Source: Candidatus Dormibacterales bacterium
Lineage (GTDB): Bacteria > Chloroflexota > Dormibacteria > Dormibacterales > Dormibacteraceae
Reading direction: 5' to 3'
DNA length: 64,000 bases
NCBI GenBank assembly: GCA_044450465.1
Contig: JBIOJB010000001.1
Coordinates: 5,815-69,814, forward strand
Shown here: positions 1 through 64,000 of the stretch, piece by piece
How positions within the stretch are numbered: position 1 is the first letter of the stretch
Layout of the letters: every line of letters starts with the position of its first letter
Program-made: the position numbers and the translations under genes
Notes under the pieces: model-generated
What the model saw: the letters and a program-made list of their open reading frames with translations, nothing else
Database searches by the model: none
Told to the model about the DNA's origin: nothing

Positions 1-978
1 CTGTCCTTCGCCCTCTCCGCGGCATCCCAGCTTGCCATTGCGTTCACGCCAAGCGTGGGCCCACTTTTCATCTGGCAGGTGGTTGGGGGCCTCGCCGGCG
101 GGGCGCAGCAGGCAGCCCTCTTCAGCGCGGTGACCGAATCAGTGCCCGGCGGACGTCTCGGGCGAGCCATGGGCTGGCTCACCTTCTCCATGCAGACCGG
201 CTTTTTCGTCGGACCGACCATCGCGGGCCTGGCCCTCCGGTGGATCGATGTGCGGACAGACATCGCGGTGACGACGGCGATCCTGGTCGTGACGATCCCG
301 GGCGTGATCGCGGCCAGCGGCACGCGCCAGAGCTCCGGCCACGGGTTCTCGCTCAGGGGACCCCTGCGGTCGCTTGTCACTCAACGCTCGTTCGTTCCCG
401 TGACGATCGGCCTGGTGGCTGCGACACTGACCTGGGGAACACTGGGCGCTTTCCTTCCGGTGTTCGCGAAAGAATCGCTCGGTCTTCCGAGCTCGCAGAT
501 CGGTTACCTGCTCGCGCTTCAGGCCGTCGCCAACGGCCTGTCTCGTCCGCCGAGCGGCCGGATGGTCGATCGCGCCCGCCACCGCTGGCCGATCGTCTTC
601 ACCGGCGTGATGGGCTGGTCCATCGCCTCGGTCGTGCTCGTGCACGTCTCTGGATTCGTCGGTCCGGCTGCCGTGCTGGTGCTCGGAACCCCGTTCATGG
701 CGGCCGCCTTTGTCGCGATGGGCGTGGTCTTCGGAGACCTTTCAGCCGCGTCGACGCGCGGCGTGACGATGGGGATGTGCGGAACGATCCTTTTCCTGGG
801 ACTCTCCGCCGGACCGCTGATCTTCGGGCCGGTGGTGCAGAGCTCCGGCTACGCAGCCGGCTTCACGGCGTGCGCCGTGACCGCGGCTTTCCTTGCGGTC
901 GTGATGGCGGCGTTCCACGCGGAGCCATTAAGGCGCCGCGGCGCGGTGCCCCTGCCGCCTGCTGCGCCAGGAACTTGA
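1..978 (+). CDS. MFS transporter, C-terminal part (5' end outside window)
   Basis: Frame 1 is open from base 1 to the stop at 976-978. The translation is a series of hydrophobic helices with MFS-like loops. The ORF track entry 55..978 starts at an internal GTG. Confidence 0.7.
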   Translation: MSFALSAASQLAIAFTPSVGPLFIWQVVGGLAGGAQQAALFSAVTESVPGGRLGRAMGWLTFSMQTGFFVGPTIAGLALRWIDVRTDIAVTTAILVVTIPGVIAASGTRQSSGHGFSLRGPLRSLVTQRSFVPVTIGLVAATLTWGTLGAFLPVFAKESLGLPSSQIGYLLALQAVANGLSRPPSGRMVDRARHRWPIVFTGVMGWSIASVVLVHVSGFVGPAAVLVLGTPFMAAAFVAMGVVFGDLSAASTRGVTMGMCGTILFLGLSAGPLIFGPVVQSSGYAAGFTACAVTAAFLAVVMAAFHAEPLRRRGAVPLPPAAPGT

Positions 979-1456
979 CGTATTCGTCCAGCACTGCGTG
1001 GTGGCTGGGGAAAGCAAGGGCGGGCAGAGCATCGACTGGAAAAACTCCGACTTCGAGCATTTCGTCTCCGGCCTGCGGCGAGGACCCGGCCGCGAGGCGG
1101 CCTCGATACGCGATTCCGACCATGCTCGACGCGTCGGTCTTTGCGATGTGGAAGACACCCAGCAGAGCGGTCAGCTCGACCTCGGCTCGAATCTCCTCCA
1201 GGCATTCGCGGACGGCGGCGGCTGCGGGATCCTCATCTGCGTTGACGAAACCCCCGGGAAGACACCAAAGGCCGTAGCCGGGCTCGATGGCCCGCCGGCC
1301 GAGTACGACTCCCTCACCGCTTTCGACGACGACCGCCGTCGCGACCTTCGGGTCGTGCCACAGAATGAAGCTGTCACGAGGGCAGCCTTCCACCTCGCGC
1401 CCGTCCACCATCCTCGGCACGAGCTCGGTTCCGCAATTGACGCAGAAATGAGCCAC
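863..1456 (-). CDS. NUDIX hydrolase with N-terminal zinc ribbon
   Basis: Nudix box GGFVNADEDPAAAAVRECLEEIRAE. N-terminal MAHFCVNCG CxxC motif. The 3' end overlaps the convergent MFS gene by 116 nt. Confidence 0.8.
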   Translation of the reverse strand: MAHFCVNCGTELVPRMVDGREVEGCPRDSFILWHDPKVATAVVVESGEGVVLGRRAIEPGYGLWCLPGGFVNADEDPAAAAVRECLEEIRAEVELTALLGVFHIAKTDASSMVGIAYRGRLAAGSSPQAGDEMLEVGVFPVDALPALAFPSHHAVLDEYVKFLAQQAAGAPRRGALMAPRGTPPSRPQGKPRSRRTP

Positions 1457-1477
1457 CAGCTACCGTCCGCACGAACT

Positions 1478-2611
1478 CTACGCAGGCTTCCGCTCCGACA
1501 CAGGCTTCAGCTCGGCGATCCGGACCTGGTTCCGGCCGCTCTGCTTGGCGGAGTAAAGCGCCTGGTCGGCCTTCTCGAGCAGGGTGGTGAACATGTCCGG
1601 GTCGTTGGTTGCCGCGACGCCGATGCTGATCGTGAACCTCACGCCGCCCGCAAAGGTGGTCTCCTCAACCCTGGAGCGAATGCGCTCGGCCAGCGCTTGG
1701 GCGCCGGCGACCTCGGTCTCGTGCATGACGATCGCGAACTCTTCCCCACCGTACCTTGCGCAAACGTCGGATTCCCTGACCTCGGCGTTGAATACGGCGG
1801 CCAGCTCGGCGAGCACGGCGTCTCCGTTCAGGTGGCCGAACGTGTCGTTGACCCACTTGAACCGGTCGAGGTCGAGCATCAGGAAGGCGATCCACTCGTG
1901 ATGACGGCGTGCACGCTGCATCGTCTGCAGGAATCTCTGGGCCAGCGCGCGTCGGTTCGGCAGCCTGGTCAGCTCGTCGGTCAGCGCGTTGTCCTCGTGG
2001 GCCTTGAACAGCTGGGCGTGGCTAATGGCGATGGCCGTTTGAGACGCGACACCGTTGAGCAGATCCTTCTGGTCATCGGTCAGCTCGCGCCACGCGCTCA
2101 AGTAGAGCTCCATAGCTCCCACGAGATGGGCGGAGTGATGGATCGGAACCACGAGCGCATAGGGCGGGTGGCTGCCGTCCTCCAGAGCGGGCGACGACTT
2201 CGAGTCGAGCCTCACCACAAGAGGACGCATCGCGACGACCGCGGATCGCACCGGGTCCTCGTCCAGTGGTCGGGTGGATCCGCGCGCACGCTCCTTGATC
2301 TTGTACCAGGCCTCTCGGTGCATATCGACCGCGCCCGGCTTCACGAGGTACATGGCGCCGGCCACCGCGCCCATGATCTCGCCGGCCTGGGTGAGGGCCA
2401 CGTCGAGGACCTCGGTCAGGGCGAGCTTGGAGTTGACCGCCAGCGCCATCTGCAGCAACAGGCCTTCACGCGCCCTGGCGCCGCTTTCTTCCTCCAGTGC
2501 TGCCGACAGCTCTCGCGCGGTACCGCGAAGGCGCATCAGAGCAAAGGTGAGGAGCAGCAACGCCACCACGACCAGGGCGGATGTGATCAGCAGTACGGCG
2601 TACGGGTCCAA
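1478..2611 (-). CDS. Diguanylate cyclase (TM helix, GAF-like sensor, GGDEF domain)
   Basis: N-terminal hydrophobic helix. C-terminal GGDEF domain with GGEEF active site and an RESD I-site five residues upstream (RESDVCARYGGEEF). Confidence 0.85.
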   Translation of the reverse strand: MDPYAVLLITSALVVVALLLLTFALMRLRGTARELSAALEEESGARAREGLLLQMALAVNSKLALTEVLDVALTQAGEIMGAVAGAMYLVKPGAVDMHREAWYKIKERARGSTRPLDEDPVRSAVVAMRPLVVRLDSKSSPALEDGSHPPYALVVPIHHSAHLVGAMELYLSAWRELTDDQKDLLNGVASQTAIAISHAQLFKAHEDNALTDELTRLPNRRALAQRFLQTMQRARRHHEWIAFLMLDLDRFKWVNDTFGHLNGDAVLAELAAVFNAEVRESDVCARYGGEEFAIVMHETEVAGAQALAERIRSRVEETTFAGGVRFTISIGVAATNDPDMFTTLLEKADQALYSAKQSGRNQVRIAELKPVSERKPA

Positions 2612-2700
2612 TGACCACCCTCCTGAGTCCCGGGAGTCTAAGCAAAGGTTAGACGCGTAAAGGTCCGATGAGCCCCTCTTAACCTCGCCTTAAGTCGGAA

Positions 2701-3450
2701 TTGGCCCTCGGAAGCTATACTCGGGCCGATCTGGAGCCGCTTTCTTACGACGACCTCCCTCTAGGCGGCGAGTGGAAGACCCGCCGCCGCACCGTCTCTG
2801 AGTCGGATATCGCCCTGTTTGCCGGCGTTGCGGGCGACTTCTCACCACTGACGATTGAAACCAGTCACGGCTCGCCCAAGTCGGCGCCGCCCGCGCTGCT
2901 CCTGGCCATGGCGATCGGGCTTGGGACGATGGACATGCCCGTGCCCTGGGTTGCGGAGTGGGAGTGGTTCAACTGGAGGTTCCCGCGCGCCGTCCACGCC
3001 GGAGACACCATCTACGCGCGCTGGACTTTGACTCAGAAGCGCCCGCCCGCCCGGGATGCGTCCAGCTCGATCGTGGTGTGGCGCGTCGACGTCCACACGG
3101 CTGACGGCGCCTTGTGCGCGGAGGGGGAGGTCGGCGCCAAGGTGCGGCGCAAGACGGCCGCCGCCAGACCGCACTCTGCCGAGGCGACGGCCGGCGCCAC
3201 AACAGCGTCCGGCGCCCCACGACGGCGACGGCGACGGCGCGCCGGCTCCAACGGACAGGGCACCGAGAGCGCTCCCGCAGTCGCAGTCGGCGCCGCCCCC
3301 GCCAAGCCGGTCAAGGCGGCGGCTCAAGGCACGGCCGCACCCAAACGCCGCCGCCGGCGCCGAGCTCCCGCGGCGAGCGGCGACCGAGCGGCCGACACCG
3401 CGACTGTCACGCAGCCACCGGCCACCCCGGCGATGGACGGCGGCGCCTAG
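2701..3450 (+). CDS. MaoC/hot-dog fold protein with low-complexity Ala/Arg-rich C-terminal tail
   Basis: TTG start. The N-terminal ~150 aa resemble MaoC dehydratase (SESDIALFAGVAGDFSPL), but the hydratase D-x-N-P-x-H motif is degenerate (DFSPLT). The last ~100 aa are Ala/Pro/Arg-rich with two RRRRRR runs. Confidence 0.65.
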   Translation: MALGSYTRADLEPLSYDDLPLGGEWKTRRRTVSESDIALFAGVAGDFSPLTIETSHGSPKSAPPALLLAMAIGLGTMDMPVPWVAEWEWFNWRFPRAVHAGDTIYARWTLTQKRPPARDASSSIVVWRVDVHTADGALCAEGEVGAKVRRKTAAARPHSAEATAGATTASGAPRRRRRRRAGSNGQGTESAPAVAVGAAPAKPVKAAAQGTAAPKRRRRRRAPAASGDRAADTATVTQPPATPAMDGGA

Positions 3451-3469
3451 ACGATCCGTAGCCGAAGGG

Positions 3470-4339
3470 CTAGACGGGGACCTCCAGAGCCTCCAGGTAT
3501 TCGACCACCCTGCGCGTCAGCTGCGTTGGCGTGGACGCACCGCTCGTGACACCGACTCGCCTCGCCCCCACGAACCACGAGAGATCGATGTCCTCGAGAT
3601 TGTCGACGAGGTATGCGGGCTTGTGGCCGAGGTTCTTCACCACCTCGACGAGCCGCAGCGAGTTGGACGAGCGCGGGCTCCCGACCACTATCACCAGGTC
3701 GACCTGCGACGCGGCCTCGACCGCGGCCTCCTGCCTCTCCTGAGTGGCGCGGCAGATCTCGTTGTGCACCTCGGCTCGCGGATACCGAGCTTTGACGCGG
3801 CCGATGAGGTCCTCGGTGTCCCAGACCGAGAGCGTCGTCTGACAGGTCACCGCGATGCGGTCGCCGGTCAGATCGAGCGCCTCGATGTCCTCGGGATCCT
3901 GGACGAGGTGTACCTTGCCGGGCGCCTCGCCGATCACGCCCTCGGGTTCGGGATGACCCTTGCGCCCGATGTAAACGACGTCGTAGCCCTTGCGCGCCAG
4001 GTCGGCCACGAGGTCATGCGTGCGGACGACGTCCGAGCACGTCGCGTCAACCGGCCGCAGGCCAAGCTCGACGGCCCGGCGCTTCACCTCTGGTGACACG
4101 CCGTGCGCGGTAAAGATCACGGTGCCCTCTTTGATGAGCTCGAGGCCGGCCAGCCTGTCGGGCTGATCCACGAGTGCTATGCCCTGCTGCTGCAGGTCGT
4201 CGGTCGCGTGGGTGTTGTGCACCAGCATCCCGAGCATGTGCACTGGCCCGGCCGTCTCTTCGCGCACTCGCTTGGCGATGCGGAACGCGTCGACCACCCC
4301 GTGGCAGTAGCCGCGCGGCGTGATCTTGAGGACCTCCAT
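3470..4339 (-). CDS. ispH: 4-hydroxy-3-methylbut-2-enyl diphosphate reductase
   Basis: N-terminus MEVLKITPRGYCHGVVDAFRIA and length (289 aa) are typical of IspH/LytB. High third-position GC. Confidence 0.9.
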   Translation of the reverse strand: MEVLKITPRGYCHGVVDAFRIAKRVREETAGPVHMLGMLVHNTHATDDLQQQGIALVDQPDRLAGLELIKEGTVIFTAHGVSPEVKRRAVELGLRPVDATCSDVVRTHDLVADLARKGYDVVYIGRKGHPEPEGVIGEAPGKVHLVQDPEDIEALDLTGDRIAVTCQTTLSVWDTEDLIGRVKARYPRAEVHNEICRATQERQEAAVEAASQVDLVIVVGSPRSSNSLRLVEVVKNLGHKPAYLVDNLEDIDLSWFVGARRVGVTSGASTPTQLTRRVVEYLEALEVPV

Positions 4340-4379
4340 CTCAGTTCGAGTTTACGTGAGACTCTGGTCCGGTCCTGCT

Positions 4380-5183
4380 CTAGCTGATCCCCGCGAATAC
4401 GTCCGTCTCGGGCAGCTCGGACCCAGGCTTACCCCGTGCGAGCTGGAAGTACTCGGTGCCGAAGGCCAGCCGGTAGATCTGGTCCGCCATGGTGGCGAAC
4501 CATGAGTTGGGATCGTTCTGGGAAACGTGCGCGGCAAACGCTGCACGCTTGCGATCGACGTAGTCGCTCGCGTCCACCCGAGTGGTGACCAGCTCGTCTG
4601 GAGTGCCGGCAATCCGCATGTTCTCGTTCTGCCGCTGAGCCTCCTCGGGCATCTGCTGCATGAACGCCTCCATCATCGATCGGGGGATCGCCGTGTAGTA
4701 GAGCTTGCGTACGGGCGATCCCTCGGCCGCGACAAGGTCGAGCGCGGCGTTGGTGACGTGGTGGGCCTTGATGTGGTCTGGATGCCCGTAGACGCCATCC
4801 TCGGCATAGGTGATGACGACGTCCGGCCGCTCCTCGCGGATGACGGCCGCCACCTTCTCGGCCGCCTCGGCCCGCGCCGCTTGATGAAACGATTTCGGGT
4901 CGGCGTTGTCGGCGGTACCGACCATCCCTGAGTCGCGGTAGCCCAGGACCACCATTCGGTCCACGCCCAAAATCGCGGCCGCGGTTTCGAGCTCCTTCGT
5001 CCGGATCTCGCCCAGCCGGGGCCGTGCGGCCGCCTCGTCCATGTTGTAGATCTCGCCCACCTCACCCCTTGTGGCGGTCACGAGCACCACGCGGTGGCCG
5101 TCCGCCTTCGCCTTCATCATCACCCCGCCCGATGAGATGGCTTCGTCGTCGGGGTGCGCGTGGACAAGCAGAAGGGTCCCCAT
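4380..5183 (-). CDS. PIG-L family deacetylase (MshB/Mca-like)
   Basis: LLVHAHPDDEAISSGG zinc-binding motif and a later HPDH motif are typical of LmbE/PIG-L deacetylases. Confidence 0.8.
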   Translation of the reverse strand: MGTLLLVHAHPDDEAISSGGVMMKAKADGHRVVLVTATRGEVGEIYNMDEAAARPRLGEIRTKELETAAAILGVDRMVVLGYRDSGMVGTADNADPKSFHQAARAEAAEKVAAVIREERPDVVITYAEDGVYGHPDHIKAHHVTNAALDLVAAEGSPVRKLYYTAIPRSMMEAFMQQMPEEAQRQNENMRIAGTPDELVTTRVDASDYVDRKRAAFAAHVSQNDPNSWFATMADQIYRLAFGTEYFQLARGKPGSELPETDVFAGIS

Positions 5184-5186
5184 CGA

Positions 5187-5870
5187 TCAGACCTGTAACG
5201 CGTCCGCGAGTTGCTTAATTCCGCCGTGGCCGGGTCCAGGAATGGTGCGGTCCGCGGCTGCGACCACCTCCGACGGCGCGCCTTCGATGGCCACCCCCAA
5301 ACCGGCCCAGGCGATCATCGAGACGTCGTTGCGACCATCGCCGACGGCGACAGTCTCTTCGGGGGTCAGGCCCAACTGGTCGCAGACAAAAGCCAGCGCG
5401 GCCGCCTTGTCGGAGCCTGCGTTCGTGAACTCGAGATAGGTCGGCACGGACGTGGCCACGTTCAACCTACCCTTCCAGCGCACGCGAGCTTCCGGCAGGA
5501 TCCGCTCCAGAGTCGCGGCGGTCGACACGATGACGAGCTTGGGCGTCGTCGGGCCTATCGCCGCGTCCAGGTCGCCGACGACGTGGATCTCCATGCCGGC
5601 GTGATTCGCATACTCGTGCGCCTCGGGTCGGTCGCGCTCGACGATCAGCTGGTCGTCGCGATAGGCCTGGACGTGAAGGCCCCGCTCGCGCGCATATTCG
5701 ATCACCTCGACGGCCAGGGCGTGCGGCACCCCGTGGTCGAGCAGCACTCCGCCGTCCGGCGATCTGACCTCAGCCCCCTGGTAGCAGACGATCGGCCCGT
5801 CAAGCGACAGGCGCCCGAGCCAGGGGAGCGCGCCCGGAAACGGCCGCCCCGTGCAGACGACCACCTTCAC
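5187..5870 (-). CDS. Cof-type HAD-IIB phosphatase (true start probably upstream of 5870)
   Basis: HAD motifs are present (VVCTGRP, GDGRNDVSM). The catalytic DxD motif (RYKLLALDLDGT) is encoded in the same open frame at about 5943-5975. That lies upstream of the first canonical start used by the ORF track. Confidence 0.75.
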   Translation of the reverse strand: MKVVVCTGRPFPGALPWLGRLSLDGPIVCYQGAEVRSPDGGVLLDHGVPHALAVEVIEYARERGLHVQAYRDDQLIVERDRPEAHEYANHAGMEIHVVGDLDAAIGPTTPKLVIVSTAATLERILPEARVRWKGRLNVATSVPTYLEFTNAGSDKAAALAFVCDQLGLTPEETVAVGDGRNDVSMIAWAGLGVAIEGAPSEVVAAADRTIPGPGHGGIKQLADALQV

Positions 5871-5992
5871 GCCCGCCTTGCGAATCCGGGTCAGCGCCGC
5901 GACGTCGCTGGGATCGAGGTTCAGCTTGAGGTCGAGAATCGTCCCGTCGAGGTCCAGCGCCAGGAGCTTGTAGCGACCGGCCCGGGCAGGCC

Positions 5993-6979
5993 CTATCGCG
6001 AGAACACCCCCGGGTTCACCAGATTGGGCGGACGCCCGCCGCGCACCGCCGTCGCCATGTTCCGAGCCGCCATCGCCGACATCTCCGAGCGGGTGCGCAC
6101 AGTGGCGCTCGCGATGTGAGGCGCGAGAACGACGTTCGGCAGCTGGATCAGTCCAGGGTGCACCGCCGGCTCGCGCTCGAAGACATCGAGCCCGGCACCA
6201 GCGATCTTGCGAGCATTAAGAGCTTCGACCAGAGCAGCCTCGTCGATGACCGGTCCGCGAGACGTGTTGACGAGGATCGCAGACCGGCGCATCTGCTCGA
6301 ACTGCGGGGTGCTGAGCAGGTGATGCGTCTCGGGGAGAAGAGGCACGTGGACCGAGACGAAATCGGACTCAGAAAGCAGCCGGCCCAGTTCGACGCGCGT
6401 CGCCCCAAGCGAGATCTCGTCCTCGCGCGAAAGGGGGTTCGGATCGTAGTAGAGGACTCGCATGTTGAAGCCCTTGGCGCGATGCGCGAGGCCGCGGCCG
6501 ATCCGGCCGATGCCGATGATGCCGAGCGTGGCTCCGAATACGTCGGTGCCAAGCATCATGTCGATGGCCCAGCCACGAAATCGGCCCGCGCGGAGGTAGT
6601 GGTCGCCCTCGACGACTCGCCGCGCAGTCGTCATGAGCAGTGTGAACGCGAAGTCAGCCGTGGAATCGTCGAGCACTCCCGGCGTGTTTGTGACCATCAC
6701 GTTGTAGGCATTGGCAGCCGGGATGTCGATGTTGTCGAAACCGACGGCCACGTTGCTCACAATCTTCAACCCCGGCGTCGAAAGGACCAGCTCGCGAATG
6801 GGGTCCATGAGCTGGCTCACGACCCCGACACAGCCCTCGACCGCTTGCCGGATGCTCTCTTCGTCAAGAGGCCGGTCGGCGGGGTAGGTATAGACCTCGG
6901 CGGCCTCGCCAAGGATGGCGGGACCAGGGTCGAGGATGGGGTGCATCAGGAGGACCCGGGGTCGCGCGGCAGTGCTCAT
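5993..6979 (-). CDS. D-2-hydroxyacid dehydrogenase / glyoxylate-hydroxypyruvate reductase family
   Basis: NAD-binding GIIGIGRIGRGLA motif and overall D-isomer-specific 2-hydroxyacid dehydrogenase layout. ATGA overlap with the upstream HD gene stop. Confidence 0.85.
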   Translation of the reverse strand: MSTAARPRVLLMHPILDPGPAILGEAAEVYTYPADRPLDEESIRQAVEGCVGVVSQLMDPIRELVLSTPGLKIVSNVAVGFDNIDIPAANAYNVMVTNTPGVLDDSTADFAFTLLMTTARRVVEGDHYLRAGRFRGWAIDMMLGTDVFGATLGIIGIGRIGRGLAHRAKGFNMRVLYYDPNPLSREDEISLGATRVELGRLLSESDFVSVHVPLLPETHHLLSTPQFEQMRRSAILVNTSRGPVIDEAALVEALNARKIAGAGLDVFEREPAVHPGLIQLPNVVLAPHIASATVRTRSEMSAMAARNMATAVRGGRPPNLVNPGVFSR

Positions 6980-7542
6980 GGATTCAACCCCAGCTCTTGC
7001 GCAATCGGCTTCAGGGCGTCACGCACGAACTCGACGTGCTCGTCGAAGGGAACACCGAGATTCTCGGCGCCGGACACCAGCTCCTCGCGGTGCACACCCC
7101 TGGCAAAGGCTTTGTCCTTCATCTTCTTGCGCACCCCCGCCGCCTCCACGGATCCAAGCGACTTGTCGGGCTTGACCAGCGTGCAGGCGATGATGAAACC
7201 GCACATCTCGTCCACCGCGTAGAGCGTTTTTCGCGCCGGGCTGTCGCGCGGCACGTTGAGGAAGTCGGCATGCGACGCGATGTCGTCGAGCAGGTCCTCT
7301 GGCCAGCCCCGCTCCCGGAGCATCTGGATTCCCCGCATCGGATGCAGGTCCAGCGTGGGCCCCGATTCGTAGTCCCAATCGTGGATGAGCCCGAGCACGC
7401 CCCAGCGCTCCTCATCCTCTCCAAATTTACGGGCGTACGCACGCATGGCCGCCTCGACGCTTCGCATGTGCCTGCGCAGCTGCTCGGTTTGCGTGGTCGA
7501 AATGACGAGCTGCCACGCTTCCTCGCGGGTCGGGGTGGTCAT
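6976..7542 (-). CDS. HD-domain metal-dependent phosphohydrolase
   Basis: HD motif in LGLIHDWDYE. I prefer ATG at 7542 (MTTPTREEAW) over the ORF-track start at 7623. Confidence 0.7.
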   Translation of the reverse strand: MTTPTREEAWQLVISTTQTEQLRRHMRSVEAAMRAYARKFGEDEERWGVLGLIHDWDYESGPTLDLHPMRGIQMLRERGWPEDLLDDIASHADFLNVPRDSPARKTLYAVDEMCGFIIACTLVKPDKSLGSVEAAGVRKKMKDKAFARGVHREELVSGAENLGVPFDEHVEFVRDALKPIAQELGLNP

Positions 7543-7652
7543 GCCGGCGCGCTTACCTCCAATCGCTCCTTCGGTACGAAGGGCTGCCACCCTCCACTTC
7601 AGAGGTCGCCCTCGTAGGGTCACGATCGTAACGGCGCGGGCGGTTGCTTTGC

Positions 7653-8636
7653 TCAGAGTCGGGGGGCAGCGGGCTCTTCGACCGCGCGGCCCAGGCGGCG
7701 CGCCTGGAGCAAGAACGTTTCCAGCGCCAGTCGAGGGCTGACGTTCTGCTCGAGGTAGCCGAGCGTGTCATAGGAACGCTCTATCAGCCGGGCCCATCGC
7801 GCCTGTTCGGCGCCGTTTGTGGAGAGCATCCGGCGCCTCAGCTCCAGCTGCCAGCTGGCGATGGCGAAAAGCGCGGGATCCTCGTCATCGCCTTCAGCCC
7901 GGCGCCAGCTCATCTGCTCCGAATCGAGCTGCGCTGCGACTCGAAGCGCCACGTCTGCGGGGGCTCCAAACACCTCCTCGAGCCGGCGAGTCCAGGTGTG
8001 GTGCAGCTCGACGACACCGTCATCGCCGGCGCGCCGCATCGCCCAACCGGGCCGTCCTCCCGCAAGGCCGGACAAAAGACGCGCCCTCTCCGTCGCGATC
8101 CCGCGCTCGGCGAGCAGGCGCTCGATGTCCAGAGCCGGGACAGGGTGGAAGAAGAGGCGCCGGCAGCGTGAAACCACGGTGGGCAGCACCACGAACGGGT
8201 TGAGGCTTGGCGAAGTCAGGATGATCACGCGCTGCGGGTGCGGCTCCTCGAGGGTCTTGAGCAGCACTCCCTGGTCCTGATCGCGCAGCCGGCCGACGTT
8301 CGTCACCAGGGCGACGCGGCGTGAGGCCACGGCCGGCTTGAGGTTGAGGAAGGCCTGGAGCGACAGCTCGTGGAACTCGGGGGGCTTGTCGGGCAGCAAG
8401 CGGATCTCGTTGATCGACAGCGGTTTGATCCGGTCGTCCTCCCAGTAGTCGGGATGCCTCGTCAACGAGGCCTCGGGGAGCAGCGCAGCGGCCATGGCCC
8501 GGCCGGCCGTCGATTTACCGAGACCGCTTTCGCCTACGAACAGGTAGGCATGAGCGAGACGGTCACTGCTGATCTGGGATCGAAGCTGGTCGAGGGCCTG
8601 CGCGTGCCCGACGATGCCGGCGAAAGGGTCAGACAT
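7653..8636 (-). CDS. holB: DNA polymerase III delta-prime subunit
   Basis: N-terminus GHAQALDQLRSQISSDRLAHAYLFVGESGLGKST is the typical HolB AAA+ Walker-A-like region. 327 aa. Confidence 0.85.
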   Translation of the reverse strand: MSDPFAGIVGHAQALDQLRSQISSDRLAHAYLFVGESGLGKSTAGRAMAAALLPEASLTRHPDYWEDDRIKPLSINEIRLLPDKPPEFHELSLQAFLNLKPAVASRRVALVTNVGRLRDQDQGVLLKTLEEPHPQRVIILTSPSLNPFVVLPTVVSRCRRLFFHPVPALDIERLLAERGIATERARLLSGLAGGRPGWAMRRAGDDGVVELHHTWTRRLEEVFGAPADVALRVAAQLDSEQMSWRRAEGDDEDPALFAIASWQLELRRRMLSTNGAEQARWARLIERSYDTLGYLEQNVSPRLALETFLLQARRLGRAVEEPAAPRL

Positions 8637-8644
8637 AGGGCGAA

Positions 8645-9316
8645 TCAGGGGATCTGCGGAGGGGCCGCCGGCTGTGCCCTTGTCTCGCGCTCACGGGCGA
8701 TGCGCTGGGCTCGGCCCTGCAGCCAGACCTCACGGATGCGCTGGAGGGCGGTCACGTTTGTCACGAGGGCAAGCAGGAACACGATGGCGTACAGCCACGC
8801 GCCGCCGAAGATCAGCCCGACCACGATCGCGACCACCCGCTCGGGTCGGGCGAATAATCCCGACTCGCACGTGAAGCCGAGGCTCTGCGCCCGGGCGCGG
8901 ACGTAGCTGACCAGGAACGAACCGGCGAGTGCGGCCAGCGTGGCGAGCACGAGCCAGCGCTGCATCGAGCCGCCCACCGAGACGAAATAGGTCGCGAGCC
9001 CCAGGTAGATGGCGCCTTCCGAATACCGGTCGAGCGTCGAGTCCAGAAACGCGCCGTACGGGTAGCTCGCGTGGGTTGTGCGGGCGAGGGCGCCGTCCAG
9101 GATGTCGCAGGTGCCGGCGACGACAAGCACCACGCCCGCGGTGAGCAGATGGCCGAATGCGATCAGGCCCGCCGCCAGGAACGTCAGCAGCAGACCGACC
9201 ACCGAAACCTGATTGGGCGTGAGCGGCACGCGCCCGATCGTCGACATCAAGCCTTCGGCGCGTCGCCGGACCCAGGCTTCAAACCGCGTTGTGAACATTT
9301 CGAACCCCTCTTGCAT
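8645..9316 (-). CDS. CDP-alcohol phosphatidyltransferase (phosphatidylinositol-phosphate synthase-like)
   Basis: Perfect DG(x2)AR(x8)G(x3)D(x3)D motif in DILDGALARTTHASYPYGAFLDSTLD. Multi-TM protein. It sits next to pimA, acyltransferases and ino1. Confidence 0.85.
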   Translation of the reverse strand: MQEGFEMFTTRFEAWVRRRAEGLMSTIGRVPLTPNQVSVVGLLLTFLAAGLIAFGHLLTAGVVLVVAGTCDILDGALARTTHASYPYGAFLDSTLDRYSEGAIYLGLATYFVSVGGSMQRWLVLATLAALAGSFLVSYVRARAQSLGFTCESGLFARPERVVAIVVGLIFGGAWLYAIVFLLALVTNVTALQRIREVWLQGRAQRIARERETRAQPAAPPQIP

Positions 9317-10448
9317 TTCCGGCCTGCGTCGCGGCTTCCTCCCGCGCTTCCTCGTAGACCTCGACGATCTCCGACGCGACCCGGTCCCAGGAGTACCGAT
9401 TGGCCCGCTCGTGTGCCTTCGCGCCGAGGCGCCGCCTCAATTCGGCATCCCTGGCGAGGATGACCAGCGCGGACCCAAGCTCGCGCCAGCGCTTGGGTTG
9501 CACGGCGATGCTGTCGCTTCCAGGCTCGAGCACGGACATGTAGCCCGGGACCTCGGTGGCCACCACTGGCAGCCCCGAGGCCATGGCCTCCAGCAGAACG
9601 ATCCCAAAGCTCTCCGCACCCGTGGCGGGGGCGCAGAAGATGTCTGCGCTCGCGAAATAGCGAGGCTTGACGGACTCAGGAACGAAACCGGCGAGCACAA
9701 CATTGCGCACTCGGTGCCTTCCGATCCAGTTCTCGACGTTGCTGCGAAGCGGGCCGTGGCCGACGATGATCAGCCGTGTGCGGGGCTCGCGTTCCTGCAG
9801 GTATCGAAAGGCCCGCAGGAGGTCGCCGAGTCCTTTGCGCTTCTCCAACCGGCCGACGAAAAGGATGTTGACGAACTCGTCTCGAAGGTGACGGATGGGC
9901 GACAGGCCAGGTTTGTAGACATCGAGATCGATGCCGTTGGGTACTACTCGGATCGGGAACTTGGGGAAGTAGCGGCTCACGAATGCGCGGGCAGGCTCGC
10001 TCACGGCGACCGCACGGTGGAGGCGCCTGAAGTAGGGCTTGAGGAGCGAGCGGCCGTAGTAGTAGCCGAGATTGGAGCGTGCGAAAGCGTGGAAGGTGCC
10101 AACGTTGGCGGCGGTCGACATGCGCAGGAGCGTCATGGGCAGCGCGGGCATGAGCGGTTCGTGGAAGTGAAGGACGTCGAAGTGCTCGCTGCCGATGATC
10201 CCCCTCACATGGTTGCTCAGGTGAAAGCTCAGTCCGATGCGCGCGACCGAGTCGTTCACCGGCACCGCGATGGGCCGGCCAATCCGGTAGAAACGGGCGG
10301 CGTCAAACTCGAGGTCCTTCTTGCTCGACGGCGCGAAGATGCGAGTGTCGTGGCCTAGGCGCTGCAGCTGGACGGCGAGGTGCCGCACGTGGTCATTCAC
10401 GCCGCCCGGCGAGGCGAAGTCATACGGCGACACCAGCCCGACCCTCAT
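9279..10448 (-). CDS. pimA: GT4 phosphatidylinositol alpha-mannosyltransferase-like glycosyltransferase
   Basis: Start re-set to ATG 10448 (MRVGLVSPYDFASPGGVNDHVRHLA), which closely resembles the mycobacterial PimA N-terminus. The ORF-track 512-aa version carries a 123-aa Arg/Ser-rich artefactual extension. Confidence 0.85.
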   Translation of the reverse strand: MRVGLVSPYDFASPGGVNDHVRHLAVQLQRLGHDTRIFAPSSKKDLEFDAARFYRIGRPIAVPVNDSVARIGLSFHLSNHVRGIIGSEHFDVLHFHEPLMPALPMTLLRMSTAANVGTFHAFARSNLGYYYGRSLLKPYFRRLHRAVAVSEPARAFVSRYFPKFPIRVVPNGIDLDVYKPGLSPIRHLRDEFVNILFVGRLEKRKGLGDLLRAFRYLQEREPRTRLIIVGHGPLRSNVENWIGRHRVRNVVLAGFVPESVKPRYFASADIFCAPATGAESFGIVLLEAMASGLPVVATEVPGYMSVLEPGSDSIAVQPKRWRELGSALVILARDAELRRRLGAKAHERANRYSWDRVASEIVEVYEEAREEAATQAGNARGVRNVHNAV

Positions 10449-10594
10449 AGGCGTGGGGGGCCCGACACCCTGCGTCGCGGGTAGGCCGGATTCATTCCGG
10501 CCGTCACCCCGGCGTGAACCCTCCAACCGCCTCCCATTCGCGGCCAGGAGAGGGGGGTTCCGTGGGGGGATCCTGATACCCCCGCGCCCGTCAC
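10445..10594 (-). repeat. Palindromic junction element copy A: 50-codon bridging mini-ORF between the acyltransferase and pimA
   Basis: GTG 10594-10592 overlaps the upstream TGA. TGA 10447-10445 overlaps the pimA ATG. Hairpins lie at 10564-10583 (GGGGGGATC/GATACCCCC) and 10484-10502 (GGCCGGA/TCCGGCC). The core is homologous to 56788-56826. Confidence 0.8.
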
Positions 10595-11457
10595 TTTGAG
10601 CCAGGCCAGACCCGGTGCGGCACGTGCCACTGCTCCGGGTGCTGTGAGATGAACCGCTCGATGTGCCCGAGGAGCTCCTGGGTGGTGCGCACCTGGTCGG
10701 CCTTCGAATCGCCCGTCGACTTGGGGATGACAAGCGGCGCGCCCTCGGCCAGGTATGTGTCGTCCGGCATCCTGTAAACGCAGACGGGAAAGAGGGGCGC
10801 TCCAGTGCGCAACGCAATGGCCGCGGGCCCCAGAGGAATGGGCGCCAGCTTTCCGAAAAAAGGCATCAGGTGACCGGTGCCGGTGATATCCCGATCGATC
10901 GCCGTAATAACAATCTCGTCGTCGCGAAGAGCCTGGAGCACCTTGCGGATACCGCCGTGGTCCAAGGTCAGGACGCTGATCCCAAGCCTGGCCCTGGTAT
11001 CGCGATACCACTCGAAAAGAGGTCTCGGCTCCACCTCCTCGGCAAAGACGCTGACCGGCGCCTGCGTCGCCGCCCAGATCGCCGCCGCCACCTCGTAGGA
11101 GCCCATGTGGCACGTCACGGCCATGACTCCCCTGTGCATCGCCTGCCCTTCGGCGAGGTACTCGAGGCCCTTCACCTTGAGAAGCGGCCTCATCTGTTCC
11201 ACGCGCATGCGCGGGAGGAGCATCAGGTCCGCATAGGCCTTGGCGTGGTTGTGAAAGTTGATCCAGGCCACGTGACGAAGAGAACGGTCGTCGAGGTCCG
11301 GCCGTGCCACCCTCAGGTTGAACTCCAGGCGTGGTCGAGCCAGCGGCGAGAACCAGTACGCGAGCCGCGCGGCCACCAGCGCTAGCGCGTAGGCCCAACT
11401 TCGAGGCAGCCTCACGGTTAGCGATTGAATCGCGGCGAACGCGCGCCAACGCCACAT
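10591..11457 (-). CDS. LpxL/HtrB-family lipid acyltransferase (PatA-like), copy 1
   Basis: Lauroyl-acyltransferase-family layout with HMGSYE (HxxxxE variant of the HxxxxD catalytic motif). Located in the PIM-type cluster. Confidence 0.75.
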   Translation of the reverse strand: MWRWRAFAAIQSLTVRLPRSWAYALALVAARLAYWFSPLARPRLEFNLRVARPDLDDRSLRHVAWINFHNHAKAYADLMLLPRMRVEQMRPLLKVKGLEYLAEGQAMHRGVMAVTCHMGSYEVAAAIWAATQAPVSVFAEEVEPRPLFEWYRDTRARLGISVLTLDHGGIRKVLQALRDDEIVITAIDRDITGTGHLMPFFGKLAPIPLGPAAIALRTGAPLFPVCVYRMPDDTYLAEGAPLVIPKSTGDSKADQVRTTQELLGHIERFISQHPEQWHVPHRVWPGSK

Positions 11458-12321
11458 TCAGATGACGCGCCACTCTAGCCACCCAGTCACCTTTGCTCAA
11501 CTTTGAACATGGGTCTGAAGGCGTACCACTGGTTGGGCCGCTCCCGAATGTAGCCCTCGAAGCGATGGACCACCTGCTGCATCAAGGTCTCCTTCGTATG
11601 GCCCTCGAGGGAAAGGCCTGGATCCACGTGGATGTGGTGGCGGCCAAAGGCCGGCGAGTACTGCCCGACGGTCAACAGCGCGGCCCCAGTCTTCAAGGCC
11701 AACGCCGCCGGACCCGATGGAACCACTGCGCGGCGGCCGAAAAAGTCGACCTCGACACCAGGCCCGTGCTCGAGGTCGCAGACCAGCGCGACGACTCGGT
11801 TCGCTCGCAGCGCGTCGGTGAGCGTCCGGACCGTCGAACGCCCTATGAAGATCACCTCGACCCCAATTCGCTGGCGCGTTCGCACCACGGCTTCGTTCAA
11901 TCCTGGAGGAAAGCGATCCGCCACGGCGACCACGTCGTAGCCCAGAGCCGCCGCGTACAAACCCGACGTGTCCCACGAGCCCATGTGCGGAAGGGCGGCG
12001 ATGACTCCACGACCGCGGGCAAGCGCCGCATCAACATGCTCCCGGCCCTCCACCGTGGCGCGCTGGAGGACCTCCTCTTTCGTGAGGTCACCAATCAGGA
12101 GAAACTCCATGAGCATCCGGCCATAGTTCTGGAAAGCCTGCCTCGCCACCCGGTGGACGGCGGGATCGCCGGGCTCCCGGCCCATGGCGGCGGCGTAGTT
12201 GTCCAGCGCATTCCTGCGCTGGGCACGGCTGAGCCAGAACCAGGCCGTGCCCCCGGGCGAGGCCGCGGCGTGGCTAAGGCGCGTCGGGAGGAACCGAAGC
12301 GCTCGGGCGCCCCCGAAGTAG

Positions 12322-13487
<1,166 letters not shown>

Positions 13488-13491
<4 letters not shown>

Positions 13492-13811
13492 GCCCCAATC
13501 TCCTCGCGAACTTTCACGCGTCCAGTAATTCCCAGCATCTGATCGAGCCGCTCGCGCTCGCGCGCGATGTTTTCGACGTCGAGCGAGCAGTAGACCTGCC
13601 GCCCCTCCCGTCTCGTCTTGATCACGCCCCCAACGCGGAGCATCCGGAGGTGCCACGAGATCCGAGGCTGGCTCATGCGCAGGTGCGCCGCCAGGTCGTT
13701 CACGTTCACCTCACCCATCTTCCCCAGCCGCTCCAGGATGCGTAGACGCGTGGGGTTGGCGAGGGCCAGGTAGTGGTCCGGAAGCTCATGTCGCGGGTTC
13801 TGCAGAAACAT
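13488..13811 (-). CDS. ArsR/SmtB-family transcriptional regulator
   Basis: Winged-HTH signature [12 protein letters not shown]...[22 protein letters not shown]. 107 aa. Translationally coupled to ino1. Confidence 0.85.
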
Positions 13812-13826
13812 AAAGCTTGCTTTATG
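13809..13826. promoter_or_regulatory. Candidate ArsR-family operator (8-2-8 inverted repeat) over the arsR start codon
   Basis: CATAAAGC-TT-GCTTTATG has perfect arms in the AT-rich divergent spacer. The half-site CATAAAG recurs at 13838-13844. Confidence 0.4.
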
Positions 13827-13854
13827 GAAGTCTAATGCATAAAGGGTCCGTTAT

Positions 13855-15375
13855 GTGTATGCGCGACGAAAAGTAGCCGTCATGATTCACCGGATGCCGC
13901 GCCGGCTAGTGCTGAAGCTGATGCTCGGAATGACGAGCGGCCTGATCGCCGCCGGATTCTCCGTGACCTCGGCTTTCAGCGCAAACGGACTGACGTTGAC
14001 TCTGAATCCGACGCATGGCCTGGCCGGTGCGACGGTGACGGCGACCGCGACCTACGCGCCGCCCCCGACCGCAGGATGCCCGGTCGGCACATTTGTCCGG
14101 TTTACGTGGGGATCGCCCGCCAAGGCGCTACCGGATGGGAAATTCGACGCATCGTGTAAAGCAACCATCAGCTTCCCGCCGCCAGATACGGCCACCGGTT
14201 CCTACCCCGTGACCGCGACTTGGACGCAAGCCCCCACCGTCACGGATACGCAGAACTACACGATCGATCCACCACCGCCGCCGAGCCCGTCACCAAAACC
14301 CGTTCCCACTCCGACTCCTACCCCGTCTCCGAGCCCGATCCCGACGCCGTCACCCACATGCAGCACCGAGGGCCCCGCGCACGGCTGCGTGCCGGTCAAC
14401 TGCGCCCACCTGACGGCAGCCGTCCTTCCGCTCGGGGGCGGTGGCGGCGTGCCGCCGGTCTTGCTGCTGATCGTCGTGGTTCCAGTTGGAGCGCTGGCGT
14501 GGCGCCACCGGCGGCTTGCCAAACTGGCCGGCCCGATGCTGCTTCTGATGGTGGCGACGAGCTGCACGCTCCACACCTCGTCCGCTGCACCGACCCCGTC
14601 GACAGCACCCGCGGCTGCGCACTCCATCGTCGGTTTCGAGTCGACACCAGACTGCCGCGGCTACTGGATGGTCTCGAACTACGGTGGCATCTTCCCCTTC
14701 GGCAGCGCCACGGGCCATGGCAGCATGGGCGCGACAAAGCTCAACAAGCCGGTCGTGGGCATGGAGTCGACCCCCGACGGTGGCGGCTACTGGCTCGTGG
14801 CCAGTGACGGAAGCATCTTCCCATTCGGCGACGCTAGTGGCTTTGGCAGCACCGGAGCGATCGGGCTCACCAAGCCCATTGTGGCCATGGAGGACACGCC
14901 GGACGGCGGCGGTTACTGGCTGGTCGTCGCCGACGGTGGCGTGTTCCCATTCGGAGACGCCGGCGGGTACGGGAGCACGGGCGCCATCAAGTTGAACCAG
15001 CCCATCGTGGACATCGAGGCGACCCCGGACGGCCACGGTTACTGGCTCGTCGCGGCGGATGGCGGGATCTTCCCGTTCGGTGACGCCCTCGGCTTCGGCA
15101 GCACCGGAGGAATTCACCTCAGCAAACCCATAGTGGACATGGAGTCGACTCCCGACGGCGGCGGCTACTGGCTCGTCGGCGCGGACGGCGGAATTTACCC
15201 CTTCGGCGACGCCCTGGGTTATGGCAGCACAGGTGCTGTTTCCTTGAGCAGCCCGATCGTGGGCATGGAGGACACTCCGGACGGGCACGGCTACTGGCTC
15301 TTCGCCGCTGATGGCAGCATCCACCCGTTCGGCGATGCCCCTGGCTACGGATCTCTAGGCGGAGTGCCCTTCTAA
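13855..15375 (+). CDS. Surface protein: signal peptide, Ig-like domain, Pro/Thr/Ser linker, two hydrophobic segments, six GYWL/FPFGD repeats
   Basis: Signal-like MPRRLVLKLMLGMTSGLIAAGFSVTSAFSA (alternative ATG starts at 13882 and 13894). PTPSPS linker. Six ~40-aa repeats (TPDGGGYWLVxxDGGIFPFGDAxGxGS) cover residues 258-506. Confidence 0.7.
   Translation: MYARRKVAVMIHRMPRRLVLKLMLGMTSGLIAAGFSVTSAFSANGLTLTLNPTHGLAGATVTATATYAPPPTAGCPVGTFVRFTWGSPAKALPDGKFDASCKATISFPPPDTATGSYPVTATWTQAPTVTDTQNYTIDPPPPPSPSPKPVPTPTPTPSPSPIPTPSPTCSTEGPAHGCVPVNCAHLTAAVLPLGGGGGVPPVLLLIVVVPVGALAWRHRRLAKLAGPMLLLMVATSCTLHTSSAAPTPSTAPAAAHSIVGFESTPDCRGYWMVSNYGGIFPFGSATGHGSMGATKLNKPVVGMESTPDGGGYWLVASDGSIFPFGDASGFGSTGAIGLTKPIVAMEDTPDGGGYWLVVADGGVFPFGDAGGYGSTGAIKLNQPIVDIEATPDGHGYWLVAADGGIFPFGDALGFGSTGGIHLSKPIVDMESTPDGGGYWLVGADGGIYPFGDALGYGSTGAVSLSSPIVGMEDTPDGHGYWLFAADGSIHPFGDAPGYGSLGGVPF
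14626..15372 (+). repeat. Six tandem ~120-nt coding repeats (40-aa GYWL/FPFGD units)
   Basis: The units start IVGFESTPDCRGYW, VVGMESTPDGGGYW, IVAMEDTPDGGGYW, IVDIEATPDGHGYW, IVDMESTPDGGGYW and IVGMEDTPDGHGYW. They are in frame within the 13855..15375 CDS. Confidence 0.85.
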
Positions 15376-15511
15376 ACCTCACCTCCCAACTTTGTGGGGA
15401 GGGCTTGTTCACCCAGGCAAATTGATCTGGCTGGGGTAGTGGCCGAACGTCGCGTCATGCCCCGGCGGCGTCGAGCTATCGACATCCAGCTATCACAATC
15501 ACTCGGGTCAG

Positions 15512-15961
15512 ATGGTATTCAGCGTTCGGGAGCTATCTCCGATTGAGACTCACGATCTGCGGAGACGCGTCTCTGCTGCTGGTCGGATTAGTCTGCCGAG
15601 CTGGAATCATGAGCTAGACGAAGCTCTGGGGTCTTGGCACCTGGGAGCAGTTGATTCACAGGGCACAGTGGTCGCAATAGCCACTTTCTTCCAGCTGCCA
15701 TTTCCCTCCCAGCCCGAAGTTGCTGGCGCGTACCGCCTGCAGTTCATGGCCGTAGAACCATTGCTCCAGAGAAGTGGCTTAGGGACGCTGGTGCTGACCG
15801 AGGGAGTTCGGCGTCTCCAATCGGCAGGGGTGCCTCTTTTGTGGGCGACAGCCAGACTAGAGGCCATCCCTTTCTATCAGCGCTTTGGCTTCGCAGTCTT
15901 CCCGGCGCTTGAGTCGGAGGTCACTGACCAAGCGACAATCCTGCTCGACCTCAGAGCCTGA
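15512..15961 (+). CDS. GNAT-family N-acetyltransferase
   Basis: Motif A-like QRSGLGTLVLTEGVRRL and C-terminal FYQRFGF. GC content and third-position GC are visibly lower than in neighbouring genes. Confidence 0.75.
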   Translation: MVFSVRELSPIETHDLRRRVSAAGRISLPSWNHELDEALGSWHLGAVDSQGTVVAIATFFQLPFPSQPEVAGAYRLQFMAVEPLLQRSGLGTLVLTEGVRRLQSAGVPLLWATARLEAIPFYQRFGFAVFPALESEVTDQATILLDLRA

Positions 15962-16063
15962 CCCGCGCCAGACCTCGGCTGCACTCCCTATGTGAGAGGG
16001 CATGCGTGACGTTTGACGTGAGGGTTCGGTGCACGTACCGATCGGCGACCGCTCGAGGCGGGT

Positions 16064-16648
16064 CTAGGTGCGGCGGACCAGGTCCAGGAACTCGGCCCGC
16101 GTGCGGGGGTCGCGGCGAAAGGTGCCGAGCATGCAGGACGTGATGAGCTGGCCGCCCGTTTTCTGCACGCCCCGCATTTCCATGCACAGATGCCTTGCCT
16201 CGACGACGACTCCGACGCCCTTGGGTTCCAGGGCGGCGGCGAGCGCTTCCGCGAACTCCTTGGTCATGCGCTCCTGCAGCTGCAGTCGGTGCGCAAAGAC
16301 GTCAACCAGTCGCGGGATCTTGCTCAACCCGACGACCTTGCCCTTGGGCAGATACCCGACGTGGAAGTGGCCGAAGAAGGGCAGCAGGTGGTGCTCGCAC
16401 AGGCTGAAGAACGGGATGTCCTTGACCACGACCATCTCGTCGTAGTCCTGGTCGAACACTGCACCCGCGATCACGTCTTCGGGGGTCACGCCGTAGCCGT
16501 CCGTCAGCTCGCGCAAGGCCCGCGCCATCCGGTCAGGCGTCGCCTTGAGACCCTGGCGCCCAGGGTCCTCACCCAGAGCGACCAGCATCGCCTCGACCAA
16601 GCCAGGCATCGGGTCCTTGCCCGTCAACCTCTGCTTCGCCATGGCCAT
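16064..16648 (-). CDS. folE: GTP cyclohydrolase I
   Basis: The stretch FFSLCEHHLLPFFGHFHVGYLPKGKVVGLSKIPRLVDVFAHRLQLQERMT is the conserved FolE core. Confidence 0.92.
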   Translation of the reverse strand: MAMAKQRLTGKDPMPGLVEAMLVALGEDPGRQGLKATPDRMARALRELTDGYGVTPEDVIAGAVFDQDYDEMVVVKDIPFFSLCEHHLLPFFGHFHVGYLPKGKVVGLSKIPRLVDVFAHRLQLQERMTKEFAEALAAALEPKGVGVVVEARHLCMEMRGVQKTGGQLITSCMLGTFRRDPRTRAEFLDLVRRT

Positions 16649-16669
16649 GCATGGTCACACAATTGACGC

Positions 16670-17725
16670 GTGGATGCGATTGGAGCCTCCCAGGTCCTCT
16701 CCGAGATCGGCTACCTGCTCCGGCAAGACCCCAAAGAGGTGTTCCGGGCCAAAGCCTTCGCCGCGGCGTCATGGTCGCTCGCCCTCGACCGGCCGGACCT
16801 CGAGGGGCTTTACCGAAAGGACCAGCTCACGTCGATCGAAGGCGTCGGAGAAGGCATAGCCAAGGTGCTTCGTGACCTGCTCGATACGGGCGCCAGCCGG
16901 TACCTGAACCGCCTGCGGGAGCAGATGGGCCAGCCGGCTCGGGACGACGAGTCGCTGCTGAACCTGAGCGAGTACCAGGGAGACGTTCACTCGCACACGA
17001 ACTGGAGCGACGGTAGGGCGACGATGCTCGAGATGGCCATGGCGGCGAAGGCGCTCGGCTACAAGTACCTCGGGATCACGGACCACTCACCTCGCATCAA
17101 GGTGGTCCACGGACTGGACGCCGAGAGGCTCGTCGCCCAATCGCAGGAGATGGCCGGCGTCCAGCAACAGGTCGGCGATGTCATCCTCATGCAGGGCATC
17201 GAGGTCGACATCCTCGAGGACGGCTCACTGGACCTGCCGGACGCGGTGCTAGAGATCCTGGACGTGGTCATCGCCTCGCCACACGTGAAGCTCCGGCAGG
17301 ACCATGACGCCATGACCGAGCGCATGCTGCGGGCCGTCTCAAATCCCCACGTGGACGTGATCGGCCATCCGACCGGCAGGCGTCCCGGCTCTCGAGAGGG
17401 CGCGTCCTACGACTTCGAAGCCGTGTTCACGGCGGCGGCGCAACACCATGTCGCGCTGGAGATCGACTGCGACCCAGCTCGAATGGATCTGTCCCCCGAG
17501 CCCGCCCGCCTCGCATTCGAGTGTGGTTGCAGCTTCACGATCGATGCCGACGCCCACGCGCCGGCCGAGTTTGCCTACGTGCCGATGGCGATGTGGATGG
17601 CGCGCCGCGCCGGGATTCCAAAAGAGCGCATCCTCAACTTTTTGCCCGCGGCCGGTCTGACCCACGCCTTGACGCGAGGTGGTGCTGAAGCCCGACCTCG
17701 TACGCCTCGGCGAGCCAGGCGCTGA
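16670..17725 (+). CDS. PHP-domain phosphoesterase with PolX-type helix-hairpin-helix N-terminus (polymerase core absent)
   Basis: GTG start. Residues 1-95 resemble the PolX 8-kDa/HhH region (IEGVGEGIAKVLRDLLDTG). The PHP motif GDVHSHTNWSDG follows from about residue 104. No nucleotidyltransferase palm lies between them. Confidence 0.75.
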   Translation: MDAIGASQVLSEIGYLLRQDPKEVFRAKAFAAASWSLALDRPDLEGLYRKDQLTSIEGVGEGIAKVLRDLLDTGASRYLNRLREQMGQPARDDESLLNLSEYQGDVHSHTNWSDGRATMLEMAMAAKALGYKYLGITDHSPRIKVVHGLDAERLVAQSQEMAGVQQQVGDVILMQGIEVDILEDGSLDLPDAVLEILDVVIASPHVKLRQDHDAMTERMLRAVSNPHVDVIGHPTGRRPGSREGASYDFEAVFTAAAQHHVALEIDCDPARMDLSPEPARLAFECGCSFTIDADAHAPAEFAYVPMAMWMARRAGIPKERILNFLPAAGLTHALTRGGAEARPRTPRRARR

Positions 17726-18098
17726 CCTCGCGGTCCACTTGGGACGGATCGTTCAGCCGGAAGACGTGGACCTGGTTTCCTGGCGATACCCGGTCTATGC
17801 GCCGAAAGCGCGGACTCTCCAAACGGCGGGCCAAGACGACGTGCCCATCGATCCAACGTCGCCTCAACGTGAAGGCGGCAAAGCTCATGCGCACCTGGAA
17901 GGCGATCCTCGTCTTCTCCGGCACCACGGTAACGGGACCACTCTGTCGAGCAGCCTCAAGAAGCCGTTCGAAGGTCGCCACCACGTGCGGCTCGCGACCG
18001 ACGAAATGGTCGTCGATGGAGACGCGGCTGCAGAAATGAGACTGGTTGCGGTTCGCAAACATGCGCCCGCAGGTGGGGCACGTCCACATCGGCCGCAT
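17634..18098 (-). CDS. DUF5655-like protein with N-terminal CxxC zinc motif
   Basis: Start re-set to ATG 18098 (MRPMWTCPTCGRMF). The C-terminal part resembles the DUF5655 family pattern (from memory). The 3' end overlaps the convergent PHP gene by 92 nt. Confidence 0.55.
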   Translation of the reverse strand: MRPMWTCPTCGRMFANRNQSHFCSRVSIDDHFVGREPHVVATFERLLEAARQSGPVTVVPEKTRIAFQVRMSFAAFTLRRRWIDGHVVLARRLESPRFRRIDRVSPGNQVHVFRLNDPSQVDREVSAWLAEAYEVGLQHHLASRRGSDRPRAKS

Positions 18099-18194
18099 CG
18101 TGGGCAGGTTACCGCATGGCCGCCGAGGGTCAAAACCCGGTTTCGTGCCGTTTCGCGTCACGAAATCGGAGCACTCCTCTAGGATCGGCCTGCG

Positions 18195-19103
18195 ATGGCG
18201 AAGCTAGGGATCATGATCGAGGGCCAGGAGGGCCTGAATTGGGACCGCTGGCGCAACATCTGCAGCGACGCAGAGAACCTCGGCTTCGCATCCCTCCGCC
18301 GCAGCGACCACTTCATCTCGTTGATGGAGGCCCCCGAGCGAGATTGCATAGAGTGCTGGGTCTCGCTCGCGCTCGCGGCCGAATGGACCCGGACGATCGA
18401 ATTCGGTCCGATGGTCAGCCCGATGACCTTCCGGCTACCGTCGCTCCTCGCGCGCATGGCGGCGTCGGTGGATCAGCTGTCATCGGGACGGCTGACGCTG
18501 GGCGTGGGCGCGGGCTGGAACGAGAACGAGCATTCGGAGTTCGGCATCCCCTTCCCCAGCGTGAAGGAGAGGTTCGACAACTTCGAGAAGGGCATCACGG
18601 CGATCCGCGAAACCTGGGCCAAGTCCAACCCAAAGCCGGCGCGCAACCCGATACCGCTCGTCATCGGCGGAAAGGGCGAGAAGAGGACGCTCGCGATCGT
18701 GGCTCGCGAGGCGGCCGAGTGGAACCTGTCGCGGCTCGACGCCGACATGTACAAGCAACGAGCGGCAACGCTCGCGGAGCACTGCAAGGCGATCGGCCGC
18801 GACCCGAAGACGATCCGCCACTCCGTGATGACGAGCTACATCGTCGGTCGCAACCAGGAGGAGCTCCTCGACCGGGCGGCGATGATCGGGTCAATGATCC
18901 CGGGCCTGCGCGACATAAGCCCTGGGCAGGTGCTCCAGAACCGGCGTGACCACTGGTTTGTGGGTACGCCGGACCAGATCGCCGAGCAGATGCGCGAGTT
19001 CGCCCGGATGGGCGTCGACCTGTTCATGCTCCAGCACTACCTGCTGGACGACTCCGAAGCGCTCCACCTTCTCGCGAACGAGGTCATGCCCTGGATCGCC
19101 TGA
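18195..19103 (+). CDS. Luciferase-like (LLM class) F420-dependent oxidoreductase
   Basis: The N-terminus MAKLGIMIEGQEGLNWDRW...SLRRSDHF and a length of 302 aa are typical of the LLM/F420-dependent oxidoreductase family. Confidence 0.8.
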   Translation: MAKLGIMIEGQEGLNWDRWRNICSDAENLGFASLRRSDHFISLMEAPERDCIECWVSLALAAEWTRTIEFGPMVSPMTFRLPSLLARMAASVDQLSSGRLTLGVGAGWNENEHSEFGIPFPSVKERFDNFEKGITAIRETWAKSNPKPARNPIPLVIGGKGEKRTLAIVAREAAEWNLSRLDADMYKQRAATLAEHCKAIGRDPKTIRHSVMTSYIVGRNQEELLDRAAMIGSMIPGLRDISPGQVLQNRRDHWFVGTPDQIAEQMREFARMGVDLFMLQHYLLDDSEALHLLANEVMPWIA

Positions 19104-19153
19104 GCAGCTCTACAGGCCTCGCGACGACGCTTCGGACGAGTTAACTTAGGGCC

Positions 19154-20302
19154 GTGGATTTTGACCTCAGCGCCTCGGAGCAGACATTTCGGGACGAGGT
19201 CAGAGCCTGGCTAAAGGCGAACGCCCCAGGCGAGCGGCCTGAGGGCGCCGGCGGCTTGGCCTCGGTCGTCGACGACCGCCGAGCCTGGCAGAAAAAGCTC
19301 CACCAGGCGGGTTATGTGGGCATCACGTGGCCCAAGGAGTTCGGCGGCCGCGGCGCCGGCTTCATGGAGCAGCTCATCTTCAACGACGAGATGGTCCGAG
19401 CCCAGGCTCCGGACCCGATCAACGTCATCGGTCTAGGCATGGGCGGCCCGGTCGTGCTCGCCCACGGCACCGAGGAGCAGAAGAAGCGGTACCTCGCGCC
19501 GCTCCTTTCGGGCGATGAGATCTGGTGCCAGGGCTTCAGCGAGCCTGACGCGGGAAGCGACCTTTCGGGCCTGAAGACGCGGGCCGAGGATCGCGGCGAC
19601 CACTACGTGGTCAACGGTCAGCAGGTCTGGACCACGCTGGCCCACGTGGCAAGGTGGTGCATGCTCGTGACCCGCGAGCGCAAGGAGTCAAACCCGCGAG
19701 AAGGGCTCACCTATCTGCTCGTCGACATGGAGAGCCCCGGCATCGAGGTGCGGCCTCTGGTCCAGATCACAGGCGACGCCGAGTTCAACGAGATCTTCTT
19801 CAAGGACGTGAAGGTTCCGAAGTCGCAGGTCCTCGGCGAGCCCGGGCAGGGCTGGGCCGTGGCCATGACCACCCTACTGCACGAGCGCGGGACGCTTGGC
19901 CTCGCGCTCGCCACCCGCGCGCAGATCACGGCAGCCGAGCTCGCCGAGCACGCTCGCAAGCTGGGTCGCGGCTCAGACCCGCTGGTGCGGCAGAGAATCG
20001 CCCAGTACGCCATCGAGGCCCGCGCCCTTCAGCTCAACGGCTACCGGGCCGTCACGGCCGTCAAGCGGACAGGGGTTCCGGGCCCTGAGGGATCGATCCT
20101 CAAGCTCATGTGGTCGGAGCTCAACCAGCGAATGACGGAGGCCGCAGTCGACATCGCAGGTCCGGCCGCGCAGGTCGGCGAGGGCGACGGATGGAAATAC
20201 CAGTTTCTGCGCTCGCGAGCGAACACGATCGAGGCGGGCACGTCCGAGGTCCTCCGCAACATCCTCGCCGAGCGAGTGCTCGGCCTCCCGCGGAGCCGGT
20301 AA
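19154..20302 (+). CDS. Acyl-CoA dehydrogenase
   Basis: Typical ACAD layout (N-terminal helical, middle beta, C-terminal helical domains). WCQGFSEPDAGSD motif. 382 aa. Confidence 0.88.
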   Translation: MDFDLSASEQTFRDEVRAWLKANAPGERPEGAGGLASVVDDRRAWQKKLHQAGYVGITWPKEFGGRGAGFMEQLIFNDEMVRAQAPDPINVIGLGMGGPVVLAHGTEEQKKRYLAPLLSGDEIWCQGFSEPDAGSDLSGLKTRAEDRGDHYVVNGQQVWTTLAHVARWCMLVTRERKESNPREGLTYLLVDMESPGIEVRPLVQITGDAEFNEIFFKDVKVPKSQVLGEPGQGWAVAMTTLLHERGTLGLALATRAQITAAELAEHARKLGRGSDPLVRQRIAQYAIEARALQLNGYRAVTAVKRTGVPGPEGSILKLMWSELNQRMTEAAVDIAGPAAQVGEGDGWKYQFLRSRANTIEAGTSEVLRNILAERVLGLPRSR

Positions 20303-20347
20303 AGCCGGTACTGGTCCAGAGACGGAGCCGGTAAGCTAGCCCTTCAA

Positions 20348-21952
20348 ATGACGGCGGTTGCGACTCGGGCCCCCGCAGAGGCCACCGAGAAAAAAGGCAT
20401 CGATCGAGGGGTTATGGCCGTCTTCGCGGGCCTCATGCTCGGCTCGCTAATCGCCTCGCTCAACATGACCCTCGTCGCGCCCGCTCTTCCGACCATCGTG
20501 GCGGAGCTGGGCGGGATCGCCGACTACAGCTGGATCCCGATCTCGGCGATGCTCGCCTCCACGATCGTCGTGCCGGTGGCGGGGAAGCTCTCAGACATCT
20601 ACGGACGCAAGCCGCTGTATATGACCGGGATAGTCGTCTTCGCAGCCGGCTCAGCCCTGTCGGGAATCGCCCCCAACTTCTGGTTCCTCGTGTTCGCGCG
20701 GTTCGTCCAGGGCGCGGGGATGGGGTTCATCATGCCGCTCTCACAGGCGATCATCGGCGACATCATCTCGCCCCGCGAGCGAGGCAAGTACCAGGGGATG
20801 ATGGGCGCGTCATTCGGCCTGGCCTCGATCGTTGGGCCCGCCGCGGGCGGCTTCATCACCGACCACTTCTCATGGCGGTGGCTGTTCTTCGTCAACTTGC
20901 CGTTCGCCGTGCTGACGCTGCTGGTCGTCGCCTTCTACATGCACGTGCCCAACGAGCGCCGCAAGCACGTGATCGACGTGTGGGGCAGTGTCACCCTCTC
21001 GGCCGGCATCACATGCGCGCTGCTCGCCACGGTCTGGGGCGGCAGCCAGTACGCGTGGGGCTCGTGGCAGATCCTCGGGCTCTACTCGGCGGCAGCGATT
21101 CTGCTCGTTTCCTTTGTCTGGGTCGAGATGCACGCGCCCGAGCCCGTGCTGCCGCTCAAGCTCTGGAAGAGCAGCATCTTCACCTTCTCCAACATCGCCG
21201 GCATGGGAGTCGCGATGTCGATGTTCGGCGCCATCTTCTTCCTGCCCGTATTCGTTCAGGGGGTGATCGGCAACAGCGTCACCAACTCCGGCGCGATCCT
21301 GGTCCCGATGCTGGTCGCCATGATCTTCACCAGCATCGGAAGCGGGCAATTGATCTCGCGGACCGGCCGCTACAAGGCGCTTCTGTTGATCGGCCTTGTT
21401 TTCATGGGTGCCGGTTTCTACCTGCTGGCGAGATTCGACGTCAACACGACCAACCTGGATGCGATTGAAGCCATGGTTCTGATCGGCCTTGGCCTCGGTG
21501 TCACCATGCAGACCTACACCCTGGTCGTCCAGAACTCGGTCAACCGGCAGGACATGGCCGTAGCCACGTCGGCCACCCAGCTTTCGCGCTCGATTGGCGC
21601 GGCCGTCGGCCTCGCGATCCTGGGCACGATCCTCACCCAAGGCCTGGCCTCGTCTATGGCCAAGTACCTGCCAGCCGTGGCTCTCCGCCAGTTCCAGTCC
21701 TCCGGCAATTCCACCGCCGGCGCCGTTTTCGATCCCGCTCAGCTCGCCCGGCTTCCGCCCGTCATCGCCGCAGGAATCCGGCATGGTCTGGCCGACGCGC
21801 TGCACCCGGTGTTCTTGATCGGCCTGCCCGTGGTCGCCATCGCGTTCATCGCGACCCTGTTCATTCACGAGCTGCCACTGCGCGAGACCGCACATGTCAC
21901 CGCGGGTCGCGCGCCGGCGCAGACGCAAGTTGGTTCGAAGACCGACACTTAG
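20348..21952 (+). CDS. MFS transporter, DHA2 (EmrB/QacA, 14-TMS) family
   Basis: 534 aa with about 14 hydrophobic segments. DHA2-like motifs (GKLSDIYGRKP, LVFARFVQGAGMG). Confidence 0.85.
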   Translation: MTAVATRAPAEATEKKGIDRGVMAVFAGLMLGSLIASLNMTLVAPALPTIVAELGGIADYSWIPISAMLASTIVVPVAGKLSDIYGRKPLYMTGIVVFAAGSALSGIAPNFWFLVFARFVQGAGMGFIMPLSQAIIGDIISPRERGKYQGMMGASFGLASIVGPAAGGFITDHFSWRWLFFVNLPFAVLTLLVVAFYMHVPNERRKHVIDVWGSVTLSAGITCALLATVWGGSQYAWGSWQILGLYSAAAILLVSFVWVEMHAPEPVLPLKLWKSSIFTFSNIAGMGVAMSMFGAIFFLPVFVQGVIGNSVTNSGAILVPMLVAMIFTSIGSGQLISRTGRYKALLLIGLVFMGAGFYLLARFDVNTTNLDAIEAMVLIGLGLGVTMQTYTLVVQNSVNRQDMAVATSATQLSRSIGAAVGLAILGTILTQGLASSMAKYLPAVALRQFQSSGNSTAGAVFDPAQLARLPPVIAAGIRHGLADALHPVFLIGLPVVAIAFIATLFIHELPLRETAHVTAGRAPAQTQVGSKTDT

Positions 21953-21964
21953 ACTAGTCGCACC

Positions 21965-22363
21965 GTGGCCGCTCCGGACAACGTCTCGGCATCAGATCCC
22001 GTCCTGGGCGTCATCATCCCCGCCTACAACGAGGCGCGCTCGATCGAGCAGATCATTCGACGCGTGCTTCGCGAATCGTGCGTACAGCAGGTCGTCGTGG
22101 TCGATGACTGCTCGTCCGACGGCACCACCGAGATCGCGAAGCGTTGCGCCGGAGCCCACCACAGGCTGAGCGTTCTGCGGCATCAGACCAACCTGGGAAA
22201 GGGAGCGGCTGTGCGCACCGGGCTCGCGGCGATCACCCTGGTCTTGATCCAGGACGCCGACCTGGAGTACGACCCCGCCGATTATCAGAAGCTGATCTCT
22301 CCCATCATCCGAGGCCGGGCATCCGGCGAGCCGATCGCGCCTCGGTCAGATCGCGAGGACTGA
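21965..22363 (+). pseudogene. Family-2 glycosyltransferase remnant (N-terminal ~115 aa only)
   Basis: The segment VIIPAYNEARSIEQ...VVVDDCSSDGT...LIQDADLEYDP is the GT2 N-terminal half. The frame ends shortly after IIRGRA, where full-length homologues continue (DVVYGSRF...). Only 132 aa remain. Confidence 0.6.
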
Positions 22364-22368
22364 CCGGC

Positions 22369-22926
22369 ATGGACGAGCCGGCGGCGGGGCGAGGCGCCGC
22401 GTGGGCATTCTTCATCGCGAGCGCCCTGGCCGCGGCGGGTGGAATCCTGCCCACCTTGTTTGCGAGCACGTCCGGCCGGATCAGCAGCGTCATCGTCCCT
22501 TTCTGGCTGGGAGCCCTCTGCTTCGCCGCTACCGGCGCGTTCCGCCGGCTCGGAAGGACACTGGTGACCGTGGGTTATCTGGCAGGCGGCCTCGCCATCG
22601 TGTTTGGAATGCTCGGAATGTTCGCGGTGCTGGTGCAACTCACCGTGCTGACGACATGCCCGCCCGGGACGGCGGCGTGCGGGCTCGGCTTCACCCGCCC
22701 CCTGACGCCGGCGGAGACGACGGGGATAGGCTATGCGATGGGTATGGGGACGGTCGCCCTCGTGGCGGGTTTCGCGGGGCTCAGAGCTGTGTACAGGCAG
22801 CGCGGCCGCCAGGCGGCGTCGTTCTCCGCTCCGGTGCGCCGCATAGCGCCGGCCGGCCCGCCGCCCCAAAAGGACGTCCCAGGCGCCGGGGTCACTGGGC
22901 CAGGCGGGAGCGAGGAGGGCGACTGA
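22369..22926 (+). CDS. Hypothetical membrane protein (about 4 TM helices)
   Basis: Start re-set to ATG 22369 (MDEPAAGRGAAWAFFIASALAAAGG). Hydrophobic segments and high third-position GC. The stop overlaps the next start (TGATG). Confidence 0.55.
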   Translation: MDEPAAGRGAAWAFFIASALAAAGGILPTLFASTSGRISSVIVPFWLGALCFAATGAFRRLGRTLVTVGYLAGGLAIVFGMLGMFAVLVQLTVLTTCPPGTAACGLGFTRPLTPAETTGIGYAMGMGTVALVAGFAGLRAVYRQRGRQAASFSAPVRRIAPAGPPPQKDVPGAGVTGPGGSEEGD

Positions 22927-24056
22927 TGGACTTCGCCTTTTCCGAAGAGCAGGAGATGCTGCGCCAGTCGGTGCGTGATTTCCTCGCCAAGGAGTGCAGC
23001 TCCAAGGTCGTACGGAGGCTAATGGAGAGCTCCGACGCTTACGACGCCGCGCTCTGGAAGAAGATGGCCGATCTTGGATGGACCGCGCTCGGGATCCCCG
23101 AGTCCTACGGTGGAGTGGGCGGCTTTCTCGACCTCATCGTCGTTTTCGAGGAGGCGGGTCGCGTGCTTCTGCCCGGACCCTTCTTCGCCACGATGGGCCT
23201 GGCCGTGCCTACGCTGCTCGAGGCTGGGAGTGAGGCTCAGAAGAAAGAGGTGCTGAGCGCCGTCGCGGCCGGTTCGGCGCGCGCCACCCTCGCGTTCACC
23301 GAGCCGTCAGGCCGATGGGACGCAAACGGGATCGCGCTGACGGCGAAGCCCATCGGAGGAGGCTGGACGCTGAGCGGCGTCAAGCTCTTCGTCGCCGACG
23401 CGGACAACGCCGACTACATCGTCGTCGCTGCGCGCACACGCGGCGAGGGGGAGGACGGCGTGTCGCTCTTCCTGGTCAAGGGAAGGCCCAAGGGCATGAC
23501 GGTCTCACAGCTGAAGACTCTCGACATGACCCGGCGATGGAGCGAGATTCGCTTTGACGCCGTGGAGCTCGGGTCTGAAGCCTTGATGGGGCAGCCCGAC
23601 AAGGCATGGGCGCCGCTGAAGCGAGCACTCGAATGGGGAACCGCGGCTCTGTGCGCGGAAATGATGGGCGGCGCGCAGAGGGTGCTCGAGACGTCAACCG
23701 AGTACGCGAAGACTCGCCAGCAGTTCGGCAAGCCGATCGGGATCTACCAGGCGGTGTCCCACAAGCTCGCCGACATGCTCGTCCAGACCGAGAGCGGCCG
23801 CTCGGCAACGTATTACGCGGCCTGGACGGTCGAAGCCGACGCGCCCGACCGATCGGTAGCCTCGTCAATGGCCAAGGCCTATGTCTCAGATGCGTATCGG
23901 AAGGTGGCCGGTGACGGGATACAGGTGCACGGCGGAATCGGGTTCACCTGGGAGCACGACATGCACCTCTACTTCAAGCGCGCCAAGGCGTCGGAGGTGA
24001 CGCTCGGCGACGCGACCTACCATCGCGAGCTGGTAGCGCAGTCGCTCGACTTGTAG
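22926..24056 (+). CDS. Acyl-CoA dehydrogenase
   Basis: Start re-set to ATG 22926 (MDFAFSEEQEMLRQSVRDFLAKE), a canonical ACAD N-terminus. The ORF-track 551-aa version is an upstream extension. Confidence 0.88.
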   Translation: MDFAFSEEQEMLRQSVRDFLAKECSSKVVRRLMESSDAYDAALWKKMADLGWTALGIPESYGGVGGFLDLIVVFEEAGRVLLPGPFFATMGLAVPTLLEAGSEAQKKEVLSAVAAGSARATLAFTEPSGRWDANGIALTAKPIGGGWTLSGVKLFVADADNADYIVVAARTRGEGEDGVSLFLVKGRPKGMTVSQLKTLDMTRRWSEIRFDAVELGSEALMGQPDKAWAPLKRALEWGTAALCAEMMGGAQRVLETSTEYAKTRQQFGKPIGIYQAVSHKLADMLVQTESGRSATYYAAWTVEADAPDRSVASSMAKAYVSDAYRKVAGDGIQVHGGIGFTWEHDMHLYFKRAKASEVTLGDATYHRELVAQSLDL

Positions 24057-24071
24057 CGACGCTGGCCGGGG

Positions 24072-26459
24072 CTAGCCCGCGGCGAGCAGCCTGAAGACTG
24101 CGACGCCGAAGAGGGCGCAGGCGGGAAGCACAAGCCCGCGGAAAAGGGCCCAGTAGGCGGCCCACGCATCTCGCAGGCGATCCAGCCGCCGCCCCGAACC
24201 GAAGACTAAAGACCAGTAGATCGGCAGAGCCGACCCTGTGTTGAGGGCCAGCCCAAGCAGGGCGAGTCCCCCCACCCCGACAAACCATGGCTCCAGCGGA
24301 GCCGACGCGCCGAAGCCGACCTGCACGCCCCAGAACATCGACACGAACACGACGCCGAGCAGGGCCGGCACGCCGAGCAGGAAGAACGAGGCGAAGCTGA
24401 GGATGACAAGGCTGAGCATCAGAGCGAGGACCGCGACAATCCCTGCGAGCCCGGCGGCGGCCACGGTGACGCCGGTGGTCTGGGTGGGCGTCGAGACATT
24501 GGCAGGCGTCAGCGTCACCTGGACCGGATCGCTGGGTCCCAATCCCGTGAAGCCCGCGACGTCGGCCCACGAGTGCAGTCCCGCGTTCGAAGTCACTGCC
24601 GCCGCCGCTCCCGCGGGCACCGCAGCGAGCAGCAAGCCAGCAAGGATGGCCGCGGCGTTGCGGCGCAGCATCAAAACCGGCAGCCACGCCCTGCGGCTGC
24701 GGACACGGCCCAGGCCGGTCTCCATCAGGCGCTCGCGATCGAACGTGCTCCCACATAGGATGGTCAGGGCGAGGCATGCTGTGATCGGAACCAAGAGCGA
24801 GCCGACAGCCAGAGGCGAACGGAACACGAAGAGCGCGAGCGGCAAGTCTGCCACCGCGGCTGAAACCGGCGACAGGAGGAACGACCACGCGCCACCGGCC
24901 GCGCCTTCTCTCGGGAACAGCATAAACCCGAGCATTCGCCCCATCGCCGCCCAGTACGCCGTCACCGCCGCCACGAAGGCGAACACCGGCAGCAGGTCCC
25001 ACGGCGCGGGCTCACCGAAGAGGTTGAGCAGCGCCATCCCGGCGGCCATCCAGAAGCTCACCCAGACGGTGCTGACGACGGCCCCGGGTAGGACCTCGAG
25101 CCAGATGAGGGACGGATCGTCCAGCGGCGTGTAAAGCAGGACCTCGAGCGAGCCCTGCGCCTTCTCCCACCAGATTCCGATCGAGCTCTTGATCGACTCG
25201 AGCAGAGCGAAGGACATGAAGAACAGCGGCAGGAGCAGGCCCGCCTGGAGAGACGCGCTGCCGGCGAACCTGTGGGCGATCTGGCCCGCCACCCCGGGCA
25301 GCTGGCCGAAAAGCGAGGTGCCCGCCACGAGCAGCAGGACGAATGCGTTCAGGTACGACACCCAGCTGAGATCGCCGCGCCGCCACCACGAGCTCACGTA
25401 GAAGGGAAGCGACGCCAGCAGCAGGCCTCCCTGCTCGGGCAGTGAGGCGAACATGCGGGGTGCCCGAATGCCGGAGGCGATCTTGGCCGGGGGCGGAGGC
25501 GCCTCAGTGGAGGTTGGGAGCGGGTCGGCCATCGCGCGGAGGTAGACACCTTCCAGCGTGGCCTGTTCCTCCTCCAGCTCGTGAAACGGAGCGCCCTGCT
25601 CGGCGAGGCGGCGCTGCACTTCGGCGGCAAACGCGGCGCGATCCGCCACAGACGCATCCGCGGGCAGCGTGTATGTGAGCAGCTCACCGTCTAGCTGGTG
25701 GGATACGGCGTGCAGGCTGAGCCAGGTCGTGATGGCGTCCGGATCCAGCGGTGTGCCGGCGAGACGGGCGGCGAACGACCTGCCTTCTCCAAGCTGCCGC
25801 CGCAGCTCGTCCAACGTTCCATGAGTGACGATGACGGCGCGCCGCATGATCGCGATCCGGTCCGCCATCAGCTCCGCTTCGCTGAGCACGTGAGTGGTGA
25901 CGATCAACGCCGCCCCGCGAGCCTTTTGCTCGCCGAGGTACCGGCGCATGTCCGCGGCGGCCACCGGATCGAGACCAGCGGTGGGCTCGTCACAGAAGAT
26001 CCAGTCCGGGTCGTGAAGCGTCGCTCGGATCAGTGCGACTTTCTGCGCCATGCCGCGCGAGTAGGCGGCGAGCAGGGTGTCGCGCCGGTCCGACAGCTCA
26101 AAGCGCTCGAGCAGCTGATCGATGCGAGCACGCCGCACGTCCTCGGCCACTCCGTAGAGGTAGCCGAACCGATCGAGGTATTCGATCGCCGTGTTGCGGC
26201 CATAAAGCCGCGCCTGGTCCGGCACTATTCCGAGGCGAGCCCGAACCGCGTCCAGGCTTTCCGGAAGGCGCAATCCGTCCAGCTCGATCAGCCCAGAGTC
26301 GGGCCGCAGGATCCCCCCGAGGCACCTAAGCGTGGTGGATTTGCCGGCCCCGTTCTGGCCGAGCAGGACAAGGATCTCGCCCCGCTCGACCTGCAGGTCG
26401 ACACCGTCCACGGCGCGAACGTCGCCGAAGCTCTTGCGGAGTCCCTCCACCTGGATCAC
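24072..26459 (-). CDS. Fused ABC transporter ATP-binding domain plus multi-span permease domain
   Basis: The N-terminal ~300 aa carry Walker A (GQNGAGKST), signature-like YSRGMAQK and Walker B (IFCDEP). The C-terminal ~480 aa are polytopic membrane sequence. Confidence 0.8.
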   Translation of the reverse strand: MIQVEGLRKSFGDVRAVDGVDLQVERGEILVLLGQNGAGKSTTLRCLGGILRPDSGLIELDGLRLPESLDAVRARLGIVPDQARLYGRNTAIEYLDRFGYLYGVAEDVRRARIDQLLERFELSDRRDTLLAAYSRGMAQKVALIRATLHDPDWIFCDEPTAGLDPVAAADMRRYLGEQKARGAALIVTTHVLSEAELMADRIAIMRRAVIVTHGTLDELRRQLGEGRSFAARLAGTPLDPDAITTWLSLHAVSHQLDGELLTYTLPADASVADRAAFAAEVQRRLAEQGAPFHELEEEQATLEGVYLRAMADPLPTSTEAPPPPAKIASGIRAPRMFASLPEQGGLLLASLPFYVSSWWRRGDLSWVSYLNAFVLLLVAGTSLFGQLPGVAGQIAHRFAGSASLQAGLLLPLFFMSFALLESIKSSIGIWWEKAQGSLEVLLYTPLDDPSLIWLEVLPGAVVSTVWVSFWMAAGMALLNLFGEPAPWDLLPVFAFVAAVTAYWAAMGRMLGFMLFPREGAAGGAWSFLLSPVSAAVADLPLALFVFRSPLAVGSLLVPITACLALTILCGSTFDRERLMETGLGRVRSRRAWLPVLMLRRNAAAILAGLLLAAVPAGAAAAVTSNAGLHSWADVAGFTGLGPSDPVQVTLTPANVSTPTQTTGVTVAAAGLAGIVAVLALMLSLVILSFASFFLLGVPALLGVVFVSMFWGVQVGFGASAPLEPWFVGVGGLALLGLALNTGSALPIYWSLVFGSGRRLDRLRDAWAAYWALFRGLVLPACALFGVAVFRLLAAG

Positions 26460-26474
26460 GGAGCTAACCGGCCA

Positions 26475-26804
26475 CTAGATCTTTTCGAAGGTGTCAACCG
26501 GAACCACGAAAACCGTGGCGCCACCGACTTCGACCTCGACTGGATAGGCCGAAAAGGCCTCGCCGGGTTCCGCGACCGCAGGTGCCGAGGTGACGTAACG
26601 GCTGCGCTCGTGACAGTTCTCGCGAATGATTCGCAGTGCGTCCTGCACTTGCGTGTCTGACACGCCGATCATGAGCGTCACGTTCCCCTGCTTCAGGAAG
26701 CCGCCGCTGGACGACATGCGGGTAGAGCCGACCCCTGCTTCTCCGAGAGCGGCCACCGTCGGCTCGGCGTCCTCGTGCTGGACCACCGCGATGATCAACT
26801 TCAC
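26475..26804 (-). CDS. darA: Cyclic-di-AMP receptor, PII-like (DarA/PstA family)
   Basis: MKLIIAVVQHEDAE...SSGGFLKQGNVTLMIGV...YPVEVEVGGATVFVVPVDTFEKI closely parallels Bacillus DarA (YaaQ). It lies directly downstream of tmk, as in Firmicutes. Confidence 0.85.
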   Translation of the reverse strand: MKLIIAVVQHEDAEPTVAALGEAGVGSTRMSSSGGFLKQGNVTLMIGVSDTQVQDALRIIRENCHERSRYVTSAPAVAEPGEAFSAYPVEVEVGGATVFVVPVDTFEKI

Positions 26805-27406
26805 CGCGAGAGTTCCATCAGGGCCTCGAGTCGCTTGCGCACATCGAGGTGCACCCTCTCTTTTGAGCGCGTCGCGTCGATGCGTGTGAACCGCTCCGGT
26901 TCAGCGTCAGCAAGGCGCGCGTACTCGGCCACCACCTTCTCGTAAAACTCGAACGACTCCATCTCGAGCCGGTCAGGCGTTTTGCCGGCGCCCTTCTGGC
27001 GGCCGCGGCCCGTTTCGACGGGCCCTTCCAGCAAGAAGGTCACATCAGGTCGAGGCAGGCTGGGCAGCCAGCTCAAGCTCAGGCCCCGCCCGCCTCCCTG
27101 ATAGGCCAGGGTTGAATCGTGATAGCGATCGGCGATCACAATCTCGCCCGCAGCGAGCGCCGGCTCGATCACCTCGCCAACCAGCTGCCTGCGAGCCGCC
27201 ATGAAGAGATACGCCTCCGCTTCCGGATCGATGGCGAGGCCGCTGAGCAGAACGATCGCGCGGATCTTCTCGCCCAGCTCGGTGCCGCCAGGTTCGCGCA
27301 CGACGACCGGCACGCGGGGCGCAAGCCACTCGACCAGCATCTCGACCTGTGTGGTCTTGCCGCTGCCCTCGGCGCCTTCGAACGTGACGAACAGCCCGTG
27401 TCCCAT
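26801..27406 (-). CDS. tmk: Thymidylate kinase
   Basis: P-loop FVTFEGAEGSGKTTQ and DRY motif (ADRYHDSTLAYQG). 201 aa. Confidence 0.9.
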   Translation of the reverse strand: MGHGLFVTFEGAEGSGKTTQVEMLVEWLAPRVPVVVREPGGTELGEKIRAIVLLSGLAIDPEAEAYLFMAARRQLVGEVIEPALAAGEIVIADRYHDSTLAYQGGGRGLSLSWLPSLPRPDVTFLLEGPVETGRGRQKGAGKTPDRLEMESFEFYEKVVAEYARLADAEPERFTRIDATRSKERVHLDVRKRLEALMELSR

Positions 27407-27446
27407 CAGCCGAACTTTAGGGCGACTCGGCCCGATCTACGCTGCT

Positions 27447-28994
27447 CTACGCCGGATCCTCTGGGGTGGGCGTGATCCGCAGCCGGCGCTGGGGCTCCTT
27501 GCCGGTGCTTCTCGCCGACAGGTCGTTCTCCGCCACCATCTGATGCTGGAGCCTGCGGAGATAGGCGTTCTGCGGCGAGATCTCGACCGGCCGCAGCGTG
27601 GTCTTGACCGTTTTGATCGCCGCTGCGGCTTCGGCCAGGGCCCGCGTCGTCGCCTCGTCGTGTTTGTCGACCCCGTAGATCCGGGTCAGCGCTTCCCGAA
27701 CCTGGGTCACCGAGTTGCTCTTCAAGATGTGGATCGGGAGGCCGCGGCTTTCCGCCTGGCGCAGGCTGTCGGGACGCCGGCGGTAGTGATTCTTCAGGGT
27801 CAGCACCGCGCCGGCGCCGTCGAGGTTGGCCAGCACTCGCACCGGCAGGTCCAGGTCGCGGATGGACTGTTCGACGTGATGCCGGCTCACTCCATACGGG
27901 AAGATGCCGAGCGGCTTGCTGGCCGAGCTCGAATTTGGGGGTGGCTCGGCCGCGAGCACTATCGGCGGGTCCACGTTTGAGATCACCCGGCCCTCGCGAG
28001 TTCGGAGCCGGATCTTCGGGGTGAGCAGCGGACCCCGAAGAGCGGTGTCGACCACGTCGGCCAGCGGCATGTGGATCGCGACCCGGTCCCGATCTTGGAT
28101 CTCCACGAGCACGTCGAAAGTCGGCGGAGCCTTGCGTTCGAGCACGGATTTCTGCGTGCCACGGCGGCGCGCCTCCTCGTCCGAAAGGGTCACGCTCTGA
28201 ATGCCGCCCAGAAGGTCGTTCAAGGTCGGGTTGACGAGCAGGTTCTCGAGCGTCTGCCCGTGGGCCGTCGCGATGAGCTGGACGCCGCGCTCTGCGATGG
28301 TGCGGGCGGCGCCCGCCTCGAGCTCCGTGCCGATCTCGTCGATCACGATCACCTCGGGCATGTGGTTCTCGACCGCTTCGATCATCACCGCGTGCTGGAG
28401 CATCGGGGTGCGCACCTGCATGCGGCGAGCCCGGCCGATGCCCGGGTGCGGAATGTCGCCATCGCCGCCGATCTCGTTCGACGTGTCGACGATGACGACG
28501 CGCTTGCGCAGCTCATCCGCCAGCACGCGTGCACACTCGCGCAGCATCGTCGTCTTGCCGATTCCGGGGCGGCCGAGCAGGAGGATGCTCTGGCCGCTGA
28601 CGACGATGTCCCGGATGATCTCACCAGTCCCGGTGACCGCGCGGCCCACGCGCATGGTGAGGCCTGTAATGCGGCCTGAGCGATTTCTGATGGCCGAAAC
28701 GCGGTGAAGGGTGCGCTCGATGCCGGCCCGGTTGTCGTCGCCGAATTGACCGACGTTGTTGGCGACGTGGTCGAGATCGGAGGCGGAAACCGGGTGATCG
28801 TCGAGCAGAATCTCGCTCCCGGGAACGCGAGCGGCCGGCTCGCGCCCGAGGTCCAGCACGATCTCCAGCAACTCGCCTGGATCGATGCGCTCGTGGAGTG
28901 CCCGCGCCAGGTCGGGCGGCAGCGCGCGGGCCAGCAGCTCGATCTCCTCGTCCCAGCTTGCGGAGCGGCCCGGCTGCGTTGAAGGTTGACTCAT
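27447..28994 (-). CDS. SpoIIIAA/Ycf45-like AAA ATPase with long C-terminal extension
   Basis: Walker A LLGRPGIGKTT and Walker B VIVIDEIG. The N-terminal region resembles SpoIIIAA-type ATPases. The C-terminal ~200 aa could be a nucleic-acid-binding (R3H-like) region, but I cannot confirm that. Confidence 0.6.
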   Translation of the reverse strand: MSQPSTQPGRSASWDEEIELLARALPPDLARALHERIDPGELLEIVLDLGREPAARVPGSEILLDDHPVSASDLDHVANNVGQFGDDNRAGIERTLHRVSAIRNRSGRITGLTMRVGRAVTGTGEIIRDIVVSGQSILLLGRPGIGKTTMLRECARVLADELRKRVVIVDTSNEIGGDGDIPHPGIGRARRMQVRTPMLQHAVMIEAVENHMPEVIVIDEIGTELEAGAARTIAERGVQLIATAHGQTLENLLVNPTLNDLLGGIQSVTLSDEEARRRGTQKSVLERKAPPTFDVLVEIQDRDRVAIHMPLADVVDTALRGPLLTPKIRLRTREGRVISNVDPPIVLAAEPPPNSSSASKPLGIFPYGVSRHHVEQSIRDLDLPVRVLANLDGAGAVLTLKNHYRRRPDSLRQAESRGLPIHILKSNSVTQVREALTRIYGVDKHDEATTRALAEAAAAIKTVKTTLRPVEISPQNAYLRRLQHQMVAENDLSARSTGKEPQRRLRITPTPEDPA

Positions 28995-29959
28995 CCGAAC
29001 GAAGGTACCAGGCCTTTTTCCCTCACTGGAACCCGAAGGGCCAGTTCTTTCACGAGCAGCAGCTGGGTGAGCAGCACGCTGAACCCACGCCCTCGCAGGG
29101 CGTCGATCATGTGCGAATCGTAGTGACGCAGGCTTGACCAGGCCGGGCCCTCGGAATCACCGAGCATGGCGAGGCCGAGGTCCGCGAGCTCGCCGGACAG
29201 CGTTACCTCGGGAATCACCATGAAGTTGAGGGTGTCAGGCTGCGCTCCCGACCGTCTCGCCACCTTGACCCAGCCCTCAATCTCGATCCTGTCCACGACC
29301 TGCTCCTGCTTCTCCGAGCCGCGCGCGGCGAGCCGGCCGCTCCATTCCCCCCCATGCAGGGCCCGCCACTCGCGGTACGTCGGCGCCTCGAGCTGCGACA
29401 CACCCTGCGGAGTGACCTTCCGGTAGAGCTGATAGAGCTTCCGATCATCGCCGCGACGAAATGGACGGACGCCTTCCGGAAACTGATCCGAGGACCTGGC
29501 CGGCTTCTCCGCGTAGACCACGACTTCGGTCGCGTACTGGCGAAAGCCCTGGAGACGGAAGGCCGACAGGAGCGGGTCGCGCTCAGGCAGGCGCACGAAC
29601 AGGCGGTGGACTCCACGCTCCAGGGCCTGGTTGCAGAGGTGGCTGACCAAAGCCGGCACGATCACGTCCGCGTCGGATCCATCGGCCACGTGCAGGTTGA
29701 GCACCTGGAGCACGCGAGCTCGATGCAGGTCGAGGGACGTGGGCTGGCCCGATGCCTGGATGAACCCGGCCACGCGGCCGCCGATCTCTGCGACGTAGAT
29801 GAGCGTCTCCTGCGAAAGTGGCAGCAGGGCGGAGAGCGTGGAGCTCACCAGAGACCACAGCCGCGCCGGAGGCGGAGCTTCACTCCAGCGCTTGTCCGAA
29901 GACTTGTACATCTCTTCGATTCGGGCCAGGTCGAGCAGGCTGGCCGCGCGCAGCTTCAT
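28991..29959 (-). CDS. GNAT-like acetyltransferase (tentative)
   Basis: Weak GNAT-like segments (YVAEIGGRVAGFIQ; ALERGVHRLFVRLPERDPLLSAFRLQGF). Start and stop overlap the neighbouring genes. High third-position GC. Confidence 0.45.
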   Translation of the reverse strand: MKLRAASLLDLARIEEMYKSSDKRWSEAPPPARLWSLVSSTLSALLPLSQETLIYVAEIGGRVAGFIQASGQPTSLDLHRARVLQVLNLHVADGSDADVIVPALVSHLCNQALERGVHRLFVRLPERDPLLSAFRLQGFRQYATEVVVYAEKPARSSDQFPEGVRPFRRGDDRKLYQLYRKVTPQGVSQLEAPTYREWRALHGGEWSGRLAARGSEKQEQVVDRIEIEGWVKVARRSGAQPDTLNFMVIPEVTLSGELADLGLAMLGDSEGPAWSSLRHYDSHMIDALRGRGFSVLLTQLLLVKELALRVPVREKGLVPSFG

Positions 29960-30525
29960 CAGCTCGCCGCCAGCTCGACAAACTGCCGGTGCAGGCGCCG
30001 GTCCCCGCTCAGCTCAGGGTGGAAGCAAAGGGCGATGATGCGCCCCTGGCGCACGGCCACAGCATGCCCGTCGTGAGTCGCGAGGACCTCGACGGCTCCG
30101 GTCGTCTCGACGAGCGGGGCGCGGATGAAGACTCCCGGGAAAGGCCTGCCGTCCAGCCCGCTCACGTCGAGCTCGGTCTCGAAACTGTCCACCTGGCGGC
30201 CGTAGCCGTTACGGCGGACCCCGATGTCAAGCAGGCCGAGTCCACGCTGCTCGGTCATGCCGTCGGAGATGTCTCGCGCGAGCACGATCATTCCCGCGCA
30301 GGTGGCAAGAGTCGCGAGCCCTCCCCTGATCGCATCGCGTAGCGGCTCCAGCAACCCCATCCGCTCCAACAGCATCGTCATCGTGGTGCTTTCGCCGCCG
30401 GGCAGCACGATGCCCTGCAGCCCGTCGAGGTCAGCACGCGAGCGCACGAGGCGAGTTCGCGCCCCGCACGCCTCCAGCGCGCGCACATGTTCGGCGAATG
30501 CGCCCTGCATCGCGAGCACGCCCAC
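29959..30525 (-). CDS. pdxT: Pyridoxal 5'-phosphate synthase glutaminase subunit
   Basis: GVLAMQGAFAEHVRAL...GIVLPGGESTTM...C(A)GMIVLA layout is typical of PdxT. Adjacent to pdxS. Confidence 0.9.
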   Translation of the reverse strand: MGVLAMQGAFAEHVRALEACGARTRLVRSRADLDGLQGIVLPGGESTTMTMLLERMGLLEPLRDAIRGGLATLATCAGMIVLARDISDGMTEQRGLGLLDIGVRRNGYGRQVDSFETELDVSGLDGRPFPGVFIRAPLVETTGAVEVLATHDGHAVAVRQGRIIALCFHPELSGDRRLHRQFVELAAS

Positions 30526-30556
30526 GAGAGGCGCACGGTGCGCCGACCGCGCGGAT

Positions 30557-31474
30557 CTACCAGCCTCTGGCAGCGAGTAGCTCTTCCTTGGGAATGGTGG
30601 GAATCTCGAGCCCGTGCATCGCCTTGCCCAACCCGGCGGAGACTTCGGCCAGGACGTCAGGCTTGTCGTAGTAGGTCGTGGCGGCCACGATCGCCTTGGC
30701 GCGCTTCAGCGGGTCTTCGCTCTTGAAGATGCCCGACCCGACGAAGACTCCGTCCACGCCCAGCTGCATCATCAGCGCAGCGTCCGCCGGGGTGGCAATG
30801 CCACCAGCCGCGAAGTTGACGACCGGCAGCCGGCCCGACTTCTGGCACTGGACGAGAATCTCGACCGGCGCGCCAATGAGCTTTGCTTCGTGGACGAGCT
30901 CCGCGTGGCTCATACCCTGCAGCTTGCGGATGCCGGCGTTCACCGCCCGCGCGTGCCGAACAGCCTCGACGATGTTTCCGGTTCCCGCTTCGCCCTTGGT
31001 TCTGATCATGGCGGCGCCCTCCGCGATCCGGCGCGCAGCCTCACCGAGGTCGCGGCACCCGCACACGAAAGGCACTTTGAACTGGTGCTTGTCGATGTGG
31101 TTGTCCTCGTCCGCGGGAGTGAGCACCTCCGACTCGTCGATGTAGTCGACGCCCAGCTCCTGAAGGATCTGCGCCTCCACAAAGTGGCCGATGCGGCACT
31201 TGGCCATCACCGGGATGGTGACGACCTTCATGATCGACCGGATCAAATCGGGATCCGACATCCGGGCGACACCGCCTTCCTTGCGGATGTCCGCAGGTAC
31301 CCGCTCGAGCGCCATCACGGCGCACGCCCCGGCATCCTGCGCGATGCGGGCGTGCTCCGGCGTGACGACATCCATGATCACCCCGCCCTTGAGCATCTGG
31401 GCGAGCCCCGACTTGACCTTGAAAGACCCTCTTACGGCGGCCTTTCCGTTACGCGATCCGTTGCTTGCGGCCAC
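30557..31474 (-). CDS. pdxS: Pyridoxal 5'-phosphate synthase lyase subunit
   Basis: [40 protein letters not shown] is near-identical to known PdxS. I prefer GTG 31474 (305 aa) over ATG 31549. A TAGAAT hexamer lies 7 nt upstream of that GTG. Confidence 0.9.
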
Positions 31475-31481
31475 GGGCGAA

Positions 31482-31487
31482 ATTCTA
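31482..31487 (-). promoter_or_regulatory. Candidate -10 hexamer TAGAAT, 7 nt upstream of pdxS GTG (possible leaderless mRNA)
   Basis: The minus strand reads GCGGCGTAGAATTTCGCCCGTG. It fits TAnnnT with spacing consistent with transcription starting at or near the start codon. Confidence 0.35.
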
Positions 31488-31701
31488 CGCCGCGCATCCG
31501 GTCCCTTTGGCGCGCCAATCCAGCGGTGCCGGCTAGGCCAAGAAGGCACGGGCGGCTCAATCTCCCCGATGCCCGGCCCCCGGACCGGCCTGACTCATGA
31601 GTTTGGTAGCCGAGGTTGCCTTAGGCCGGATTGACTCGGGCAGAAACCCAGGCGTGCCACTGTCCAAACGACTGCGACCAGGTGTTACTCGGTGGGGGCA
31701 C

Positions 31702-31727
31702 CACGGGAGAGGCCTGCCTCCCCCGTG
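31702..31727 (-). terminator. 11-bp GC-rich hairpin immediately after the stop of the 31731..32291 gene
   Basis: The minus strand reads CACGGGGGAGG-CAGG-CCTCTCCCGTG (one G-U pair). There is no U-tract on the minus strand. On the plus strand the same hairpin is followed by CTTTT. Confidence 0.45.
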
Positions 31728-31730
31728 CTT

Positions 31731-32291
31731 TTAGAGCCTTTCCAGGACCAGGGTGCGTTTGGACGCGTATTCGTGGTCGGAGAGCAGGCCGTCGCGATGC
31801 AGTTTCGTGAGCATCTCCATCTCCTCGAGCACGTCCAGCAGCGGTGCCATCGTGCGTCGGGCCAGGTATGCCTCCGAGGCGCCGCCCGCCTCCTCGCCGC
31901 GCGCGTCGAACTCGCGGATGAAGAACAGCGCTTTCACGGCCGAGAACGGAATCCCCAGCTTTCGCACCGGGCTGTCCGAGTGCTCGGCGTGCAGATGCAG
32001 CACGACTCCGTATCGATGCCTTTCCAACGTTCCATCGAGGTGGCCGCGAAGAACCTCACCGTCCAGGAAGCGGATGGCCACTTTTCGCGTCGGCGTTTCC
32101 GACGCAAGATCCGGATCGCGTGGCAACTCAACCCATTTGACCGCGGTCAACGGGATCCAGGCGGTCTCGTTGTTCTCGAGGCCGTCGGTGTCGTCCACCT
32201 CGACCAGGAAGTCGGGTTCGTCGAAATCAAGATCGCGAGCGTTGCCTTCCAGGGTCTCGTCATCGAAGAAGCGGACGACTACTTTGGCCAT
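31731..32291 (-). CDS. Hypothetical protein with C-terminal SHOCT-like motif
   Basis: Two similar N-terminal beta-rich segments (VVRFFDDETLEG / VAIRFLDGEVLRG). C-terminal LLDVLEEMEMLTKLHRDGLLSDHEYASKRTLVLERL resembles SHOCT. Confidence 0.55.
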   Translation of the reverse strand: MAKVVVRFFDDETLEGNARDLDFDEPDFLVEVDDTDGLENNETAWIPLTAVKWVELPRDPDLASETPTRKVAIRFLDGEVLRGHLDGTLERHRYGVVLHLHAEHSDSPVRKLGIPFSAVKALFFIREFDARGEEAGGASEAYLARRTMAPLLDVLEEMEMLTKLHRDGLLSDHEYASKRTLVLERL

Positions 32292-32313
32292 TTCATACCT
32301 ACTCTAATAACCC

Positions 32314-33084
32314 TCATTCACCCACAGTCCTGCGCAGCCGCCGGCGGCCAACTCTCCTCGTGCACTGGATGCAGGCCGCGATGTGCGCGCGCACGGCTTC
32401 GGCCTGCGGTCTCCGCAGCTTCCCGGCGAGATAGGGAGCCAGCAGAGGAACGACCTCATCATGTGTCAGCTCACCCTCGCCCTGCGACGCGATGTACTCC
32501 TCTTTGAAGCGAAGGCGCGCACGGTACAGGAGCGTCTCGACCGCGCTCTCGGACATGTTCAGCGAGCGGGCTATCTGCCGGTAGCTGAGGTCCTGCAACT
32601 CACGAAGGGTGAGCACGAGCCTGTACTTCTCGGGCAGGCGCTGCGAGACCTTCCAGACCTGACGGCGGGTCTCGTTCGATTCCTGAACCGCGACCGGGTC
32701 GAAGCTCGTCGCAGTGGACGGCAGGTTCGCCATCAGCTCGCTCTCTTCTTCTTCCGTCCCACCGTCAGCACGAAGGTCGCGCTGGCGACGGCGGAGCTCG
32801 TCGAAGCAAAGGTTTCGTGCGACGGTATGAACCCAGCCTCCGAAGTTGAAGCTCTCGTCGACGCGATCCATCATGCGCAGCGCTTTCATGAAAGTCTCCT
32901 GCGCGATGTCCTCGGCAAGGAGCGCGTCACCGAGCTTGCGGCGTACCAGCCTGTAGATGGAGGCGACATAGCGGCGGTGCAGCTCTTCGAACGCATGAAT
33001 GTCGCCGTCACGGTAGGCCTTGACCAGCGCGACGTCCGACGGCTCGTCGCCCGACTTGCCCGGTGGTTGACCTTCTAGCGCCAT
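32314..33084 (-). CDS. ECF sigma-70 factor with fused C-terminal zinc anti-sigma (HxxxCxxC) motif
   Basis: Start re-set to ATG 33084 (MALEGQPP...). Sigma-2 (FEELHRRYVASIYRLVRRK) and sigma-4 (LSYRQIARSLNMSESAVETLLYRAR) regions are present. They are followed by H-x25-HIAACIQC. No TM segment. Confidence 0.8.
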   Translation of the reverse strand: MALEGQPPGKSGDEPSDVALVKAYRDGDIHAFEELHRRYVASIYRLVRRKLGDALLAEDIAQETFMKALRMMDRVDESFNFGGWVHTVARNLCFDELRRRQRDLRADGGTEEEESELMANLPSTATSFDPVAVQESNETRRQVWKVSQRLPEKYRLVLTLRELQDLSYRQIARSLNMSESAVETLLYRARLRFKEEYIASQGEGELTHDEVVPLLAPYLAGKLRRPQAEAVRAHIAACIQCTRRVGRRRLRRTVGE

Positions 33085-34202
33085 GGCTGCGAGCGGCAGG
33101 CTACTACGGCGGCACCGAAAAGCATCCGGCTTGAGTGCGCGACGGCGCCTTCGTCCACGCCTCGAGCGGCCCTTTCGGCCACCACAACGGGAACGCCCTG
33201 TCGCACCAGCGCCTCCCATCCAGGGCCGGTGCTGCCGGCAAGCACGACGACCGGGACACCGTGGGCTCGGGCGCGCTTGATCACCTCGCCGGGAGCCTTC
33301 CCGTACATCGTCTGCTCGTCCACCCTCCCCTCTCCGGTGATCGCGAGCTGGGCGCCCTGCAGCTTCTCGTCCAGCCTGGCCGCGTCCGCCACCAGGGGTG
33401 CGCCAGGTCGCAGCTCGGCGTTCAGGAAAGCCACCAATCCGGCCCCGGCCCCGCCGGCGGCGCCTCCGCCAGGTAGGTCCGCAATTCGTCTTCCGAGGTC
33501 CCGCTCGACCACCATGGACAGCCTCACAAGCGCCGCGTCGAGCTCGGCGACCGTTTGCGGATCGGCGCCCTTCTGCGGTCCGTACACGGCACTTGCCCCG
33601 AGCGGCCCGATCAAGGGATTGGTCACGTCGCATGCGACCTTCACCCGAACCGACCTCCAGCCGCTGTCGAGGCCCGAGCAGTCGATTCGCTCGAGCCGCG
33701 CCAGCTCCGCCCCGCCGCGCCCGAGCTCGCGACCTTCGGCGTCGACGAGCCTGCAGCCGAGAGCCTGGGCGAGGCCGGCGCCTCCATCGTTGGTGGCCGA
33801 TCCGCCGATTCCCGCGAGGATCGTCGTGACGCCGCGTTTCCGAGCCGCCTCGAGCAGCTGGCCGAACCCGTATGTGCTCGCCGCCCTCGGGTCCCGCCGG
33901 TGCGGCTGGATCAAGGTCAACCCGCTCGCCGAGGCGAGCTCGACGACCGCGGTGCGCCCGCCGTCGATCAGGCCGTACCTGGCGGAGACCCCGTCGCCCA
34001 GCGGCCCTTCGACCTCCGCGGTCAGGTACTTCCCCTCGGCGCCGACCAGCGCCTCGACCGTCCCGTCACCACCATCCGCGACCGGCACCTCGACGACGTC
34101 GGCGTCGGGGAACACCTCACGAACGCCGCGCGCGATGGCGGCCGCGGCCTGCGACGCCGTGAGCGTGCCCTTGAATGCGTTGGGGGCAACGACGACCTTC
34201 AC
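33075..34202 (-). CDS. Glycerate kinase
   Basis: The N-terminus MKVVVAPNAFKGTLTASQAAAAI and a length of 375 aa are typical of the GarK/GlxK family. Confidence 0.88.
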   Translation of the reverse strand: MKVVVAPNAFKGTLTASQAAAAIARGVREVFPDADVVEVPVADGGDGTVEALVGAEGKYLTAEVEGPLGDGVSARYGLIDGGRTAVVELASASGLTLIQPHRRDPRAASTYGFGQLLEAARKRGVTTILAGIGGSATNDGGAGLAQALGCRLVDAEGRELGRGGAELARLERIDCSGLDSGWRSVRVKVACDVTNPLIGPLGASAVYGPQKGADPQTVAELDAALVRLSMVVERDLGRRIADLPGGGAAGGAGAGLVAFLNAELRPGAPLVADAARLDEKLQGAQLAITGEGRVDEQTMYGKAPGEVIKRARAHGVPVVVLAGSTGPGWEALVRQGVPVVVAERAARGVDEGAVAHSSRMLFGAAVVACRSQPWR

Positions 34203-34229
34203 CGACGAGGACTACGCCCGGTCTGGTGG

Positions 34230-35195
34230 CTAATAGACCGGAACGGTCCAGTCGCGGTGCTTCGGGGTCTCGCCCTTGACGGAGCTGAAATAGATGTTCT
34301 GGAGCTCTTGCGTGAACTCGCCAACCCGGCCGTTTCCGACCGACCTGCGGTCCACCTCGATGACCGGTGAGATCTGCGCCCCGGTGCCGCACAACAGCAG
34401 CTCGTCACACGTGTAGAGCTCGGTTCGGTCGATGGTGCGCTCGACGAGGGGGAGCCCAAGCTCTTCTCTGATGAGCTTGATGAGGAGCGAGCGGGTGACG
34501 CCCTCGAGTATGTCGTCCGTCACGGGAGGAGTCACGAACGCGCCATCTTTGAGCATGAACAGGTTCTCGGCCGAGCCTTCGGACACGTGGCCGTCGACCG
34601 TCAGCACGATCGACTCGTCATAGCCGGCCTCGACCGCCTCCGACTTGGCGAGGGCGGACTGCGCGTACGACCCGGTGATCTTGGCTCGTGCCGGAAGAGA
34701 CTGGTCTGGCACGCGGCGCCATGTGCTGACCATGCAACGGATGCCTGATTCGGTCTCGACGTACTTGCCGAACGGGATCGCATAGATGAAGAAGTTGTAG
34801 TCCAGGTTGTGCAGCCGCACTCCTATTTCTTCGCTCGACATGTAGAGCAGCGGTCGCACGTAAACGTCCGACTTGAACTGATTACGGCGCAGCAGCTCGA
34901 CAGTGAAGCCAACGAGCTCATCGGTGGCGTAGGGAAGGCTCATCCGCATCACATTGGCCGACCGCTTCATGCGCTCGAAGTGAGCGAGCGGCTCGAGCAG
35001 ATAGAGCTGCTCCTGCTTGGAGTTCCAGTAGGCCCGGATGCCCTCGAACACTCCCGTTCCGTAGTGAAGAGCATGGGTCATCAGACCCAGCTTCACGTCG
35101 TTGTATCGCGCGAACTCTCCGTCGAAAAACACCCACGTGTTGGGATGCGGCTCGCTCTTCCTGGACCTTGTTTTTGGTTTGGTTTCCACTCCCAT
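34230..35195 (-). CDS. ilvE: Branched-chain amino acid aminotransferase
   Basis: Class IV aminotransferase pattern (GVFEGIRAY, catalytic-Lys region). 321 aa. Confidence 0.88.
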   Translation of the reverse strand: MGVETKPKTRSRKSEPHPNTWVFFDGEFARYNDVKLGLMTHALHYGTGVFEGIRAYWNSKQEQLYLLEPLAHFERMKRSANVMRMSLPYATDELVGFTVELLRRNQFKSDVYVRPLLYMSSEEIGVRLHNLDYNFFIYAIPFGKYVETESGIRCMVSTWRRVPDQSLPARAKITGSYAQSALAKSEAVEAGYDESIVLTVDGHVSEGSAENLFMLKDGAFVTPPVTDDILEGVTRSLLIKLIREELGLPLVERTIDRTELYTCDELLLCGTGAQISPVIEVDRRSVGNGRVGEFTQELQNIYFSSVKGETPKHRDWTVPVY

Positions 35196-35262
35196 TGCGA
35201 TCTAAGTGTAGGCGCTGACCGGGCACCCACCCACATGGCGCGGCCCCCATCTGTTATGAATC

Positions 35263-35643
35263 GTGGCTGTGAGCGTTTACGGCATCATCGCTGACCTCCG
35301 GCGAGAGCACACGAGCCCAGCCGCCGGCCAGACTCTCGACCTGGTCGTGACCGAGCTGGGTCGCACCCGGGACAACGTCAAACAGGCCGTGGCCGCCCTA
35401 GCCGCCGGCAGCCTACCGCCTGGCGGCAGACAGGTGCTTGACGAGCTCGCCGAGCGGGCGCGCAAGGATGGGCTTTACGACCTCGACTTCGGCCCCGACC
35501 CTTACGACGTCCCTCAGGCGGAGCCGCTCGATACCGGGACGGCGGGCATCGGCGCGCTGCTCGCGCTGACCTCGCTCGTGGGCGTGGCGCTGGCGGTCGT
35601 GGCCGTGATCGCGGGCCTCAACTCGATCCTCCACTTCGCCTGA
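35263..35643 (+). CDS. Hypothetical protein with C-terminal TM anchor
   Basis: Soluble N-terminal ~95 aa, then GIGALLALTSLVGVALAVVAVIAGL. The stop overlaps the yajQ start (TGATG). Confidence 0.5.
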   Translation: MAVSVYGIIADLRREHTSPAAGQTLDLVVTELGRTRDNVKQAVAALAAGSLPPGGRQVLDELAERARKDGLYDLDFGPDPYDVPQAEPLDTGTAGIGALLALTSLVGVALAVVAVIAGLNSILHFA

Positions 35644-36134
35644 TGGCCGAGTCGTCGTTCGATGTCGTCTCCGAGTTCGACGCTGCGGAGCTGACGAACA
35701 CCATCGACCAGGCGCGCCGCGAGGTGGCCACCCGGTTCGACTTCAAGGACACGCAGACGGCCTTCGACCGCCAGGAAGAGATCATCGTCATCGAGTCGGC
35801 CAGCGAAGAGCGCGCAAAGGCCGCGCTCCAGGTATTTCGGGAGAAGGCGGCCCGCCGGCAACTATCACCGAAGCTCTTCAAAGCCAAGGACCCTCAAACC
35901 GTGGGCAAAGGGCGGGGCCGGATCGAGGTACAGCTGAACGCCGGGATATCAGATGAGCTGGCGAGAGAACTACGCAAGCGGATAGTGGCCGTGTCAGCCA
36001 AGGTGCAAGTGCGTATTCAGGGCGACCAGCTGAGGGTCGTGGGCAAGGACAAAGACACGCTTCAGCTCGTCATCAAGGCGCTGCGCGAAGCCGAGGACAT
36101 CCCGGTACCGCTTCAATTCACGAACTACCGATAG
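35643..36134 (+). CDS. yajQ: YajQ-family nucleotide (c-di-GMP)-binding protein, UPF0234
   Basis: MAESSFDVVSEFDAAELTNTIDQARREVATRFDFKD and a length of 163 aa match the YajQ family. Confidence 0.88.
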   Translation: MAESSFDVVSEFDAAELTNTIDQARREVATRFDFKDTQTAFDRQEEIIVIESASEERAKAALQVFREKAARRQLSPKLFKAKDPQTVGKGRGRIEVQLNAGISDELARELRKRIVAVSAKVQVRIQGDQLRVVGKDKDTLQLVIKALREAEDIPVPLQFTNYR

Positions 36135-36203
36135 GGTTGGAACCAGTCTGCCTGCAGCCATGAGCAGACGTTCCGCGCAGAGCAGTAACCAGGTCTGACC
36201 GAG

Positions 36204-36914
36204 ATGAATCCTGTGGCGATCATCCCCTCGATCGCCGTTCTGCGCGGACGCTGCGTGCTCACGACGCCAGGCGATGAAACAGTCGACGCGTACGACGACG
36301 ATCCCGTCGAGCTCGCCGCCGAGTTTGCGGCGACGGGTGCCAAGCACCTTCATGTCGTCGACCTCGACTCAGTGCGCGGATCGGGAGACAGCTGCAAGGT
36401 GATCAAGGAGATCCGCAAGCGGGCGGACCTCAAGGTACTGGTGGCGGGCGAGGTACGAACCGAGAAGGCCGCTGCGGCCTACACCAGAGCCGGCGCCCAC
36501 GGTGTGGTCATCGGAAGCGCCGCCGCGCGCGACCCGGACCTGCTCCGGCGCTGCGCCCAGATGCATCCCGGTCAGATCGTGGCGACGGTTGATGTGCGCG
36601 AGAAGCCGGTGGAGATCGCGAGGTGGAGCGGGACGGAACCGGTGATGATCGGCGACCTGCTCGGCCGCTGGGCCGAGCTGCCGTTGGGCGGCGTCATCCT
36701 GAGCTGCGTCGACAGGGAGGGCGCGGGCTCAGGCCCCGACCTCGAGTCTCTGGCCATGGTCCGGCGCATGACCGCCCACTTTCTTCACTACTCGGGAGGC
36801 GTGGCCACCCGTGAGGACATCAGCCGGCTCAGCGCGGCGGGCGCGCAGGCGATCATCGTCGGACGCGCTCTTCACGAGGGCAAGCTGACCCTGGGGCAAG
36901 CCTTCGCGCGATGA
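36204..36914 (+). CDS. HisA/HisF-fold (beta-alpha)8 barrel protein, divergent HisA paralogue
   Basis: HisA-like throughout (HLHVVDLD, ATVDVRE, GGVATRED, IIVGRAL). The N-terminal catalytic Asp position reads IIPSIAV instead of IPAIDL. The GGG phosphate loop reads AGE. Confidence 0.7.
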   Translation: MNPVAIIPSIAVLRGRCVLTTPGDETVDAYDDDPVELAAEFAATGAKHLHVVDLDSVRGSGDSCKVIKEIRKRADLKVLVAGEVRTEKAAAAYTRAGAHGVVIGSAAARDPDLLRRCAQMHPGQIVATVDVREKPVEIARWSGTEPVMIGDLLGRWAELPLGGVILSCVDREGAGSGPDLESLAMVRRMTAHFLHYSGGVATREDISRLSAAGAQAIIVGRALHEGKLTLGQAFAR

Positions 36915-37303
36915 GATTCTTGGCGGCCGTCGCCACGCTGCTCCTCCTGGCGGCGTGCGGAGGCCGCGACAACCCCGATGACCAGGGGCTGCACCAGGAC
37001 ATCGCCAACAGCTCGAACGGAGTCGAGGTGACCTTCGACGCCACCCTGGTCAGCGAGCCGGTGGAGTCAGGCGGCCACGAACGTTTCGAGGTGACCGACC
37101 CGGCCGGCGACCGGCTCGAGATCGACCACAACACCAGTCTCGCGCCGTACGTGCCGATTCACCAGGGCGATCAGATAGTGGTCCACGGCCAGCTCTACAT
37201 AGACCCCGGGCCGGTTGCGGGCGTTCACTGCACTCACGCAGCCACCTCGAGCGGCTGCCCCGACCCGGGCTGGATCCAATACAACGGGACCTACTACGAA
37301 TGA
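36911..37303 (+). CDS. Lipoprotein, DUF3465-like
   Basis: Lipobox LLLAAC after a signal peptide. The pattern HERFEV...IDHNTSLAPYVP...VHCTH...GWIQYNGTYY resembles DUF3465 (from memory). ATGA overlap with the upstream gene. Confidence 0.6.
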   Translation: MRFLAAVATLLLLAACGGRDNPDDQGLHQDIANSSNGVEVTFDATLVSEPVESGGHERFEVTDPAGDRLEIDHNTSLAPYVPIHQGDQIVVHGQLYIDPGPVAGVHCTHAATSSGCPDPGWIQYNGTYYE

Positions 37304-37340
37304 GCGCCGCGGCCGGCCGCGGCAGCTGTCGGCTTCGCGG

Positions 37341-38033
37341 TCAGCGCCGACGCGCCGGGGGTTTGCGGGCGACGAGCCACGTCGTCGCCTGGGCCACCGG
37401 GCGGACGACGATCTCGTCGATATCGACATGGGGCGGCCTGGTCACCGCAAACACCACGCAATCCGCCACGTCTTCAGGGGTGAGCGGTTTCAGGCCCTGA
37501 TAGACGGCGCGCGCGGCTTTGTGATCGCCATGGAAGCGCACCAGGCTGAACTCGGTCTCAACGAGCCCAGGCGCGATCTCGGTGACCCGGATCGGTTCGC
37601 CGTTCAACTCCAGGCGAAGCGTGCGCGAGATGGCGCGCACGGCATGCTTGACCGCCGTGTAGCCGGCGCCCCCCTTATAGGTCTCGAACCCGGCAATGGA
37701 CCCGATGTTCACGATGTGGCCGTGTCGCGCTTTGCGGAGAAGCGGAAGGCAGGCCCGTGTCATCCGCATAAGGCCCATGACGTTGACCTGCCACATGCCG
37801 GCCCACTCTTCGTCGCGCGCCTCTGAGACGGGGTTCAATCCCAAAGCGCCCCCTGCGTTGTTGACAAGCACGTCGATTCGACCGAATCGCTGCCCGATCT
37901 CACGCACGAATTCGTCGACGCTGTCCTGATCTGTGACGTCGAGTGGCACCGCGACGCCGTCCTCGCCGGCCACGCGCCGGATCCTCTGGATTCGCCTCGC
38001 TCCGACGACGATCTGGTACCCACGGCGACCCAA
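37341..38033 (-). CDS. Short-chain dehydrogenase/reductase (true start probably upstream of 38033)
   Basis: NNAG and YxxxK (YTAVKHAV) motifs. The Rossmann motif VAVVTGASSGIGAATAVAL is encoded in the same open frame at 38034-38087, upstream of the first canonical start. Confidence 0.75.
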   Translation of the reverse strand: MGRRGYQIVVGARRIQRIRRVAGEDGVAVPLDVTDQDSVDEFVREIGQRFGRIDVLVNNAGGALGLNPVSEARDEEWAGMWQVNVMGLMRMTRACLPLLRKARHGHIVNIGSIAGFETYKGGAGYTAVKHAVRAISRTLRLELNGEPIRVTEIAPGLVETEFSLVRFHGDHKAARAVYQGLKPLTPEDVADCVVFAVTRPPHVDIDEIVVRPVAQATTWLVARKPPARRR

Positions 38034-38161
38034 CGCGACCGCCGTGGCCGCACCGATCCCAGAGGAAGCTCCCGTGACGACCGCTACCGGTGACGCCTTG
38101 CTCGAATCGACACCTCCGTCAGTGACAAATGGGGAGCCGTCAAAGCGTAACCTAGGAGGCC

Positions 38162-38623
38162 ATGCTCGATGCCGTGGTTGGGATCGTGGTCGGCATTCTC
38201 GTCGTGGCGGGGATTCTGGTCATGATCGGGCCTGACGTCTCAAAGCTGACGGGCCGCCTAAGCAGGTTCAAGGCTCGCCCGTCCCTCCCATCTCCGTTCC
38301 AGTCGCGCGGCGCCGGCCAAGCCCCCCCGTCGGGTCTGAACCCCAAGACCCAGCGAGTCCTGGTAGGCGCTGCTCGCCTGGCGACCTGGCTGCGCTCGAA
38401 CGGGCACGACGACCTGGCCCGAGAGCTGCGCGCCGGGGCGGCGCAGATGACTGCGAACGAGCCCGCCGGGCTTTATGCGCTGCAGGCCGCGGTGCGGAAG
38501 GTGCGCGCCGTCCAGCGATCGGAAGCGGGCGCCCAGGAACGGCTGCAGTCCCTGGCCGGCGAGCTCACCAAGGCGCTCCGCGACCGCTTCGAGCAGCTCG
38601 AGCTCCTGCCGTTCGGGCGCTAG
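38162..38623 (+). CDS. Hypothetical protein with N-terminal TM helix
   Basis: AGGAGG 4 nt upstream of the ATG. N-terminal VVGIVVGILVVAGILVMIG, then a helical Ala/Arg/Glu-rich domain. Confidence 0.5.
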   Translation: MLDAVVGIVVGILVVAGILVMIGPDVSKLTGRLSRFKARPSLPSPFQSRGAGQAPPSGLNPKTQRVLVGAARLATWLRSNGHDDLARELRAGAAQMTANEPAGLYALQAAVRKVRAVQRSEAGAQERLQSLAGELTKALRDRFEQLELLPFGR

Positions 38624-38639
38624 GACCCCCGCGCGGGGT

Positions 38640-39161
38640 CTAGACCCGCCGGCGGCTCCGCGGTTGCGGGTTGGTTTCGGCGGGCAGCTCCAACGGTGAC
38701 TGAGCGACCAGGCAGAACTCTGGCGGCGGTCCGAGGACCATCATCCGCTTCCACAACGTGACGCCCGGACCGGAGGTCCACGGCCGGAGCGACTCGTAGA
38801 ACGGCGAGTAGGCGAGGCCAGGAGGCTTGCTCAGGCCGACCTCCACCCCCGTTTCCAGGTCGAGCTCTCCTGAAATCAGCGCCATGAGCTTGCCGGACCC
38901 GTCGATGGCTGCTCGGGCCACGTCGTCGTGAGGACGCGACCTCGACCCGGTGATCGCCGCATCGTTTAGAGAATCGAGAGCGGCCGAGTCTTTGACCAGG
39001 TACCAGTCGCTGTAGCCGCCTGGGATCCGATAGCTGGTTGATGTGATGAACCCGGCCGGCTTGGTCTCCGCAAGGGCCGCGTGAAATCTCTTGAGCCCGG
39101 CTTCGTACGCGACGATGTCGGCGCCCCCTGCTGCGCGGTGCGAGAAGATATAGGCGAGCAC
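38640..39161 (-). CDS. Hypothetical protein
   Basis: 173-aa ORF with coding-like third-position GC. I recognise no motif. Confidence 0.45.
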   Translation of the reverse strand: MLAYIFSHRAAGGADIVAYEAGLKRFHAALAETKPAGFITSTSYRIPGGYSDWYLVKDSAALDSLNDAAITGSRSRPHDDVARAAIDGSGKLMALISGELDLETGVEVGLSKPPGLAYSPFYESLRPWTSGPGVTLWKRMMVLGPPPEFCLVAQSPLELPAETNPQPRSRRRV

Positions 39162-39165
39162 TCGG

Positions 39166-39636
39166 CTAGAGGGTCTTCGACGGCTTTGGGCCCTTGCCAG
39201 CCTCGACGTACACCTTCAAGGCCGCCATGTTCTGGCGGATCCCCTCCGCGTACTGGCGAGCCAGCAGCGCGCCGGCGAGGCGCAGCAGGCCGCCGAGCTC
39301 GTAGTCCATCTCGTAAACCAGGTGCGTGGTGCCGTCCTTGTGCTCCGTGTACGTGTATGACCACGTGCCTTTCAAGGGGCCGCGGATGAATTTGCCCCCG
39401 CAGCGTCGAGGCTTGACGTAGTCCGTCTGCTCGACCTCGAGCGTCTCCTTGAATCCACCGGGCAGGTCCAGGTGATACCTGTACTGAGTTCCCTTTCCCG
39501 GCGAACCTGGATTCACCTGCTCGACCTTCGCCAGGTTTGAGGACCATCGGGGAGCGTTCTTCGCGTCCTCCTGAACGACCGCCCAGACCCGCGCCGGCGG
39601 CGCTTCGATGTTCACCGTCTCGCGGATTCTGGTCAC
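39166..39636 (-). CDS. SRPBCC (START/polyketide-cyclase-like) family protein
   Basis: The pattern IRETVNIEAPPARVWAVVQEDAKNAPRW... is typical of SRPBCC. I prefer GTG 39636, which avoids overlap with the divergent MFS gene. Confidence 0.65.
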   Translation of the reverse strand: MTRIRETVNIEAPPARVWAVVQEDAKNAPRWSSNLAKVEQVNPGSPGKGTQYRYHLDLPGGFKETLEVEQTDYVKPRRCGGKFIRGPLKGTWSYTYTEHKDGTTHLVYEMDYELGGLLRLAGALLARQYAEGIRQNMAALKVYVEAGKGPKPSKTL

Positions 39637-39654
39637 CCTGCCATCATCCCATCG

Positions 39655-40926
39655 ATGGCGAGTCGCGATCCGGCGGCCGGGCGCGCGCTCGGCGCGCTTC
39701 GCCACCGGAACTTCCGGCTGTTCCTCACCGGTCAGATCATCTCAACGGTCGGGACATGGATGCAGAGCGTGGCCATGCCGTGGCTCGCGCTGCAGCTAAC
39801 GCACAGCGGACTCCTGGTAGGCCTGGTTCTGGCGGCTCAGTTCACGCCCGTGCTGCTGGGCAGCCAGATCGGGGGCGTCGTGGCGGACCGCTATCGCAAG
39901 CGGAACGTCCTGCTCGTCACGCAGACCTGCTTTGTCCTGCCGTCGTTCGCACTGTTCGCGTTGAGCGCGACCGGCAACGTCCAGTACTGGATGGTCATCA
40001 TCGCGGCGGCGGCCACCGGCACGATCAACCTTTTTGACGTGCCGGCTCGTCAGTCGTTCGTCATCGAGATGGTCGGCCGGCAGGACCTGATGAACGCGAT
40101 CGCGCTCAACTCCACGGTCTTCAACGGCGCGGCGATCGTTGGCCCCGCCGTCGCAGGGGTCCTCATTGGAGCGATTGGTGTGCCGGTCTGCTTTCTTGCC
40201 AATTCGGTCAGCTATCTGGCCGCGGTCACCGCGCTGATGATGATGCGCGGGCTGCCTCCCGTCACGCCGCAACCCCAGGAACAGCCATGGCGTAAGAGAG
40301 TCGCCGAGGGAGCTTCATACGCGCGACGAGAACCGGTGGTCGGGCTGTTGCTGTTCACGGTGGCTGTCTTCTCGCTCTTCGCGATGAACCGCCTCACGCT
40401 GATCCCGCTCTTCGCGGATCAGGTGCTTCACGTGGGCGCCTCGGGGTTCGGATTCCTTCTCGGCTCGATGGGTCTCGGCGCGCTGACCGGGGCGCTCACC
40501 CTCGCGTTCTTCCCGCACCTTGGGACGCAGCCGCGCCGCCAGCTCTGGATGGCGATGATCTGGGTGGCCGCGCTGCTCGAGTTCTCCTACTCGACGGTTT
40601 TCGCGCTGTCCCTGGCGGCCCTCTTCGTCGCGGGTTACTGCCAGATCTCGTTCGTCGCTGCGGCCAACACGCGAATCCAGACCATCACGCCCGATAACCT
40701 GCGGGGGCGCGTGATGGCCCTCTATGCCCAGGCCCTGATCGGGGTGGGCCCCATCGGCAGCACCCAGGCCGGCGCGCTGGCCACGCTGTTCGGTGCGCCC
40801 TGGGCCATGGCCATCGGGGCCGCCACCGCCGGGGCCGTCGTGCTCGCGATCCGTTTCCGGCGTCCAGAGGTGTTCGGGTTCAAAGCGCGGGCGTCGAGCG
40901 AAACCGGGGCGCGAGCTCGCAGCTAG
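39655..40926 (+). CDS. MFS transporter (EntS/MFS_3-like)
   Basis: About 12 hydrophobic segments. N-terminal RNFRLFLTGQIISTVGTWMQSVAMPWL is typical of this MFS subfamily. Confidence 0.8.
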   Translation: MASRDPAAGRALGALRHRNFRLFLTGQIISTVGTWMQSVAMPWLALQLTHSGLLVGLVLAAQFTPVLLGSQIGGVVADRYRKRNVLLVTQTCFVLPSFALFALSATGNVQYWMVIIAAAATGTINLFDVPARQSFVIEMVGRQDLMNAIALNSTVFNGAAIVGPAVAGVLIGAIGVPVCFLANSVSYLAAVTALMMMRGLPPVTPQPQEQPWRKRVAEGASYARREPVVGLLLFTVAVFSLFAMNRLTLIPLFADQVLHVGASGFGFLLGSMGLGALTGALTLAFFPHLGTQPRRQLWMAMIWVAALLEFSYSTVFALSLAALFVAGYCQISFVAAANTRIQTITPDNLRGRVMALYAQALIGVGPIGSTQAGALATLFGAPWAMAIGAATAGAVVLAIRFRRPEVFGFKARASSETGARARS

Positions 40927-40959
40927 CCGGTGCGGGCCGGCGCCTCGTGGACAAGCGGC

Positions 40960-41646
40960 CTAGGGCGATGGGGTCCAGAACCGAGGCTTGAGGCCGGGGT
41001 CGAGTCGCTTGACGGCTCCCCGGCCCCAGATTCCCATCAAGACGGTCGCGAGGATGAACGCGGCCGCGCCCGCCAGCAGCACGGCGTACAGCGGCGCTGA
41101 CAGGGCAACCCCGACCAGGCCTCCGATCGCGCCGGCGACGGCCGCCACGATCACGGAGAGCATGCCCGGCAACGTCTGGAACCCATGACGCACCGAACCC
41201 AGCCGCTGCGCTCCGGTGATGTCTTTCCCGAGAGTCTTGAGGGCGCCGGGCAGGTCGTCATAGGTGCTCGTGACGAAGTGAGACTCGAGCTCGGGGTGTA
41301 GCTCGATGTAGGCGTGCCGGAGCCGATTCATGCCGATCACCCAGCGGTAGTCGTCTCTGTTGAGCGCCTGAAGGCGCGCGACCGTGGCCACGCCAACGAA
41401 CAGGACCACGGTCAGCATGAAGATGGCAACCGTGATGAAGGTCATGCCGAACCGGTCGGCCTGAGCGACCAGCGCCAGGGCGATCACCGCGCCGGATAGG
41501 ACGCCGAGAAACATGTTCACTCGCCCCAGCGATTCGGTGTAGGTCAGCGAGCGAGTGGCGAGTAGGCTCCAGTGTTCCGTGGCCAGGATCTGTACCTTGG
41601 AGCTCGGTGCACCGTCACGGCCGGTGGGCGGCATCTCGGTCGACAA
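40960..41646 (-). CDS. Hypothetical membrane protein
   Basis: 228 aa with about four hydrophobic helices. Coding-like composition. No recognised motif. Confidence 0.5.
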   Translation of the reverse strand: MSTEMPPTGRDGAPSSKVQILATEHWSLLATRSLTYTESLGRVNMFLGVLSGAVIALALVAQADRFGMTFITVAIFMLTVVLFVGVATVARLQALNRDDYRWVIGMNRLRHAYIELHPELESHFVTSTYDDLPGALKTLGKDITGAQRLGSVRHGFQTLPGMLSVIVAAVAGAIGGLVGVALSAPLYAVLLAGAAAFILATVLMGIWGRGAVKRLDPGLKPRFWTPSP

Positions 41647-41655
41647 TGCGTGCTC

Positions 41656-42570
41656 CTAATCCTGTGGCAAGTAGCGGGGCAGATCTAAAATCGAGGCCAG
41701 CCCCCTGCGCTCGAGAAACGCGGCCAGGCCGTTCTGCACGTCGGCGATGGCTCGCGGGTTGACGAATGTGGCGGTTCCGACCTGCACTGCGGTGCAGCCC
41801 GCGATCAGGAACTCGAGCGCGTCCTCGGCGGTCGCGATCCCCCCGATCCCGATCACCGGTATTCGCACGCTCCGGGCCGCCTGGTGTGCCAGATGGACGG
41901 CGAGCGGCCTGATGGCGGGACCCGAGAGACCACCCGTTTTGAAGCTCAACCGCGGCCGGTAGCGGTTGAGGTCAATGGACATGCCGACGAAGGTGTTCAC
42001 CGCGCTCAGCGCGTCAGCGCCCGCGGCTTCGACCGCGCGGGCGATGACGGCGATGTCGCCGACCATCGGAGTGAGCTTCACCCAAACCGGCAGTCTCGTT
42101 CGAGCTCGCACCGCATCGGTGACGGCAGCGGCGGCGCTGGGATCGCTGCCGAAGTAGAGCCCGCCCTGCTCTACGTTCGGGCAAGAGATGTTGATCTCGA
42201 AGCCCGCCACACCTGGTACGCCATCCAGCTGCGCGGCGAGCTCGCCGTACTCGGCCGCCGACTCCCCGTTGATGTTGACAAGCACGGGGAAATCCCAGCC
42301 CGCCCATTTCGGCGCGTAATCGCGGATCACCGCGTCGACGCCCGGACCCTGCAGCCCGATCGCGTTGAGCATTCCGCTCGGCGTCTCTACGATCCGCGGC
42401 GGCGCCGTCCCTCGCCGGGGCGCGAGAAAGATGCCCTTCGACACCATTGCGCCAAGCGCGGTTCGCTCCAGAAGAGGCACCTCGGTGCCGTACCCGAAAG
42501 TGCCCGACGCAGCCACCACCGGACCGCGAAGACTGAGCCGGCCGATCGTGACCGAGAGGTCGGCGTTCAA
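41656..42570 (-). CDS. pyrD: Dihydroorotate dehydrogenase, class 1B catalytic subunit
   Basis: Start re-set to TTG 42570 (overlaps the pyrK TGA as TTGA). LRGPVVAASGTFGYG and NISCPNV motifs. The ORF-track 404-aa version is an extension. Confidence 0.9.
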   Translation of the reverse strand: MNADLSVTIGRLSLRGPVVAASGTFGYGTEVPLLERTALGAMVSKGIFLAPRRGTAPPRIVETPSGMLNAIGLQGPGVDAVIRDYAPKWAGWDFPVLVNINGESAAEYGELAAQLDGVPGVAGFEINISCPNVEQGGLYFGSDPSAAAAVTDAVRARTRLPVWVKLTPMVGDIAVIARAVEAAGADALSAVNTFVGMSIDLNRYRPRLSFKTGGLSGPAIRPLAVHLAHQAARSVRIPVIGIGGIATAEDALEFLIAGCTAVQVGTATFVNPRAIADVQNGLAAFLERRGLASILDLPRYLPQD

Positions 42571-43325
42571 CCCGACACCGCGTAAGCCAGGTTCGATGGG
42601 AGTGCGGTCCAATCGATTTCGCGGGCGTGAAACACTGGCCCTTCGGTGCAGGCGCGGTCGTATCCGCCGCGCGACATGGGGACGGCGCAGCCGAGACAGA
42701 CACCTGTGCCGCAGCCCATGTACGTCTCCACGGCGACCAGCGCCTCGGGCCATCTCTCGCTCACAGCGGACAGCATCCGGTTGGGACCGCAGGCGAGAAC
42801 AACGTCGGCATCCGGTGAGGCGGCCACCGCCGTGCCGTGGAAACCTCGCGAGCCGTCGTCGGTCGCCCAAATCACCTCATCGCCGGCCCACTCCGAGCAG
42901 AGGTCGGGTGCGGACCGAGCGCCGTGCACCCACGTCACGCGCATGCCCAGGGCGGCCGCCTCTTTCGCAGCCAGCGGCATCGGTGCGACGCCGACTCCAC
43001 CGCTGACCAGGGCTACCGTCCGCGGCCCCGACTCCAGGTTGAAGCCCCGGCCGAGCGGCCCGAGGCAGCTCACCACCTCGCCGCTGCTCATCGCCAGCAG
43101 CTGTGCGGTCCCGACCCCCGACGATTTCAGGACGATTTCGATTCGGTCGCCATCGGTTCGGTATACGGAGAATGGGCGGCGCAGCAGAGGGCCGGGAGAC
43201 CATCCGAGGTTGACGAACTGGCCCGCGCGCACCGAGCTCGCGATCTGGGGCGCCTGAAACGCGATGGCGAACATGCCGTTCCCAACCGAGCGCCGGCCGA
43301 CGATCGGCGTGTCAAGCAGGAACAC
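42567..43325 (-). CDS. pyrK: Dihydroorotate dehydrogenase electron-transfer subunit
   Basis: FAD/NAD-binding fold plus C-terminal [11 protein letters not shown] 2Fe-2S cysteine cluster. I prefer the GTG start at 43325. Confidence 0.85.
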
Positions 43326-46300
43326 CGTTTCTCCATTCGCCGATGGTGCGAACCTCGAGCTCCCGCGGCGCGGCGACCGCCGCCTCAAGCAGGGCGGACG
43401 CAGTATCGAGCGAGGTCAAGCACGCAATCCGGCGCTCGACCGCGGCGCGCCGGATCTCGAAACCGTCCTTGAAGACAGGGCCTCCCGCTTCTGGCTCGCT
43501 GTAGATGTTCGACATGGTGTTGATGACGAGGTCGACCTGGCCCCGCGTGATGACGTCGAGCACGGTCGGGCCCTCCTCGCCGATCTTGGCCACCACCTGC
43601 GGCGAGAACCCCGCCTGGCGAAGCGCCGCCGCGGTGCCCTCGGTGGCGATCAGCCGGTAGCCGAGCTCGACCATGCGAGAGACGATGGGAAAGATCTCAG
43701 GCTTGTCTGCGTCCGCGATGGTCAGCAGGGCGGCCCCGCCTCGCTCGACGCGCACGCCAGAGGCGGCGAACGCCTTGCCCAGCGCTTCGTTCAGCGTGCG
43801 ACCGATGCCGATGGCCTCTCCGGTCGACTTCATCTCCGGGCCGAGGTAGGAATCCACCGCCGGCAGCTTGTTCATGGAGAACACCGGCGCCTTGACCGCC
43901 ACGAGATCTCGCGGCCGGACCAATCCGGTCTTCCAGCCGATCGACTCCAGCTTCTCGCCCAGCATGACAAGGGTGGCGAGCTTCACCATCGGCACGCCTG
44001 TGACCTTGGAGAGGAATGGGACGGTGCGAGAGGCTCGCGGATTGACCTCGAGCACGTACACGTTGCCTCGGTGAACGACGTATTGAACGTTGACCAGACC
44101 CCGAAGGCGAAGATGTCGCGCGATCCTGATCGTGTAGTCGACGATCCGATCGATCTCCGAGCGTTCGAGACTCTGGGCGGGGTACACCGCATACGAATCG
44201 CCGGAGTGAACGCCCGCCCTTTCGACATGCTGCATGACGCCCGGGATGACCACCGACTCGCCGTCAGAGATCGCATCCACCTCGACCTCGATGCCCTGTA
44301 GGTACTTGTCCACCAATACCGTGCCGCGTGGCATGGCGCCGATCGCCCAGACCATGTAGCGGCGAAGCTCGTCGCGATTGCGCACGATCTCCATCGCCCG
44401 GCCGCCGAGCACATACGAAGGCCTCACGAGCACCGGGTAGCCGACCCGATCCGCGATGGCCACCGCCTCCTCGACCGTCGTCGTGGTGCCGCCCATCGGT
44501 TGAGGAATTCCGATGGCGTCCAGCGCCCGAGCGAACTCGCGGCGGTCCTCCGCCAGGTCGATCGCCTCGACGCTGGAACCCAGGATCGCGACTCCATGCT
44601 CGAAAAGCGGCTCGGCCAGGTTGATCGCGGTCTGGCCGCCGAACTGCACGAGCGCGCCGTCTGCATGCTCCACCGTGGCGACGCCGAGCACGCCATCGAG
44701 ATCGAGCGGGTCGAAGTAGAGCCGGTCGGACGTGTCGAAGTCGGTCGACACGGTCTCCGGGTTCGAGTTGACGAGCACGGCTCGCACCCCTGCCTCGCGC
44801 AGCGCCCACGCGCCGTGAACGGAGCAGTAGTCGAACTCGATGCCCTGTCCAATGCGGATGGGCCCGGACCCGACGACGAGAGCTGTGCGGCCCTCGACCG
44901 CTTCGCTCTCCGACTCGTCCTCCCAGCAGGAGTAGTAGTAAGGCGTGGCGGCCTCGAACTCGGCGGCGCAGGTGTCGACAAGCTTGTAGGTGGGAGTGGC
45001 CGCCTGCACCGTCTCACCGCGCAAGGCTGTGATCATGCTGTCCGAGAACCCGGCGCGGCGCAGCTCTCGCGCGCTGCCCTCGCTTTCGAGCCTGACGATC
45101 TCCGCCATGCGATCGATGAACCATCGATCGATGCCGCTGCGTGTCGCGAGCGATTCGACGTCTGCTCCCCGCCTGAGAGCGTTGAGGAGCGCGAACAGCC
45201 GACGGTCGTTCGGCTGATCGATGTTCTCCTCCGAGAGATCTTCAATCTGCGGCGGAGCCTGTTCCAGCGAGCGCACGGCTTTCATCAGCGCGGCCTCGAA
45301 GGTGCGTTCGATCGCCATCACCTCCCCCGTGGAGGCCATCTGCGTGCCGAGCCGCCGGTCCGCGGTCGGGAACTTGTCGTACGGCCAGCGCGGGATCTTC
45401 ACGACGCAGTAATCCAGGGCCGGCTCGAAGGCGGCAAAGGTCCGGCCGGTGATCTCGTTGCGGATCTCGTCGAGCCTCCGGCCGGCGGCCACCTTGGCGG
45501 CCACGCGCGCGATCGGATAACCCGTCGCCTTGGAGGCGAGCGCGGAGGAACGGCTCACGCGAGGATTGACCTCGATCACGAAGTACGTCGAGCTCTTGGG
45601 ATCAAGCGCGAACTGGACGTTGCATCCGCCTTCGATTCCGAGGGCACGGATGATGCGGATGGCGGAGGAGCGGAGCATCTGGTGATCGCGATCGGAGAGC
45701 GTCTGCGCCGGGGCGACCACGATCGAGTCACCCGTGTGGACTCCCATCGGGTCGAGGTTTTCCATGTTGCAGACGGTGATGCACGTGTCGGCGCCGTCCC
45801 GCATGACCTCGTACTCGATCTCCTTCCATCCCCACAGCGAGCGCTCCACCAGCACCTGATGGATGGGCGACGCGTCGAGTCCGCGTTGAGCGATCAGAGC
45901 GAGCTCTGAATCCGTGGTCACGAACCCGCCGCCGGTGCCGCCGAGGGTGTAAGCGGGCCTGATGACGAGGGGCAGGCCGTTGCCATCGGCAAACTCCCGC
46001 ACCTCGTCGAGTGACTCGCATACGCGCGAGATCGGAACCGGCTCTCCGATCGCCTCCAGCATCTCCTTGAAGGCCTGGCGGTCCTCCGCCTTCCGGATGG
46101 TCTCGATTCCAGCCCCGAGCGCCCGCACGCCATAGCGAGCCAGCACTCCCGCCCGGGACAGCTCTGTAGCCAGGTTGAGCGCGGTCTGGCCGCCAAGCGT
46201 CGGGAGCACAGCGTCCGGCCGCTCGCGGGCGATCACGCGCTCCACCGACTCGACCGTGAGAGGCTCGAGGTACACCCTGTCGGCCACGTCCTCGTCCGTC

Positions 46301-47658
46301 ATGATCGTCGCCGGATTCGAGTTGACGAGAACGGTCTCGATCCCTTCTTCGCGAAGGGCCTTGCATGCCTGGGTGCCGGCGTAGTCGAACTCCGCAGCCT
46401 GCCCGATCACGATCGGTCCTGAGCCCAGGATCAGCACCTTGCGCGGGCGTTCCGGCGAGGCGGCGTGGCCCACGGCCCGCACCACCGGCCGGCGGGAGCG
46501 GACCATCTCCACGAAGCGGTCGTACAGGTGCTGGTTGTCCTGAGGTCCCGGGCACCCTTCGGGGTGGTACTGCACGCTGAAGACGGGAAGCGTGCGGTGC
46601 GCGAGGCCTTCGACCGAGCCGTCGTTCAGGTTGCGCTGGGAGACGAAAAAGCCGCCGTCCGGGATGGATGTCGCGTCGACCTGGAACTCGTGGTTCTGGC
46701 TGGTGATGTGAACGCGTCCGGTCTCGAGATCCTTCACCGGGTGGTTGGCGCCGTGGTGGCCGAAAGGAAGGCGAGACGTGCTGCCCCCCGCCGCCCGCCC
46801 AAGTATCTGATGCCCGAGGCAGATGCCGAAGATCGGGATGCGGCCCACCGCTTGACACGCCAGCTGCACTGGACCGTCGAGCACGGACGGGTCACCCGGT
46901 CCGTTGGACAGCACCAGCCCATCAGCGCCGGTCGCCTGAACGTCCTTCCAGGTGGTGGTGTGAGGCAGAACGACCACGCGGCATCCGCGCTCACGCAGAG
47001 AGCGCAGGATGTTGGTCTTGACACCGTAGTCGACGACCGCGACGAGCAAGCCTTGACCGTCGGCCGTGCCCCGCGGCCGAAGCTCCGCAGGCATCACCTC
47101 GAGCCACTCCTCGTGGCTGGTCCGCGACGTCTGCGCGACGAGATCCTGCTCCGACAGGGGGGTCACGCGCCGCGCCCTGGTCGCGAGCTCCTCCAGCCGG
47201 GCCTTGCTCGGTGCCGCGGCCTCGTGGGTCAGAACGGCGCGCAGCGCGCCGTGGATGCGGAGGTGGCGCGTCAGGGCTCTCGTGTCGATCTCCGAGATGG
47301 CCGGCACGCCCCACCGGCGGAGATAGGCGTCGAGGGACGACTCGCTCGAGTGGTGGCTGGGTTGCGGGCAAGCCCACCGAACCGCGAGGGCCCGCGCCCA
47401 TGGGCGTGGCGATTCGGCATCGGCCTCGCGCACGCCGTAGTTTCCCTGCAGCGGGTAGGTCATGCAGATCATCTGTCCGGCGTATGAGGGATCGGTCAGG
47501 ACCTCCTGGTAGCCGGTCATGGCGGTGTTGAACACCAGCTCGCCCTCGCCGGCGACGTCTGCGCCGAGCGCCGTCCCCACGAAAGCCCGGCCGTCCGCCA
47601 GGACGAGCGCGGCGAATCGCGCGCTATCCGGCAACGATGACCACCGTGTCCAGCCCAT
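43312..47658 (-). CDS. carAB: Carbamoyl-phosphate synthase, small and large subunits fused in one ORF
   Basis: Residues 1 to ~385 are CarA ([14 protein letters not shown]). From ~405 ([27 protein letters not shown]) onward it is full-length CarB. The frame is continuous across the junction at about 46440-46505. Confidence 0.9.
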
Positions 47659-48169
47659 CCTCCTCGGTGATCAGAACCTCGATCCGTTCCGAGTCCGAGG
47701 TCGGGACGTTCTTGCCGACGTAGTCGGGCCTGATCGGAAGCTCGCGGTGGCCTCGGTCGACGAGAACTGCCAGCTGGATCGCCCTCGGCCGCCCGAAGTC
47801 CATCACGGCGTCCATCGCGGCACGCGCCGTGCGACCGCGGTGGATCACGTCGTCGACGAGCACCACCACCTTGCCGTCGACCTCAGGCATGTTCGAGGTG
47901 GCGCTGTGAGCCGGCTGTCTCAGGTGCTTGTCATCGCGATGGCGACTCGTGTCCAGCGAGCCCACCGCGACCGGGACCCCTTCCAGCTCTTTCAACTTTT
48001 CGGCGAGCCGCCCGGCCAGGTGGTCGCCCTTGGCGAGAATGCCGACCAGCACGAGGTCGGCAGTGCCCCGGTTGCGCTCGACGATCTCGTGAGCGATGCG
48101 GGACATGGAGCGCCGAATCTGATCGGCGTCCATCACCGTGGCCTTGAGCCGGCCCTGAGCGAGGCTCAC
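47624..48169 (-). CDS. pyrR: Bifunctional pyrimidine operon regulator / uracil phosphoribosyltransferase
   Basis: [21 protein letters not shown] and the PRPP motif [13 protein letters not shown]. Start at GTG 48169 or ATG 48133. Confidence 0.88.
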
Positions 48170-48176
48170 CGCGCCC

Positions 48177-49103
48177 TCACGCGAGGAGCCGGTCGAGCAG
48201 GGCCATCCGGATGTGGAGGCCGTTGCGCGCCTGACGGAAGTAGGCGGCGCGAGGATCGCTGTCGACCTCGGGCGCGATCTCGTCAACCCGCGGGAGCGGG
48301 TGCATGACGATCGCGTATTTGCGAAGCCGCGACATCACACTCTTGTCGATCCTGTACATCCCCTTCACCGCGTTGTAGGCCTCGGGGTCCGTGAACCGCT
48401 CCTTCTGGATACGCGTCTGATAGATGACGTCGACCTCGGGGAGAACCGAATCGAAGTCCTCGGTCTCGACCCAGGGAATTCCATGCTCCGTGAGATGAGC
48501 TTTGAGATCGTCACGCATGGCCACCGCGGGCGGGGCCACGAACCAGACCTTGATGTCCTTGAACTTGCTCAGGAGATAGGTGAGCGAGCGGACCGTCCGG
48601 CCGTTGGCCAGGTCACCGACCATGGCGATGCTGATTCCATCGATCTTTCCGAGCTCGTCGCGAATCGTGTAGAGGTCGAGGAGCGCCTGCGTCGGGTGCT
48701 GGCCCGGCCCATCCCCGGCGTTGATGACCGGAACCGAGCTCACCGCGGCCGCGCGTTTGGCGGCGCCCTCCTCGTTATGGCGCATGACGATGACGTCGGC
48801 GTAACCGCTGATGATGCGGATGCTGTCCTCGAGCGTCTCGCCTTTGGCGGCTGAGGAGAACTCGCGGGCGTTGTCCGTGCCCATGGTCTGCCCGCCAAGG
48901 CGGAGCATGGCCGCTTCGAAGGAGAGTCGCGTGCGGGTGGACGGCTCGTAGAACAGGGCCGCCATGACGTGGCCCGTGAGCCGGCCCACGAAGCGATGAG
49001 GTTCGCGCTTGATCTCCTCGCTGCGCACGAAGAGCTCTTCCAGAAGGGAGCGCGAGAACTGCTGGCTTTCGACTACGTGCCGCAACCGGCTGCCGACGGC
49101 CAT
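48177..49103 (-). CDS. pyrB: Aspartate carbamoyltransferase catalytic subunit
   Basis: FYEPSTRTRLSFE and HPLPR motifs. 308 aa. Confidence 0.92.
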   Translation of the reverse strand: MAVGSRLRHVVESQQFSRSLLEELFVRSEEIKREPHRFVGRLTGHVMAALFYEPSTRTRLSFEAAMLRLGGQTMGTDNAREFSSAAKGETLEDSIRIISGYADVIVMRHNEEGAAKRAAAVSSVPVINAGDGPGQHPTQALLDLYTIRDELGKIDGISIAMVGDLANGRTVRSLTYLLSKFKDIKVWFVAPPAVAMRDDLKAHLTEHGIPWVETEDFDSVLPEVDVIYQTRIQKERFTDPEAYNAVKGMYRIDKSVMSRLRKYAIVMHPLPRVDEIAPEVDSDPRAAYFRQARNGLHIRMALLDRLLA

Positions 49104-49145
49104 AAAAAATCTCCTTCCTGGTCTCTCTGGACCAGACTTAAAGGA
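49104..49145 (-). promoter_or_regulatory. PyrR-binding-type RNA hairpin abutting the pyrB Shine-Dalgarno
   Basis: The transcribed strand reads AAGUCUGGUCCAGAGAGACCAGGAAGGAGAUUUUUUAUG. The stem is CUGGUC/GACCAG (49118-49135) with hexaloop CAGAGA. This matches the UCCAGAGAG core of known PyrR binding loops. It is followed by a purine-rich GGAAGGAG SD. Confidence 0.65.
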
Positions 49146-49221
49146 ATCCTGGGCGAGAGTTTATCAGCTATCCGGAGCCACCCACTCGCCACCGCGCGCC
49201 AACCGGTACCTTAGTCGGGCG

Positions 49222-49548
49222 ATGAACAGGGGCCAGGGCAACATCACGGTCACGACCGAGGTGGCGTTCTGCACTTTCTGCGGGAGGGTGCGGACGCTCC
49301 GCCGCGAAGACCGGCACGTCGGAGACATGGTTCGCACCATCGTCACCTGCGAGAGCTGCCACCGGGTCCTGTCCAGCCAGATCGCCGTGGCAAGCGCCGA
49401 ACCTGCCGCCGAACCGGTGCCTCTCGACGGCGAGGCCGCCGCCGTTCCGGCTCCCGCCGAACAAGCCACACCACAGCCTCCAGAATCAAGCACCCCAACC
49501 TCGGCCAAGGCGAAATCCACCCCGAAGCAGGCTCCCAAGAAGCGGTGA
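49222..49548 (+). CDS. Small zinc-ribbon protein with Pro/Ala/Lys-rich tail
   Basis: Start re-set to ATG 49222. Two CxxC pairs (CTFCG, CESCH). Strongly GC-biased third positions. Disordered C-terminal half. Confidence 0.55.
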   Translation: MNRGQGNITVTTEVAFCTFCGRVRTLRREDRHVGDMVRTIVTCESCHRVLSSQIAVASAEPAAEPVPLDGEAAAVPAPAEQATPQPPESSTPTSAKAKSTPKQAPKKR

Positions 49549-49618
49549 TCGCCGCAGCCGCCAGTTTCTGACGAGCGGGTGCCTCGCGGCCACCGCTGAG
49601 ACCGGGTATAAACGTCAC

Positions 49619-50782
49619 ATGACAGATGCAGTGATCGTTGCCCTCGGCCGGTCTCCGATTGGAAGAGCTCGCAAGGGATCCCTTGTGGACGTTCGGCCGG
49701 ACGACCTCGCAGCCTACGTCGTAACCAAGGTCCTCGAGAAAGTGCCCGAGCTCGATCCGACGACGATCGAAGATCTCATTTGCGGATGCGGTCTGCCGGG
49801 CGGCGAGCAGGGCCACAACATCGGCCGGGTGGTCTCAATATTGTCCCGGATCGACGTGCCCGGGGTCACGGTCAACAGGTACTGCTCTTCATCGTTGATG
49901 ACGACCCGCATGGCCGCGCACGCGATCGCCGCCGGCGAAGGTGACGTCTTTCTTTCGGTTGGCGTCGAGTGCGTCTCGCGTTACGGAAGCGGCTACCCGG
50001 ACGCCCCCGACACCTACAACTCGAAGCTCGTGCCCGGCAACACCGAGGAGTACCCGGACATCTACATCGCCATGGGCCAGACGGCCGAGAACGTCGCGCG
50101 GCGCGAAAAGATCAGCCGGGAAGAGCAGGATCGCTACGCGGTCAAGAGCCAGGCCGCAGCCGTCAAGGCGCGCGAGGACGGGTTCTTCGACCGTGAGATC
50201 GTCCCGATCCCGCTGCCCAGCGGAGAGCTCTTCAGTAAGGACGACGGGCCGCGGCCCGGCACCACAATGGAGGTGCTGGCTGCGCTCAAGCCCGCGTTCC
50301 GAGATGACGGCACCGTGACCGCAGGCAACGCGTGCCCGCTCAACGACGGGGCGGCCGCCGTGGTCGTCATGTCCGACCGCAAGGCGAAGGAGCTTGGTCT
50401 CAAGCCGATCGCGCGCGTTGTCTCGACCGGTGTGTCGGCGCTGGAGCCGGAGCTGATGGGTCTGGGCCCGATCGAGGCCTCGAAGCAGGCCCTGAAGCGC
50501 GCCAAGATGACGATCCAGGACATCGACATACTCGAGATCAACGAGGCGTTCGCCGCCCAGGTGATCCCATCCTCGCGCGGTATCGGAGTCGACCCGTTCA
50601 GCGACAAGCTGAACCCTCACGGCGGTGCCATCGCCCTCGGCCATCCGTTCGGGATGACCGGGGCCCGCATCCTGTGCACGCTGCTGAACGGGCTGAGGCA
50701 GAAGAACATGACGTATGGGCTCGAGACGATGTGCGTCGGCGGTGGCCAGGGAATGGCGATGATCGTGGAGCGTCTGAACTAA
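49619..50782 (+). CDS. Acetyl-CoA acetyltransferase (thiolase)
   Basis: The N-terminus MTDAVIVALGRSPIGRARKGSL, the catalytic Cys region NRYCSSS and the C-terminal CVGGGQGMA motif are present. Confidence 0.92.
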   Translation: MTDAVIVALGRSPIGRARKGSLVDVRPDDLAAYVVTKVLEKVPELDPTTIEDLICGCGLPGGEQGHNIGRVVSILSRIDVPGVTVNRYCSSSLMTTRMAAHAIAAGEGDVFLSVGVECVSRYGSGYPDAPDTYNSKLVPGNTEEYPDIYIAMGQTAENVARREKISREEQDRYAVKSQAAAVKAREDGFFDREIVPIPLPSGELFSKDDGPRPGTTMEVLAALKPAFRDDGTVTAGNACPLNDGAAAVVVMSDRKAKELGLKPIARVVSTGVSALEPELMGLGPIEASKQALKRAKMTIQDIDILEINEAFAAQVIPSSRGIGVDPFSDKLNPHGGAIALGHPFGMTGARILCTLLNGLRQKNMTYGLETMCVGGGQGMAMIVERLN

Positions 50783-50799
50783 CGCCTGGAGTTCGCGCG

Positions 50800-51999
50800 A
50801 TGGAGGGAGGCTTCTCGAAGCCGCGGCTAGGCCGCGTGCGGGAGGTGCTGGAAGGGCAGGTTGACCGCGGCGGGATCCCCGGCCTGGTCGCTCTGGTCAG
50901 CCGGCGGGGCGAGGTGCACGTCGAAGCGGTGGGCGTCAGGTCGATCGGCGGCGATGCCATCGCTCAGGACGCGATCTTCCGGATCGCCTCGATGACTAAG
51001 CCCGTGACCGCAGTCGCGACCATGATCCTCATCGAAGAAGGCCGGCTGCGCCTCGACGAGCCCGTCGACCGGCTGCTGCCCGAGCTGGCCGGCCGGCGAG
51101 TGCTGAAGGAGGTCGATGCAACCCTCGACCAGACGGTTCCGGCAAATCGACCGATCACGGTCCGCGACCTGCTCACCTTCACGGCTGGCTTCGGATACCT
51201 CTTCACAGAGACCCTCTATCCGATCCATCTCGCGACGGCGGAGCAGGGCCTGTCCGCCGGACCTCCACGCCCGGAGGCTCTGCCAACGCCCGACGAGTAC
51301 ATGCGCCGCCTCGGCACGCTGCCCCTGATGTATCAGCCGGGCGAGGTGTGGCTGTACAACACGGGAGCGGAGATCCTCAGCGTGCTGGTCGCGCGCGCAT
51401 CCGGACAGCCGTTTGACGAGTTCTTGTCCGAACACATCTTCGAGCCGCTCGGCATGAAGGACACGGGTTTCGTCGTTCCAGCCGGCAAATTGGACCGCTT
51501 GACCACCTGCTACGCAACCAATCGCCAGAGCGGCGAGGTCGGCGTGTTCGACGCGGCAGAGACCAGCGAGTGGCGCCGGGCGCCGGCATTTCAAAACGGC
51601 GCGGGTGGGCTCGTCTCCACGGCCGGTGACTTCCTAGCCTTCGCCCAGATGCTGCTCAACCACGGCAGTAATGGCAGGCTGCGCGTCCTTTCGAGGCCAT
51701 CGGTTGAGCTCATGACCACCGACCAGCTGACTGCGAAGCAAAAGTCGGTGTCGGGGCTTCAGCCCGGGATGTTCGCCGACCACGGCTGGGGCTTCTGCCT
51801 CTACATCGTCACTGGCCGAACCGGCTTCCCCTCAGTGGGCAGCTACGGCTGGGGCGGTGGTCTAGGAACGGCATGGGAGACCGATCCGCGCGAGGAGATG
51901 ATCACGATCCTCCTCACCACCAAGACGTGGGACTCGTCCACTCCGCCGCCGGTTTTCGGCGACTACTGGACCTCGATTTACGCCGCCTTCGACGACTGA
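50800..51999 (+). CDS. Serine hydrolase, beta-lactamase (class C / esterase) family
   Basis: Start re-set to ATG 50800 (MEGGFSKPRLGRV). SxxK motif in IASMTKPVTA. 399 aa. Confidence 0.85.
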   Translation: MEGGFSKPRLGRVREVLEGQVDRGGIPGLVALVSRRGEVHVEAVGVRSIGGDAIAQDAIFRIASMTKPVTAVATMILIEEGRLRLDEPVDRLLPELAGRRVLKEVDATLDQTVPANRPITVRDLLTFTAGFGYLFTETLYPIHLATAEQGLSAGPPRPEALPTPDEYMRRLGTLPLMYQPGEVWLYNTGAEILSVLVARASGQPFDEFLSEHIFEPLGMKDTGFVVPAGKLDRLTTCYATNRQSGEVGVFDAAETSEWRRAPAFQNGAGGLVSTAGDFLAFAQMLLNHGSNGRLRVLSRPSVELMTTDQLTAKQKSVSGLQPGMFADHGWGFCLYIVTGRTGFPSVGSYGWGGGLGTAWETDPREEMITILLTTKTWDSSTPPPVFGDYWTSIYAAFDD

Positions 52000-52005
52000 C
52001 CGATC

Positions 52006-52149
52006 CTAGGCCGGCAGCTTCTTGAAGAAGCTGCACGGAGGCGATTCCTTCGTGGTGTGGAAGTTCCAGTGCCGGCACCAGGCCGTCCCGTCGAACATCC
52101 GGCAGGTCCCGCAGGTGACCGTCGGCTTCGCAGCCCGCGCCTTCTTCAT
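52006..52149 (-). CDS. Small Cys-rich protein (47 aa)
   Basis: MKKARAAKPTVTCGTCRMFDGTAWCRHWNFHTTKESPPCSFFKKLPA. Nearly every codon ends in G or C. It has four Cys including a CxxC pair. An alternative GTG start lies at 52188. Confidence 0.5.
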   Translation of the reverse strand: MKKARAAKPTVTCGTCRMFDGTAWCRHWNFHTTKESPPCSFFKKLPA

Positions 52150-52197
52150 GTGATTCTCAGGTCGCTCCCCGGGGAATTCTCCTTTCACGGAGACTCG

Positions 52198-53721
52198 CTA
52201 GTGGCGGAAGTGCCGGCGGCCGGTCATCACCATTGCGATGCCCGCGGCATCCGCTGCCTTCACGACCTCCACGTCCTTCACCGAGCCGCCCGGCTGGATC
52301 ACCGCCGTCACCCCGGCGCGGATTCCCTCCTCGAGTCCATCCGGAAACGGGAAGAACGCATCCGAGGCCATGACCGAGCCGCGCGCGCGGTCGCCGGCCC
52401 GCTTCACTGCGATCTGAACCGCCTCCACGCGTGACATCTGGCCCGCGCCGACACCCACTGCCGCGCCGTCCTTGAACAGCACGATGGCGTTCGACTTGAC
52501 GTGCTTGACCGCCGTCCACGCCAGGCCCAGCTGCTCCCACTCGGCCTCGGTCGGCGCGCGCCTCGTCGAGACGGTGCATTCGGATCGAACGAAGCCGGCG
52601 CGGTCCCAGTCCTGGACCAGAATGCCGCCTGACACCGACCGCAGGTCGTAGTCGAAGAGGCCCGTCTCCGAGGGCTTGGCAATGAGAACGATCATGTTCT
52701 TTCGCCGAGCCAGCGCCGCCCTGGCCTCCTGCGTCACCGCCGGGGCGATCACGACGTGGGTGACGATCTTCACGATCTGCTCGGCCGTCTCCAGGTCGAG
52801 CGGCCGGTTCACCGCGACGATTCCGCCGAAAGCCGACACCGGGTCGCACTCGAAGGCCAGTCGATAGGCGTCGACGATCCGTTCCGCCACCGCCAGCCCG
52901 CACGGGTTCATGTGCTTGACGACGGCAGCAGCCGGCCGGGCGTAGTCGGTCACGAGCTGGAACGCGGCCGAGGCGTCCTGGATGTTGTTGAACCCAGGGG
53001 GTCCGCCCTGCAGCTGCTCCGCGGCGCCGAGGCCGCCCGAGTCGGGACCCAGCCTGTAGAAGGCAGCCCGCTGATGGTCGTTCTCGCCGTACTTGAGGCT
53101 CTGCACCAGCCTGCCGGCGATGGTGATCTCGGTCGGAAACCCGTCTTGATCAGTCCTCAGGTACGCCGCGATCCAGGCGTCGTAGGCCGACGTGTGGGCG
53201 AACGCCTCGGCGGCCAGCCTCCGCCTCATGGATTCATCGACACCACGCTTGCCGAGCGCATCGAGCACCTCCAGGTATCGCTCGGGTCGCACGACGACGA
53301 CCACCGAGGCGTGGTTCTTGGCCGCGGCGCGGATCATCGCAGGGCCGCCGACGTCGATCTGTTCCATCGCCTCTTCGAAAGTCGCACCTGGACGTGTGAC
53401 GGTGTCGACGAACGGATAGAGGTTGCAGCAGACAAGGTCGATCTGCAGGAGTCCGTGCTCCTTGAGCGCTTCCATGTGCTCTGGCCGGTCGCGCCGGGCC
53501 AGGATGCCGGCATGGACGCCCGGATGAAGCGTCTTGATGCGGCCGTCCATCATCTCTGGAAATCCCGTCAGTTCGGTGACCGGGCGCGCGTCGACCGCAA
53601 CCTCCTGAATCGATTTCAGCGTGCTGCCGGTCGCGAAGAGCTCGTATCCCAGGCGGCTCAGACCACGCGCAAAACCGCCCAGTCCCGTCTTGTCGCTAAC
53701 CGACAGCAGGGCTCTTGGCAA
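52198..53721 (-). CDS. purH: Bifunctional AICAR transformylase / IMP cyclohydrolase
   Basis: N-terminus [14 protein letters not shown] (MGS-like domain) plus the C-terminal AICARFT domain ending in RHFRH. 507 aa. Confidence 0.93.
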
Positions 53722-54274
53722 GGCGCTCCTCCATCATCCGGATGGCTGCCGGAAGGATCCTGTGCTCGACCTCGTGCACCCGGCGGCGCAGCGACTCAAC
53801 GCTCTCACCCCGTTCGATGGACACAGATTCCTGAATCAGAATCGGACCGGCGTCGAGGTCGCGTGTGACGATGTGAACTGTTGCGCCTGTCGTCGTGGCG
53901 CCGGCGCCGAGGGCCCGCTCGATGGCGTCCATGCCGCCCGCGAACGCCGGCAGCAGCGACGGGTGGATGTTGACGATGCGATTCTCGAAGGCCTCGAGAA
54001 ACGGGCGGGTCTGGACGCGGTCGTAGCCCGCGTCGACGACAAGGTCAACCGCGTGCCGGTGGAAGAAATCCGCCATCGCCTGGTCTCGCTCATTCGCTGA
54101 TGGGAAATTCCTTTGAGGCAGCTCGGCGAGGGGGATCCCCTTCTCGCGAGCGAAAGTCGCGGCGCCGCACGAGGGGCGGTTGGTCGCGACGGCCACGACA
54201 TCGAAGCCCCGGGCGACAAGGTTAACGAGGTTCGTGCCCTGGCCCGAGGCGGCGACGCCGAGCCTGAGGCTCAT
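53696..54274 (-). CDS. purN: Phosphoribosylglycinamide formyltransferase
   Basis: GVAASGQGTNL and NIHPSLLPAF motifs. ATGA overlap with the purM stop. Confidence 0.9.
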   Translation of the reverse strand: MSLRLGVAASGQGTNLVNLVARGFDVVAVATNRPSCGAATFAREKGIPLAELPQRNFPSANERDQAMADFFHRHAVDLVVDAGYDRVQTRPFLEAFENRIVNIHPSLLPAFAGGMDAIERALGAGATTTGATVHIVTRDLDAGPILIQESVSIERGESVESLRRRVHEVEHRILPAAIRMMEERLAKSPAVG

Positions 54275-55251
54275 GCGGTGATCGAGACCCGATCGGCGCC
54301 GGCGGCATGGCGCACGACCTCGCCCACCACCGCGGCGCCCGAGGGCACGTCTTTGGGATCAACCGCGAGAACCATGCCGAGCCCCATGTTGAAGGTGGCG
54401 TACATCTCGTCGTCGGCGATGCGCCCTCGCCGCCGGATCAGCTCGAAGATGGGCGGGGTACGCCACGTCCCGCGTCGAAATCTCGCGCCCAGGCCCTCCG
54501 GCAGCATTCGTGGAACGTTGCCGGTGATCCCGCCGCCCGTCACGTGCGCGGCTCCCTTCCACGTGATGCGGTTCAGGTCTTCGAGATACGAGCGGTGAGG
54601 GTCGAGCAGCACCTCGCCAAGCGGGCGGCCGAGCTCCGTGAAGACTCGCGTGAGGGGCACATCCTCGAACACCTTGCGCGCCAACGAGAACCCGTTGGTG
54701 TGGAGGCCGCTCGACGGCAGTCCCACAAGCACGTCCCCAACTTTGATCCGGCTCGGGTCGCCAGGACGCTCGACCAGGCCGACGATGAACCCTGCGAGGT
54801 CGTAATCGCCGAGTGCGTAGACGCCCGGCATCTCGGCCGTCTCGCCGCCGAGCAGGGCGCACCCGGCCTCCCGGCACGCCGATGTCATCCCTTCCATCAG
54901 CTGGGTGAAGACGTCGGGGTCGAGACGGCCGGTCGCGAAATAATCCAGGAAGAACAGCGGGCGCGCTCCCGCGGTGGCGATGTCGTTCACCGAGTGGTTG
55001 ACGAGATCGACCCCGATATCGTGATGCGAGCCGGCGGCGATGGCGACCTTGATCTTGGTGCCCACGCCGTCTGCGCTGGCTGCCAGGTGGCCACCGCCGG
55101 GTAGGGCGTAGAGGCCGGCGAACGGGCCGACGCCCACCGCGACCTCGCTACCATGCGTTGCTGCAATGAGCGGTTTGAGGCGTTCAAGCGCGCGCTCGTA
55201 GGCGGCTATGTCCACGCCGGCCGCGGCGTAGGAGGGACTCTCGCCGCTCAC
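54271..55251 (-). CDS. purM: Phosphoribosylformylglycinamidine cyclo-ligase (AIR synthetase)
   Basis: Start re-set to GTG 55251 (GTGA overlap with the purF stop). SYAAAGVDIAAYE N-terminus and GLHTNGFSL motif. Confidence 0.9.
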   Translation of the reverse strand: MSGESPSYAAAGVDIAAYERALERLKPLIAATHGSEVAVGVGPFAGLYALPGGGHLAASADGVGTKIKVAIAAGSHHDIGVDLVNHSVNDIATAGARPLFFLDYFATGRLDPDVFTQLMEGMTSACREAGCALLGGETAEMPGVYALGDYDLAGFIVGLVERPGDPSRIKVGDVLVGLPSSGLHTNGFSLARKVFEDVPLTRVFTELGRPLGEVLLDPHRSYLEDLNRITWKGAAHVTGGGITGNVPRMLPEGLGARFRRGTWRTPPIFELIRRRGRIADDEMYATFNMGLGMVLAVDPKDVPSGAAVVGEVVRHAAGADRVSITA

Positions 55252-56708
55252 GCCTTGGCTAGCTGTGGCGACGGAGGCTCGGCGACCGGGACGCCTTCCG
55301 GCTGCGGCTCGAACTGCATCTTGTCCATCACGAGCTGCTGCGGAACGGGCACCGGGTACGAGCCGTCGAAACAGGCGCGACAGAACTCCTGAGCCGTGCC
55401 CCGTCCGATGGCCCTCATCAGACCCGGTATCGAAAGATAGTGCAGGCTGTCGGCGCCAAGGTGAGCGCGAACCTCCTCGACGGTGCGGCCCGAAGCGATC
55501 AGCTCTTTCGTCGAGCCGATGTCGACTCCCATGAAGCACGGATAGCGCATGGGCGGGCTCGAGATGCGCATGTGGATCTCTCGGGCGCCCGCGGCGCGCA
55601 GTCGCTCGATGATCCGCCCTGACGTGGTGCCGCGCACGATCGAATCGTCGACGGCGATGATCCGCTTGCCCCTGATCGACCGCGGAAGGGGATTGAGCTT
55701 CAGCATCACTCCCGCCTCGCGCAGCGATTGGTCGGGCTGGATGAAGGTGCGGTTGATGTAACGGCTCTTCATCAGGGCCTCGCGAAACGGAATGCCGGAC
55801 GCCTCGGCGTAGCCGATGGCGGCGGGGGTGCCCGAGTCCGGGAACGCGACCACCATGTCAGCCTCGACAGGCGCTTCCTTGGCGAGCTCGTGGCCCATTC
55901 GGATCCGGGCGTCTTCGAGCTCGCAGTTTTTGAGGATCGAGTCCGGCCGGGCGAAATAGATGAACTCGAAGACGCACATGGCGTGCTTGTTCGAGGTCAT
56001 GAAGGTCAGGCTGTGAACGCCGTGCTCGTCCATCACCACCATCTCCCCCGGCTGGACCTCCCGGACGAAGTTCGCGCGCACCGTGTCCAGCGCGCAGGTC
56101 TCCGAGGCGATGACATGCGCCGGCTGGCCTGGGAGGGGTATGAAGCCGATGCACAGCGGCCGGAACCCGAACGGATCGCGAAGCGCGATCAGCTGGGTCG
56201 GCGTGATGATCCCGCACGAATAGGCGCCAACGACACGGGCGAAGGTGCGGCGGATGACGTCCTCCCACGTGCGGCCGTGGGTGTGCTCGATGAGCCTGGC
56301 CATGACCTCGGTGTCGAGGGCGGTGTCGAAGGTCGCGCCCTCGTCCTTCAGCTGGGCGCGAAGAGCCTCTGCGTTCAACAGGTTTCCGTTGTGAGCGATC
56401 GCGCCGGGTCCCAGGGTGGGATGGTGAAAGGGGAGCGGGTGCGCGTTCTCGGCCCGGCTGGCGCCGGTGGTCGAGTAGCGCGTGTGACCCAGCGCAAGGA
56501 TCGAGCCCTCGCCCAGGTCCCTGATCTGATCGGGCGAGAAGACGTGGGCGACGAGGCCCATGTCGCGGTGCACGCGCACGGAAGTCCCATCCGAGACCGC
56601 GATGCCGGCCGACTCCTGACCCCGGTGCTGCAGCGCGAAAAGGCCGAAGTAGGTGAGGTTGGCGACATCCACACCCTGCTTGGAGCAGATGCCGAAAACC
56701 CCACACAA
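55248..56708 (-). CDS. purF: Amidophosphoribosyltransferase
   Basis: The TTG start is followed directly by the Ntn nucleophile Cys (MCGVFGICSK). The PRPP motif is present (IIAVDDSIVRGTT). 486 aa. Confidence 0.92.
   Translation of the reverse strand: MCGVFGICSKQGVDVANLTYFGLFALQHRGQESAGIAVSDGTSVRVHRDMGLVAHVFSPDQIRDLGEGSILALGHTRYSTTGASRAENAHPLPFHHPTLGPGAIAHNGNLLNAEALRAQLKDEGATFDTALDTEVMARLIEHTHGRTWEDVIRRTFARVVGAYSCGIITPTQLIALRDPFGFRPLCIGFIPLPGQPAHVIASETCALDTVRANFVREVQPGEMVVMDEHGVHSLTFMTSNKHAMCVFEFIYFARPDSILKNCELEDARIRMGHELAKEAPVEADMVVAFPDSGTPAAIGYAEASGIPFREALMKSRYINRTFIQPDQSLREAGVMLKLNPLPRSIRGKRIIAVDDSIVRGTTSGRIIERLRAAGAREIHMRISSPPMRYPCFMGVDIGSTKELIASGRTVEEVRAHLGADSLHYLSIPGLMRAIGRGTAQEFCRACFDGSYPVPVPQQLVMDKMQFEPQPEGVPVAEPPSPQLAKA
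56668..56707 (-). repeat. Direct repeat copy 1 (purF codons 1-13, functional copy)
   Basis: The 40-nt sequence tccacaccctgcttggagcagatgccgaaaaccccacaca is identical to 56829-56868. Confidence 0.95.
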
Positions 56709-56828
56709 GGTCAGTCGATGCCCCTGGAGTCGCCCGGTTCACCCGGGCGACCCCCCGGACTCACTTTCTGTGTCGACGACGCAAACCAGAGGGGGGTCCG
56801 TGGGGGGATCCTGATCCCCCCGTGCCTT
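56708..56828 (-). repeat. 121-nt hairpin-rich insert between the two purF-start repeats (palindromic element copy B)
   Basis: Hairpins GGGGGGATC/GATCCCCCC (56802-56821) and TCGCCCGG/CCGGGCGA (56730-56750). The core at 56788-56826 is about 38/41 identical to 10549-10588. Confidence 0.85.
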
Positions 56829-56868
56829 TCCACACCCTGCTTGGAGCAGATGCCGAAAACCCCACACA
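56829..56868 (-). repeat. Direct repeat copy 2 (decoy purF start, heads a 52-aa mini-ORF 56869..56711)
   Basis: Identical 40-mer. It keeps GTG-TGT (Met-Cys) 22 nt downstream of the purL stop but reads into the insert and stops at TGA 56713-56711. Confidence 0.9.
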
Positions 56869-56891
56869 CGTCTAGCCGGACACCTTGTGCA

Positions 56892-59075
56892 CTAGCCCAC
56901 CGCTCCTTCCCAAGCTTGACGCATCTCGGAGAGGGAGAGCTTTAACTGACCCTCCAACTCCAGGAAGCCGCCGCCCGCGAGGCCGAGAAGCGAGATCTCG
57001 ACATTGTTGCGGCGGGCCAGTGACTGAACCTCCGGCATCGCTCGGGACGGCACGCTCACGATGAAGCGGCTCGGCGACTCCCCGAAAAACGCGGCGTCGA
57101 GGCGGAGCGGCGCCTCCGGCCTGAGGCCTGGGCACCGAACGCCGATCCCACCGAGCATGCAGCATTCCGCCAGCGCGACGAGCATGCCCCCCTCGGCGCA
57201 GTCGTGGGCCGAATGCAGGAATCCGTGCTGGGCGGCAGCGAGCACCAGCCGACCGACGGCCCTTTCGCGCGACAGCTCCAGCGCGGGCGGCGGTCCCTGG
57301 ACCGTGCCGTGCTCGACCTTCATGTACTCGCTGCCGCCGAGATCGTTGTGGCTCGAGCCGACGAGGAGGACGAAATCGCCCTCGGCGCGAAATCCCGCGC
57401 CGAGCGCCCGGTGATAGTCGTCGATCAACCCGATCATGCCGACCACCGGTGTCGGAAAGATGGCTACGTCACCGGGCGATTCGTTGTACAGGCTGACGTT
57501 TCCGCTCACGATCGGCACCTCGAGCGTCCTGCACGCCTGCGCCAGCCCTTGGATCGTCTCCTCGAGCTCCCAGTACACCTCCGGCCTGTCCGGGTTGGCC
57601 AGGTTCAGACAATCCGTGACGGCGAGTGGCCTGGCGCCGGTCGCGATGATGTTGCGCGCGGCTTCAGCCACCGCGAGCTGGGCCCCGGCGTGGGGGTCGA
57701 GATGGCAGTAGCGCGAGTTGCAGTCGGTCGTCATCGCAAGCCCCAGCTGCGTGCCCTTGACCCTCAGCACCGCCGCGTCGCCGCCAGGCGCGACGACGGT
57801 GGCGTCGCCGACCATGTGGTCGTAGCGCCGAAAGACGCCCCTTTTGCTGCTGAGGTTCGGGCTCGCGAGCAGGCGCAGAAGCGTGGCGCCCGGATCCACG
57901 ATGGGCGGGACGGAAGTGACGTCAAGCCGGGCCGCGACGGCCCGGGCGACACCGACCAGACGCCGTGGAGGCGCGCCGTCCGTGAGCAGCTGTACGGGCA
58001 GCCTGGCCACTTCGTCCCAGCCGTCGAAGACAGTCAGATGGCCGTCGTCGGTCACCTCGCCGATCACGGCCGAAGCCAGGTCCCAGGTGCCGAAGATCAG
58101 CTCGACCTCCTCCTCGCGGCCGCGCTCAACGACGACGAGCATCCGCTCCTGCGACTCCGAGAGCATCACCTCGTAAGGCGTCATCGCCCGTTCGCGGCGC
58201 GGCACCTTCGCCACATCGATCCGCGCGCCCGCGCCCGGGACGCGCGCGGCGCACTCCGCCACCGATGAGGTGAGGCCGGCCGCACCGAGGTCCTGGAGCG
58301 CAAGCACCGCGGTCGTCTGCTGGAGATCCATGCAGGCTTCGAGCAGGCATTTCTCGAGGAACGGGTTGCCCACCTGGACCGCCGGCCGGCGCTCGGCGCT
58401 CGTCTCGTCGAGCTCGAGCGAAGCGAACGAAGCGCCGTGGATCCCGTCGCGCCCGGTGTCAGCGCCAACCAGCAGAATGCTGTTGCCCGTTCCTTCAGCT
58501 CGGGCTCGCATCAGGCGATCGACCCGCACCAGACCGACGCACATCGCGTTGACGAGCGGGTTCTGCGCGTAGCACTCGTCGAAATAGACCTCGCCGCCAA
58601 CGGTCGGGATGCCGATGCAGTTGCCATAGCCACCGATCCCAGCGACCACGCCTTCGAAATGATGGCTCGAGCCGGGGAGGGGTCCAAAACGAAGCGAGTC
58701 GAGCAGCGCGACCGGCCGAGCGCCCATCGCCACGACGTCACGGATGATTCCCCCGACCCCGGTGGCTGCGCCTTGAAACGGCTCTATCGCCGAGGGGTGG
58801 TTGTGCGACTCGATCTTGAACACCGCGGCCCAGCCCTCGCCGATCGTGACGGCACCCGCATTCTCGCCGGGGCCCTGCAGAACGGCGGGTCCGGTAGACG
58901 GAAGGCGGCGGAGCAGGGCTCGCGAGCTCTTGTATGAGCAGTGCTCGGACCAGAGGACTCCAAGCATTCCCAGCTCCACCTCGTTGGGGGCGCGCTTGAG
59001 CCGCTCGACTATGACCCTGTATTCGTCGGAAGTGAGGGCGACCTCACGAAGCCGCCGCTCGTCGATCACCTCCAC
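56892..59075 (-). CDS. purL: Phosphoribosylformylglycinamidine synthase subunit PurL
   Basis: [11 protein letters not shown] motif and a ~730-aa FGAM synthase II layout. The start is ambiguous. GTG 59075 leaves a 16-nt spacer after purQ. ATG 59150 or 59159 would overlap purQ by about 60 nt. Confidence 0.9.
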
Positions 59076-59091
59076 GCTTTTCGCGCTCGGC

Positions 59092-59796
59092 TCAAGAGAC
59101 CAGGACCTTGAGCGCGCTCTCCGCGACCGACTGGAACAGTTTCCGGCCATCCGTGCCACCCAGCTCCGGTTCCGAGCATCGCTCCGGGTGAGGCATCATC
59201 CCCAGCACGTTGCCCCGGGCGTTCACGATTCCCGCGATGTTGTGGAGTGAGCCGTTTGGGTTGGCGGCCTGCGTGACGCGGCCTGATGAATCGCAGTAGC
59301 GGAACACGACCTGGCCGCGCTGCTCAAGCTTTGAAAGCGTCGCGGGATCGGCGAAGTAATTCCCTTCACCGTGCGAGATGGGAATCCGCAGCACCTCGTG
59401 CTCATCGCATTTAGAGGTGAATGCGAGGTCGGTTCTCTCCACGGCAAGGTGGGTCCACTCACAGCGAAACTCCAGCGAGGCGTTGCGAAGGAGCGCACCT
59501 GGCAGCAGTCCCGCTTCGCAGAGAATCTGAAATCCGTTGCAGATCCCCCAGACCAGACCGCCCCGGTCGGCGAACTCGCTGATCCGCTCCATCACCGGGG
59601 CGAAGCGAGCGATCGCTCCGGTGCGCAGGTAATCGCCGTAAGCGAAACCGCCGGGCAGGATGATGCAGTCGCAGCCTTTGATGTCGGCATCCTTGTGCCA
59701 GAGGTACCGGAGCTCGGCGCCCAGGACCTGGTTGACGACCCAGCCGCAGTCGCGGTCGGACCACGTGCCCGGGAAGACTACTACGCCGAACCTCAT
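59092..59796 (-). CDS. purQ: Phosphoribosylformylglycinamidine synthase glutaminase subunit
   Basis: Start re-set to ATG 59796 ([16 protein letters not shown]). GICNGFQIL catalytic Cys motif and HPER near the C-terminus. Confidence 0.9.
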
Positions 59797-59882
59797 GCTA
59801 CTGACCACGCTCGAAGGCACCGCGGGGTCCCCGCGAAATCGCAGATTTCGTGGCGTGCGAAGCCTACTACGCCAAATCTCAC
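59793..59882 (-). repeat. 90-nt purS-purQ junction insert forming a 29-aa bridging mini-ORF
   Basis: GTG 59882-59880 overlaps the purS TGA (GTGA). TGA 59795-59793 overlaps the purQ ATG (ATGA). The first 24 nt are 20/24 identical to the purQ 5' end. Palindromes lie at 59821-59835 and 59834-59850. Confidence 0.8.
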
Positions 59883-60142
59883 TGCCGTGCTCCCGACCGG
59901 ATGTCGAAGCGGAAGTCTTCGATCACGTGGTTGGCGAGCAGCTTGTCGCACATCGCTTCGACGCGCTTTCTCGCCTCCAGCTCGTTGGCCACGTCAAGAC
60001 TCACCTCGATGTACTTGCCGACCCTGACCTCGGAGACCTCGCCGAAGCCAAGCGACGCCAACCCATTCTTGACGGTGATCCCCTGCGGGTCGTTGACGAT
60101 GGGCTTTGGGGTCACCACCACTCTTGCAGTGAAACGACTCAA
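59879..60142 (-). CDS. purS: Phosphoribosylformylglycinamidine synthase subunit PurS
   Basis: 87 aa, [28 protein letters not shown], typical of PurS. The TTG start lies 1 nt after the purC stop. Confidence 0.88.
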
Positions 60143-60143
60143 A

Positions 60144-61067
60144 TCAACGCTCGTTTCTCGGTTTGGGTGGGAAGAGCGGCTTGCCGACCAGGCGCTGATA
60201 TGCCGTCAGGTACCTCTGGCGCGTCTGCTCGACCACGTCGTTGGGCAGCTGCGGGGGGTCGGACTTCTTGTCCCAACCAGATCGGTCCGAGAGCCAGTCA
60301 CGAATGAACTGCTTGTCGTAGGAATCCGGCGAGATTCCCACCCGATACGTGGCCGCCTCCCAGTAACGTGAGCTGTCGGGCGTGAGCGCCTCGTCGATGA
60401 GGATCAGGTCTTCGCCGATGAGGCCAAATTCGAATTTCGTATCGGCAAGGATCAGGCCTTTCTTAAGGGCGAGATCGGAGGCGAACTTGTAGACCTCGAG
60501 GCTGGCGCCGCGAAGCTTGCCCGCCAGCTCTTCCCCGAGCTGATCCTTCACGGTTTCGAACGTGATGTTCTCGTCGTGACCCGTCTCAGCTTTCGTCGCG
60601 GGAGAGAAGATCGGTTCGACGAGCTTCTGGCTCTGCAGCAGTCCGGGCGGCATTTCGTCCCCGGCCAGAGAGCGCGTCTCCTGGTACTCCTTCCAGGCGC
60701 TTCCGGCGAGATAGCCGCGCACCACGCACTCGAAGTCGATTCGCTTTGCCTTCCTGACGATCATGAAGCGGCCCGCCAGCTCGTCCCGGTGGGCCTTCAG
60801 CTCCTCGGGCAGGTCCGGCACCATGCCCGAGATCAGGTGGTTCGGCTGGAACGTGTCGGTCTGCGAGAACCAGAAGATCGAAAGCTGTGTCAGCACCTTG
60901 CCGCGGTCGGGAATGCCGTTCGGCAGGGAGTAATCGAATGCCGAGATGCGGTCAGTGGTCACCATTAGCAGGCGATCCGCATCGAGCTCGTAGGTGTCGC
61001 GGACCTTGCCGCGTGAAAAGAGTTTGAGGGGCAGCTCGGTCCCCATCACCGCGGGTCCGGCGATCAT
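60144..61067 (-). CDS. purC: Phosphoribosylaminoimidazole-succinocarboxamide synthase
   Basis: SAICAR synthetase pattern (GKVRDTYE, ILADTKFEFG). ATGA overlap with the purB stop. Confidence 0.92.
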   Translation of the reverse strand: MIAGPAVMGTELPLKLFSRGKVRDTYELDADRLLMVTTDRISAFDYSLPNGIPDRGKVLTQLSIFWFSQTDTFQPNHLISGMVPDLPEELKAHRDELAGRFMIVRKAKRIDFECVVRGYLAGSAWKEYQETRSLAGDEMPPGLLQSQKLVEPIFSPATKAETGHDENITFETVKDQLGEELAGKLRGASLEVYKFASDLALKKGLILADTKFEFGLIGEDLILIDEALTPDSSRYWEAATYRVGISPDSYDKQFIRDWLSDRSGWDKKSDPPQLPNDVVEQTRQRYLTAYQRLVGKPLFPPKPRNER

Positions 61068-62371
61068 CGCGTCGTCACGGTGAGGCTAAGCCGCTCGTAA
61101 GCGATCTCGGTGTGTTCGAGCCCGGCCCAGGGATCGAAGACCTCTTCCAACTTGGCGCCGATTCGTTTCATCACTTGCTCATCCTTCTCGAGAAGGGCCC
61201 GGAACCCGGGGCCCTTGCCATCTAGTGCCTGCATGGCCGCCTTTTGAACTATGAGGTATGCATCCTCTCGCGAGAGGCCGCTCTCGACGAGGGCAAGCAG
61301 GACGCGCGACGAGAACACGACACCCCCGCCGAACTGCAGGTTCGCAAGCATCCGGTCTGGCCGCACCTCCAGGCCCTCGAGGACCCTGGCCATCTCCAAC
61401 GCCATGTAGTCGACGGCCGCGCACGCGTCAGGAAAGATGACCCGCTCTGCCGACGAGTGGCTGATATCGCGCTCGTGCCACAGCGCTGTGTTCTCGAGTG
61501 CCGTCGTGAGATGGCCGCGCACGACTCGCGCCAGGCCACACACCCTCTCGGTCAGCACCGGGTTGCGCTTGTGAGGCATCGCCGAGCTTCCCTTCTGCTC
61601 TTTGCCAAACGGCTCGAAGGCCTCCCCGACCTCGCTTCGCTGCAGATGCCGGATCTCGGTGGCGATCCTCTCCAGGGTGCCCGCGGCCAAGGCCAGGGCG
61701 GCCATGAACCCGGCGTGGCGGTCCCGTGCGACCACCTGCGTGGAGACGGTGTCGGGCTCCAGGCCCAGCTGGCGGCACACGTGCTCTTCGATCTTCGGGT
61801 CGACGGTGGCATGAGTGCCCACCGCCCCGCTGACCCGACCCACCGCCGCGTCGGCCGCGGCTTGCTCGAGCCGGGCGATGGAACGGTCCAGCTCGGCCAC
61901 CCAGCCGGCGACCTTGAAACCGAAAGTCGTCGGCTCGGCCACGATGCCGTGCGTCCTGCCCGCCATCAGCGTGCGGCGGTGGTTGAGCGCGAGGGCCGCC
62001 GCGGCGGCTCTAACCTGGCCCATGTCCTTGGTGATGATTCGGGCCGACTCGACCATCTGCACCGCCATCGCCGTGTCGTTGAGGTCCTGGCTCGTCATCC
62101 CGAGATGGACGTAGCGCGCCTCCGGCTGGCCGATCGACCTGTTCAGGACGGTCAAGAACGCGATGACGTCATGGCCAACCCGGGTCTCCTCGGCCGCTAT
62201 CTCGGCCGCATCGAACGTGCCCTGCCGGATCCGGGGTAGGGCCGATTCGGGGATGCGCCCCAGCGCCGCCCACGCTTCGCAGGCGAGCACCTCGATGCGC
62301 AGCCAGAGCTCGAACCTGTGCTGCTCGGACCAGACCGCCCGGATTGCAGGCGGCGAGTATCGCTCGATCAA
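61064..62371 (-). CDS. purB: Adenylosuccinate lyase
   Basis: TTG start with N-terminus MIERYSPPAIRAVWSEQHRFELW. SSAMPHKRNP signature. Confidence 0.92.
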   Translation of the reverse strand: MIERYSPPAIRAVWSEQHRFELWLRIEVLACEAWAALGRIPESALPRIRQGTFDAAEIAAEETRVGHDVIAFLTVLNRSIGQPEARYVHLGMTSQDLNDTAMAVQMVESARIITKDMGQVRAAAAALALNHRRTLMAGRTHGIVAEPTTFGFKVAGWVAELDRSIARLEQAAADAAVGRVSGAVGTHATVDPKIEEHVCRQLGLEPDTVSTQVVARDRHAGFMAALALAAGTLERIATEIRHLQRSEVGEAFEPFGKEQKGSSAMPHKRNPVLTERVCGLARVVRGHLTTALENTALWHERDISHSSAERVIFPDACAAVDYMALEMARVLEGLEVRPDRMLANLQFGGGVVFSSRVLLALVESGLSREDAYLIVQKAAMQALDGKGPGFRALLEKDEQVMKRIGAKLEEVFDPWAGLEHTEIAYERLSLTVTTR

Positions 62372-62411
62372 GAAGGGCGACCGCTCCCAATTAACACTGG
62401 GGGACGCCCGA

Positions 62412-62417
62412 ATTATA
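62412..62417 (-). promoter_or_regulatory. Candidate -10 hexamer TATAAT upstream of purB
   Basis: A perfect TATAAT on the minus strand lies 40 nt upstream of the purB TTG, in an otherwise GC-rich spacer. I see no convincing -35. Confidence 0.35.
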
Positions 62418-62568
62418 AGGTTCGCCGTTCAACCAGATGTTGGGACGGCGACCAGAACGAGCCCCAGATGCTGTGCCGATCCAGGGCAGCCTGGTGGGTG
62501 AGTGGCCCCGGCTCGATAATCGGTGCGGCTGATGCGCAAACGTCGTAACCACCCTGACCGCTCCCCCG

Positions 62569-63150
62569 TTGGTTCTGAAGCAGGCTGAACGGCCAGTGAG
62601 CTACCCGTCGCGCGACGACGAGCCCGAGCTTGTCGCGCGAGCCAAAGGGGATCCCGCGCAGTTCGGGGCGCTCTACGACAGGCATTTTCAGCAGATCTAC
62701 AGGTTTGTGTATTCAAGAGTGAGGGAGCAGACAGCGGCAGAGGACGTTACTTCTGAGGTCTTCATGAAGGCGCTCAAGGCCATACCCCGATACCAGGACA
62801 CGGGTCGGCCGTTTGCTGCCTGGCTGTACCAGATCGCGGTCAATGCGATCGCCGACCGTTACCGAACTCAGCGCTCGGCGCAGCCGCTCGATGACTTTCA
62901 CGATCTGTCGGTGGCGGGGCCGGCCCTCGAAGATCTGGCCGCGCATCGCGACGAGATGCGCCGGATCTGGGCGCTCGTTGAGCAGCTTCCGACGCAGCAG
63001 AAGACCGCGCTGGTGCTCAAGTTCCAGGAGGACATGAAGATCGAGGACATCGCGGTGGCCATGGGCAAGTCCCCGGGGGCCGTGAAGCTCCTGATCCACC
63101 GCGGGGTCAGCCATCTTCGAGACGAAGCCGAGGCTCTGAGGCCGCAGTGA
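62569..63150 (+). CDS. ECF-type RNA polymerase sigma factor
   Basis: Sigma-2 (FGALYDRHFQQIYRFVYSRV) and sigma-4 (MKIEDIAVAMGKSPGAVKLLIHRG) regions are present. Start at TTG 62569 or in-frame GTG 62596. Confidence 0.88.
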   Translation: MVLKQAERPVSYPSRDDEPELVARAKGDPAQFGALYDRHFQQIYRFVYSRVREQTAAEDVTSEVFMKALKAIPRYQDTGRPFAAWLYQIAVNAIADRYRTQRSAQPLDDFHDLSVAGPALEDLAAHRDEMRRIWALVEQLPTQQKTALVLKFQEDMKIEDIAVAMGKSPGAVKLLIHRGVSHLRDEAEALRPQ

Positions 63151-64000
63151 GCTCGCACCACGACCCCGAGCTCGATGACGTGCTCCAGGACAGCGAGCTG
63201 ATCCGGCTGGCTCGGCTCCTGGGCTCTGCAGAACGGGGCGATCCACTACTCGACCTGGCGTTCAGATCGGCGCTGCGCCGACAGCTCATGCAGCAGGCCG
63301 ACCTCATGAACGCACGCCGGGCCGCGGGCTGGCGACGCCTGTTTGCCCCGGCCAACCTGGCGTGGGCGGGCGCTGCCGTCGGGCTGCTGCTCATCGCCTC
63401 GGTGGTGGTCTTCAGCATGCTTCAGCAGCCAGCCATCGTGAATCAGCTCGTGGTGAGCAGCGCGATCAACGGCAGCCAGGGTGTCCAGCTCAAGCAGCCG
63501 ATCCTGGTCTCGTTCAATCAGCCGATGGATCAGGCCGCCACCCAGGCTTCGATCCAGGTCACCCCTGCCACCAATGTCACCTATTCCTGGCAGGACAGCA
63601 ACACGCTCGTGATCCAGCCGATCAGCGGAAACCTGGCGCCGAACACCCAGTACCAGGTCACCGTCGGCCCCGGCGCCAAGACCACTGCCAACGTGACGCT
63701 CGCAACCCAGCAGACCATCACCTTTGTGACCCAGCCTCAGACGCCGCCAACCCCGTCGCCCTCGCCGTCGCCGACACCCGGTCCGCTGGTCAGCGGTGAG
63801 AAGCAGCTGGCCACCGTGGGCAGCGCCACCCCCGGTACGGTGCAGTGGTCGCCCGACTCGGCCAGCGTCTACTTCGTGACCTCGACGGGTTCGCTCGACG
63901 CCGTTCCGGCCAAGGGCGGATCGGTCACGGTCATCGCGCCGGATGCGGTCACGTCGCAAGCTCTTTCGCCGGCCGGTGATAGGCTGGCTTACGTCCGCGG
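63147..64000 (+). CDS. Putative anti-sigma / membrane protein with Ig-like and TolB-type (PD40-like) extracytoplasmic region (3' end outside window)
   Basis: Not in the ORF track because it has no stop in the window. GTG 63147 overlaps the sigma stop (GTGA). My translation is MSSHHDPELDDVLQDSELIRLARLL...one TM (WAGAAVGLLLIASVVVF)...Big_5-like segment...PTPSPSPSPTP linker...LSPAGDRLAYVR. Confidence 0.65.
   Translation, partial: MSSHHDPELDDVLQDSELIRLARLLGSAERGDPLLDLAFRSALRRQLMQQADLMNARRAAGWRRLFAPANLAWAGAAVGLLLIASVVVFSMLQQPAIVNQLVVSSAINGSQGVQLKQPILVSFNQPMDQAATQASIQVTPATNVTYSWQDSNTLVIQPISGNLAPNTQYQVTVGPGAKTTANVTLATQQTITFVTQPQTPPTPSPSPSPTPGPLVSGEKQLATVGSATPGTVQWSPDSASVYFVTSTGSLDAVPAKGGSVTVIAPDAVTSQALSPAGDRLAYVR

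Follow-up and report, generated by a model that had tools for sequence, protein, structure and literature searches.

An open frame between the acyltransferase gene and pimA

Why should the spacer between an acyltransferase gene and pimA consist of one short open frame that overlaps the codons on both sides? The question arises in a 64,000-nucleotide stretch of Candidatus Dormibacterales DNA (the window), where the spacer occupies positions 10590-10449 of the minus strand and is 142 nt long. According to the list of open reading frames and Pfam, it is preceded by a Lip_A_acyltrans gene (10591-11457, minus strand) with the stop codon TGA at 10593-10591, and followed by a GT4/PimA-like gene (9279-10448, minus strand) with the ATG at 10448-10446. 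The PimA N-terminus, MRVGLVSPYDF, aligns with orthologues and backs this start codon. The bridging ORF (10445-10594, minus strand), read from the sequence and the ORF list, has 49 sense codons and a stop. It begins at a GTG (10594-10592) overlapping the acyltransferase TGA as GTGA, and ends at a TGA (10447-10445) overlapping the pimA ATG as ATGA. The spacer length, both overlaps and the open frame had been reported in a preliminary description of this DNA and were confirmed base for base. Followed upstream into the acyltransferase gene, the same frame stays open over 351 codons, and since such a long open off-frame is usual at 66% G+C, the open frame alone is weak evidence.

The covariance model R1 matched a repeat element over its full length at 10460-10593 (minus strand), filling the spacer, with 105.7 bits and an E-value of 1e-24 (nhmmer E-value, 1e-23). 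This copy, copy 1, contains hairpin 1 (CGCGGGGGTATC-AG-GATCCCCCCACG) at 10561-10586 and hairpin 2 (GGCCGGA-ATGAA-TCCGGCC) at 10484-10502, both on the minus strand, corresponding to model positions 8-33 and 90-108, respectively. Judged by its sequence, the spacer is a copy of a previously undescribed hairpin-forming repeat of ~120 nt, specific to Candidatus Dormibacterota as far as sampled. We consider it probable that the repeat is mobile, non-autonomous and non-coding, and that the bridging ORF across copies lying on gene starts passes ribosomes to the gene downstream.

A family of hairpin-forming repeats

Candidatus Dormibacterota is an uncultured soil phylum known only from metagenomes. In a metagenome scan, the repeat was found on at least 120 soil contigs of this phylum. 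Among the matches listed, 153 HMM matches formed 127 arrays at 47 distinct sites, and 22 of these arrays held 2-4 tandem units with a period of 118-127 nt; at the gdh-epimerase junction, the number varied from 1 to 4 by contig. The preliminary description had allowed that the similarity might be limited to a G/C-rich run, but further copies were found by both the covariance-model scan and the metagenome scan, and their similarity extends beyond such a run. Nor are the other copies scattered at random in position or orientation with closed frames, the second outcome that would have spoken against the proposal. A genome-contig pattern scan, in which the 3' arm of hairpin 1 was one base short and window-type copies escaped, yielded two copies in Dormibacterota MAGs. 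Tens of copies per genome are compatible with the data.

The units are 118-135 nt in size, and the model has 132 positions. An A-rich leader of 0 to 11 nt abutting a stop codon is followed by hairpin 1, AACCCCCC, a variable middle of ~45 nt, hairpin 2 and a short tail. Hairpin 1 is a 26-nt palindrome (GCGCGGGGGGATC-AG-GATCCCCCCGCG), and hairpin 2 is either the sequence found in copy 1 or a covarying version of it. The build is mosaic, with hairpin 1 or the 3' module repeated alone in some cases (L007, L086, L121 and L005).

The hairpin structure is conserved via compensatory changes. Helix 1 was 98.5% paired across 65 copies, with 2 pairs altered on both sides, and helix 2 was 99.6% paired, with 5 of its 7 pairs altered on both sides. 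For both helices, 99% of the cells were paired and double changes occurred in 7 of 15 pairs; this result was matched by none of 500 shuffles, and slid controls were 37-60% paired. These changes in both helices agree with the selection on nucleic-acid structure that had been suggested from two copies. A resemblance of hairpin 2 and the tail to a tRNA (GGAATGAATCC...CTTCAGC-T-CCA) was seen by eye only and was rejected; Rfam gave no tRNA match, and a mutual-information scan for the 5' acceptor strand was swamped by subfamily structure.

Searches for known or related elements were negative. The window had no match in Rfam 15 at gathering thresholds, three element-bearing loci gave only sub-threshold noise (E up to 1), a scan of viral contigs for the element gave 0 matches, and a literature search on Dormibacter intergenic repeats returned nothing relevant. 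An autonomous parent, with hairpins 1 and 2 flanking a gene, was not found, the partial matches adjoining full copies or contig ends.

The purF insert and the mobility of the element

The window contains three copies of the element, all on the minus strand. Copy 2 (56708-56828, minus strand; R1, 61.1 bits) is an insert of 121 nt at the purF 5' end and is flanked by a 40-nt target duplication. The upstream duplicate (56829-56868, minus strand) extends from base 2 of the old GTG start to purF codon 14 and is single-copy in relatives, and the downstream duplicate (56668-56707, minus strand) is 100% identical to it. T56708 and the downstream duplicate together create the working purF start, TTG (56708-56706), and the purF ORF beginning there (55248-56708) encodes MCGVFGI... 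A second bridging ORF, of 52 codons (56711-56869, minus strand), opens at the old purF GTG, crosses the element and closes at a TGA. It begins at the duplicated old start and not on the purL stop, and its TGA falls 2 nt short of the new TTG, without overlap. The stop/start overlap proposed for both copies is present at pimA but not at purF.

Copies 1 and 2 are aligned by the covariance model over their whole length. Their cores (10553-10588 and 56791-56826) are 92% identical without gaps, and a 24-mer from the common core occurs at only these two places in the window (expected 0.00 from 100 shuffles), which bears out the palindromic core reported earlier. The second stem-loop, with a TTCA-containing loop on the plus strand followed by CCCCGG, was also present as described, at 10484-10502 in copy 1 and about 56729-56751 in copy 2. 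A 1-nt indel (GGAACCCCCC in copy 1, GGACCCCCC in copy 2) separates the peptide frames of the two window copies (GVSGSPHGTPL versus GGIRIPPRTPL), and the statement that the peptide is not conserved thus stands. The 3' two-thirds of the purF insert had no relatives among 867 kb of loci, and the insert is tied to the family only by the hairpin 1 module and the overall architecture. Copy 3 (31600-31734, minus strand; R1, 37.5 bits, E-value 5.8e-8) is diverged. It begins on the TAA stop of a DUF6982 gene, upstream of pdxS, and the apex of its hairpin 1 is altered on both arms (GGGGGAGGC-AG-GCCTCTCCC). This copy, the 40-nt direct repeat and the start and end layout of the purF bridging ORF had been missed in the preliminary description.

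The element has moved, as filled and empty sites at purF and pimA demonstrate; mobility had been one of the possibilities raised for it. The purL-purF junction is uninterrupted in relatives whose PurF is 88-90% identical. The site is occupied in the window, whereas L123, L124, L126 and L129 lack the insert, and the covariance model detected no element in the purF loci of eight of nine relatives (given as L123-L129 except L127). At pimA, the junction of L137 is empty, its 1-nt spacer being too short for a copy; that of L130-132 is close to empty, with 7 nt, and that of L133-135 retains a remnant, with 19 nt. The covariance model found nothing at the L130-135 junctions. Other copies had flanking duplications of 11, 12, 14, 15 and 18 nt, and also of 56, 73 and 81 nt. 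The duplications are carried by the youngest copies. Most copies have none, and the duplications might therefore stem from a secondary process.

Genomic context and orientation

Among the sites listed, 31 had a 5' flanking gene on the strand of the element and 4 had one on the other strand. Co-directional junctions held the element in sense orientation at 11 sites and in antisense at 2, divergent gene pairs held it at 0 sites, and convergent gene pairs, outside operons, at nine to fourteen. An upstream gene on the same strand was present for 83 copies, and in about 70 of them its stop codon ended no more than 3 nt away from model position 1. TAA made up 59% of the stops adjoining the element versus 13% of the background, a 4.6-fold enrichment. 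Most copies followed a TAA, TAG or TGA without an overlapping start codon. A new family of operon-junction elements had been proposed, and the repeat is indeed a family without an Rfam match, but the convergent sites do not fit the operon-junction part. Likewise, a same-strand position 3' of genes is the rule, whereas overlap with a start codon is not.

A separate canonical terminator lies 3' of the element in L015, L030, L088 and L117, and the element, being placed between stop codon and terminator, is transcribed with the gene in these cases. This placement, the sense bias, the absence from divergent pairs, the abutting stop and the covariation in both hairpins would all suit an RNA module that functions in the 3' UTR or between cistrons by giving exonuclease protection or serving as a processing mark, as REP sequences do. 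Read antisense, hairpin 1 would be followed by the leader's U-rich complement and so form a terminator, which would explain why only sense copies are tolerated inside operons. The leader is A-rich (median 4 A in 8 nt versus 1-2 in the background), and copy 3 gave an antisense terminator-like call; however, just 19% of leaders have 5 or more A in 8 nt. On the sense strand, no terminator signature was detected. An intrinsic terminator has a G+C-rich hairpin with a U tract immediately after it on the transcribed strand; in contrast, hairpin 1 is followed by GGAACCCCCC, and no sense-strand terminator was called at the three window copies. Hairpin 1 was therefore rejected as a sense-strand terminator, and on the antisense strand it qualifies as one only weakly. 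The G-U and A-C mismatches are balanced (6 versus 7), so the paired strand cannot be told from them, and the covariation would be equally expected for a single-stranded DNA hairpin bound by a transposase. A function as an RNA module seems possible to us but not likely.

Probable translation across the element

We compared the orthologous acyltransferase-pimA junctions, reading the upstream stops in the acyltransferase frame anchored on the PHRIW motif. An NTGA...ATGA ORF of 45-49 codons was present in 13 of 17 distinct junctions; these are related by descent and do not amount to 13 independent trials, the independent frame paths numbering about five. The spacers are 130, 133 or 142 nt long, all 1 mod 3, and the empty or remnant spacers of 1, 7 and 19 nt are likewise 1 mod 3, those of 7 and 19 nt carrying mini-ORFs. 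The phase is kept through compensated frameshifts, with at least three different paths through the element and internal +1/-1 indels that change the peptide frame in three lineages. The base preceding the upstream TGA is A, G or T, as a start codon needs, in 17 of 17 filled junctions, and C only in the empty L137. It is A or T in 13 of the 17, where it occupies a third codon position, and third positions in this genome are high in G+C. The two elements present in L042 are spanned by two consecutive overlapping ORFs.

The copies with duplications show a related pattern. Their repeat period is 2 mod 3 in 5 of 6 cases (chance of at least 5 of 6, about 0.02), and for 4 of them, reading from the old start brings the ORF to its stop -2 to +4 nt from the new start.

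These ORFs could also be by-products, i.e., duplication leftovers combined with a stop-poor G+C-rich frame, with pimA and purF using their own ribosome-binding sites. Two of the three element frames are free of stops, by composition, because the conserved GTGAC and AATGAAT triplets lie in one frame; the 351-codon off-frame in the window illustrates how readily frames stay open. A GGGG or GGAG about 8-10 nt before most pimA starts is a candidate ribosome-binding site of the gene itself, the overlapping start is missing from most copies elsewhere, and the ORF end misses the pimA start in three lineages (L055, L136 and L032). However, a by-product would not be expected to hold its phase in both long and very short spacers despite frame-shifting indels, to retain a start codon before the stop in every filled junction, mostly with A or T in the third position, to be chained over two elements, or to favour one duplication period. 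We find this explanation somewhat unlikely.

The preserved translational coupling suggested in the preliminary description accordingly fits the pimA junctions, where the ORF persists across frame changes, but not most other copies, which have no such ORF. The coupling ORF does not characterise the family as a whole, and because most copies lack it, coupling cannot explain the persistence of the family. GTGA...ATGA is best understood as what remains of a target duplication across the ancestral stop/start junction, later kept by selection. From these comparisons we infer that the bridging ORF is translated and that the expression of pimA and purF may depend on it.

Comparison with known elements

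REP/BIME sequences of enterobacteria and pseudomonads are imperfect palindromes of 21-65 nt with a 5' GTAG, present in hundreds of copies, often as inverted pairs, and served by a cognate RAYT gene. Our element resembles them in having G+C-rich hairpins at transcribed gene 3' ends and rarely between divergent genes, in its mosaic modular build, and in a possible mRNA-stabilising role. It differs in its low copy number, no extra copy being found in 354 kb outside the anchors, in having AAAGGCGC and not GTAG before hairpin 1, in its direct arrays, and in the long target duplications of young copies.

IS200/IS605-derived palindromic elements have subterminal hairpins without inverted termini, and they insert 3' of a fixed tetra- or pentanucleotide and do not duplicate the target. 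A HUH (Y1) transposase would recognise such hairpins and insert the element 3' of an A/T-rich target such as TAA, which in a 66% G+C genome is found mostly at stop codons. An origin of this kind, REP-like or IS200/IS605-like, agrees with hairpins near both ends (model positions 8-33 and 90-108 of 132), the lack of terminal inverted repeats, the strict orientation to the upstream stop, the TAA enrichment and the many copies without flanking duplication. It is nevertheless quite improbable, as young copies have target duplications of 11-81 nt and, to our knowledge, HUH transposition makes none. Moreover, TGA and TAG occur as upstream triplets as well as TAA, and leaders range in length from 0 to 11 nt; the GTAG motif is absent, the arrays are direct and not inverted, and no transposase gene was seen adjoining any copy in 867 kb.

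It is extremely improbable that the two sites share a true small-protein gene. The frame is open, with start and stop codons, and a peptide, RGGIRIPPR(T/A)PL, recurs in many copies; however, this peptide is simply what hairpin 1 encodes when translated, a stop codon without a start precedes most copies, and at least four different frame paths run through the same DNA (GVSGSPHGTPL, GGIRIPPRTPL, AWGDQDPPTDPPL and NPPRLAA...GDGRNESGL).

MITEs, derivatives of DDE transposons, have terminal inverted repeats and target duplications of fixed short length. Our element has neither; inversion of its 5' end (AAAGGCGCGGGG...) does not give its 3' end (...GCTCCAC or ...GCCACGC), no terminal inverted repeats were found, and the duplications range from 11 to 81 nt. 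A MITE was therefore rejected. Rickettsia palindromic elements, RUP, Correia and ERIC are small repeats that enter or extend ORFs (PMC3184786). Like our element, they are short and structured, with stop-poor frames read through in or beside coding sequence; however, they resemble MITEs in having inverted termini and in making duplications of a short, fixed length (e.g., TA), whereas here the host gene remains unfused, being rebuilt by the duplication and preceded by a separate bridging ORF. Target duplications that are long and variable in length (8-514 bp), with an unexplained mechanism, are reported for IS1549 and IS1634 of the IS1634 family (PMC2266710). In this respect they resemble our element, but they are 1.5-2 kb long and have a DDE transposase and terminal inverted repeats, as opposed to 120 nt without inverted termini.

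The preliminary description had likened the spacer to mycobacterial interspersed repetitive units (MIRUs). As far as the summary of Supply et al. 1997 in PMC3184786 goes, a MIRU is a unit of ~40-100 bp present in about 40-50 copies in Mycobacterium, the ends of its ORF overlap the stop and start of the flanking operon genes, and it has tetranucleotide direct repeats. Our element is likewise a small G+C-rich repeat in the intercistronic spacers of operons, carried on polycistronic mRNA, with sites that are filled in some relatives and empty in others, copy numbers in the tens per genome, tandem arrays of variable copy number (1-4 at the gdh-epimerase junction), and a flanking-overlap ORF in copy 1, in 13 of 17 orthologous junctions and in the L042 chain. 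In contrast to MIRUs, however, the overlapping ORF occurs only where a copy sits on a gene start, many copies lie between convergent genes, the unit is 118-135 nt long, the host is Dormibacterota and not Mycobacterium, and flanking repeats are 11-81 nt or undetectable instead of tetranucleotides. The element is thus MIRU-like in behaviour, down to the stop/start-overlapping ORF at the pimA junction, but its size, taxon and flanking repeats are not those of a MIRU.

A model for insertion and its significance

Under our preferred explanation, that of a mobile repeat crossed by ribosomes, the element would spread at low copy number without terminal inverted repeats, and its youngest insertions would leave variable target duplications of 11-81 nt. 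Copies would survive at gene 3' ends in sense orientation, where they may be carried on the mRNA without stopping the transcript. An insertion in the first codons of a gene would be followed by regeneration of the start codon downstream of the element through the duplication, and the old start, or an NTG overlapping the upstream stop, would open a throw-away ORF. Such an ORF could cross the element because stops are absent from two of its three frames, and it would end on, or a few bases from, the regenerated start, so that ribosomes would be handed on by termination-reinitiation. The passing ribosomes would also melt the hairpins.

These results add a repeat family to a metagenome-only phylum, with a covariance model and 47 mapped sites among the matches listed. 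They also have a practical side. Gene callers misplace starts at these junctions, PimA being 384, 389, 392 or 403 aa long across records, and the tandem arrays could serve as Dormibacterota strain markers. The same idea of translation across the element has been proposed for MIRUs, where it is hard to test. Here, the compensated frameshifts, the phase conserved over spacers of 1 to 142 nt and the chained ORFs provide unusually clean comparative evidence for selection keeping translation across a mobile element.

Duplications that vary in length and rebuild gene starts point to an unexplained mode of insertion. It is conceivable, although in our view unlikely, that small bacterial repeats have a new mechanism here, in which staggered duplications of 11-81 nt rebuild gene starts while the old start drives a bridging ORF that re-establishes expression. 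The enzyme behind it could be a new kind of transposase or a reverse-transcription/template-switch pathway. If true, such self-repairing insertion would let a mobile element sit inside essential operons such as purL-purF and acyltransferase-pimA.

Structure and spread of the element

The 142-nt spacer between the Lip_A_acyltrans gene (10591-11457, minus strand; stop TGA 10593-10591) and the GT4/PimA-like gene (start ATG 10448-10446) was, as the preliminary description had claimed, one open frame, which overlapped both neighbours. This bridging ORF ran on the minus strand from GTG 10594-10592, within a GTGA, to TGA 10447-10445, within an ATGA, and comprised 49 codons plus the stop. Long open off-frames are common in 66% G+C DNA. 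The frame of the bridging ORF, an off-frame in the acyltransferase gene, continued into that gene without a stop for 351 codons, so the open spacer by itself is weak evidence. The palindromic core said to recur in an insert at purF was found there at 56791-56826 (92% over 36 nt), and a 24-mer of the core occurred at only these two places in the window (0.00 chance matches expected). The second stem-loops with CCCCGG at both places and the 1-nt indel between the two cores were also as described. The two genes flanking the spacer belong to a minus-strand cluster (8645-13656) ordered as inositol-1-phosphate synthase, two adjacent Lip_A_acyltrans paralogues, the GT4 PimA-like glycosyltransferase and a CDP-alcohol phosphatidyltransferase, a phosphatidylinositol-mannoside-type pathway outside Actinobacteria that is kept in relatives.

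A third, diverged copy (31600-31734, minus strand) began on the TAA that terminates a DUF6982 gene, with pdxS downstream, and the apex of its hairpin 1 was altered on both arms (GGGGGAGGC-AG-GCCTCTCCC). With three copies in 64 kb the window is element-rich, and all three lay on the minus strand in the sense of their neighbouring genes. A further G+C-rich inverted repeat, GGCCGGTCCGGGGGCCGGGC (31560-31600, minus strand), directly followed the third copy, and ~150 nt of apparently non-coding DNA separated it from the conserved part of pdxS. Elsewhere in the window, apparent coding sequence at 14638-15340 contained 5.6 tandem units, each 126 nt or 42 codons long and with 72% matches; their consensus encodes a ...TPDGGGYWLVAADGGIFPFGDA... 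type repeat.

PurF and PimA comparisons placed the window in Candidatus Dormibacterota, with a 100%-identical PimA on an 83.7-kb contig of an NCBI Dormibacterales MAG. The hairpin 1 motif was matched on at least 120 metagenome contigs; the two Dormibacterota MAG copies from the genome collection, which was scanned with a mis-specified pattern, are no measure of spread. The dispersed family proposed from two copies was borne out by an HMM search of 867 kb of fetched DNA, which gave 153 hits in 127 arrays at 47 distinct sites. No additional copy was found in 354 kb outside the anchor copies, and this very low density points to no more than tens of copies in a genome. Rfam had no matching family, the viral contigs scanned gave no hit, and a literature search for the element found no paper.

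The conserved stretch of ~120 nt extended from a stop codon and AAAGGCGC through ...GCTCCAC or ...GCCACGC. Both hairpins covaried: 99% of cells were paired, and 7 of 15 pairs were changed on both sides (for example, G-C in 36 vs C-G in 29). This pairing signal was reached by none of 500 shuffles, and slid controls were only 37-60% paired, in agreement with the proposed selection on nucleic-acid structure. The middle segment and hairpin 2 formed several subfamilies, and modules can recur on their own. In three copies at different sites (L031 ~959-1090, minus; L117 ~2019-2150, plus; L079 ~1215-1346, minus) the loop of hairpin 2 carried the same ~35-nt insert (..TTGAAAGTGCGCCCTGCGCGCGCCCGGCG..). 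Either a second small element is nested there or these copies form a long-loop subfamily. Two other loci (L024 8883-9014 and L048 2189-2320, both minus) carried a second hairpin-1-like module with a compensated different apex (GCGCGGGGAAGAC-TTGCG-GGTCTCCCCCGCGG AACCCCC) directly 3' of the standard hairpin 1. The apex diversity of hairpin 1 exceeds what the search pattern could capture.

Filled and empty sites

Comparison with syntenic relatives, as had been suggested, showed both states of the purF site. In relatives with 88-90% identical PurF, purL ran directly into purF (..CAATAATGTGTGGGG.. / ..CCTAGCGATGTGCGGC..), the element was absent and a 40-nt segment was single-copy. In the window this segment formed perfect direct repeats bordering the insert (56829-56868 = 56668-56707), spanning base 2 of the start codon through codon 14. 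The window therefore carries a 121-nt insertion (56708-56828) and a 40-nt target duplication. Other copies had perfect flanking repeats of 11, 12, 14, 15 and 18 nt or older ones of 56, 73 and 81 nt, and most had none. The element ends were not inverted repeats of each other. Long duplications of variable length have been reported for IS1549 and IS1634 (PMC2266710), which, unlike the element, are full insertion sequences.

The pimA junction occurred in four states, with spacers of 1 nt (L137), 7 nt (L130-132), 19 nt (L133-135) and at least 130 nt. The 19-nt spacer resembles what a deletion would leave of the leader AAAAGCGCG. The near-empty junction in L130-L132 (1530-1546) read AATGA-CCGCGC-AATGA, with 6 nt between the two copies of a 5-nt direct repeat. 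It may be the footprint left when the element was excised, or simply the native junction.

Conservation of the bridging ORF

We compared 17 distinct filled acyltransferase-pimA junctions, with the PHRIW motif at the acyltransferase C-terminus as the anchor; these junctions share descent and are not independent counts. In 13 of them an ORF of 45-49 codons began with an ATG, GTG or TTG that shared bases with the upstream TGA, and closed with a TGA that overlapped the pimA ATG or GTG. Spacer lengths were 130, 133 or 142 nt, in each case 1 mod 3. The peptides followed at least four frame paths (RGGIRIPPRAPL...VTAGVNPA; ...NPPRLAA...GDGRNESGL; AWGDQDPPTDPPL...; and, in the window, GAGVSGSPHGTPL...). 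As phase was nevertheless kept, frame-shifting indels must have been compensated repeatedly. The base preceding the upstream TGA was A in 12 junctions, G in four, T in one and never C, which appeared only in L137, where no spacer needs bridging. Mini-ORFs with the same overlaps crossed the 7- and 19-nt spacers (MTAQ*, MKKREESS*), and in L042 two consecutive ORFs, joined by GTGA and ATGA, crossed two elements. The stop/start-overlapping frame, claimed to be conserved where the peptide is not, was kept at most of these pimA junctions, with L032, L055 and L136 as exceptions. Caveats on selected coupling are that composition alone leaves two of the three frames of the element open and that a separate ribosome-binding site may serve many pimA starts. 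Annotated lengths of PimA orthologues in public records are 384, 386-392 and 403-407 aa. The longer calls begin inside or upstream of the junction, so gene callers are misled by the open frames at the element or at what remains of it.

At fresh duplications the ORF opened with the former start codon, which lies in the upstream repeat, and stopped -2 to +4 nt from the regenerated start (TGAccTTG at purF in the window, ATGA in L017 and L025, TGATG in L103). Repeat periods were 2 mod 3 in five of six duplication-bearing copies. We infer that the target duplication would rebuild the start codon of a gene whose start the element has hit. The old initiation site could then drive a disposable ORF that would lead ribosomes past the hairpins and hand them to the new start by termination-reinitiation, with the phase of this ORF presumably kept by selection. 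The GTGA...ATGA ends noted in the preliminary description are most simply two copies of the duplicated stop/start junction.

Genomic context

By site, the 5' flanking gene was on the same strand in 31 cases and on the opposite strand in four, and co-directional junctions held 11 sense vs two antisense sites. Convergent-gene intervals held 9-14 sites and divergent-gene intervals none. In ~70 of 83 copies with a same-strand upstream gene, its stop ended no more than 3 nt from position 1 of the model, and 59% of adjacent stops were TAA vs 13% in the background. The two most populated sites were gdh-epimerase, with 1-4 tandem units, and acyltransferase-pimA. No sense-strand terminator was called at the three window copies and several loci had a canonical terminator downstream of the element. 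The element is thus carried along in 3' UTRs and intercistronic spacers. A possible reason for the sense-only survival in operons would be a weak U tract that hairpin 1 may gain, in the antisense direction, from the complement of the A-rich leader. In a Dormibacterota MAG (L002 4940-5020) the element lay between the secA stop and the start of prfB, which carries the classic programmed +1 frameshift site CTTTGAC.

Comparison with known systems

Tests for membership placed the element neither among REPs nor among MITEs, nor among IS200/IS605 derivatives, only part of whose features it showed. MIRUs are the closest in behaviour: like the element, they lie in operon spacers with overlapping ORFs, vary in tandem copy number and show filled as well as empty sites (PMC3184786). 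The suggested MIRU-like architecture stood in its operon spacers and overlapping ORFs; however, the element differs from MIRUs in size, host and flanking repeats, and membership therefore fails.

The element is a structured, mobile, low-copy repeat that is sense-oriented at gene ends. Its insertion comes with a target duplication of variable length, and the pimA junction conserves the phase of the ORF, not the peptide. It belongs among the small structured intergenic repeats.

Follow-up and report, generated by a model that had tools for sequence, protein, structure and literature searches.

The purL-purF junction

The window (the whole stretch of 64,000 nt that was analysed) carries purL followed in the same direction by purF, and the space between them is occupied by a repeat, an insert and a short reading frame (Table 1). 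The initial annotation described a perfect duplication of the purF start on either side of an insert with two strong hairpins, and direct sequence comparison bears this out: the 40-nt sequence TCCACACCCTGCTTGGAGCAGATGCCGAAAACCCCACACA occurs twice at 161-nt spacing with 40/40 positions identical, and it is the sole long direct repeat between 56000 and 57500. Together with G56869, the distal copy makes up the original GTG start (56869-56867) and purF codons 1-13. The 121 nt between the copies, which belong to a repeat family here called E, are laid out on the coding strand as 5'-AAGGCAC, hairpin B, ACGGACCCCCC, a variable region, hairpin A and a tail-3', with a hairpin A that deviates from the family consensus GGCCGGAATRAATCCGGCC. 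The match between the repeat copies does not extend to base 56708, and the first base (T) of the TTG that now opens purF is therefore on the insert side: the start codon was, as first read, built at the junction. The protein made from it is 90% identical to Dormibacterota PurF, and all its nearest homologues have the N-terminus M/V-CGVFG.

Table 1. Features of the purL-purF junction and of the other E copies in the window
Feature	Position	Strand	Remarks
purL (FGAM synthase II), upstream gene	56892..59159	-	From the ORF list; stop TAG 56894-56892
Spacer, purL stop to distal GTG, 22 nt	56870..56891	-	
Candidate relay mini-ORF, 52 codons + TGA	56711..56869	-	13 purF codons in frame with insert; GTG start 56869-56867, TGA stop 56713-56711
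Distal copy, purF nt 2-41	56829..56868	-	Now head of mini-ORF
Insert, 121 nt, member of repeat family E	56708..56828	-	nhmmer E=2e-15
Hairpin B, sequence GGGGGGATCCTGATCCCCCC	56802..56821	.	Arms GGGGGGATC/GATCCCCCC; family's most conserved motif
Hairpin A, arms GGAGTCGCCCGG/CCGGGCGACCCC	56726..56754	.	Arms 56726-56737/56743-56754
Proximal copy, purF nt 2-41, within functional gene	56668..56707	-	Sequence comparison
purF (amidophosphoribosyltransferase), 486 aa	55248..56708	-	TTG start 56708-56706
Second E copy	10449..10590	-	Between patA-like acyltransferase (10591..11457) and pimA-like GT4 (9279..10448)
Bridging ORF through second E copy, 49 codons	10445..10594	-	GTGA overlap with upstream stop, ATGA overlap with downstream start
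Third, diverged E copy	31619..31730	-	Directly after TAA of DUF6982 gene (31731..32291)

Is the arrangement real, and is it an insertion? It recurs, with identical junctions and diverged sequence, in two independent assemblies, L017 (a GenBank MAG) and L030 (a JGI metagenome contig). Misjoined metagenome reads might have been suspected of creating the repeat and insert, the window itself coming from a metagenome-assembled genome (its best GT match is an NCBI MAG protein). The same architecture in other nucleotide sequence, in assemblies from other projects, speaks against an artefact, as does membership of the insert in a family with representatives in over 20 assemblies; such an origin is extremely improbable. 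In seven other relatives purL passes directly into purF, the stop of the one and the start of the other overlapping or separated by 0-4 nt (the purL position in related loci is marked by a gene with Pfam AIRS/AIRS_C/FGAR-AT_linker domains), so the arrangement in the window is an insertion, as had been claimed. Of the junction predicted for relatives, the absence of an insert was found in these seven, but a spacer of about 22 nt was not: the relatives examined have 0-7 nt, and the spacer of the window is longer.

Upstream of the distal repeat, in the space that follows purL, there is neither a further E copy nor a credible trace of one: the resemblance of the spacer to E tails is not significant (p about 0.45), and against the tail of the window's own pimA-junction copy it gives 11/13 matches (p=0.054). 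The spacer as the remnant of an upstream E copy was rejected on these non-significant alignments, and a duplicate-then-delete route to the purF arrangement gains no support from them.

On the PurF tree the insert is present in the window, absent from P0002 and P0001, and present in L017, with L030, which also has it, outside. Since filled relatives exist, the event is old or the site has been hit repeatedly. The three filled lineages differ at about 50% of 4-fold sites, and the variable parts of their inserts are no more alike than shuffled sequence; within each genome, the two head copies match at 40/40, 39/40 and 36/41 positions. Relatives sharing the arrangement and a conserved mini-ORF peptide had been named as the sign of an ancient leader peptide. 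The shared arrangement was found, in L017 and L030, but the peptide is kept only where the underlying DNA motif is kept, which makes the purF insert something other than a single recent insertion or a conserved leader peptide.

The mini-ORF and the purF start

The mini-ORF of the window (VCGVFGICSKQGVERHGGIRIPPRTPLWFASSTQKVSPGGRPGEPGDSRGID*) ends 2 nt before the purF TTG, and in this, too, the initial annotation was accurate. Its counterparts are of the same make, 13 purF codons and then the insert: 52 codons closed by TAG 2 nt ahead of the purF start in L017, and 54 codons closed by TGA 1 nt ahead in L030. The junction-built start codon itself is TTG in the window and ATG in the other two lineages. 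When the variable part is shuffled, this stop/start geometry has a chance of 0.03-0.04 per lineage, and its appearance in three lineages, at 3-4% chance each, fits the termination-reinitiation that had been suggested. Translation of the mini-ORF, and dependence of purF on it, are proposals read from sequence, in which a termination-reinitiation relay appears as the most likely route to PurF. Duplication of the purL stop was considered as the source of the mini-ORF stop and rejected: the frames disagree in the window and in L017. The peptides of the three mini-ORFs, compared as an alignment with a protein database, gave no match, and the mini-ORFs of E copies seem not to be called as genes.

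A family of intercistronic repeats

The insert does not stand alone, and the family search that the initial annotation recommended succeeded: nhmmer found further copies. E is a two-hairpin repeat of ~120-135 nt, present in many Dormibacterota assemblies, in some as tandem arrays, and located between co-directional housekeeping genes. A motif scan gave 23 loci, mostly in Dormibacterota MAGs, and nhmmer 38 hits in these 23 loci and three in the window. Occupied junctions include purL-purF, patA-like/pimA-like, gdh/epimerase and DUF6982/pdxS-like (the third copy of the window, upstream of a SOR/SNZ gene), and others besides, in each of which the genes are co-directional and E lies at the downstream gene's start codon. 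Copy number varies: tandem arrays occur in L015, L013, L016, L021 and L026, the gdh/epimerase junction holds between one and three copies (L007, L013, L016, L021), and L015, L024 and L029 each have two at the pimA-like junction. Hairpin A shows GC to CG covariation in 7 sequences, and hairpin B has compensated variants, one in L007_2 and another in the window's third copy, at 31.7 kb (GGGGGAGGC/GCCTCTCCC). In hairpin A, otherwise near-invariant, all three purF inserts deviate from the consensus, and their scores against the family profile are poor. The 5' end of E usually follows TAA, TGA or TAG, for which target preference or selection could account; a TAA-type subfamily has stops in all frames and no relay ORF.

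No consistent terminal inverted repeat (TIR) was found among E copies, the window's pimA-junction copy being the only one with an inverted copy of its own 5' end. An automated search of single copies other than that at purF returned no flanking repeat above shuffled controls, and the neighbours scanned in 8-kb loci included neither a transposase or reverse transcriptase beside an E copy nor a RAYT-like gene near one. A literature search for Dormibacterota repeat elements yielded nothing relevant.

The patA-like/pimA-like junction presents the relation of E to reading frames in another form. All ten single copies examined there (nine forward and one, in L039, inverted) contain a bridging ORF of 45-49 codons that starts in an overlap with the upstream stop (NTGA) and stops in an overlap with the downstream start (ATGA); in L029 five overlapping ORFs form a chain, and in L035 the junction is without E. 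The bridging ORF stays open despite frame-changing indels, and its peptide differs among copies. A selected E peptide was considered and rejected: variation is flat across codon positions, and in two copies the conserved motif falls in another frame. As far as these sequences indicate, what is conserved in E is the openness of a frame and not a peptide.

Duplicated gene heads

The doubling of a gene head is not peculiar to purF. In L024, 63 nt of the pimA head flank an E copy and are fused to it in the same frame; in L029 an 11-nt pimA-like head is present three times, with two E copies and one truncated copy; both duplications adjoin tandem E copies. The initial annotation had measured the 40-nt repeat against transposon target duplications and found it over-long, a comparison that now looks doubtful. 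Because the other single copies lack long repeats, the purF duplication is probably not the footprint of a transposase, and the 11- and 63-nt head duplications at the pimA-like junction point to a minisatellite-like duplication of units. Where head copies differ, they do so at third codon positions in 9/10 instances (L030 5/5, L024 3/3, L029 1/1; the single change in L017 is at a second position), with a binomial P of 3.6e-4. Plain homogenisation does not predict this bias.

RNA structure and signal scans

The in-silico folding that had been called for gave a divided answer: the 181-nt region of the window folds better than its shuffles (z=-3.0), and two of the three lineage folds do not. Folding predicts base pairing of the proximal purF start in each of the three lineages, with partners that vary among them, and RNAalifold returned the two hairpins and no further structure. 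Rfam at E<=1 gave no match in the L016 array or in the window's pimA-junction copy, and in window 55000-58500 only two chance-level matches (E>5), both outside the insert. ARAGORN made no tRNA or tmRNA call, and a scan of 56400-57100 found no intrinsic terminator or sigma-70 promoter. (For one subfamily, hairpin A together with CAGCTCCAC was considered as a 3' end like that of a tRNA or tmRNA, and rejected: ARAGORN lent no support on the purF insert, and a matching 5' strand is missing.)

A probable relay through E, and its rivals

The explanation that we favor, and judge to be probable, combines an E copy, a relay ORF, and a microhomology-type duplication of the unit "E plus gene head". E would be tolerated between co-directional genes because the short ORF that spans it carries ribosomes from the upstream stop to the downstream start. 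At purF, the relay ORF would begin at the gene's original GTG and ribosome-binding region: relay ribosomes would read the 13 duplicated purF codons, continue through E in frame and stop 2 nt before the new TTG, where the terminating ribosome would re-initiate and make PurF with Cys right after the initiator. A G-rich, Shine-Dalgarno-like stretch in the E tail possibly aids this last step. The 40-nt repeat is more likely to be a by-product of microhomology-mediated duplication of E and gene head, or of templated insertion, than of a transposase's staggered cut, and the purF locus may be thought of as a 161-nt minisatellite with 1.25 units. Gain and loss of units, or gene conversion, would hold both gene heads alike; the head repeat would also permit precise loss of E, hence a patchy distribution among relatives. 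E itself may be no more than a passenger, selfish or neutral, that the host tolerates; it could also have some regulatory role.

The identical junctions of the three purF lineages could be explained equally well by repeated site-specific insertion: E would then be an actively homing element that entered independently at the same purF positions, leaving a true 40-nt target-site duplication through widely staggered cuts or target-primed copying. This would accommodate head copies that are identical or nearly so within genomes that differ from each other at about half of their 4-fold sites, the patchy presence of the insert on the PurF tree, and the TGT that follows both junctions. Yet at other single E copies flanking repeats do not exceed those of shuffled controls, no E copy has a transposase or reverse transcriptase beside it, the duplications in L024 and L029 are of other lengths, and the aberrant hairpin A and poor profile scores of the purF inserts are what one would expect of old copies; active homing is unlikely. 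We are slightly more skeptical of the view that E acts mostly in cis as a regulatory RNA (an attenuator or anti-Shine-Dalgarno switch) and sets the translation of downstream purF or pimA, with the duplicated head a part of its structure. Such a role would make sense of the conservation of both hairpins, with compensating changes in A and in some variants of B, of the stable 181-nt region, of a proximal start predicted paired in three lineages, and of a conserved ACCCCCCTCTC run that could pair with G-rich Shine-Dalgarno or start regions. But the inverted E of L039 still has its bridging ORF, the only two hairpins that are supported are palindromic and would form on either strand, Rfam has no match, the start-region partners change from lineage to lineage in folds of which two out of three do not surpass shuffles, and many E copies lie in untranslated arrays.

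Two further readings start from the bias of head differences to third codon positions. The duplicated head might be more than a scar: E would have captured the opening 4-21 codons of the gene behind it and kept them translated and held to that gene's amino-acid sequence, either through dedicated homing that makes long duplications anchored on start codons or because expression needs a decoy N-terminus (by mimicry of the nascent chain or initiation region, or by ribosome transfer between identical sequences); this is improbable. Very improbable is a distal head that is functional in its own right, the mini-ORF peptide mattering or ribosomes bypassing the insert so that distal codons enter PurF. 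Almost all head differences are indeed synonymous, but this may reflect allele replacement from related strains or strain mixing in metagenome assemblies; neither a stop codon nor a take-off-site hairpin follows the repeat directly, the gap of 161-166 nt is beyond known bypasses, and the conserved mini-ORF stop beside the real start is well explained by a relay.

Implications

If E copies with relay ORFs are what they appear to be, this matters in practice: at E junctions, automated gene calling will give purF and similar genes a wrong start or mark them as pseudogenes, and assemblies will break. The purF junction is also a place where termination-reinitiation across strong hairpins could be studied in a natural setting. 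Two puzzles go with it: 40-nt copies that are 121 nt apart stay identical while synonymous sites between genomes are saturated, and E is precisely lost in some lineages and kept in others.

Comparison with known systems

With MITEs and insertion sequences E shares small size, non-autonomy, a direct repeat of target DNA, and filled and empty sites in relatives. The IS1634/IS1549 group comprises insertion sequences with long target duplications. The hallmarks of a classical MITE or DNA transposon, TIRs and a target duplication of fixed length, are absent from E: TIRs are generally lacking, for most copies any target duplication is within what chance gives, the duplications that exist measure 11, 40 and 63 nt, and no partner transposase was found in the scanned neighbourhoods. 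The REP/BIME, ERIC and similar sequences of Proteobacteria are likewise hairpin repeats of intercistronic and 3' operon regions, sometimes clustered and without transposase coding; E differs in its defined two-hairpin architecture of ~125 nt, its conserved relay ORF, and the lack of a RAYT-like gene in the 8-kb loci. REP/REPIN elements with RAYT and IS200/IS605-derived PATEs go with a Y1 (HUH) transposase gene and insert beside a fixed short target that is not duplicated; for E, the neighbours scanned in the 8-kb loci showed no transposase, and its usual place after a stop codon could reflect either such a target or selection. The palindromic elements of Rickettsia resemble E as palindromic repeats that land in reading frames and are translated. 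They insert in frame and remain in the host protein; at purF the host gene is restored beyond the insert, and what is translated ahead of it forms a mini-ORF of its own. Phage T4 gene 60, the case of programmed translational bypassing, also has matching sequence on both sides of a non-coding gap in a gene, and the purF repeat provides matched codons. Unlike gene 60, purF has no stop or take-off hairpin right after the repeat (the ORF runs 39 codons past it), the gap is three times longer, and a stop/start pair 1-2 nt apart offers a simpler route.

The closest likeness is to the MIRUs of mycobacteria, which, according to the summary of Supply et al. 1997 in PMC12548453, enter at start codons and bring along a coupled ORF. 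As described in that summary, MIRUs are short repeats at start codons in junctions between genes of one operon; their small ORF overlaps the neighbouring stop and start codons, which couples translation; they form tandem copies of varying number; and their peptide is without evident function. E has the co-directional location, the internal ORF overlapping stop and start, and the tandem variation in copy number, the TAA-type subfamily excepted as to the ORF. It differs in its phylum, with no shown sequence relationship, in its two strong GC hairpins, in its occurrence in both orientations at one junction, and in subfamily copies closed in all frames. MIRUs are 40-100 nt long, as against ~120-135 nt for E, and we know of no description for them of a duplicated downstream-gene head fused to the relay ORF, as in purF and L024. 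On phylum, length and motifs, homology of E to the MIRU family proper of Mycobacterium is unlikely; by analogy, E would nevertheless be its counterpart in function. If so, operon repeats have survived by means of a ribosome relay ORF in a second, independent case, in an uncultured soil phylum, and the MIRU solution is of general use, not an oddity of mycobacteria.

The purL-purF junction

Re-examination of the window bears out the initial annotation's description of repeat, insert and mini-ORF: a 40-nt direct repeat (56668-56707 and 56829-56868; 40/40 identical, spacing 161 nt) encloses a 121-nt insert (56708-56828) with two GC-rich hairpins, in a window of 66% G+C. The mini-ORF consists of purF codons 1-13 and insert sequence. 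The first base of the purF TTG lies outside the repeat; that start codon was thus, as claimed, built at the junction. The window PurF shares ~90% identity with its counterparts in Candidatus Dormibacterota MAGs, and every one of those begins M/V-CGVFG. (A side note: the conserved W-E-G codons at the C-terminal end of purL, TGGGAAGGAG/GGGAAGGGG, also read as a strong Shine-Dalgarno-like sequence, which lies 13-35 nt before the original purF start, at window 56895-56925, and also occur at the purL 3' ends of the related loci L001, L017 and L030.)

In seven relatives, retrieved by way of PurF (P0001, P0002, P0004, P0008, P0064, P0026, P0003), there is no insert, and purL and purF overlap or lie 2-4 nt apart. 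The same arrangement, with different sequence, recurs in two independent assemblies: L017 (GenBank MAG contig JBAUTF010000029.1; period 161, insert 121 nt, repeats 39/40 identical, distal GTG and proximal ATG starts, 52-codon mini-ORF with its TAG 2 nt before the ATG) and L030 (JGI contig Ga0185299_10010586; period 166, insert 126 nt, repeats 36/41 identical, 54-codon mini-ORF with its TGA 1 nt before the ATG). Both junction positions match to the nucleotide in all three. Judged by these sequence comparisons, the arrangement is a real insertion, as had been proposed, rather than an artefact; it is neither a one-off nor an orphan, since it recurs in L017 and L030 and nhmmer places the insert in a repeat family, E. 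In a neighbour-joining tree of PurF, filled (+) and empty (-) junctions interleave, as (window+, (P0002-, (P0001-, L017+))) with L030+ outside, which implies several precise losses or several gains at exactly one site. Precise loss is easy by way of the 40-nt direct repeat.

Coordinates of features in the window and in related loci
Feature	Sequence	Position	Strand	Remarks
End of purL	window	56892	minus	22-nt spacer to GTG
Mini-ORF, 52 codons	window	GTG 56869-56867; TGA 56713-56711	minus	
purF ORF, 486 aa	window	TTG 56708-56706	minus	start 2 nt after mini-ORF TGA
Insert hairpin	window	56802-56821		
Insert hairpin	window	arms 56726-56737/56743-56754		
pimA-like GT4 gene	window	9279..10448	minus	
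patA-like acyltransferase gene	window	10591..11457	minus	
Second E copy	window	10445-10594	minus	49-codon bridging ORF, GTGA and ATGA overlaps
Third E copy, diverged	window	31619-31730	minus	
gdh-junction E	L007	4518-4633		one copy
gdh-junction E	L013	4532-4773		two, tandem
gdh-junction E	L016	6226-6573		three, tandem
gdh-junction E	L021	3533-3719		at least two, tandem
pimA head duplication	L024	1360-1860		63-nt head repeat flanking E, three synonymous differences; 9-nt partial head
pimA head duplication	L029	3540-4000	reverse	11-nt head three times, two E copies and a truncated E
pimA head duplication	L015	130-520	reverse	second E copy partly deleted (internal deletion in hairpin B)

Repeat family E

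A piece of the purF insert is found again at window 10553-10584. Scanning one genome per species with the motif CCGTGGGGGGATCCTGATNCCCCC gave 23 loci, mostly Dormibacterota MAGs, within which nhmmer finds 38 matches, with three more in the window. On the strand of the flanking genes, E comprises a sharp 5' boundary, (A)AAGGCGC, for the most part placed directly behind a stop codon; then hairpin B, GGGGGGATC-AG-GATCCCCCC; the segment ACGGACCCCCC; about 50 nt of variable sequence; hairpin A, GGCCGGAATRAATCCGGCC or a compensated GCCCGG/CCGGGC form; and, 3' of it, a tail. RNAalifold supports the two hairpins only; both are palindromic and can therefore form on either strand. For E copies including the purF insert Rfam gave no credible match, a tRNA/tmRNA search of E made no call, and a promoter/terminator scan at E found no consensus. 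The neighbours are housekeeping genes (purL/purF; patA-like/pimA-like; gdh/epimerase; RelA C-terminal region/MBL hydrolase; DUF6982/pdxS-like), and no transposase was seen among them.

A second subfamily begins TAA-AGGCGC, finishes in CAGCTCCAC / CAGCTCCACTGG, has all three frames closed, and forms arrays of 1-3 copies between gdh and the epimerase gene (synteny: glutamate dehydrogenase, NAD-epimerase, acyltransferase). The third window copy lies between a DUF6982 gene (31731..32291), whose TAA it directly follows, and a downstream SOR/SNZ (pdxS-like) gene; its hairpin B is altered in sequence with pairing kept (GGGGGAGGC/GCCTCTCCC), and a 14-codon ORF (ATGAGTCAGG...) comes after it. Locus L019 holds two inverted, head-to-head copies 14 nt apart (1502-1745), the right-hand one with an imperfect 14-nt flanking direct repeat, GCGCCTT(C/T)TAATGG, that includes a TAATG stop/start overlap, and a further copy (702-831) preceded by a hairpin B fragment. 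E copies also occur on contigs labelled Verrucomicrobiia or Candidatus Sulfotelmatobacter (L008, L010, L026, L028), which are probably mis-binned Dormibacterota contigs; those of L008 and L028 occupy a patA/pimA junction of Dormibacterota type. In L009 (Dehalococcoidales) the match is confined to the hairpin B motif.

ORFs that bridge the patA-like/pimA-like junction

This conserved junction joins a lipid-A-type acyltransferase gene (patA-like) to a GT4 glycosyltransferase gene (pimA-like). Each single-copy E examined there (L008, L011, L012, L014, L018, L022, L023, L027 and the window copy) holds exactly one bridging ORF of 45-49 codons, whose start overlaps the upstream stop (ATGA, GTGA or TTGA) and whose TGA overlaps the downstream ATG. 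The frame is open in spite of indels; in L018 and the window copy, a different frame runs through the conserved motif. Third codon positions show no excess of variation, so it is not the peptide that is being conserved. In L029 a chain of five overlapping ORFs spans the truncated E and two full copies. The 3' end of the window copy bears GGGCCCCCCACGCCT, which repeats the 5' end of the element in inverted orientation; in L039 (1067-1201; also L040) an E close to it in sequence is inverted relative to the genes and keeps a 46-codon ORF with ATGA at both ends, which implies in-place inversion or re-insertion. In a more distant lineage (L035-L038) the junction is empty: TGA-CCGCGCA-ATG.

P0121, an NCBI MAG protein 100% identical to the window pimA-like product, is annotated five residues shorter (384 vs 389 aa); exact look-up found neither P0121 nor the TTG-start window PurF. 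Public annotation of E-flanked starts (pimA-like, purF) may differ or be missing.

Expression of purF

How might purF be expressed behind a second copy of its own head? The mini-ORF retains purF's own start and upstream region, is fused in the E frame that is open in most pimA-junction copies, and in three lineages (window, L017, L030) ends 1-2 nt before the new purF start. These lineages differ at ~50% of 4-fold synonymous sites, and where their inserts vary they resemble one another no more than shuffled sequence does (identity 0.59-0.63 vs 0.58); shuffling the variable parts places a stop next to the start in only 3-4% of trials per lineage. That geometry fits the initial annotation's termination-reinitiation proposal; re-initiation itself we infer. 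Relay translation is the best model for purF: ribosomes on the mini-ORF would melt the hairpins and then re-initiate at the TTG or ATG, perhaps assisted by G-rich stretches that the E tail carries 9-13 nt before this start, and so make PurF with Cys directly behind its initiator. Folding predictions place the proximal start in a base-paired region in all three lineages, with differing partners and weak statistics.

Origin and age of the duplicated gene heads

Taken as an over-long target-site duplication, the 40-nt repeat would record a transposase; it is probably no such footprint, because other single E copies have no flanking repeats longer than those in shuffled controls. In the same family pimA heads are duplicated, as tandem units of E plus gene head (L024, L029, L015); in L024 the duplicated head is fused in frame to E, and the resulting ORF ends ATGA at the true pimA start. 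One breakpoint of these duplications is the sharp E 5' end, the other a variable point in the gene. Together, breakpoints and pimA duplications therefore favour two routes: 1) microhomology-mediated duplication of a unit of E plus gene head, followed by loss of the upstream copy; or 2) one-step templated insertion. The link from duplication to purF is incomplete, since the 22-nt spacer between purL and purF shows no significant similarity to E.

In the purF inserts hairpin A departs from a consensus that is otherwise near-invariant, and their scores against the family profile are low; this suggests age. Flanking repeats that are nonetheless 40/40, 39/40 and 36/41 identical call for recent re-insertion or for homogenisation, which might proceed by minisatellite-type expansion and contraction or by gene conversion. 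Nine of ten differences between duplicated heads fall at third codon positions (L030 five, L024 three, L029 one; binomial P 3.6e-4), the exception being a second-position change in L017. This bias could reflect selection acting on the decoy N-terminus, the exchange of one copy for a related strain's allele, or strain mixing in the metagenome assemblies. We know of no earlier description of gene-head duplication with concerted evolution.

Comparison with known repeats

These arrangements bear on translational coupling, bacterial repeats and MAG annotation. MIRUs have been described as mobile, inserting at start codons, with an internal ORF coupled to the gene at -4 spacing (PMC12548453, a review citing Supply et al. 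1997). E resembles them in that its single copies at the patA-like/pimA-like junction carry an internal ORF overlapping the neighbouring stop and start. Functionally, E belongs with the MIRU-like intercistronic coupling repeats; its sequence and taxon set it apart as a family of its own.

Follow-up and report, generated by a model that had tools for sequence, protein, structure and literature searches.

The purS-purQ junction studied here raises two questions, namely why the two genes are separated in this genome by 86 extra bases that are read as a short open frame of their own, and where these bases came from. In the window, i.e., the whole 64-kb stretch of DNA that was analysed, the minus strand carries the pur genes, arranged as purB, purC, purS, purQ, purL, purF, and the features under discussion are collected in Table 1, in which T1 is the spare copy of a gene end and T2 the copy that belongs to the gene itself. 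The GTG of a bridging mini-ORF (59882-59880) overlaps the purS TGA (59879-59881) in a GTGA tetranucleotide (59882-59879), and its own TGA (59795-59793) overlaps the purQ ATG (59796-59794) in an ATGA (59796-59793). Both overlaps and the 29-codon frame between them are found exactly where an earlier, sequence-only reading of the locus had placed them. Its claim that the 5' end of the mini-ORF repeats the purQ start is borne out by a direct repeat (59859-59881 against 59773-59795) with 20 of 23 positions identical after the first base of the start codon and a spacing of 86 nt, which is one of only eight short-range direct-repeat families in the window. Annotators should be warned that purQ starts at 59796, and not at 59820 or 59882.

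Table 1. Features of the purS-purQ junction and of the parallel purL-purF junction, in window coordinates.
Feature	Coordinates	Strand	Remarks
purS	59879..60142	-	87 codons; ends CGG CAG TGA; PurS-like sequence
Bridging mini-ORF	59793..59882	-	29 codons + stop; GTGA on purS stop, ATGA on purQ start
T1, spare ("ghost") copy of the first 8 purQ codons (GTGAGATTTGGCGTAGTAGGCTTC)	59859..59882	-	native overlap with the purS stop kept
Core of the dispersed palindromic repeat (CGCACGCCACGAAATCTGCGATTTCGCGGGGACCCCGCG)	59821..59859	-	covariance model R1, 61.3 bits, E 1e-14
Inner hairpin	59831..59853		10-nt arms, 3-nt loop, one A.C mismatch (G.U on the opposite strand)
Spacer particular to the purS-purQ site (GTGCCTTCGAGCGTGGTCAGTAGC)	59797..59820	-	holds the mini-ORF end
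T2, gene-attached copy of the duplicated segment	59773-59796	-	purQ start
purQ	59092..59796	-	true start is the ATG at 59796
purL-purF parallel insert	56668..56869	-	perfect 40-nt direct repeat (56668-56707, 56829-56868)
purF-junction insert	56708-56828	-	121 nt, two hairpins, differing from the purS-purQ core
purF-junction frame	56711-56869	-	52 codons, begins with the purF N-terminus
Second copy (30/32) of the first purF-insert hairpin	10553..10584	-	intergenic, just past a stop codon

We consider it likely that the insert is an old copy of a small, non-coding and (once-)mobile palindromic repeat of Dormibacterota, accompanied by a duplication of the purQ start and containing a probable relay frame. 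The two palindromes that had been read in it are in place, i.e., CGCGGGG-A-CCCCGCG at 59821-59835 and CGAAATC-TGC-GATTTCG at 59834-59850, the latter within 10-nt arms (59831-59840 and 59844-59853) that are 90% complementary. The hairpin of the window, however, folds weakly, given that the consensus of the family described below reaches -16.1 kcal/mol (z = -3.2) and the core of the window, taken alone, -12.3 kcal/mol (z = -0.5), and that the 131-nt region around it folds no better than its shuffles (z = +1.0). The window copy is thus a degenerate and weakened hairpin, so that a structure-dependent role may have been lost at purS-purQ in this genome. No promoter-like or terminator-like site was found in the purS-purQ region of the window, and its spacer holds no clear Shine-Dalgarno sequence; GGAG-like motifs occur in the spacers of the related loci L005, L006 and L009 (L numbers denote related loci throughout). 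Rfam 15 returned no gathering-score match in the window, and none even at E <= 1 in 59600-60100.

The nearest relatives of this PurQ (76-88% identity) come from metagenome-assembled genomes labelled Candidatus Dormibacterota, and in at least 17 Dormibacterota relatives purS and purQ overlap directly, by ATGA, GTGA or TTGA. This is the simpler junction that the sequence-only reading had expected from a comparison of relatives, and it agrees with its proposal that a direct overlap was ancestral and was duplicated later. In all of the relatives, PurQ begins directly at one common 11-residue N-terminus. An exact protein look-up returned no entry for the PurQ of the window, whether in its 234-aa or its 242-aa form. 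An insert is present at the same junction in seven other assemblies, five of which (L005, L136, L006, L007 and L125) have the architecture of the window, with a spare purQ start, a hairpin, a spacer and the true start; L009 has the two-frame arrangement with the core and a flanking repeat of only 8 nt, and in L020 a variant hairpin is read in frame as a C-terminal tail of PurS. Given that most relatives have the direct overlap, and that the occupied sites are scattered over the purQ tree with an empty sister beside each, the insert appears to be an insertion rather than an ancestral feature. The spare copy in L125 carries a three-codon extension (R-G-I-R vs K-R-I-K) that is common to its empty sister, L014, and absent from the other lineages, which implies either that insertion took place more than once or that the two copies underwent gene conversion. 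Losses through recombination between the repeat copies have likely also occurred, and the junction seems to have been repeatedly colonised or lost again; its patchy distribution would fit a combination of repeated insertion, precise loss by recombination between T1 and T2, and exchange between lineages.

The frame that bridges the two genes is also shared. Equivalent open frames are present in L005, L136, L006, L007, L009 and L125, while that of L020 is fused to PurS, and the start and stop overlaps of the mini-ORF recur as in the window in L005, L136, L007 and L009. A 29-codon open frame is not rare in GC-rich DNA. The spacing between the T1 and T2 starts is 86 nt in the window, L005, L136, L006 and L007 (if the window, L005, L006 and L007 share one insertion, this amounts to one event and no indels, and not to five observations) and 68 nt, i.e., 86 minus 18, in L009. 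All of these values are 2 mod 3, which puts the mini-ORF stop on the TGA of the ATGA or GTGA, and the TGA within ATGA is present anyway, because the second codon of purQ starts with A. In L125 the spacing is 97 nt and the mini-ORF has its own TGA 4 nt ahead of the purQ start, and in L006 the junction reads TAATG; each mini-ORF ends no more than 4 nt from the purQ start. Identity between lineages is 0.78-0.95 in the core, 0.62-0.79 in T1 and 0.16-0.52 in the spacer. The preservation of length and frame across a spacer that is almost randomised argues for selection on the bridging frame, and is the best evidence for it.

A relay model would account for this arrangement. The ancestral junction, a 4-nt stop/start overlap, would have offered no space for foreign DNA, and the first 24 nt of purQ would have been duplicated along with the insertion, so that the mRNA would now run from purS through T1 (still on the purS stop), a 39-nt hairpin core and a 24-nt spacer to T2. 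Ribosomes finishing purS would restart at the spare start of T1, translate the 29-codon frame through the hairpin, terminate on the TGA within the purQ ATGA and then restart on purQ, in which case the insert would be translationally transparent and purQ would remain coupled to purS. On the conservation of frame and length, both the translation of the mini-ORF and the coupling of purS to purQ are probable. As its spacer has no clear Shine-Dalgarno sequence, the purQ of the window would depend most on such termination and reinitiation. The element itself is most likely selfish or neutral, and it may affect the ratio of purS to purQ expression or the stability of the mRNA.

If the frame is maintained, its product might be what matters, for example as a functional micro-protein acting on the PurS-PurQ-PurL complex. 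All eight occupied purS-purQ sites do share one reading frame through the core, which gives (A/P)PHE(I/F)xDFAGTP or a close variant, and the first 8 residues copy the PurQ N-terminus with differences that are mostly synonymous. The C-terminal third of the peptide is, however, unconserved, the spare copy has replacements never found in true PurQ, at G/V and V/A/G positions, the ORF is absent from most relatives, and other loci read the core in any of the six frames. We therefore regard a functional micro-protein as improbable, and the peptide itself as unlikely to matter, given that its tail is unconserved and that no particular frame or orientation of the core is kept at other loci. The openness of the core in all six frames was also considered as a design, but its chance probability is 0.12-0.29 and it is not evidence.

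The case for a once-mobile repeat rests on the dispersal of the core, which was counted across metagenome contigs. In the window, the 32-nt core occurs once and in none of 100 shuffles, whereas the exact pattern CACGARWTCNNNGATTTCGYGGGG was found in at least 120 soil-metagenome contigs, at more than 60 different sites. Among the matches listed, there are 102 usable copies of the repeat, which is ~39 nt long; they have a sharp consensus of 37 nt (ccACCCCACGAAATCTtCGATTTCGCGGGGACCCCgg, beginning ccACCCCACG) and otherwise unrelated flanks, and the clustering of these flanks gives more than 56 distinct contexts, with 56-64 singletons and groups of orthologous sites. A covariance model, R1, built from 32 copies, has the purS-purQ copy (61.3 bits) as its only convincing match on the 64-kb window; a second candidate copy at 23088-23119 (E = 0.57) lies in coding sequence and was taken as chance. 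The insert of the window is one degenerate copy of this repeat, which is probably scattered through the genomes of soil Dormibacterota. No family matching the repeat was found in Rfam, where five related loci gave tRNA only. No transposase or mobilising gene was found; the sole inverted pair of cores examined (L132) flanks murE, which rules out a transposase between them as a candidate. Fresh transposition events were not seen among the copies examined.

This dispersal also bears on the proposal that the insert is a regulatory RNA of the pur operon, such as a riboswitch, an attenuator or a processing site, evolved in place at purS-purQ. Alternative pairings are present (CCCC...GGGG vs GGGG-A-CCCC), no part of the insert is better conserved between lineages than the core, and hairpin elements occur at several other pur junctions. 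In 80 genome loci, the core had indeed been seen only at purS-purQ, and a locus-specific, pur-specific RNA was considered on that basis, but it was overturned by the metagenome scan. The core lies at more than 56 unrelated sites among the matches listed, including ribosomal, atp, arg and mur operons, in both orientations, and most close relatives have no core, a distribution that already largely refutes a pur RNA. In addition, there is no Rfam match even at E <= 1, no terminator-like tail, and the window copy is degenerate, all of which makes a regulatory RNA evolved in place very improbable. A conserved context of ~190 nt (16 copies) was likewise examined as a purF leader RNA and set aside: it has no Rfam match, its appearance is that of a larger mosaic repeat, and the only loci in which purF follows it are L014 and L017, where a larger mosaic repeat lies between purL and purF.

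About half of the copies of the dispersed repeat lie, as at purS-purQ, between genes that run in one direction. Gene orientation was judged by GC3 and open frames for the 90 copies with enough flank among the matches listed; co-directional frames flank 45 of them (25 in one orientation and 20 in the other), divergent frames 10 and convergent frames 2. The copies that have flanking repeats (see below) sit at tight operon junctions, namely rpsQ-rplN, rplW-rplB, rplB-rpsS, rpsL-rpsG, rpmD-rplO, argJ-argB and atpF-atpH; in several of these an open frame begins on or close to the stop of the upstream gene and crosses the core to end up in a spare gene end. At purC-purS in L019, a variant element lies between two ATGA tetranucleotides with a 15-codon bridging frame, and the purL of L009 is lengthened by 17 residues through a variant copy that stands in frame inside it. 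L094 and L120 contain tandem arrays with a period of 42 nt, and L105 a similar array, and a composite of the core with CACCCCAAAAAATCT... occurs in 6 contigs among the matches listed.

What these copies conserve appears to be structure, beyond sequence. The three outermost base pairs (outside ACCCC...ACCCC) covary, with 30 double-changed cells against 13.7 +/- 2.9 in shuffled alignments and 0 of 500 shuffles as high, and at least 3 complementary outer bases are found in 58 of 101 copies among the matches listed, against 14% under the null. In 266 kb of Dormibacterota loci, R1 recovers variants with different yet complementary inner stems inside ACCCC...GGGGACCCC (L020, L019, L017, L009 and L005). 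On the opposite strand, where the A.C mismatch becomes G.U, the consensus hairpin reaches -19.2 kcal/mol. An operator for a dimeric regulator, for example a PurR-like repressor, would explain the 7-3-7 inverted-repeat geometry of the palindrome, but it is scarcely credible when the variants conserve stem pairing and not stem sequence, and when copies lie inside operons of unrelated function, one of them in frame within purL.

The duplication seen at purQ is also found beside other copies of the core. Among the matches listed, flanking repeats exceed the 99th percentile of a null of mismatched flank pairs in 22 of 102 copies, and in 13 they exceed every null value. The remaining ~80% of these copies have no detectable flanking repeat, which means that duplication is not an obligatory signature of insertion. 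Where a flanking repeat exists, its geometry is regular: in all 22 copies T1 adjoins the CCACCCC side of the core within 0-2 nt, and T2 sits 11-39 nt past the GGGGACCCCGG side, always attached to the gene body. Genes that run the same way as the consensus have their 5' end duplicated (purQ, and rplN after rpsQ), and those that run against it their 3' end (a thiolase-like gene, rplW, rplB, rpsL, rpmD, argJ and atpF). The recognisable repeat spans 19-41 nt, and the start-to-start period from T1 to T2 is 85-89 nt in 16 of 26 cases, at no fewer than eight unrelated sites. The duplication measures 24 nt in the window, 14-73 nt at other sites, 4 nt in L019 and 8 nt in L129. A duplication of the form NTGA...NTGA, as in the mycobacterial interspersed repetitive units known as MIRUs, was tried as a rule and abandoned, as it occurs in only 1 of 108 copies of the main family among the matches listed (L129).

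A local tandem duplication of the junction, in which the palindrome evolved later on its own and no mobile element took part, would also leave a direct repeat with an 86-nt period, and the spacer of the window does bear a weak likeness to the purS 3' end (z = 2.1). Over 24 sites, however, the spacers show no relation to what precedes the repeat (mean z = 0.2, with 3 sites above 2, the window among them). On the same figures, a spacer that descends from the purS 3' end, as the decayed non-coding part of one long target duplication, is not supported as a general rule. A 61-bit match to a many-locus element lies between the repeats, which refutes tandem duplication as the sole explanation and leaves it hardly plausible. 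Least credible of all is an assembly or sequencing artefact, raised by the sequence-only reading itself, in which purQ really starts at the upstream GTG and is split by a frameshift error: the upstream frame does open with a PurQ-like MRFGVV.F, but one frameshift would not generate a second copy of an N-terminus at which all relatives directly begin, and two separate purQ-start copies in independent assemblies (six others with the same two-frame arrangement, besides L020 with its in-frame variant) exclude such an error in the window assembly.

Returning to the insertion of a once-mobile repeat, the spare gene ends suggest that the duplicated segments may themselves be constrained. One codon phase accounts for 78 of the 101 differences between T1 and T2, whereas 2000 null simulations averaged 57.5 and never exceeded 69, and many T1/T2 pairs encode identical peptides. 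Comparison of orthologous sites shows roughly equal conservation for spare and functional copies, far above that of the spacers. In our preferred reading, the T1 side keeps the native junction intact and therefore stays constrained as a translation start or stop region, and the boundary of spacer and T2 would be a new junction in need of its own signals. Variants peculiar to one lineage also recur in both T1 and T2 of the same genome (GTA GTA in the window, GTT in L125 and GATTTT in L170), and gene conversion between the two copies may for this reason contribute to their likeness.

We advance only tentatively, as a doubtful extension, the idea that these hairpin elements of Dormibacterota enter gene boundaries by duplicating a fixed target of ~49 nt, giving the ~87-nt period, after which the native junction would persist on one side as a constrained ghost end, translated in a relay ORF, and the opposite side would come to acquire start, stop and Shine-Dalgarno signals of its own. 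The near-constant period keeps the idea of a long target duplication alive, despite the mean z of 0.2 for the spacers. If true, a duplication of ~49 nt would be far longer than the usual target duplications of transposons, and would imply that insertion proceeds in a novel way, through a ruler-like integrase or by template switching at a hairpin, and that mobile DNA has a general means of living inside essential operons devoid of intergenic space.

The purL-purF junction of the same window offers a parallel case. The sequence-only reading had held that purS-purQ follows the same logic as purF with different hairpins, and that it is the older of the two, and this description stands: the purF repeat is perfect over 40 nt, and the purF-junction insert is absent from 21 of 21 relatives, which indicates that it is younger than the purS-purQ insert.

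Among known repeats, the closest are the MIRUs, which insert at start codons and contain an ORF coupled to the adjacent gene at a -4 spacing, according to the accounts drawn on here (PMC12548453, citing Supply et al. 1997; PMC3184786). They are further described as having tetranucleotide direct repeats, imperfect inverted repeats and polycistronic transcription (PMC3184786). As far as these accounts go, both repeats are short (40-100 bp), GC-rich and dispersed and contain inverted repeats; both are located within operons, where they are transcribed along with the neighbouring genes (a prediction on the Dormibacterota side); both occupy stop/start overlaps with an ORF placed at -4 to the downstream gene, where coupling is again predicted here; and both form tandem arrays (with a 42-nt period in L094 and L120). 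The ATGA...ATGA copy at purC-purS in L019 matches the MIRU description, as given there, exactly. On the other hand, the present repeat belongs to Dormibacterota and not to Actinomycetota, with no known sequence relationship, so that the two are compared by description. Its copies lie in both orientations (25 vs 20, among the copies listed), whereas the MIRU ORFs are reported in these accounts as co-oriented with the flanking genes, and its gene-end duplications cover 14-73 nt with a period of ~87 nt, as opposed to the 4 nt described for MIRUs. The Dormibacterota repeat would thus work like a MIRU, its closest analogue, and is not filed in that family.

REP elements and REPINs, which are mobilised by RAYT transposases (PMC3116915, PMC3337134), resemble the present repeat as high-copy imperfect palindromes of ~35-40 nt with conserved stem mismatches that stand alone, in tandem or in mosaics with hairpins of another type. 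They differ from it in several respects, given that the Dormibacterota copies favour co-directional (45) and divergent (10) over convergent (2) sites among the 90 listed, that some lie within genes or are predicted to be translated through, and that long flanking duplications are not a feature of REPs or REPINs. REPs are defined by a 5' tetranucleotide of the GTAG type, and the Dormibacterota consensus has nothing like it; a RAYT gene was not seen either in the contigs and loci covered. The Rickettsia palindromic elements (RPEs), of 100-150 bp, are mostly intragenic and survive in reading frames because they are stop-free. The copy of 17 residues in the purL of L009 is likewise a stop-free palindrome surviving in frame, although the Dormibacterota copies lie mostly at gene boundaries. 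Finally, MITEs such as Correia/NEMIS and ERIC are non-autonomous, co-transcribed and hairpin-forming, with direct-repeat flanks (PMC3184786), and the present repeat shares these traits, co-transcription being predicted here. MITEs, however, have fixed target duplications of 2-9 bp and parent insertion sequences, neither of which was seen in this case: the inverted repeat makes up the whole element, its flanking repeats are long and variable in recognisable length, and a parent element is not known. A search of the literature returned nothing relevant, whether on repeats of Dormibacterota or on start codons with long duplications of the target, and the family is apparently undescribed so far, as far as the literature searched shows.

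The finding would explain two odd junctions of a pur operon as the footprints of small mobile repeats. The family-wide period of ~87 nt, the apparently constrained spare gene ends and the covarying outer pairs are less expected than the single junction. The 42-nt, VNTR-like arrays could serve as strain-typing markers in Dormibacterota metagenomes. In an uncultured soil phylum, the repeat would represent a second, phylogenetically remote instance of a MIRU-type strategy, in which a repeat survives in an operon by carrying a relay frame. If general, the near-constant period and the mainly synonymous differences of the spare copies would point to a mode of insertion and a kind of selection so far undescribed for bacterial repeats.

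Variants of the core, the ~39-nt dispersed palindromic repeat of Dormibacterota, which keep its ACCCC...ACCCC frame and differ in the inner stems, were also found in other pur genes and junctions of related loci. At the purC-purS junction of the related locus L019, for example, a variant has ATGA at either side, and a 15-codon frame (MTTPKNLAIFRGRRL) overlaps the stop codon of purC at one end and the start codon of purS at the other, which is the textbook layout of a MIRU (mycobacterial interspersed repetitive unit), where the ORF of the repeat is coupled to the downstream gene. In the locus L009, an in-frame variant adds ~17 residues (KIPTKSEASPETSGGPLKTS) to purL, between the conserved motifs SLYN.. 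and ..PTPVVGM, in a manner that resembles the insertion mode of the Rickettsia palindromic elements.

Coordinates of the repeat-related features in the window and in related loci
Feature	Locus	Positions	Strand	Remarks
Variant hairpin element (ACCACCCCAAAAAATCTGGCGATTTTTCGGGGACGCCGGT)	L019	1757-1796		purC-purS junction
Repeat variant in frame	L009	4016-4066		within purL
purL-purF insert with flanking repeats	window	56668-56869	minus	
Second copy of hairpin 1 from the purL-purF insert	window	10553-10584	minus	30/32 identity

The purL-purF junction of the window holds a 121-nt insert between two copies of the purF start, which form a perfect direct repeat of 40 nt; the upstream copy begins with GTG and the downstream one with TTG. 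Folding of the two hairpins within this insert gave -36 kcal/mol (z = -5.4) for the second. Given that the insert was absent from all 21 relatives, it is, as judged from this comparison, of recent origin. The second copy of its first hairpin, which sits immediately past the stop of an acyltransferase-like ORF, with a glycosyltransferase-like ORF downstream, is evidence that the genome carries a second family of small repeats. Elsewhere in the window (14624-15301), the repeat scan returned four tandem units of 126 nt (~71-72% identity over 300 nt), which may represent a repeated protein domain.

The three bases that flank ACCCC...ACCCC are mutually complementary yet variable between copies throughout alignment A1, the aligned metagenomic copies of the core (CCC/GGG, ACC/GGT, ATC/GAT, TGG/CCA, GAC/GTC, and others), and may either be made upon insertion or be the sign of a palindromic target. 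In 16 contigs (including L096, L099, L109, L124, L126, L144, L147, L171, L173, and L180), a ~190-nt conserved context (...CCTAGGCGGCCGGGCGCC[core]GGCGCTGAAGCCTGCGTC...) encloses the core. This context, which had no match in Rfam, is also found upstream of purF in L014 and L017, and the purL-purF junction of L014 holds it without the core. This context probably represents a mosaic repeat of larger size, one loop of which harbours the core.

A hairpin of another type (CACCCCAAAAAATCTGCGATTATTC) lies immediately before the core in L085, L122, L134, L148, L163, and L196, forming BIME-like composites just past stop codons. Finally, head-to-tail core arrays with a period of 42 nt (14 codons), similar to VNTR loci, occur in L094 (9392-9457), L120 (3479-3586), and L105 (about 3511), and a whole unit (the core plus 57 nt with the rplW end) is duplicated in tandem in L117 (1-200), with one mismatch. 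This near-perfect duplication shows that core-bearing units are able to amplify by unequal recombination.
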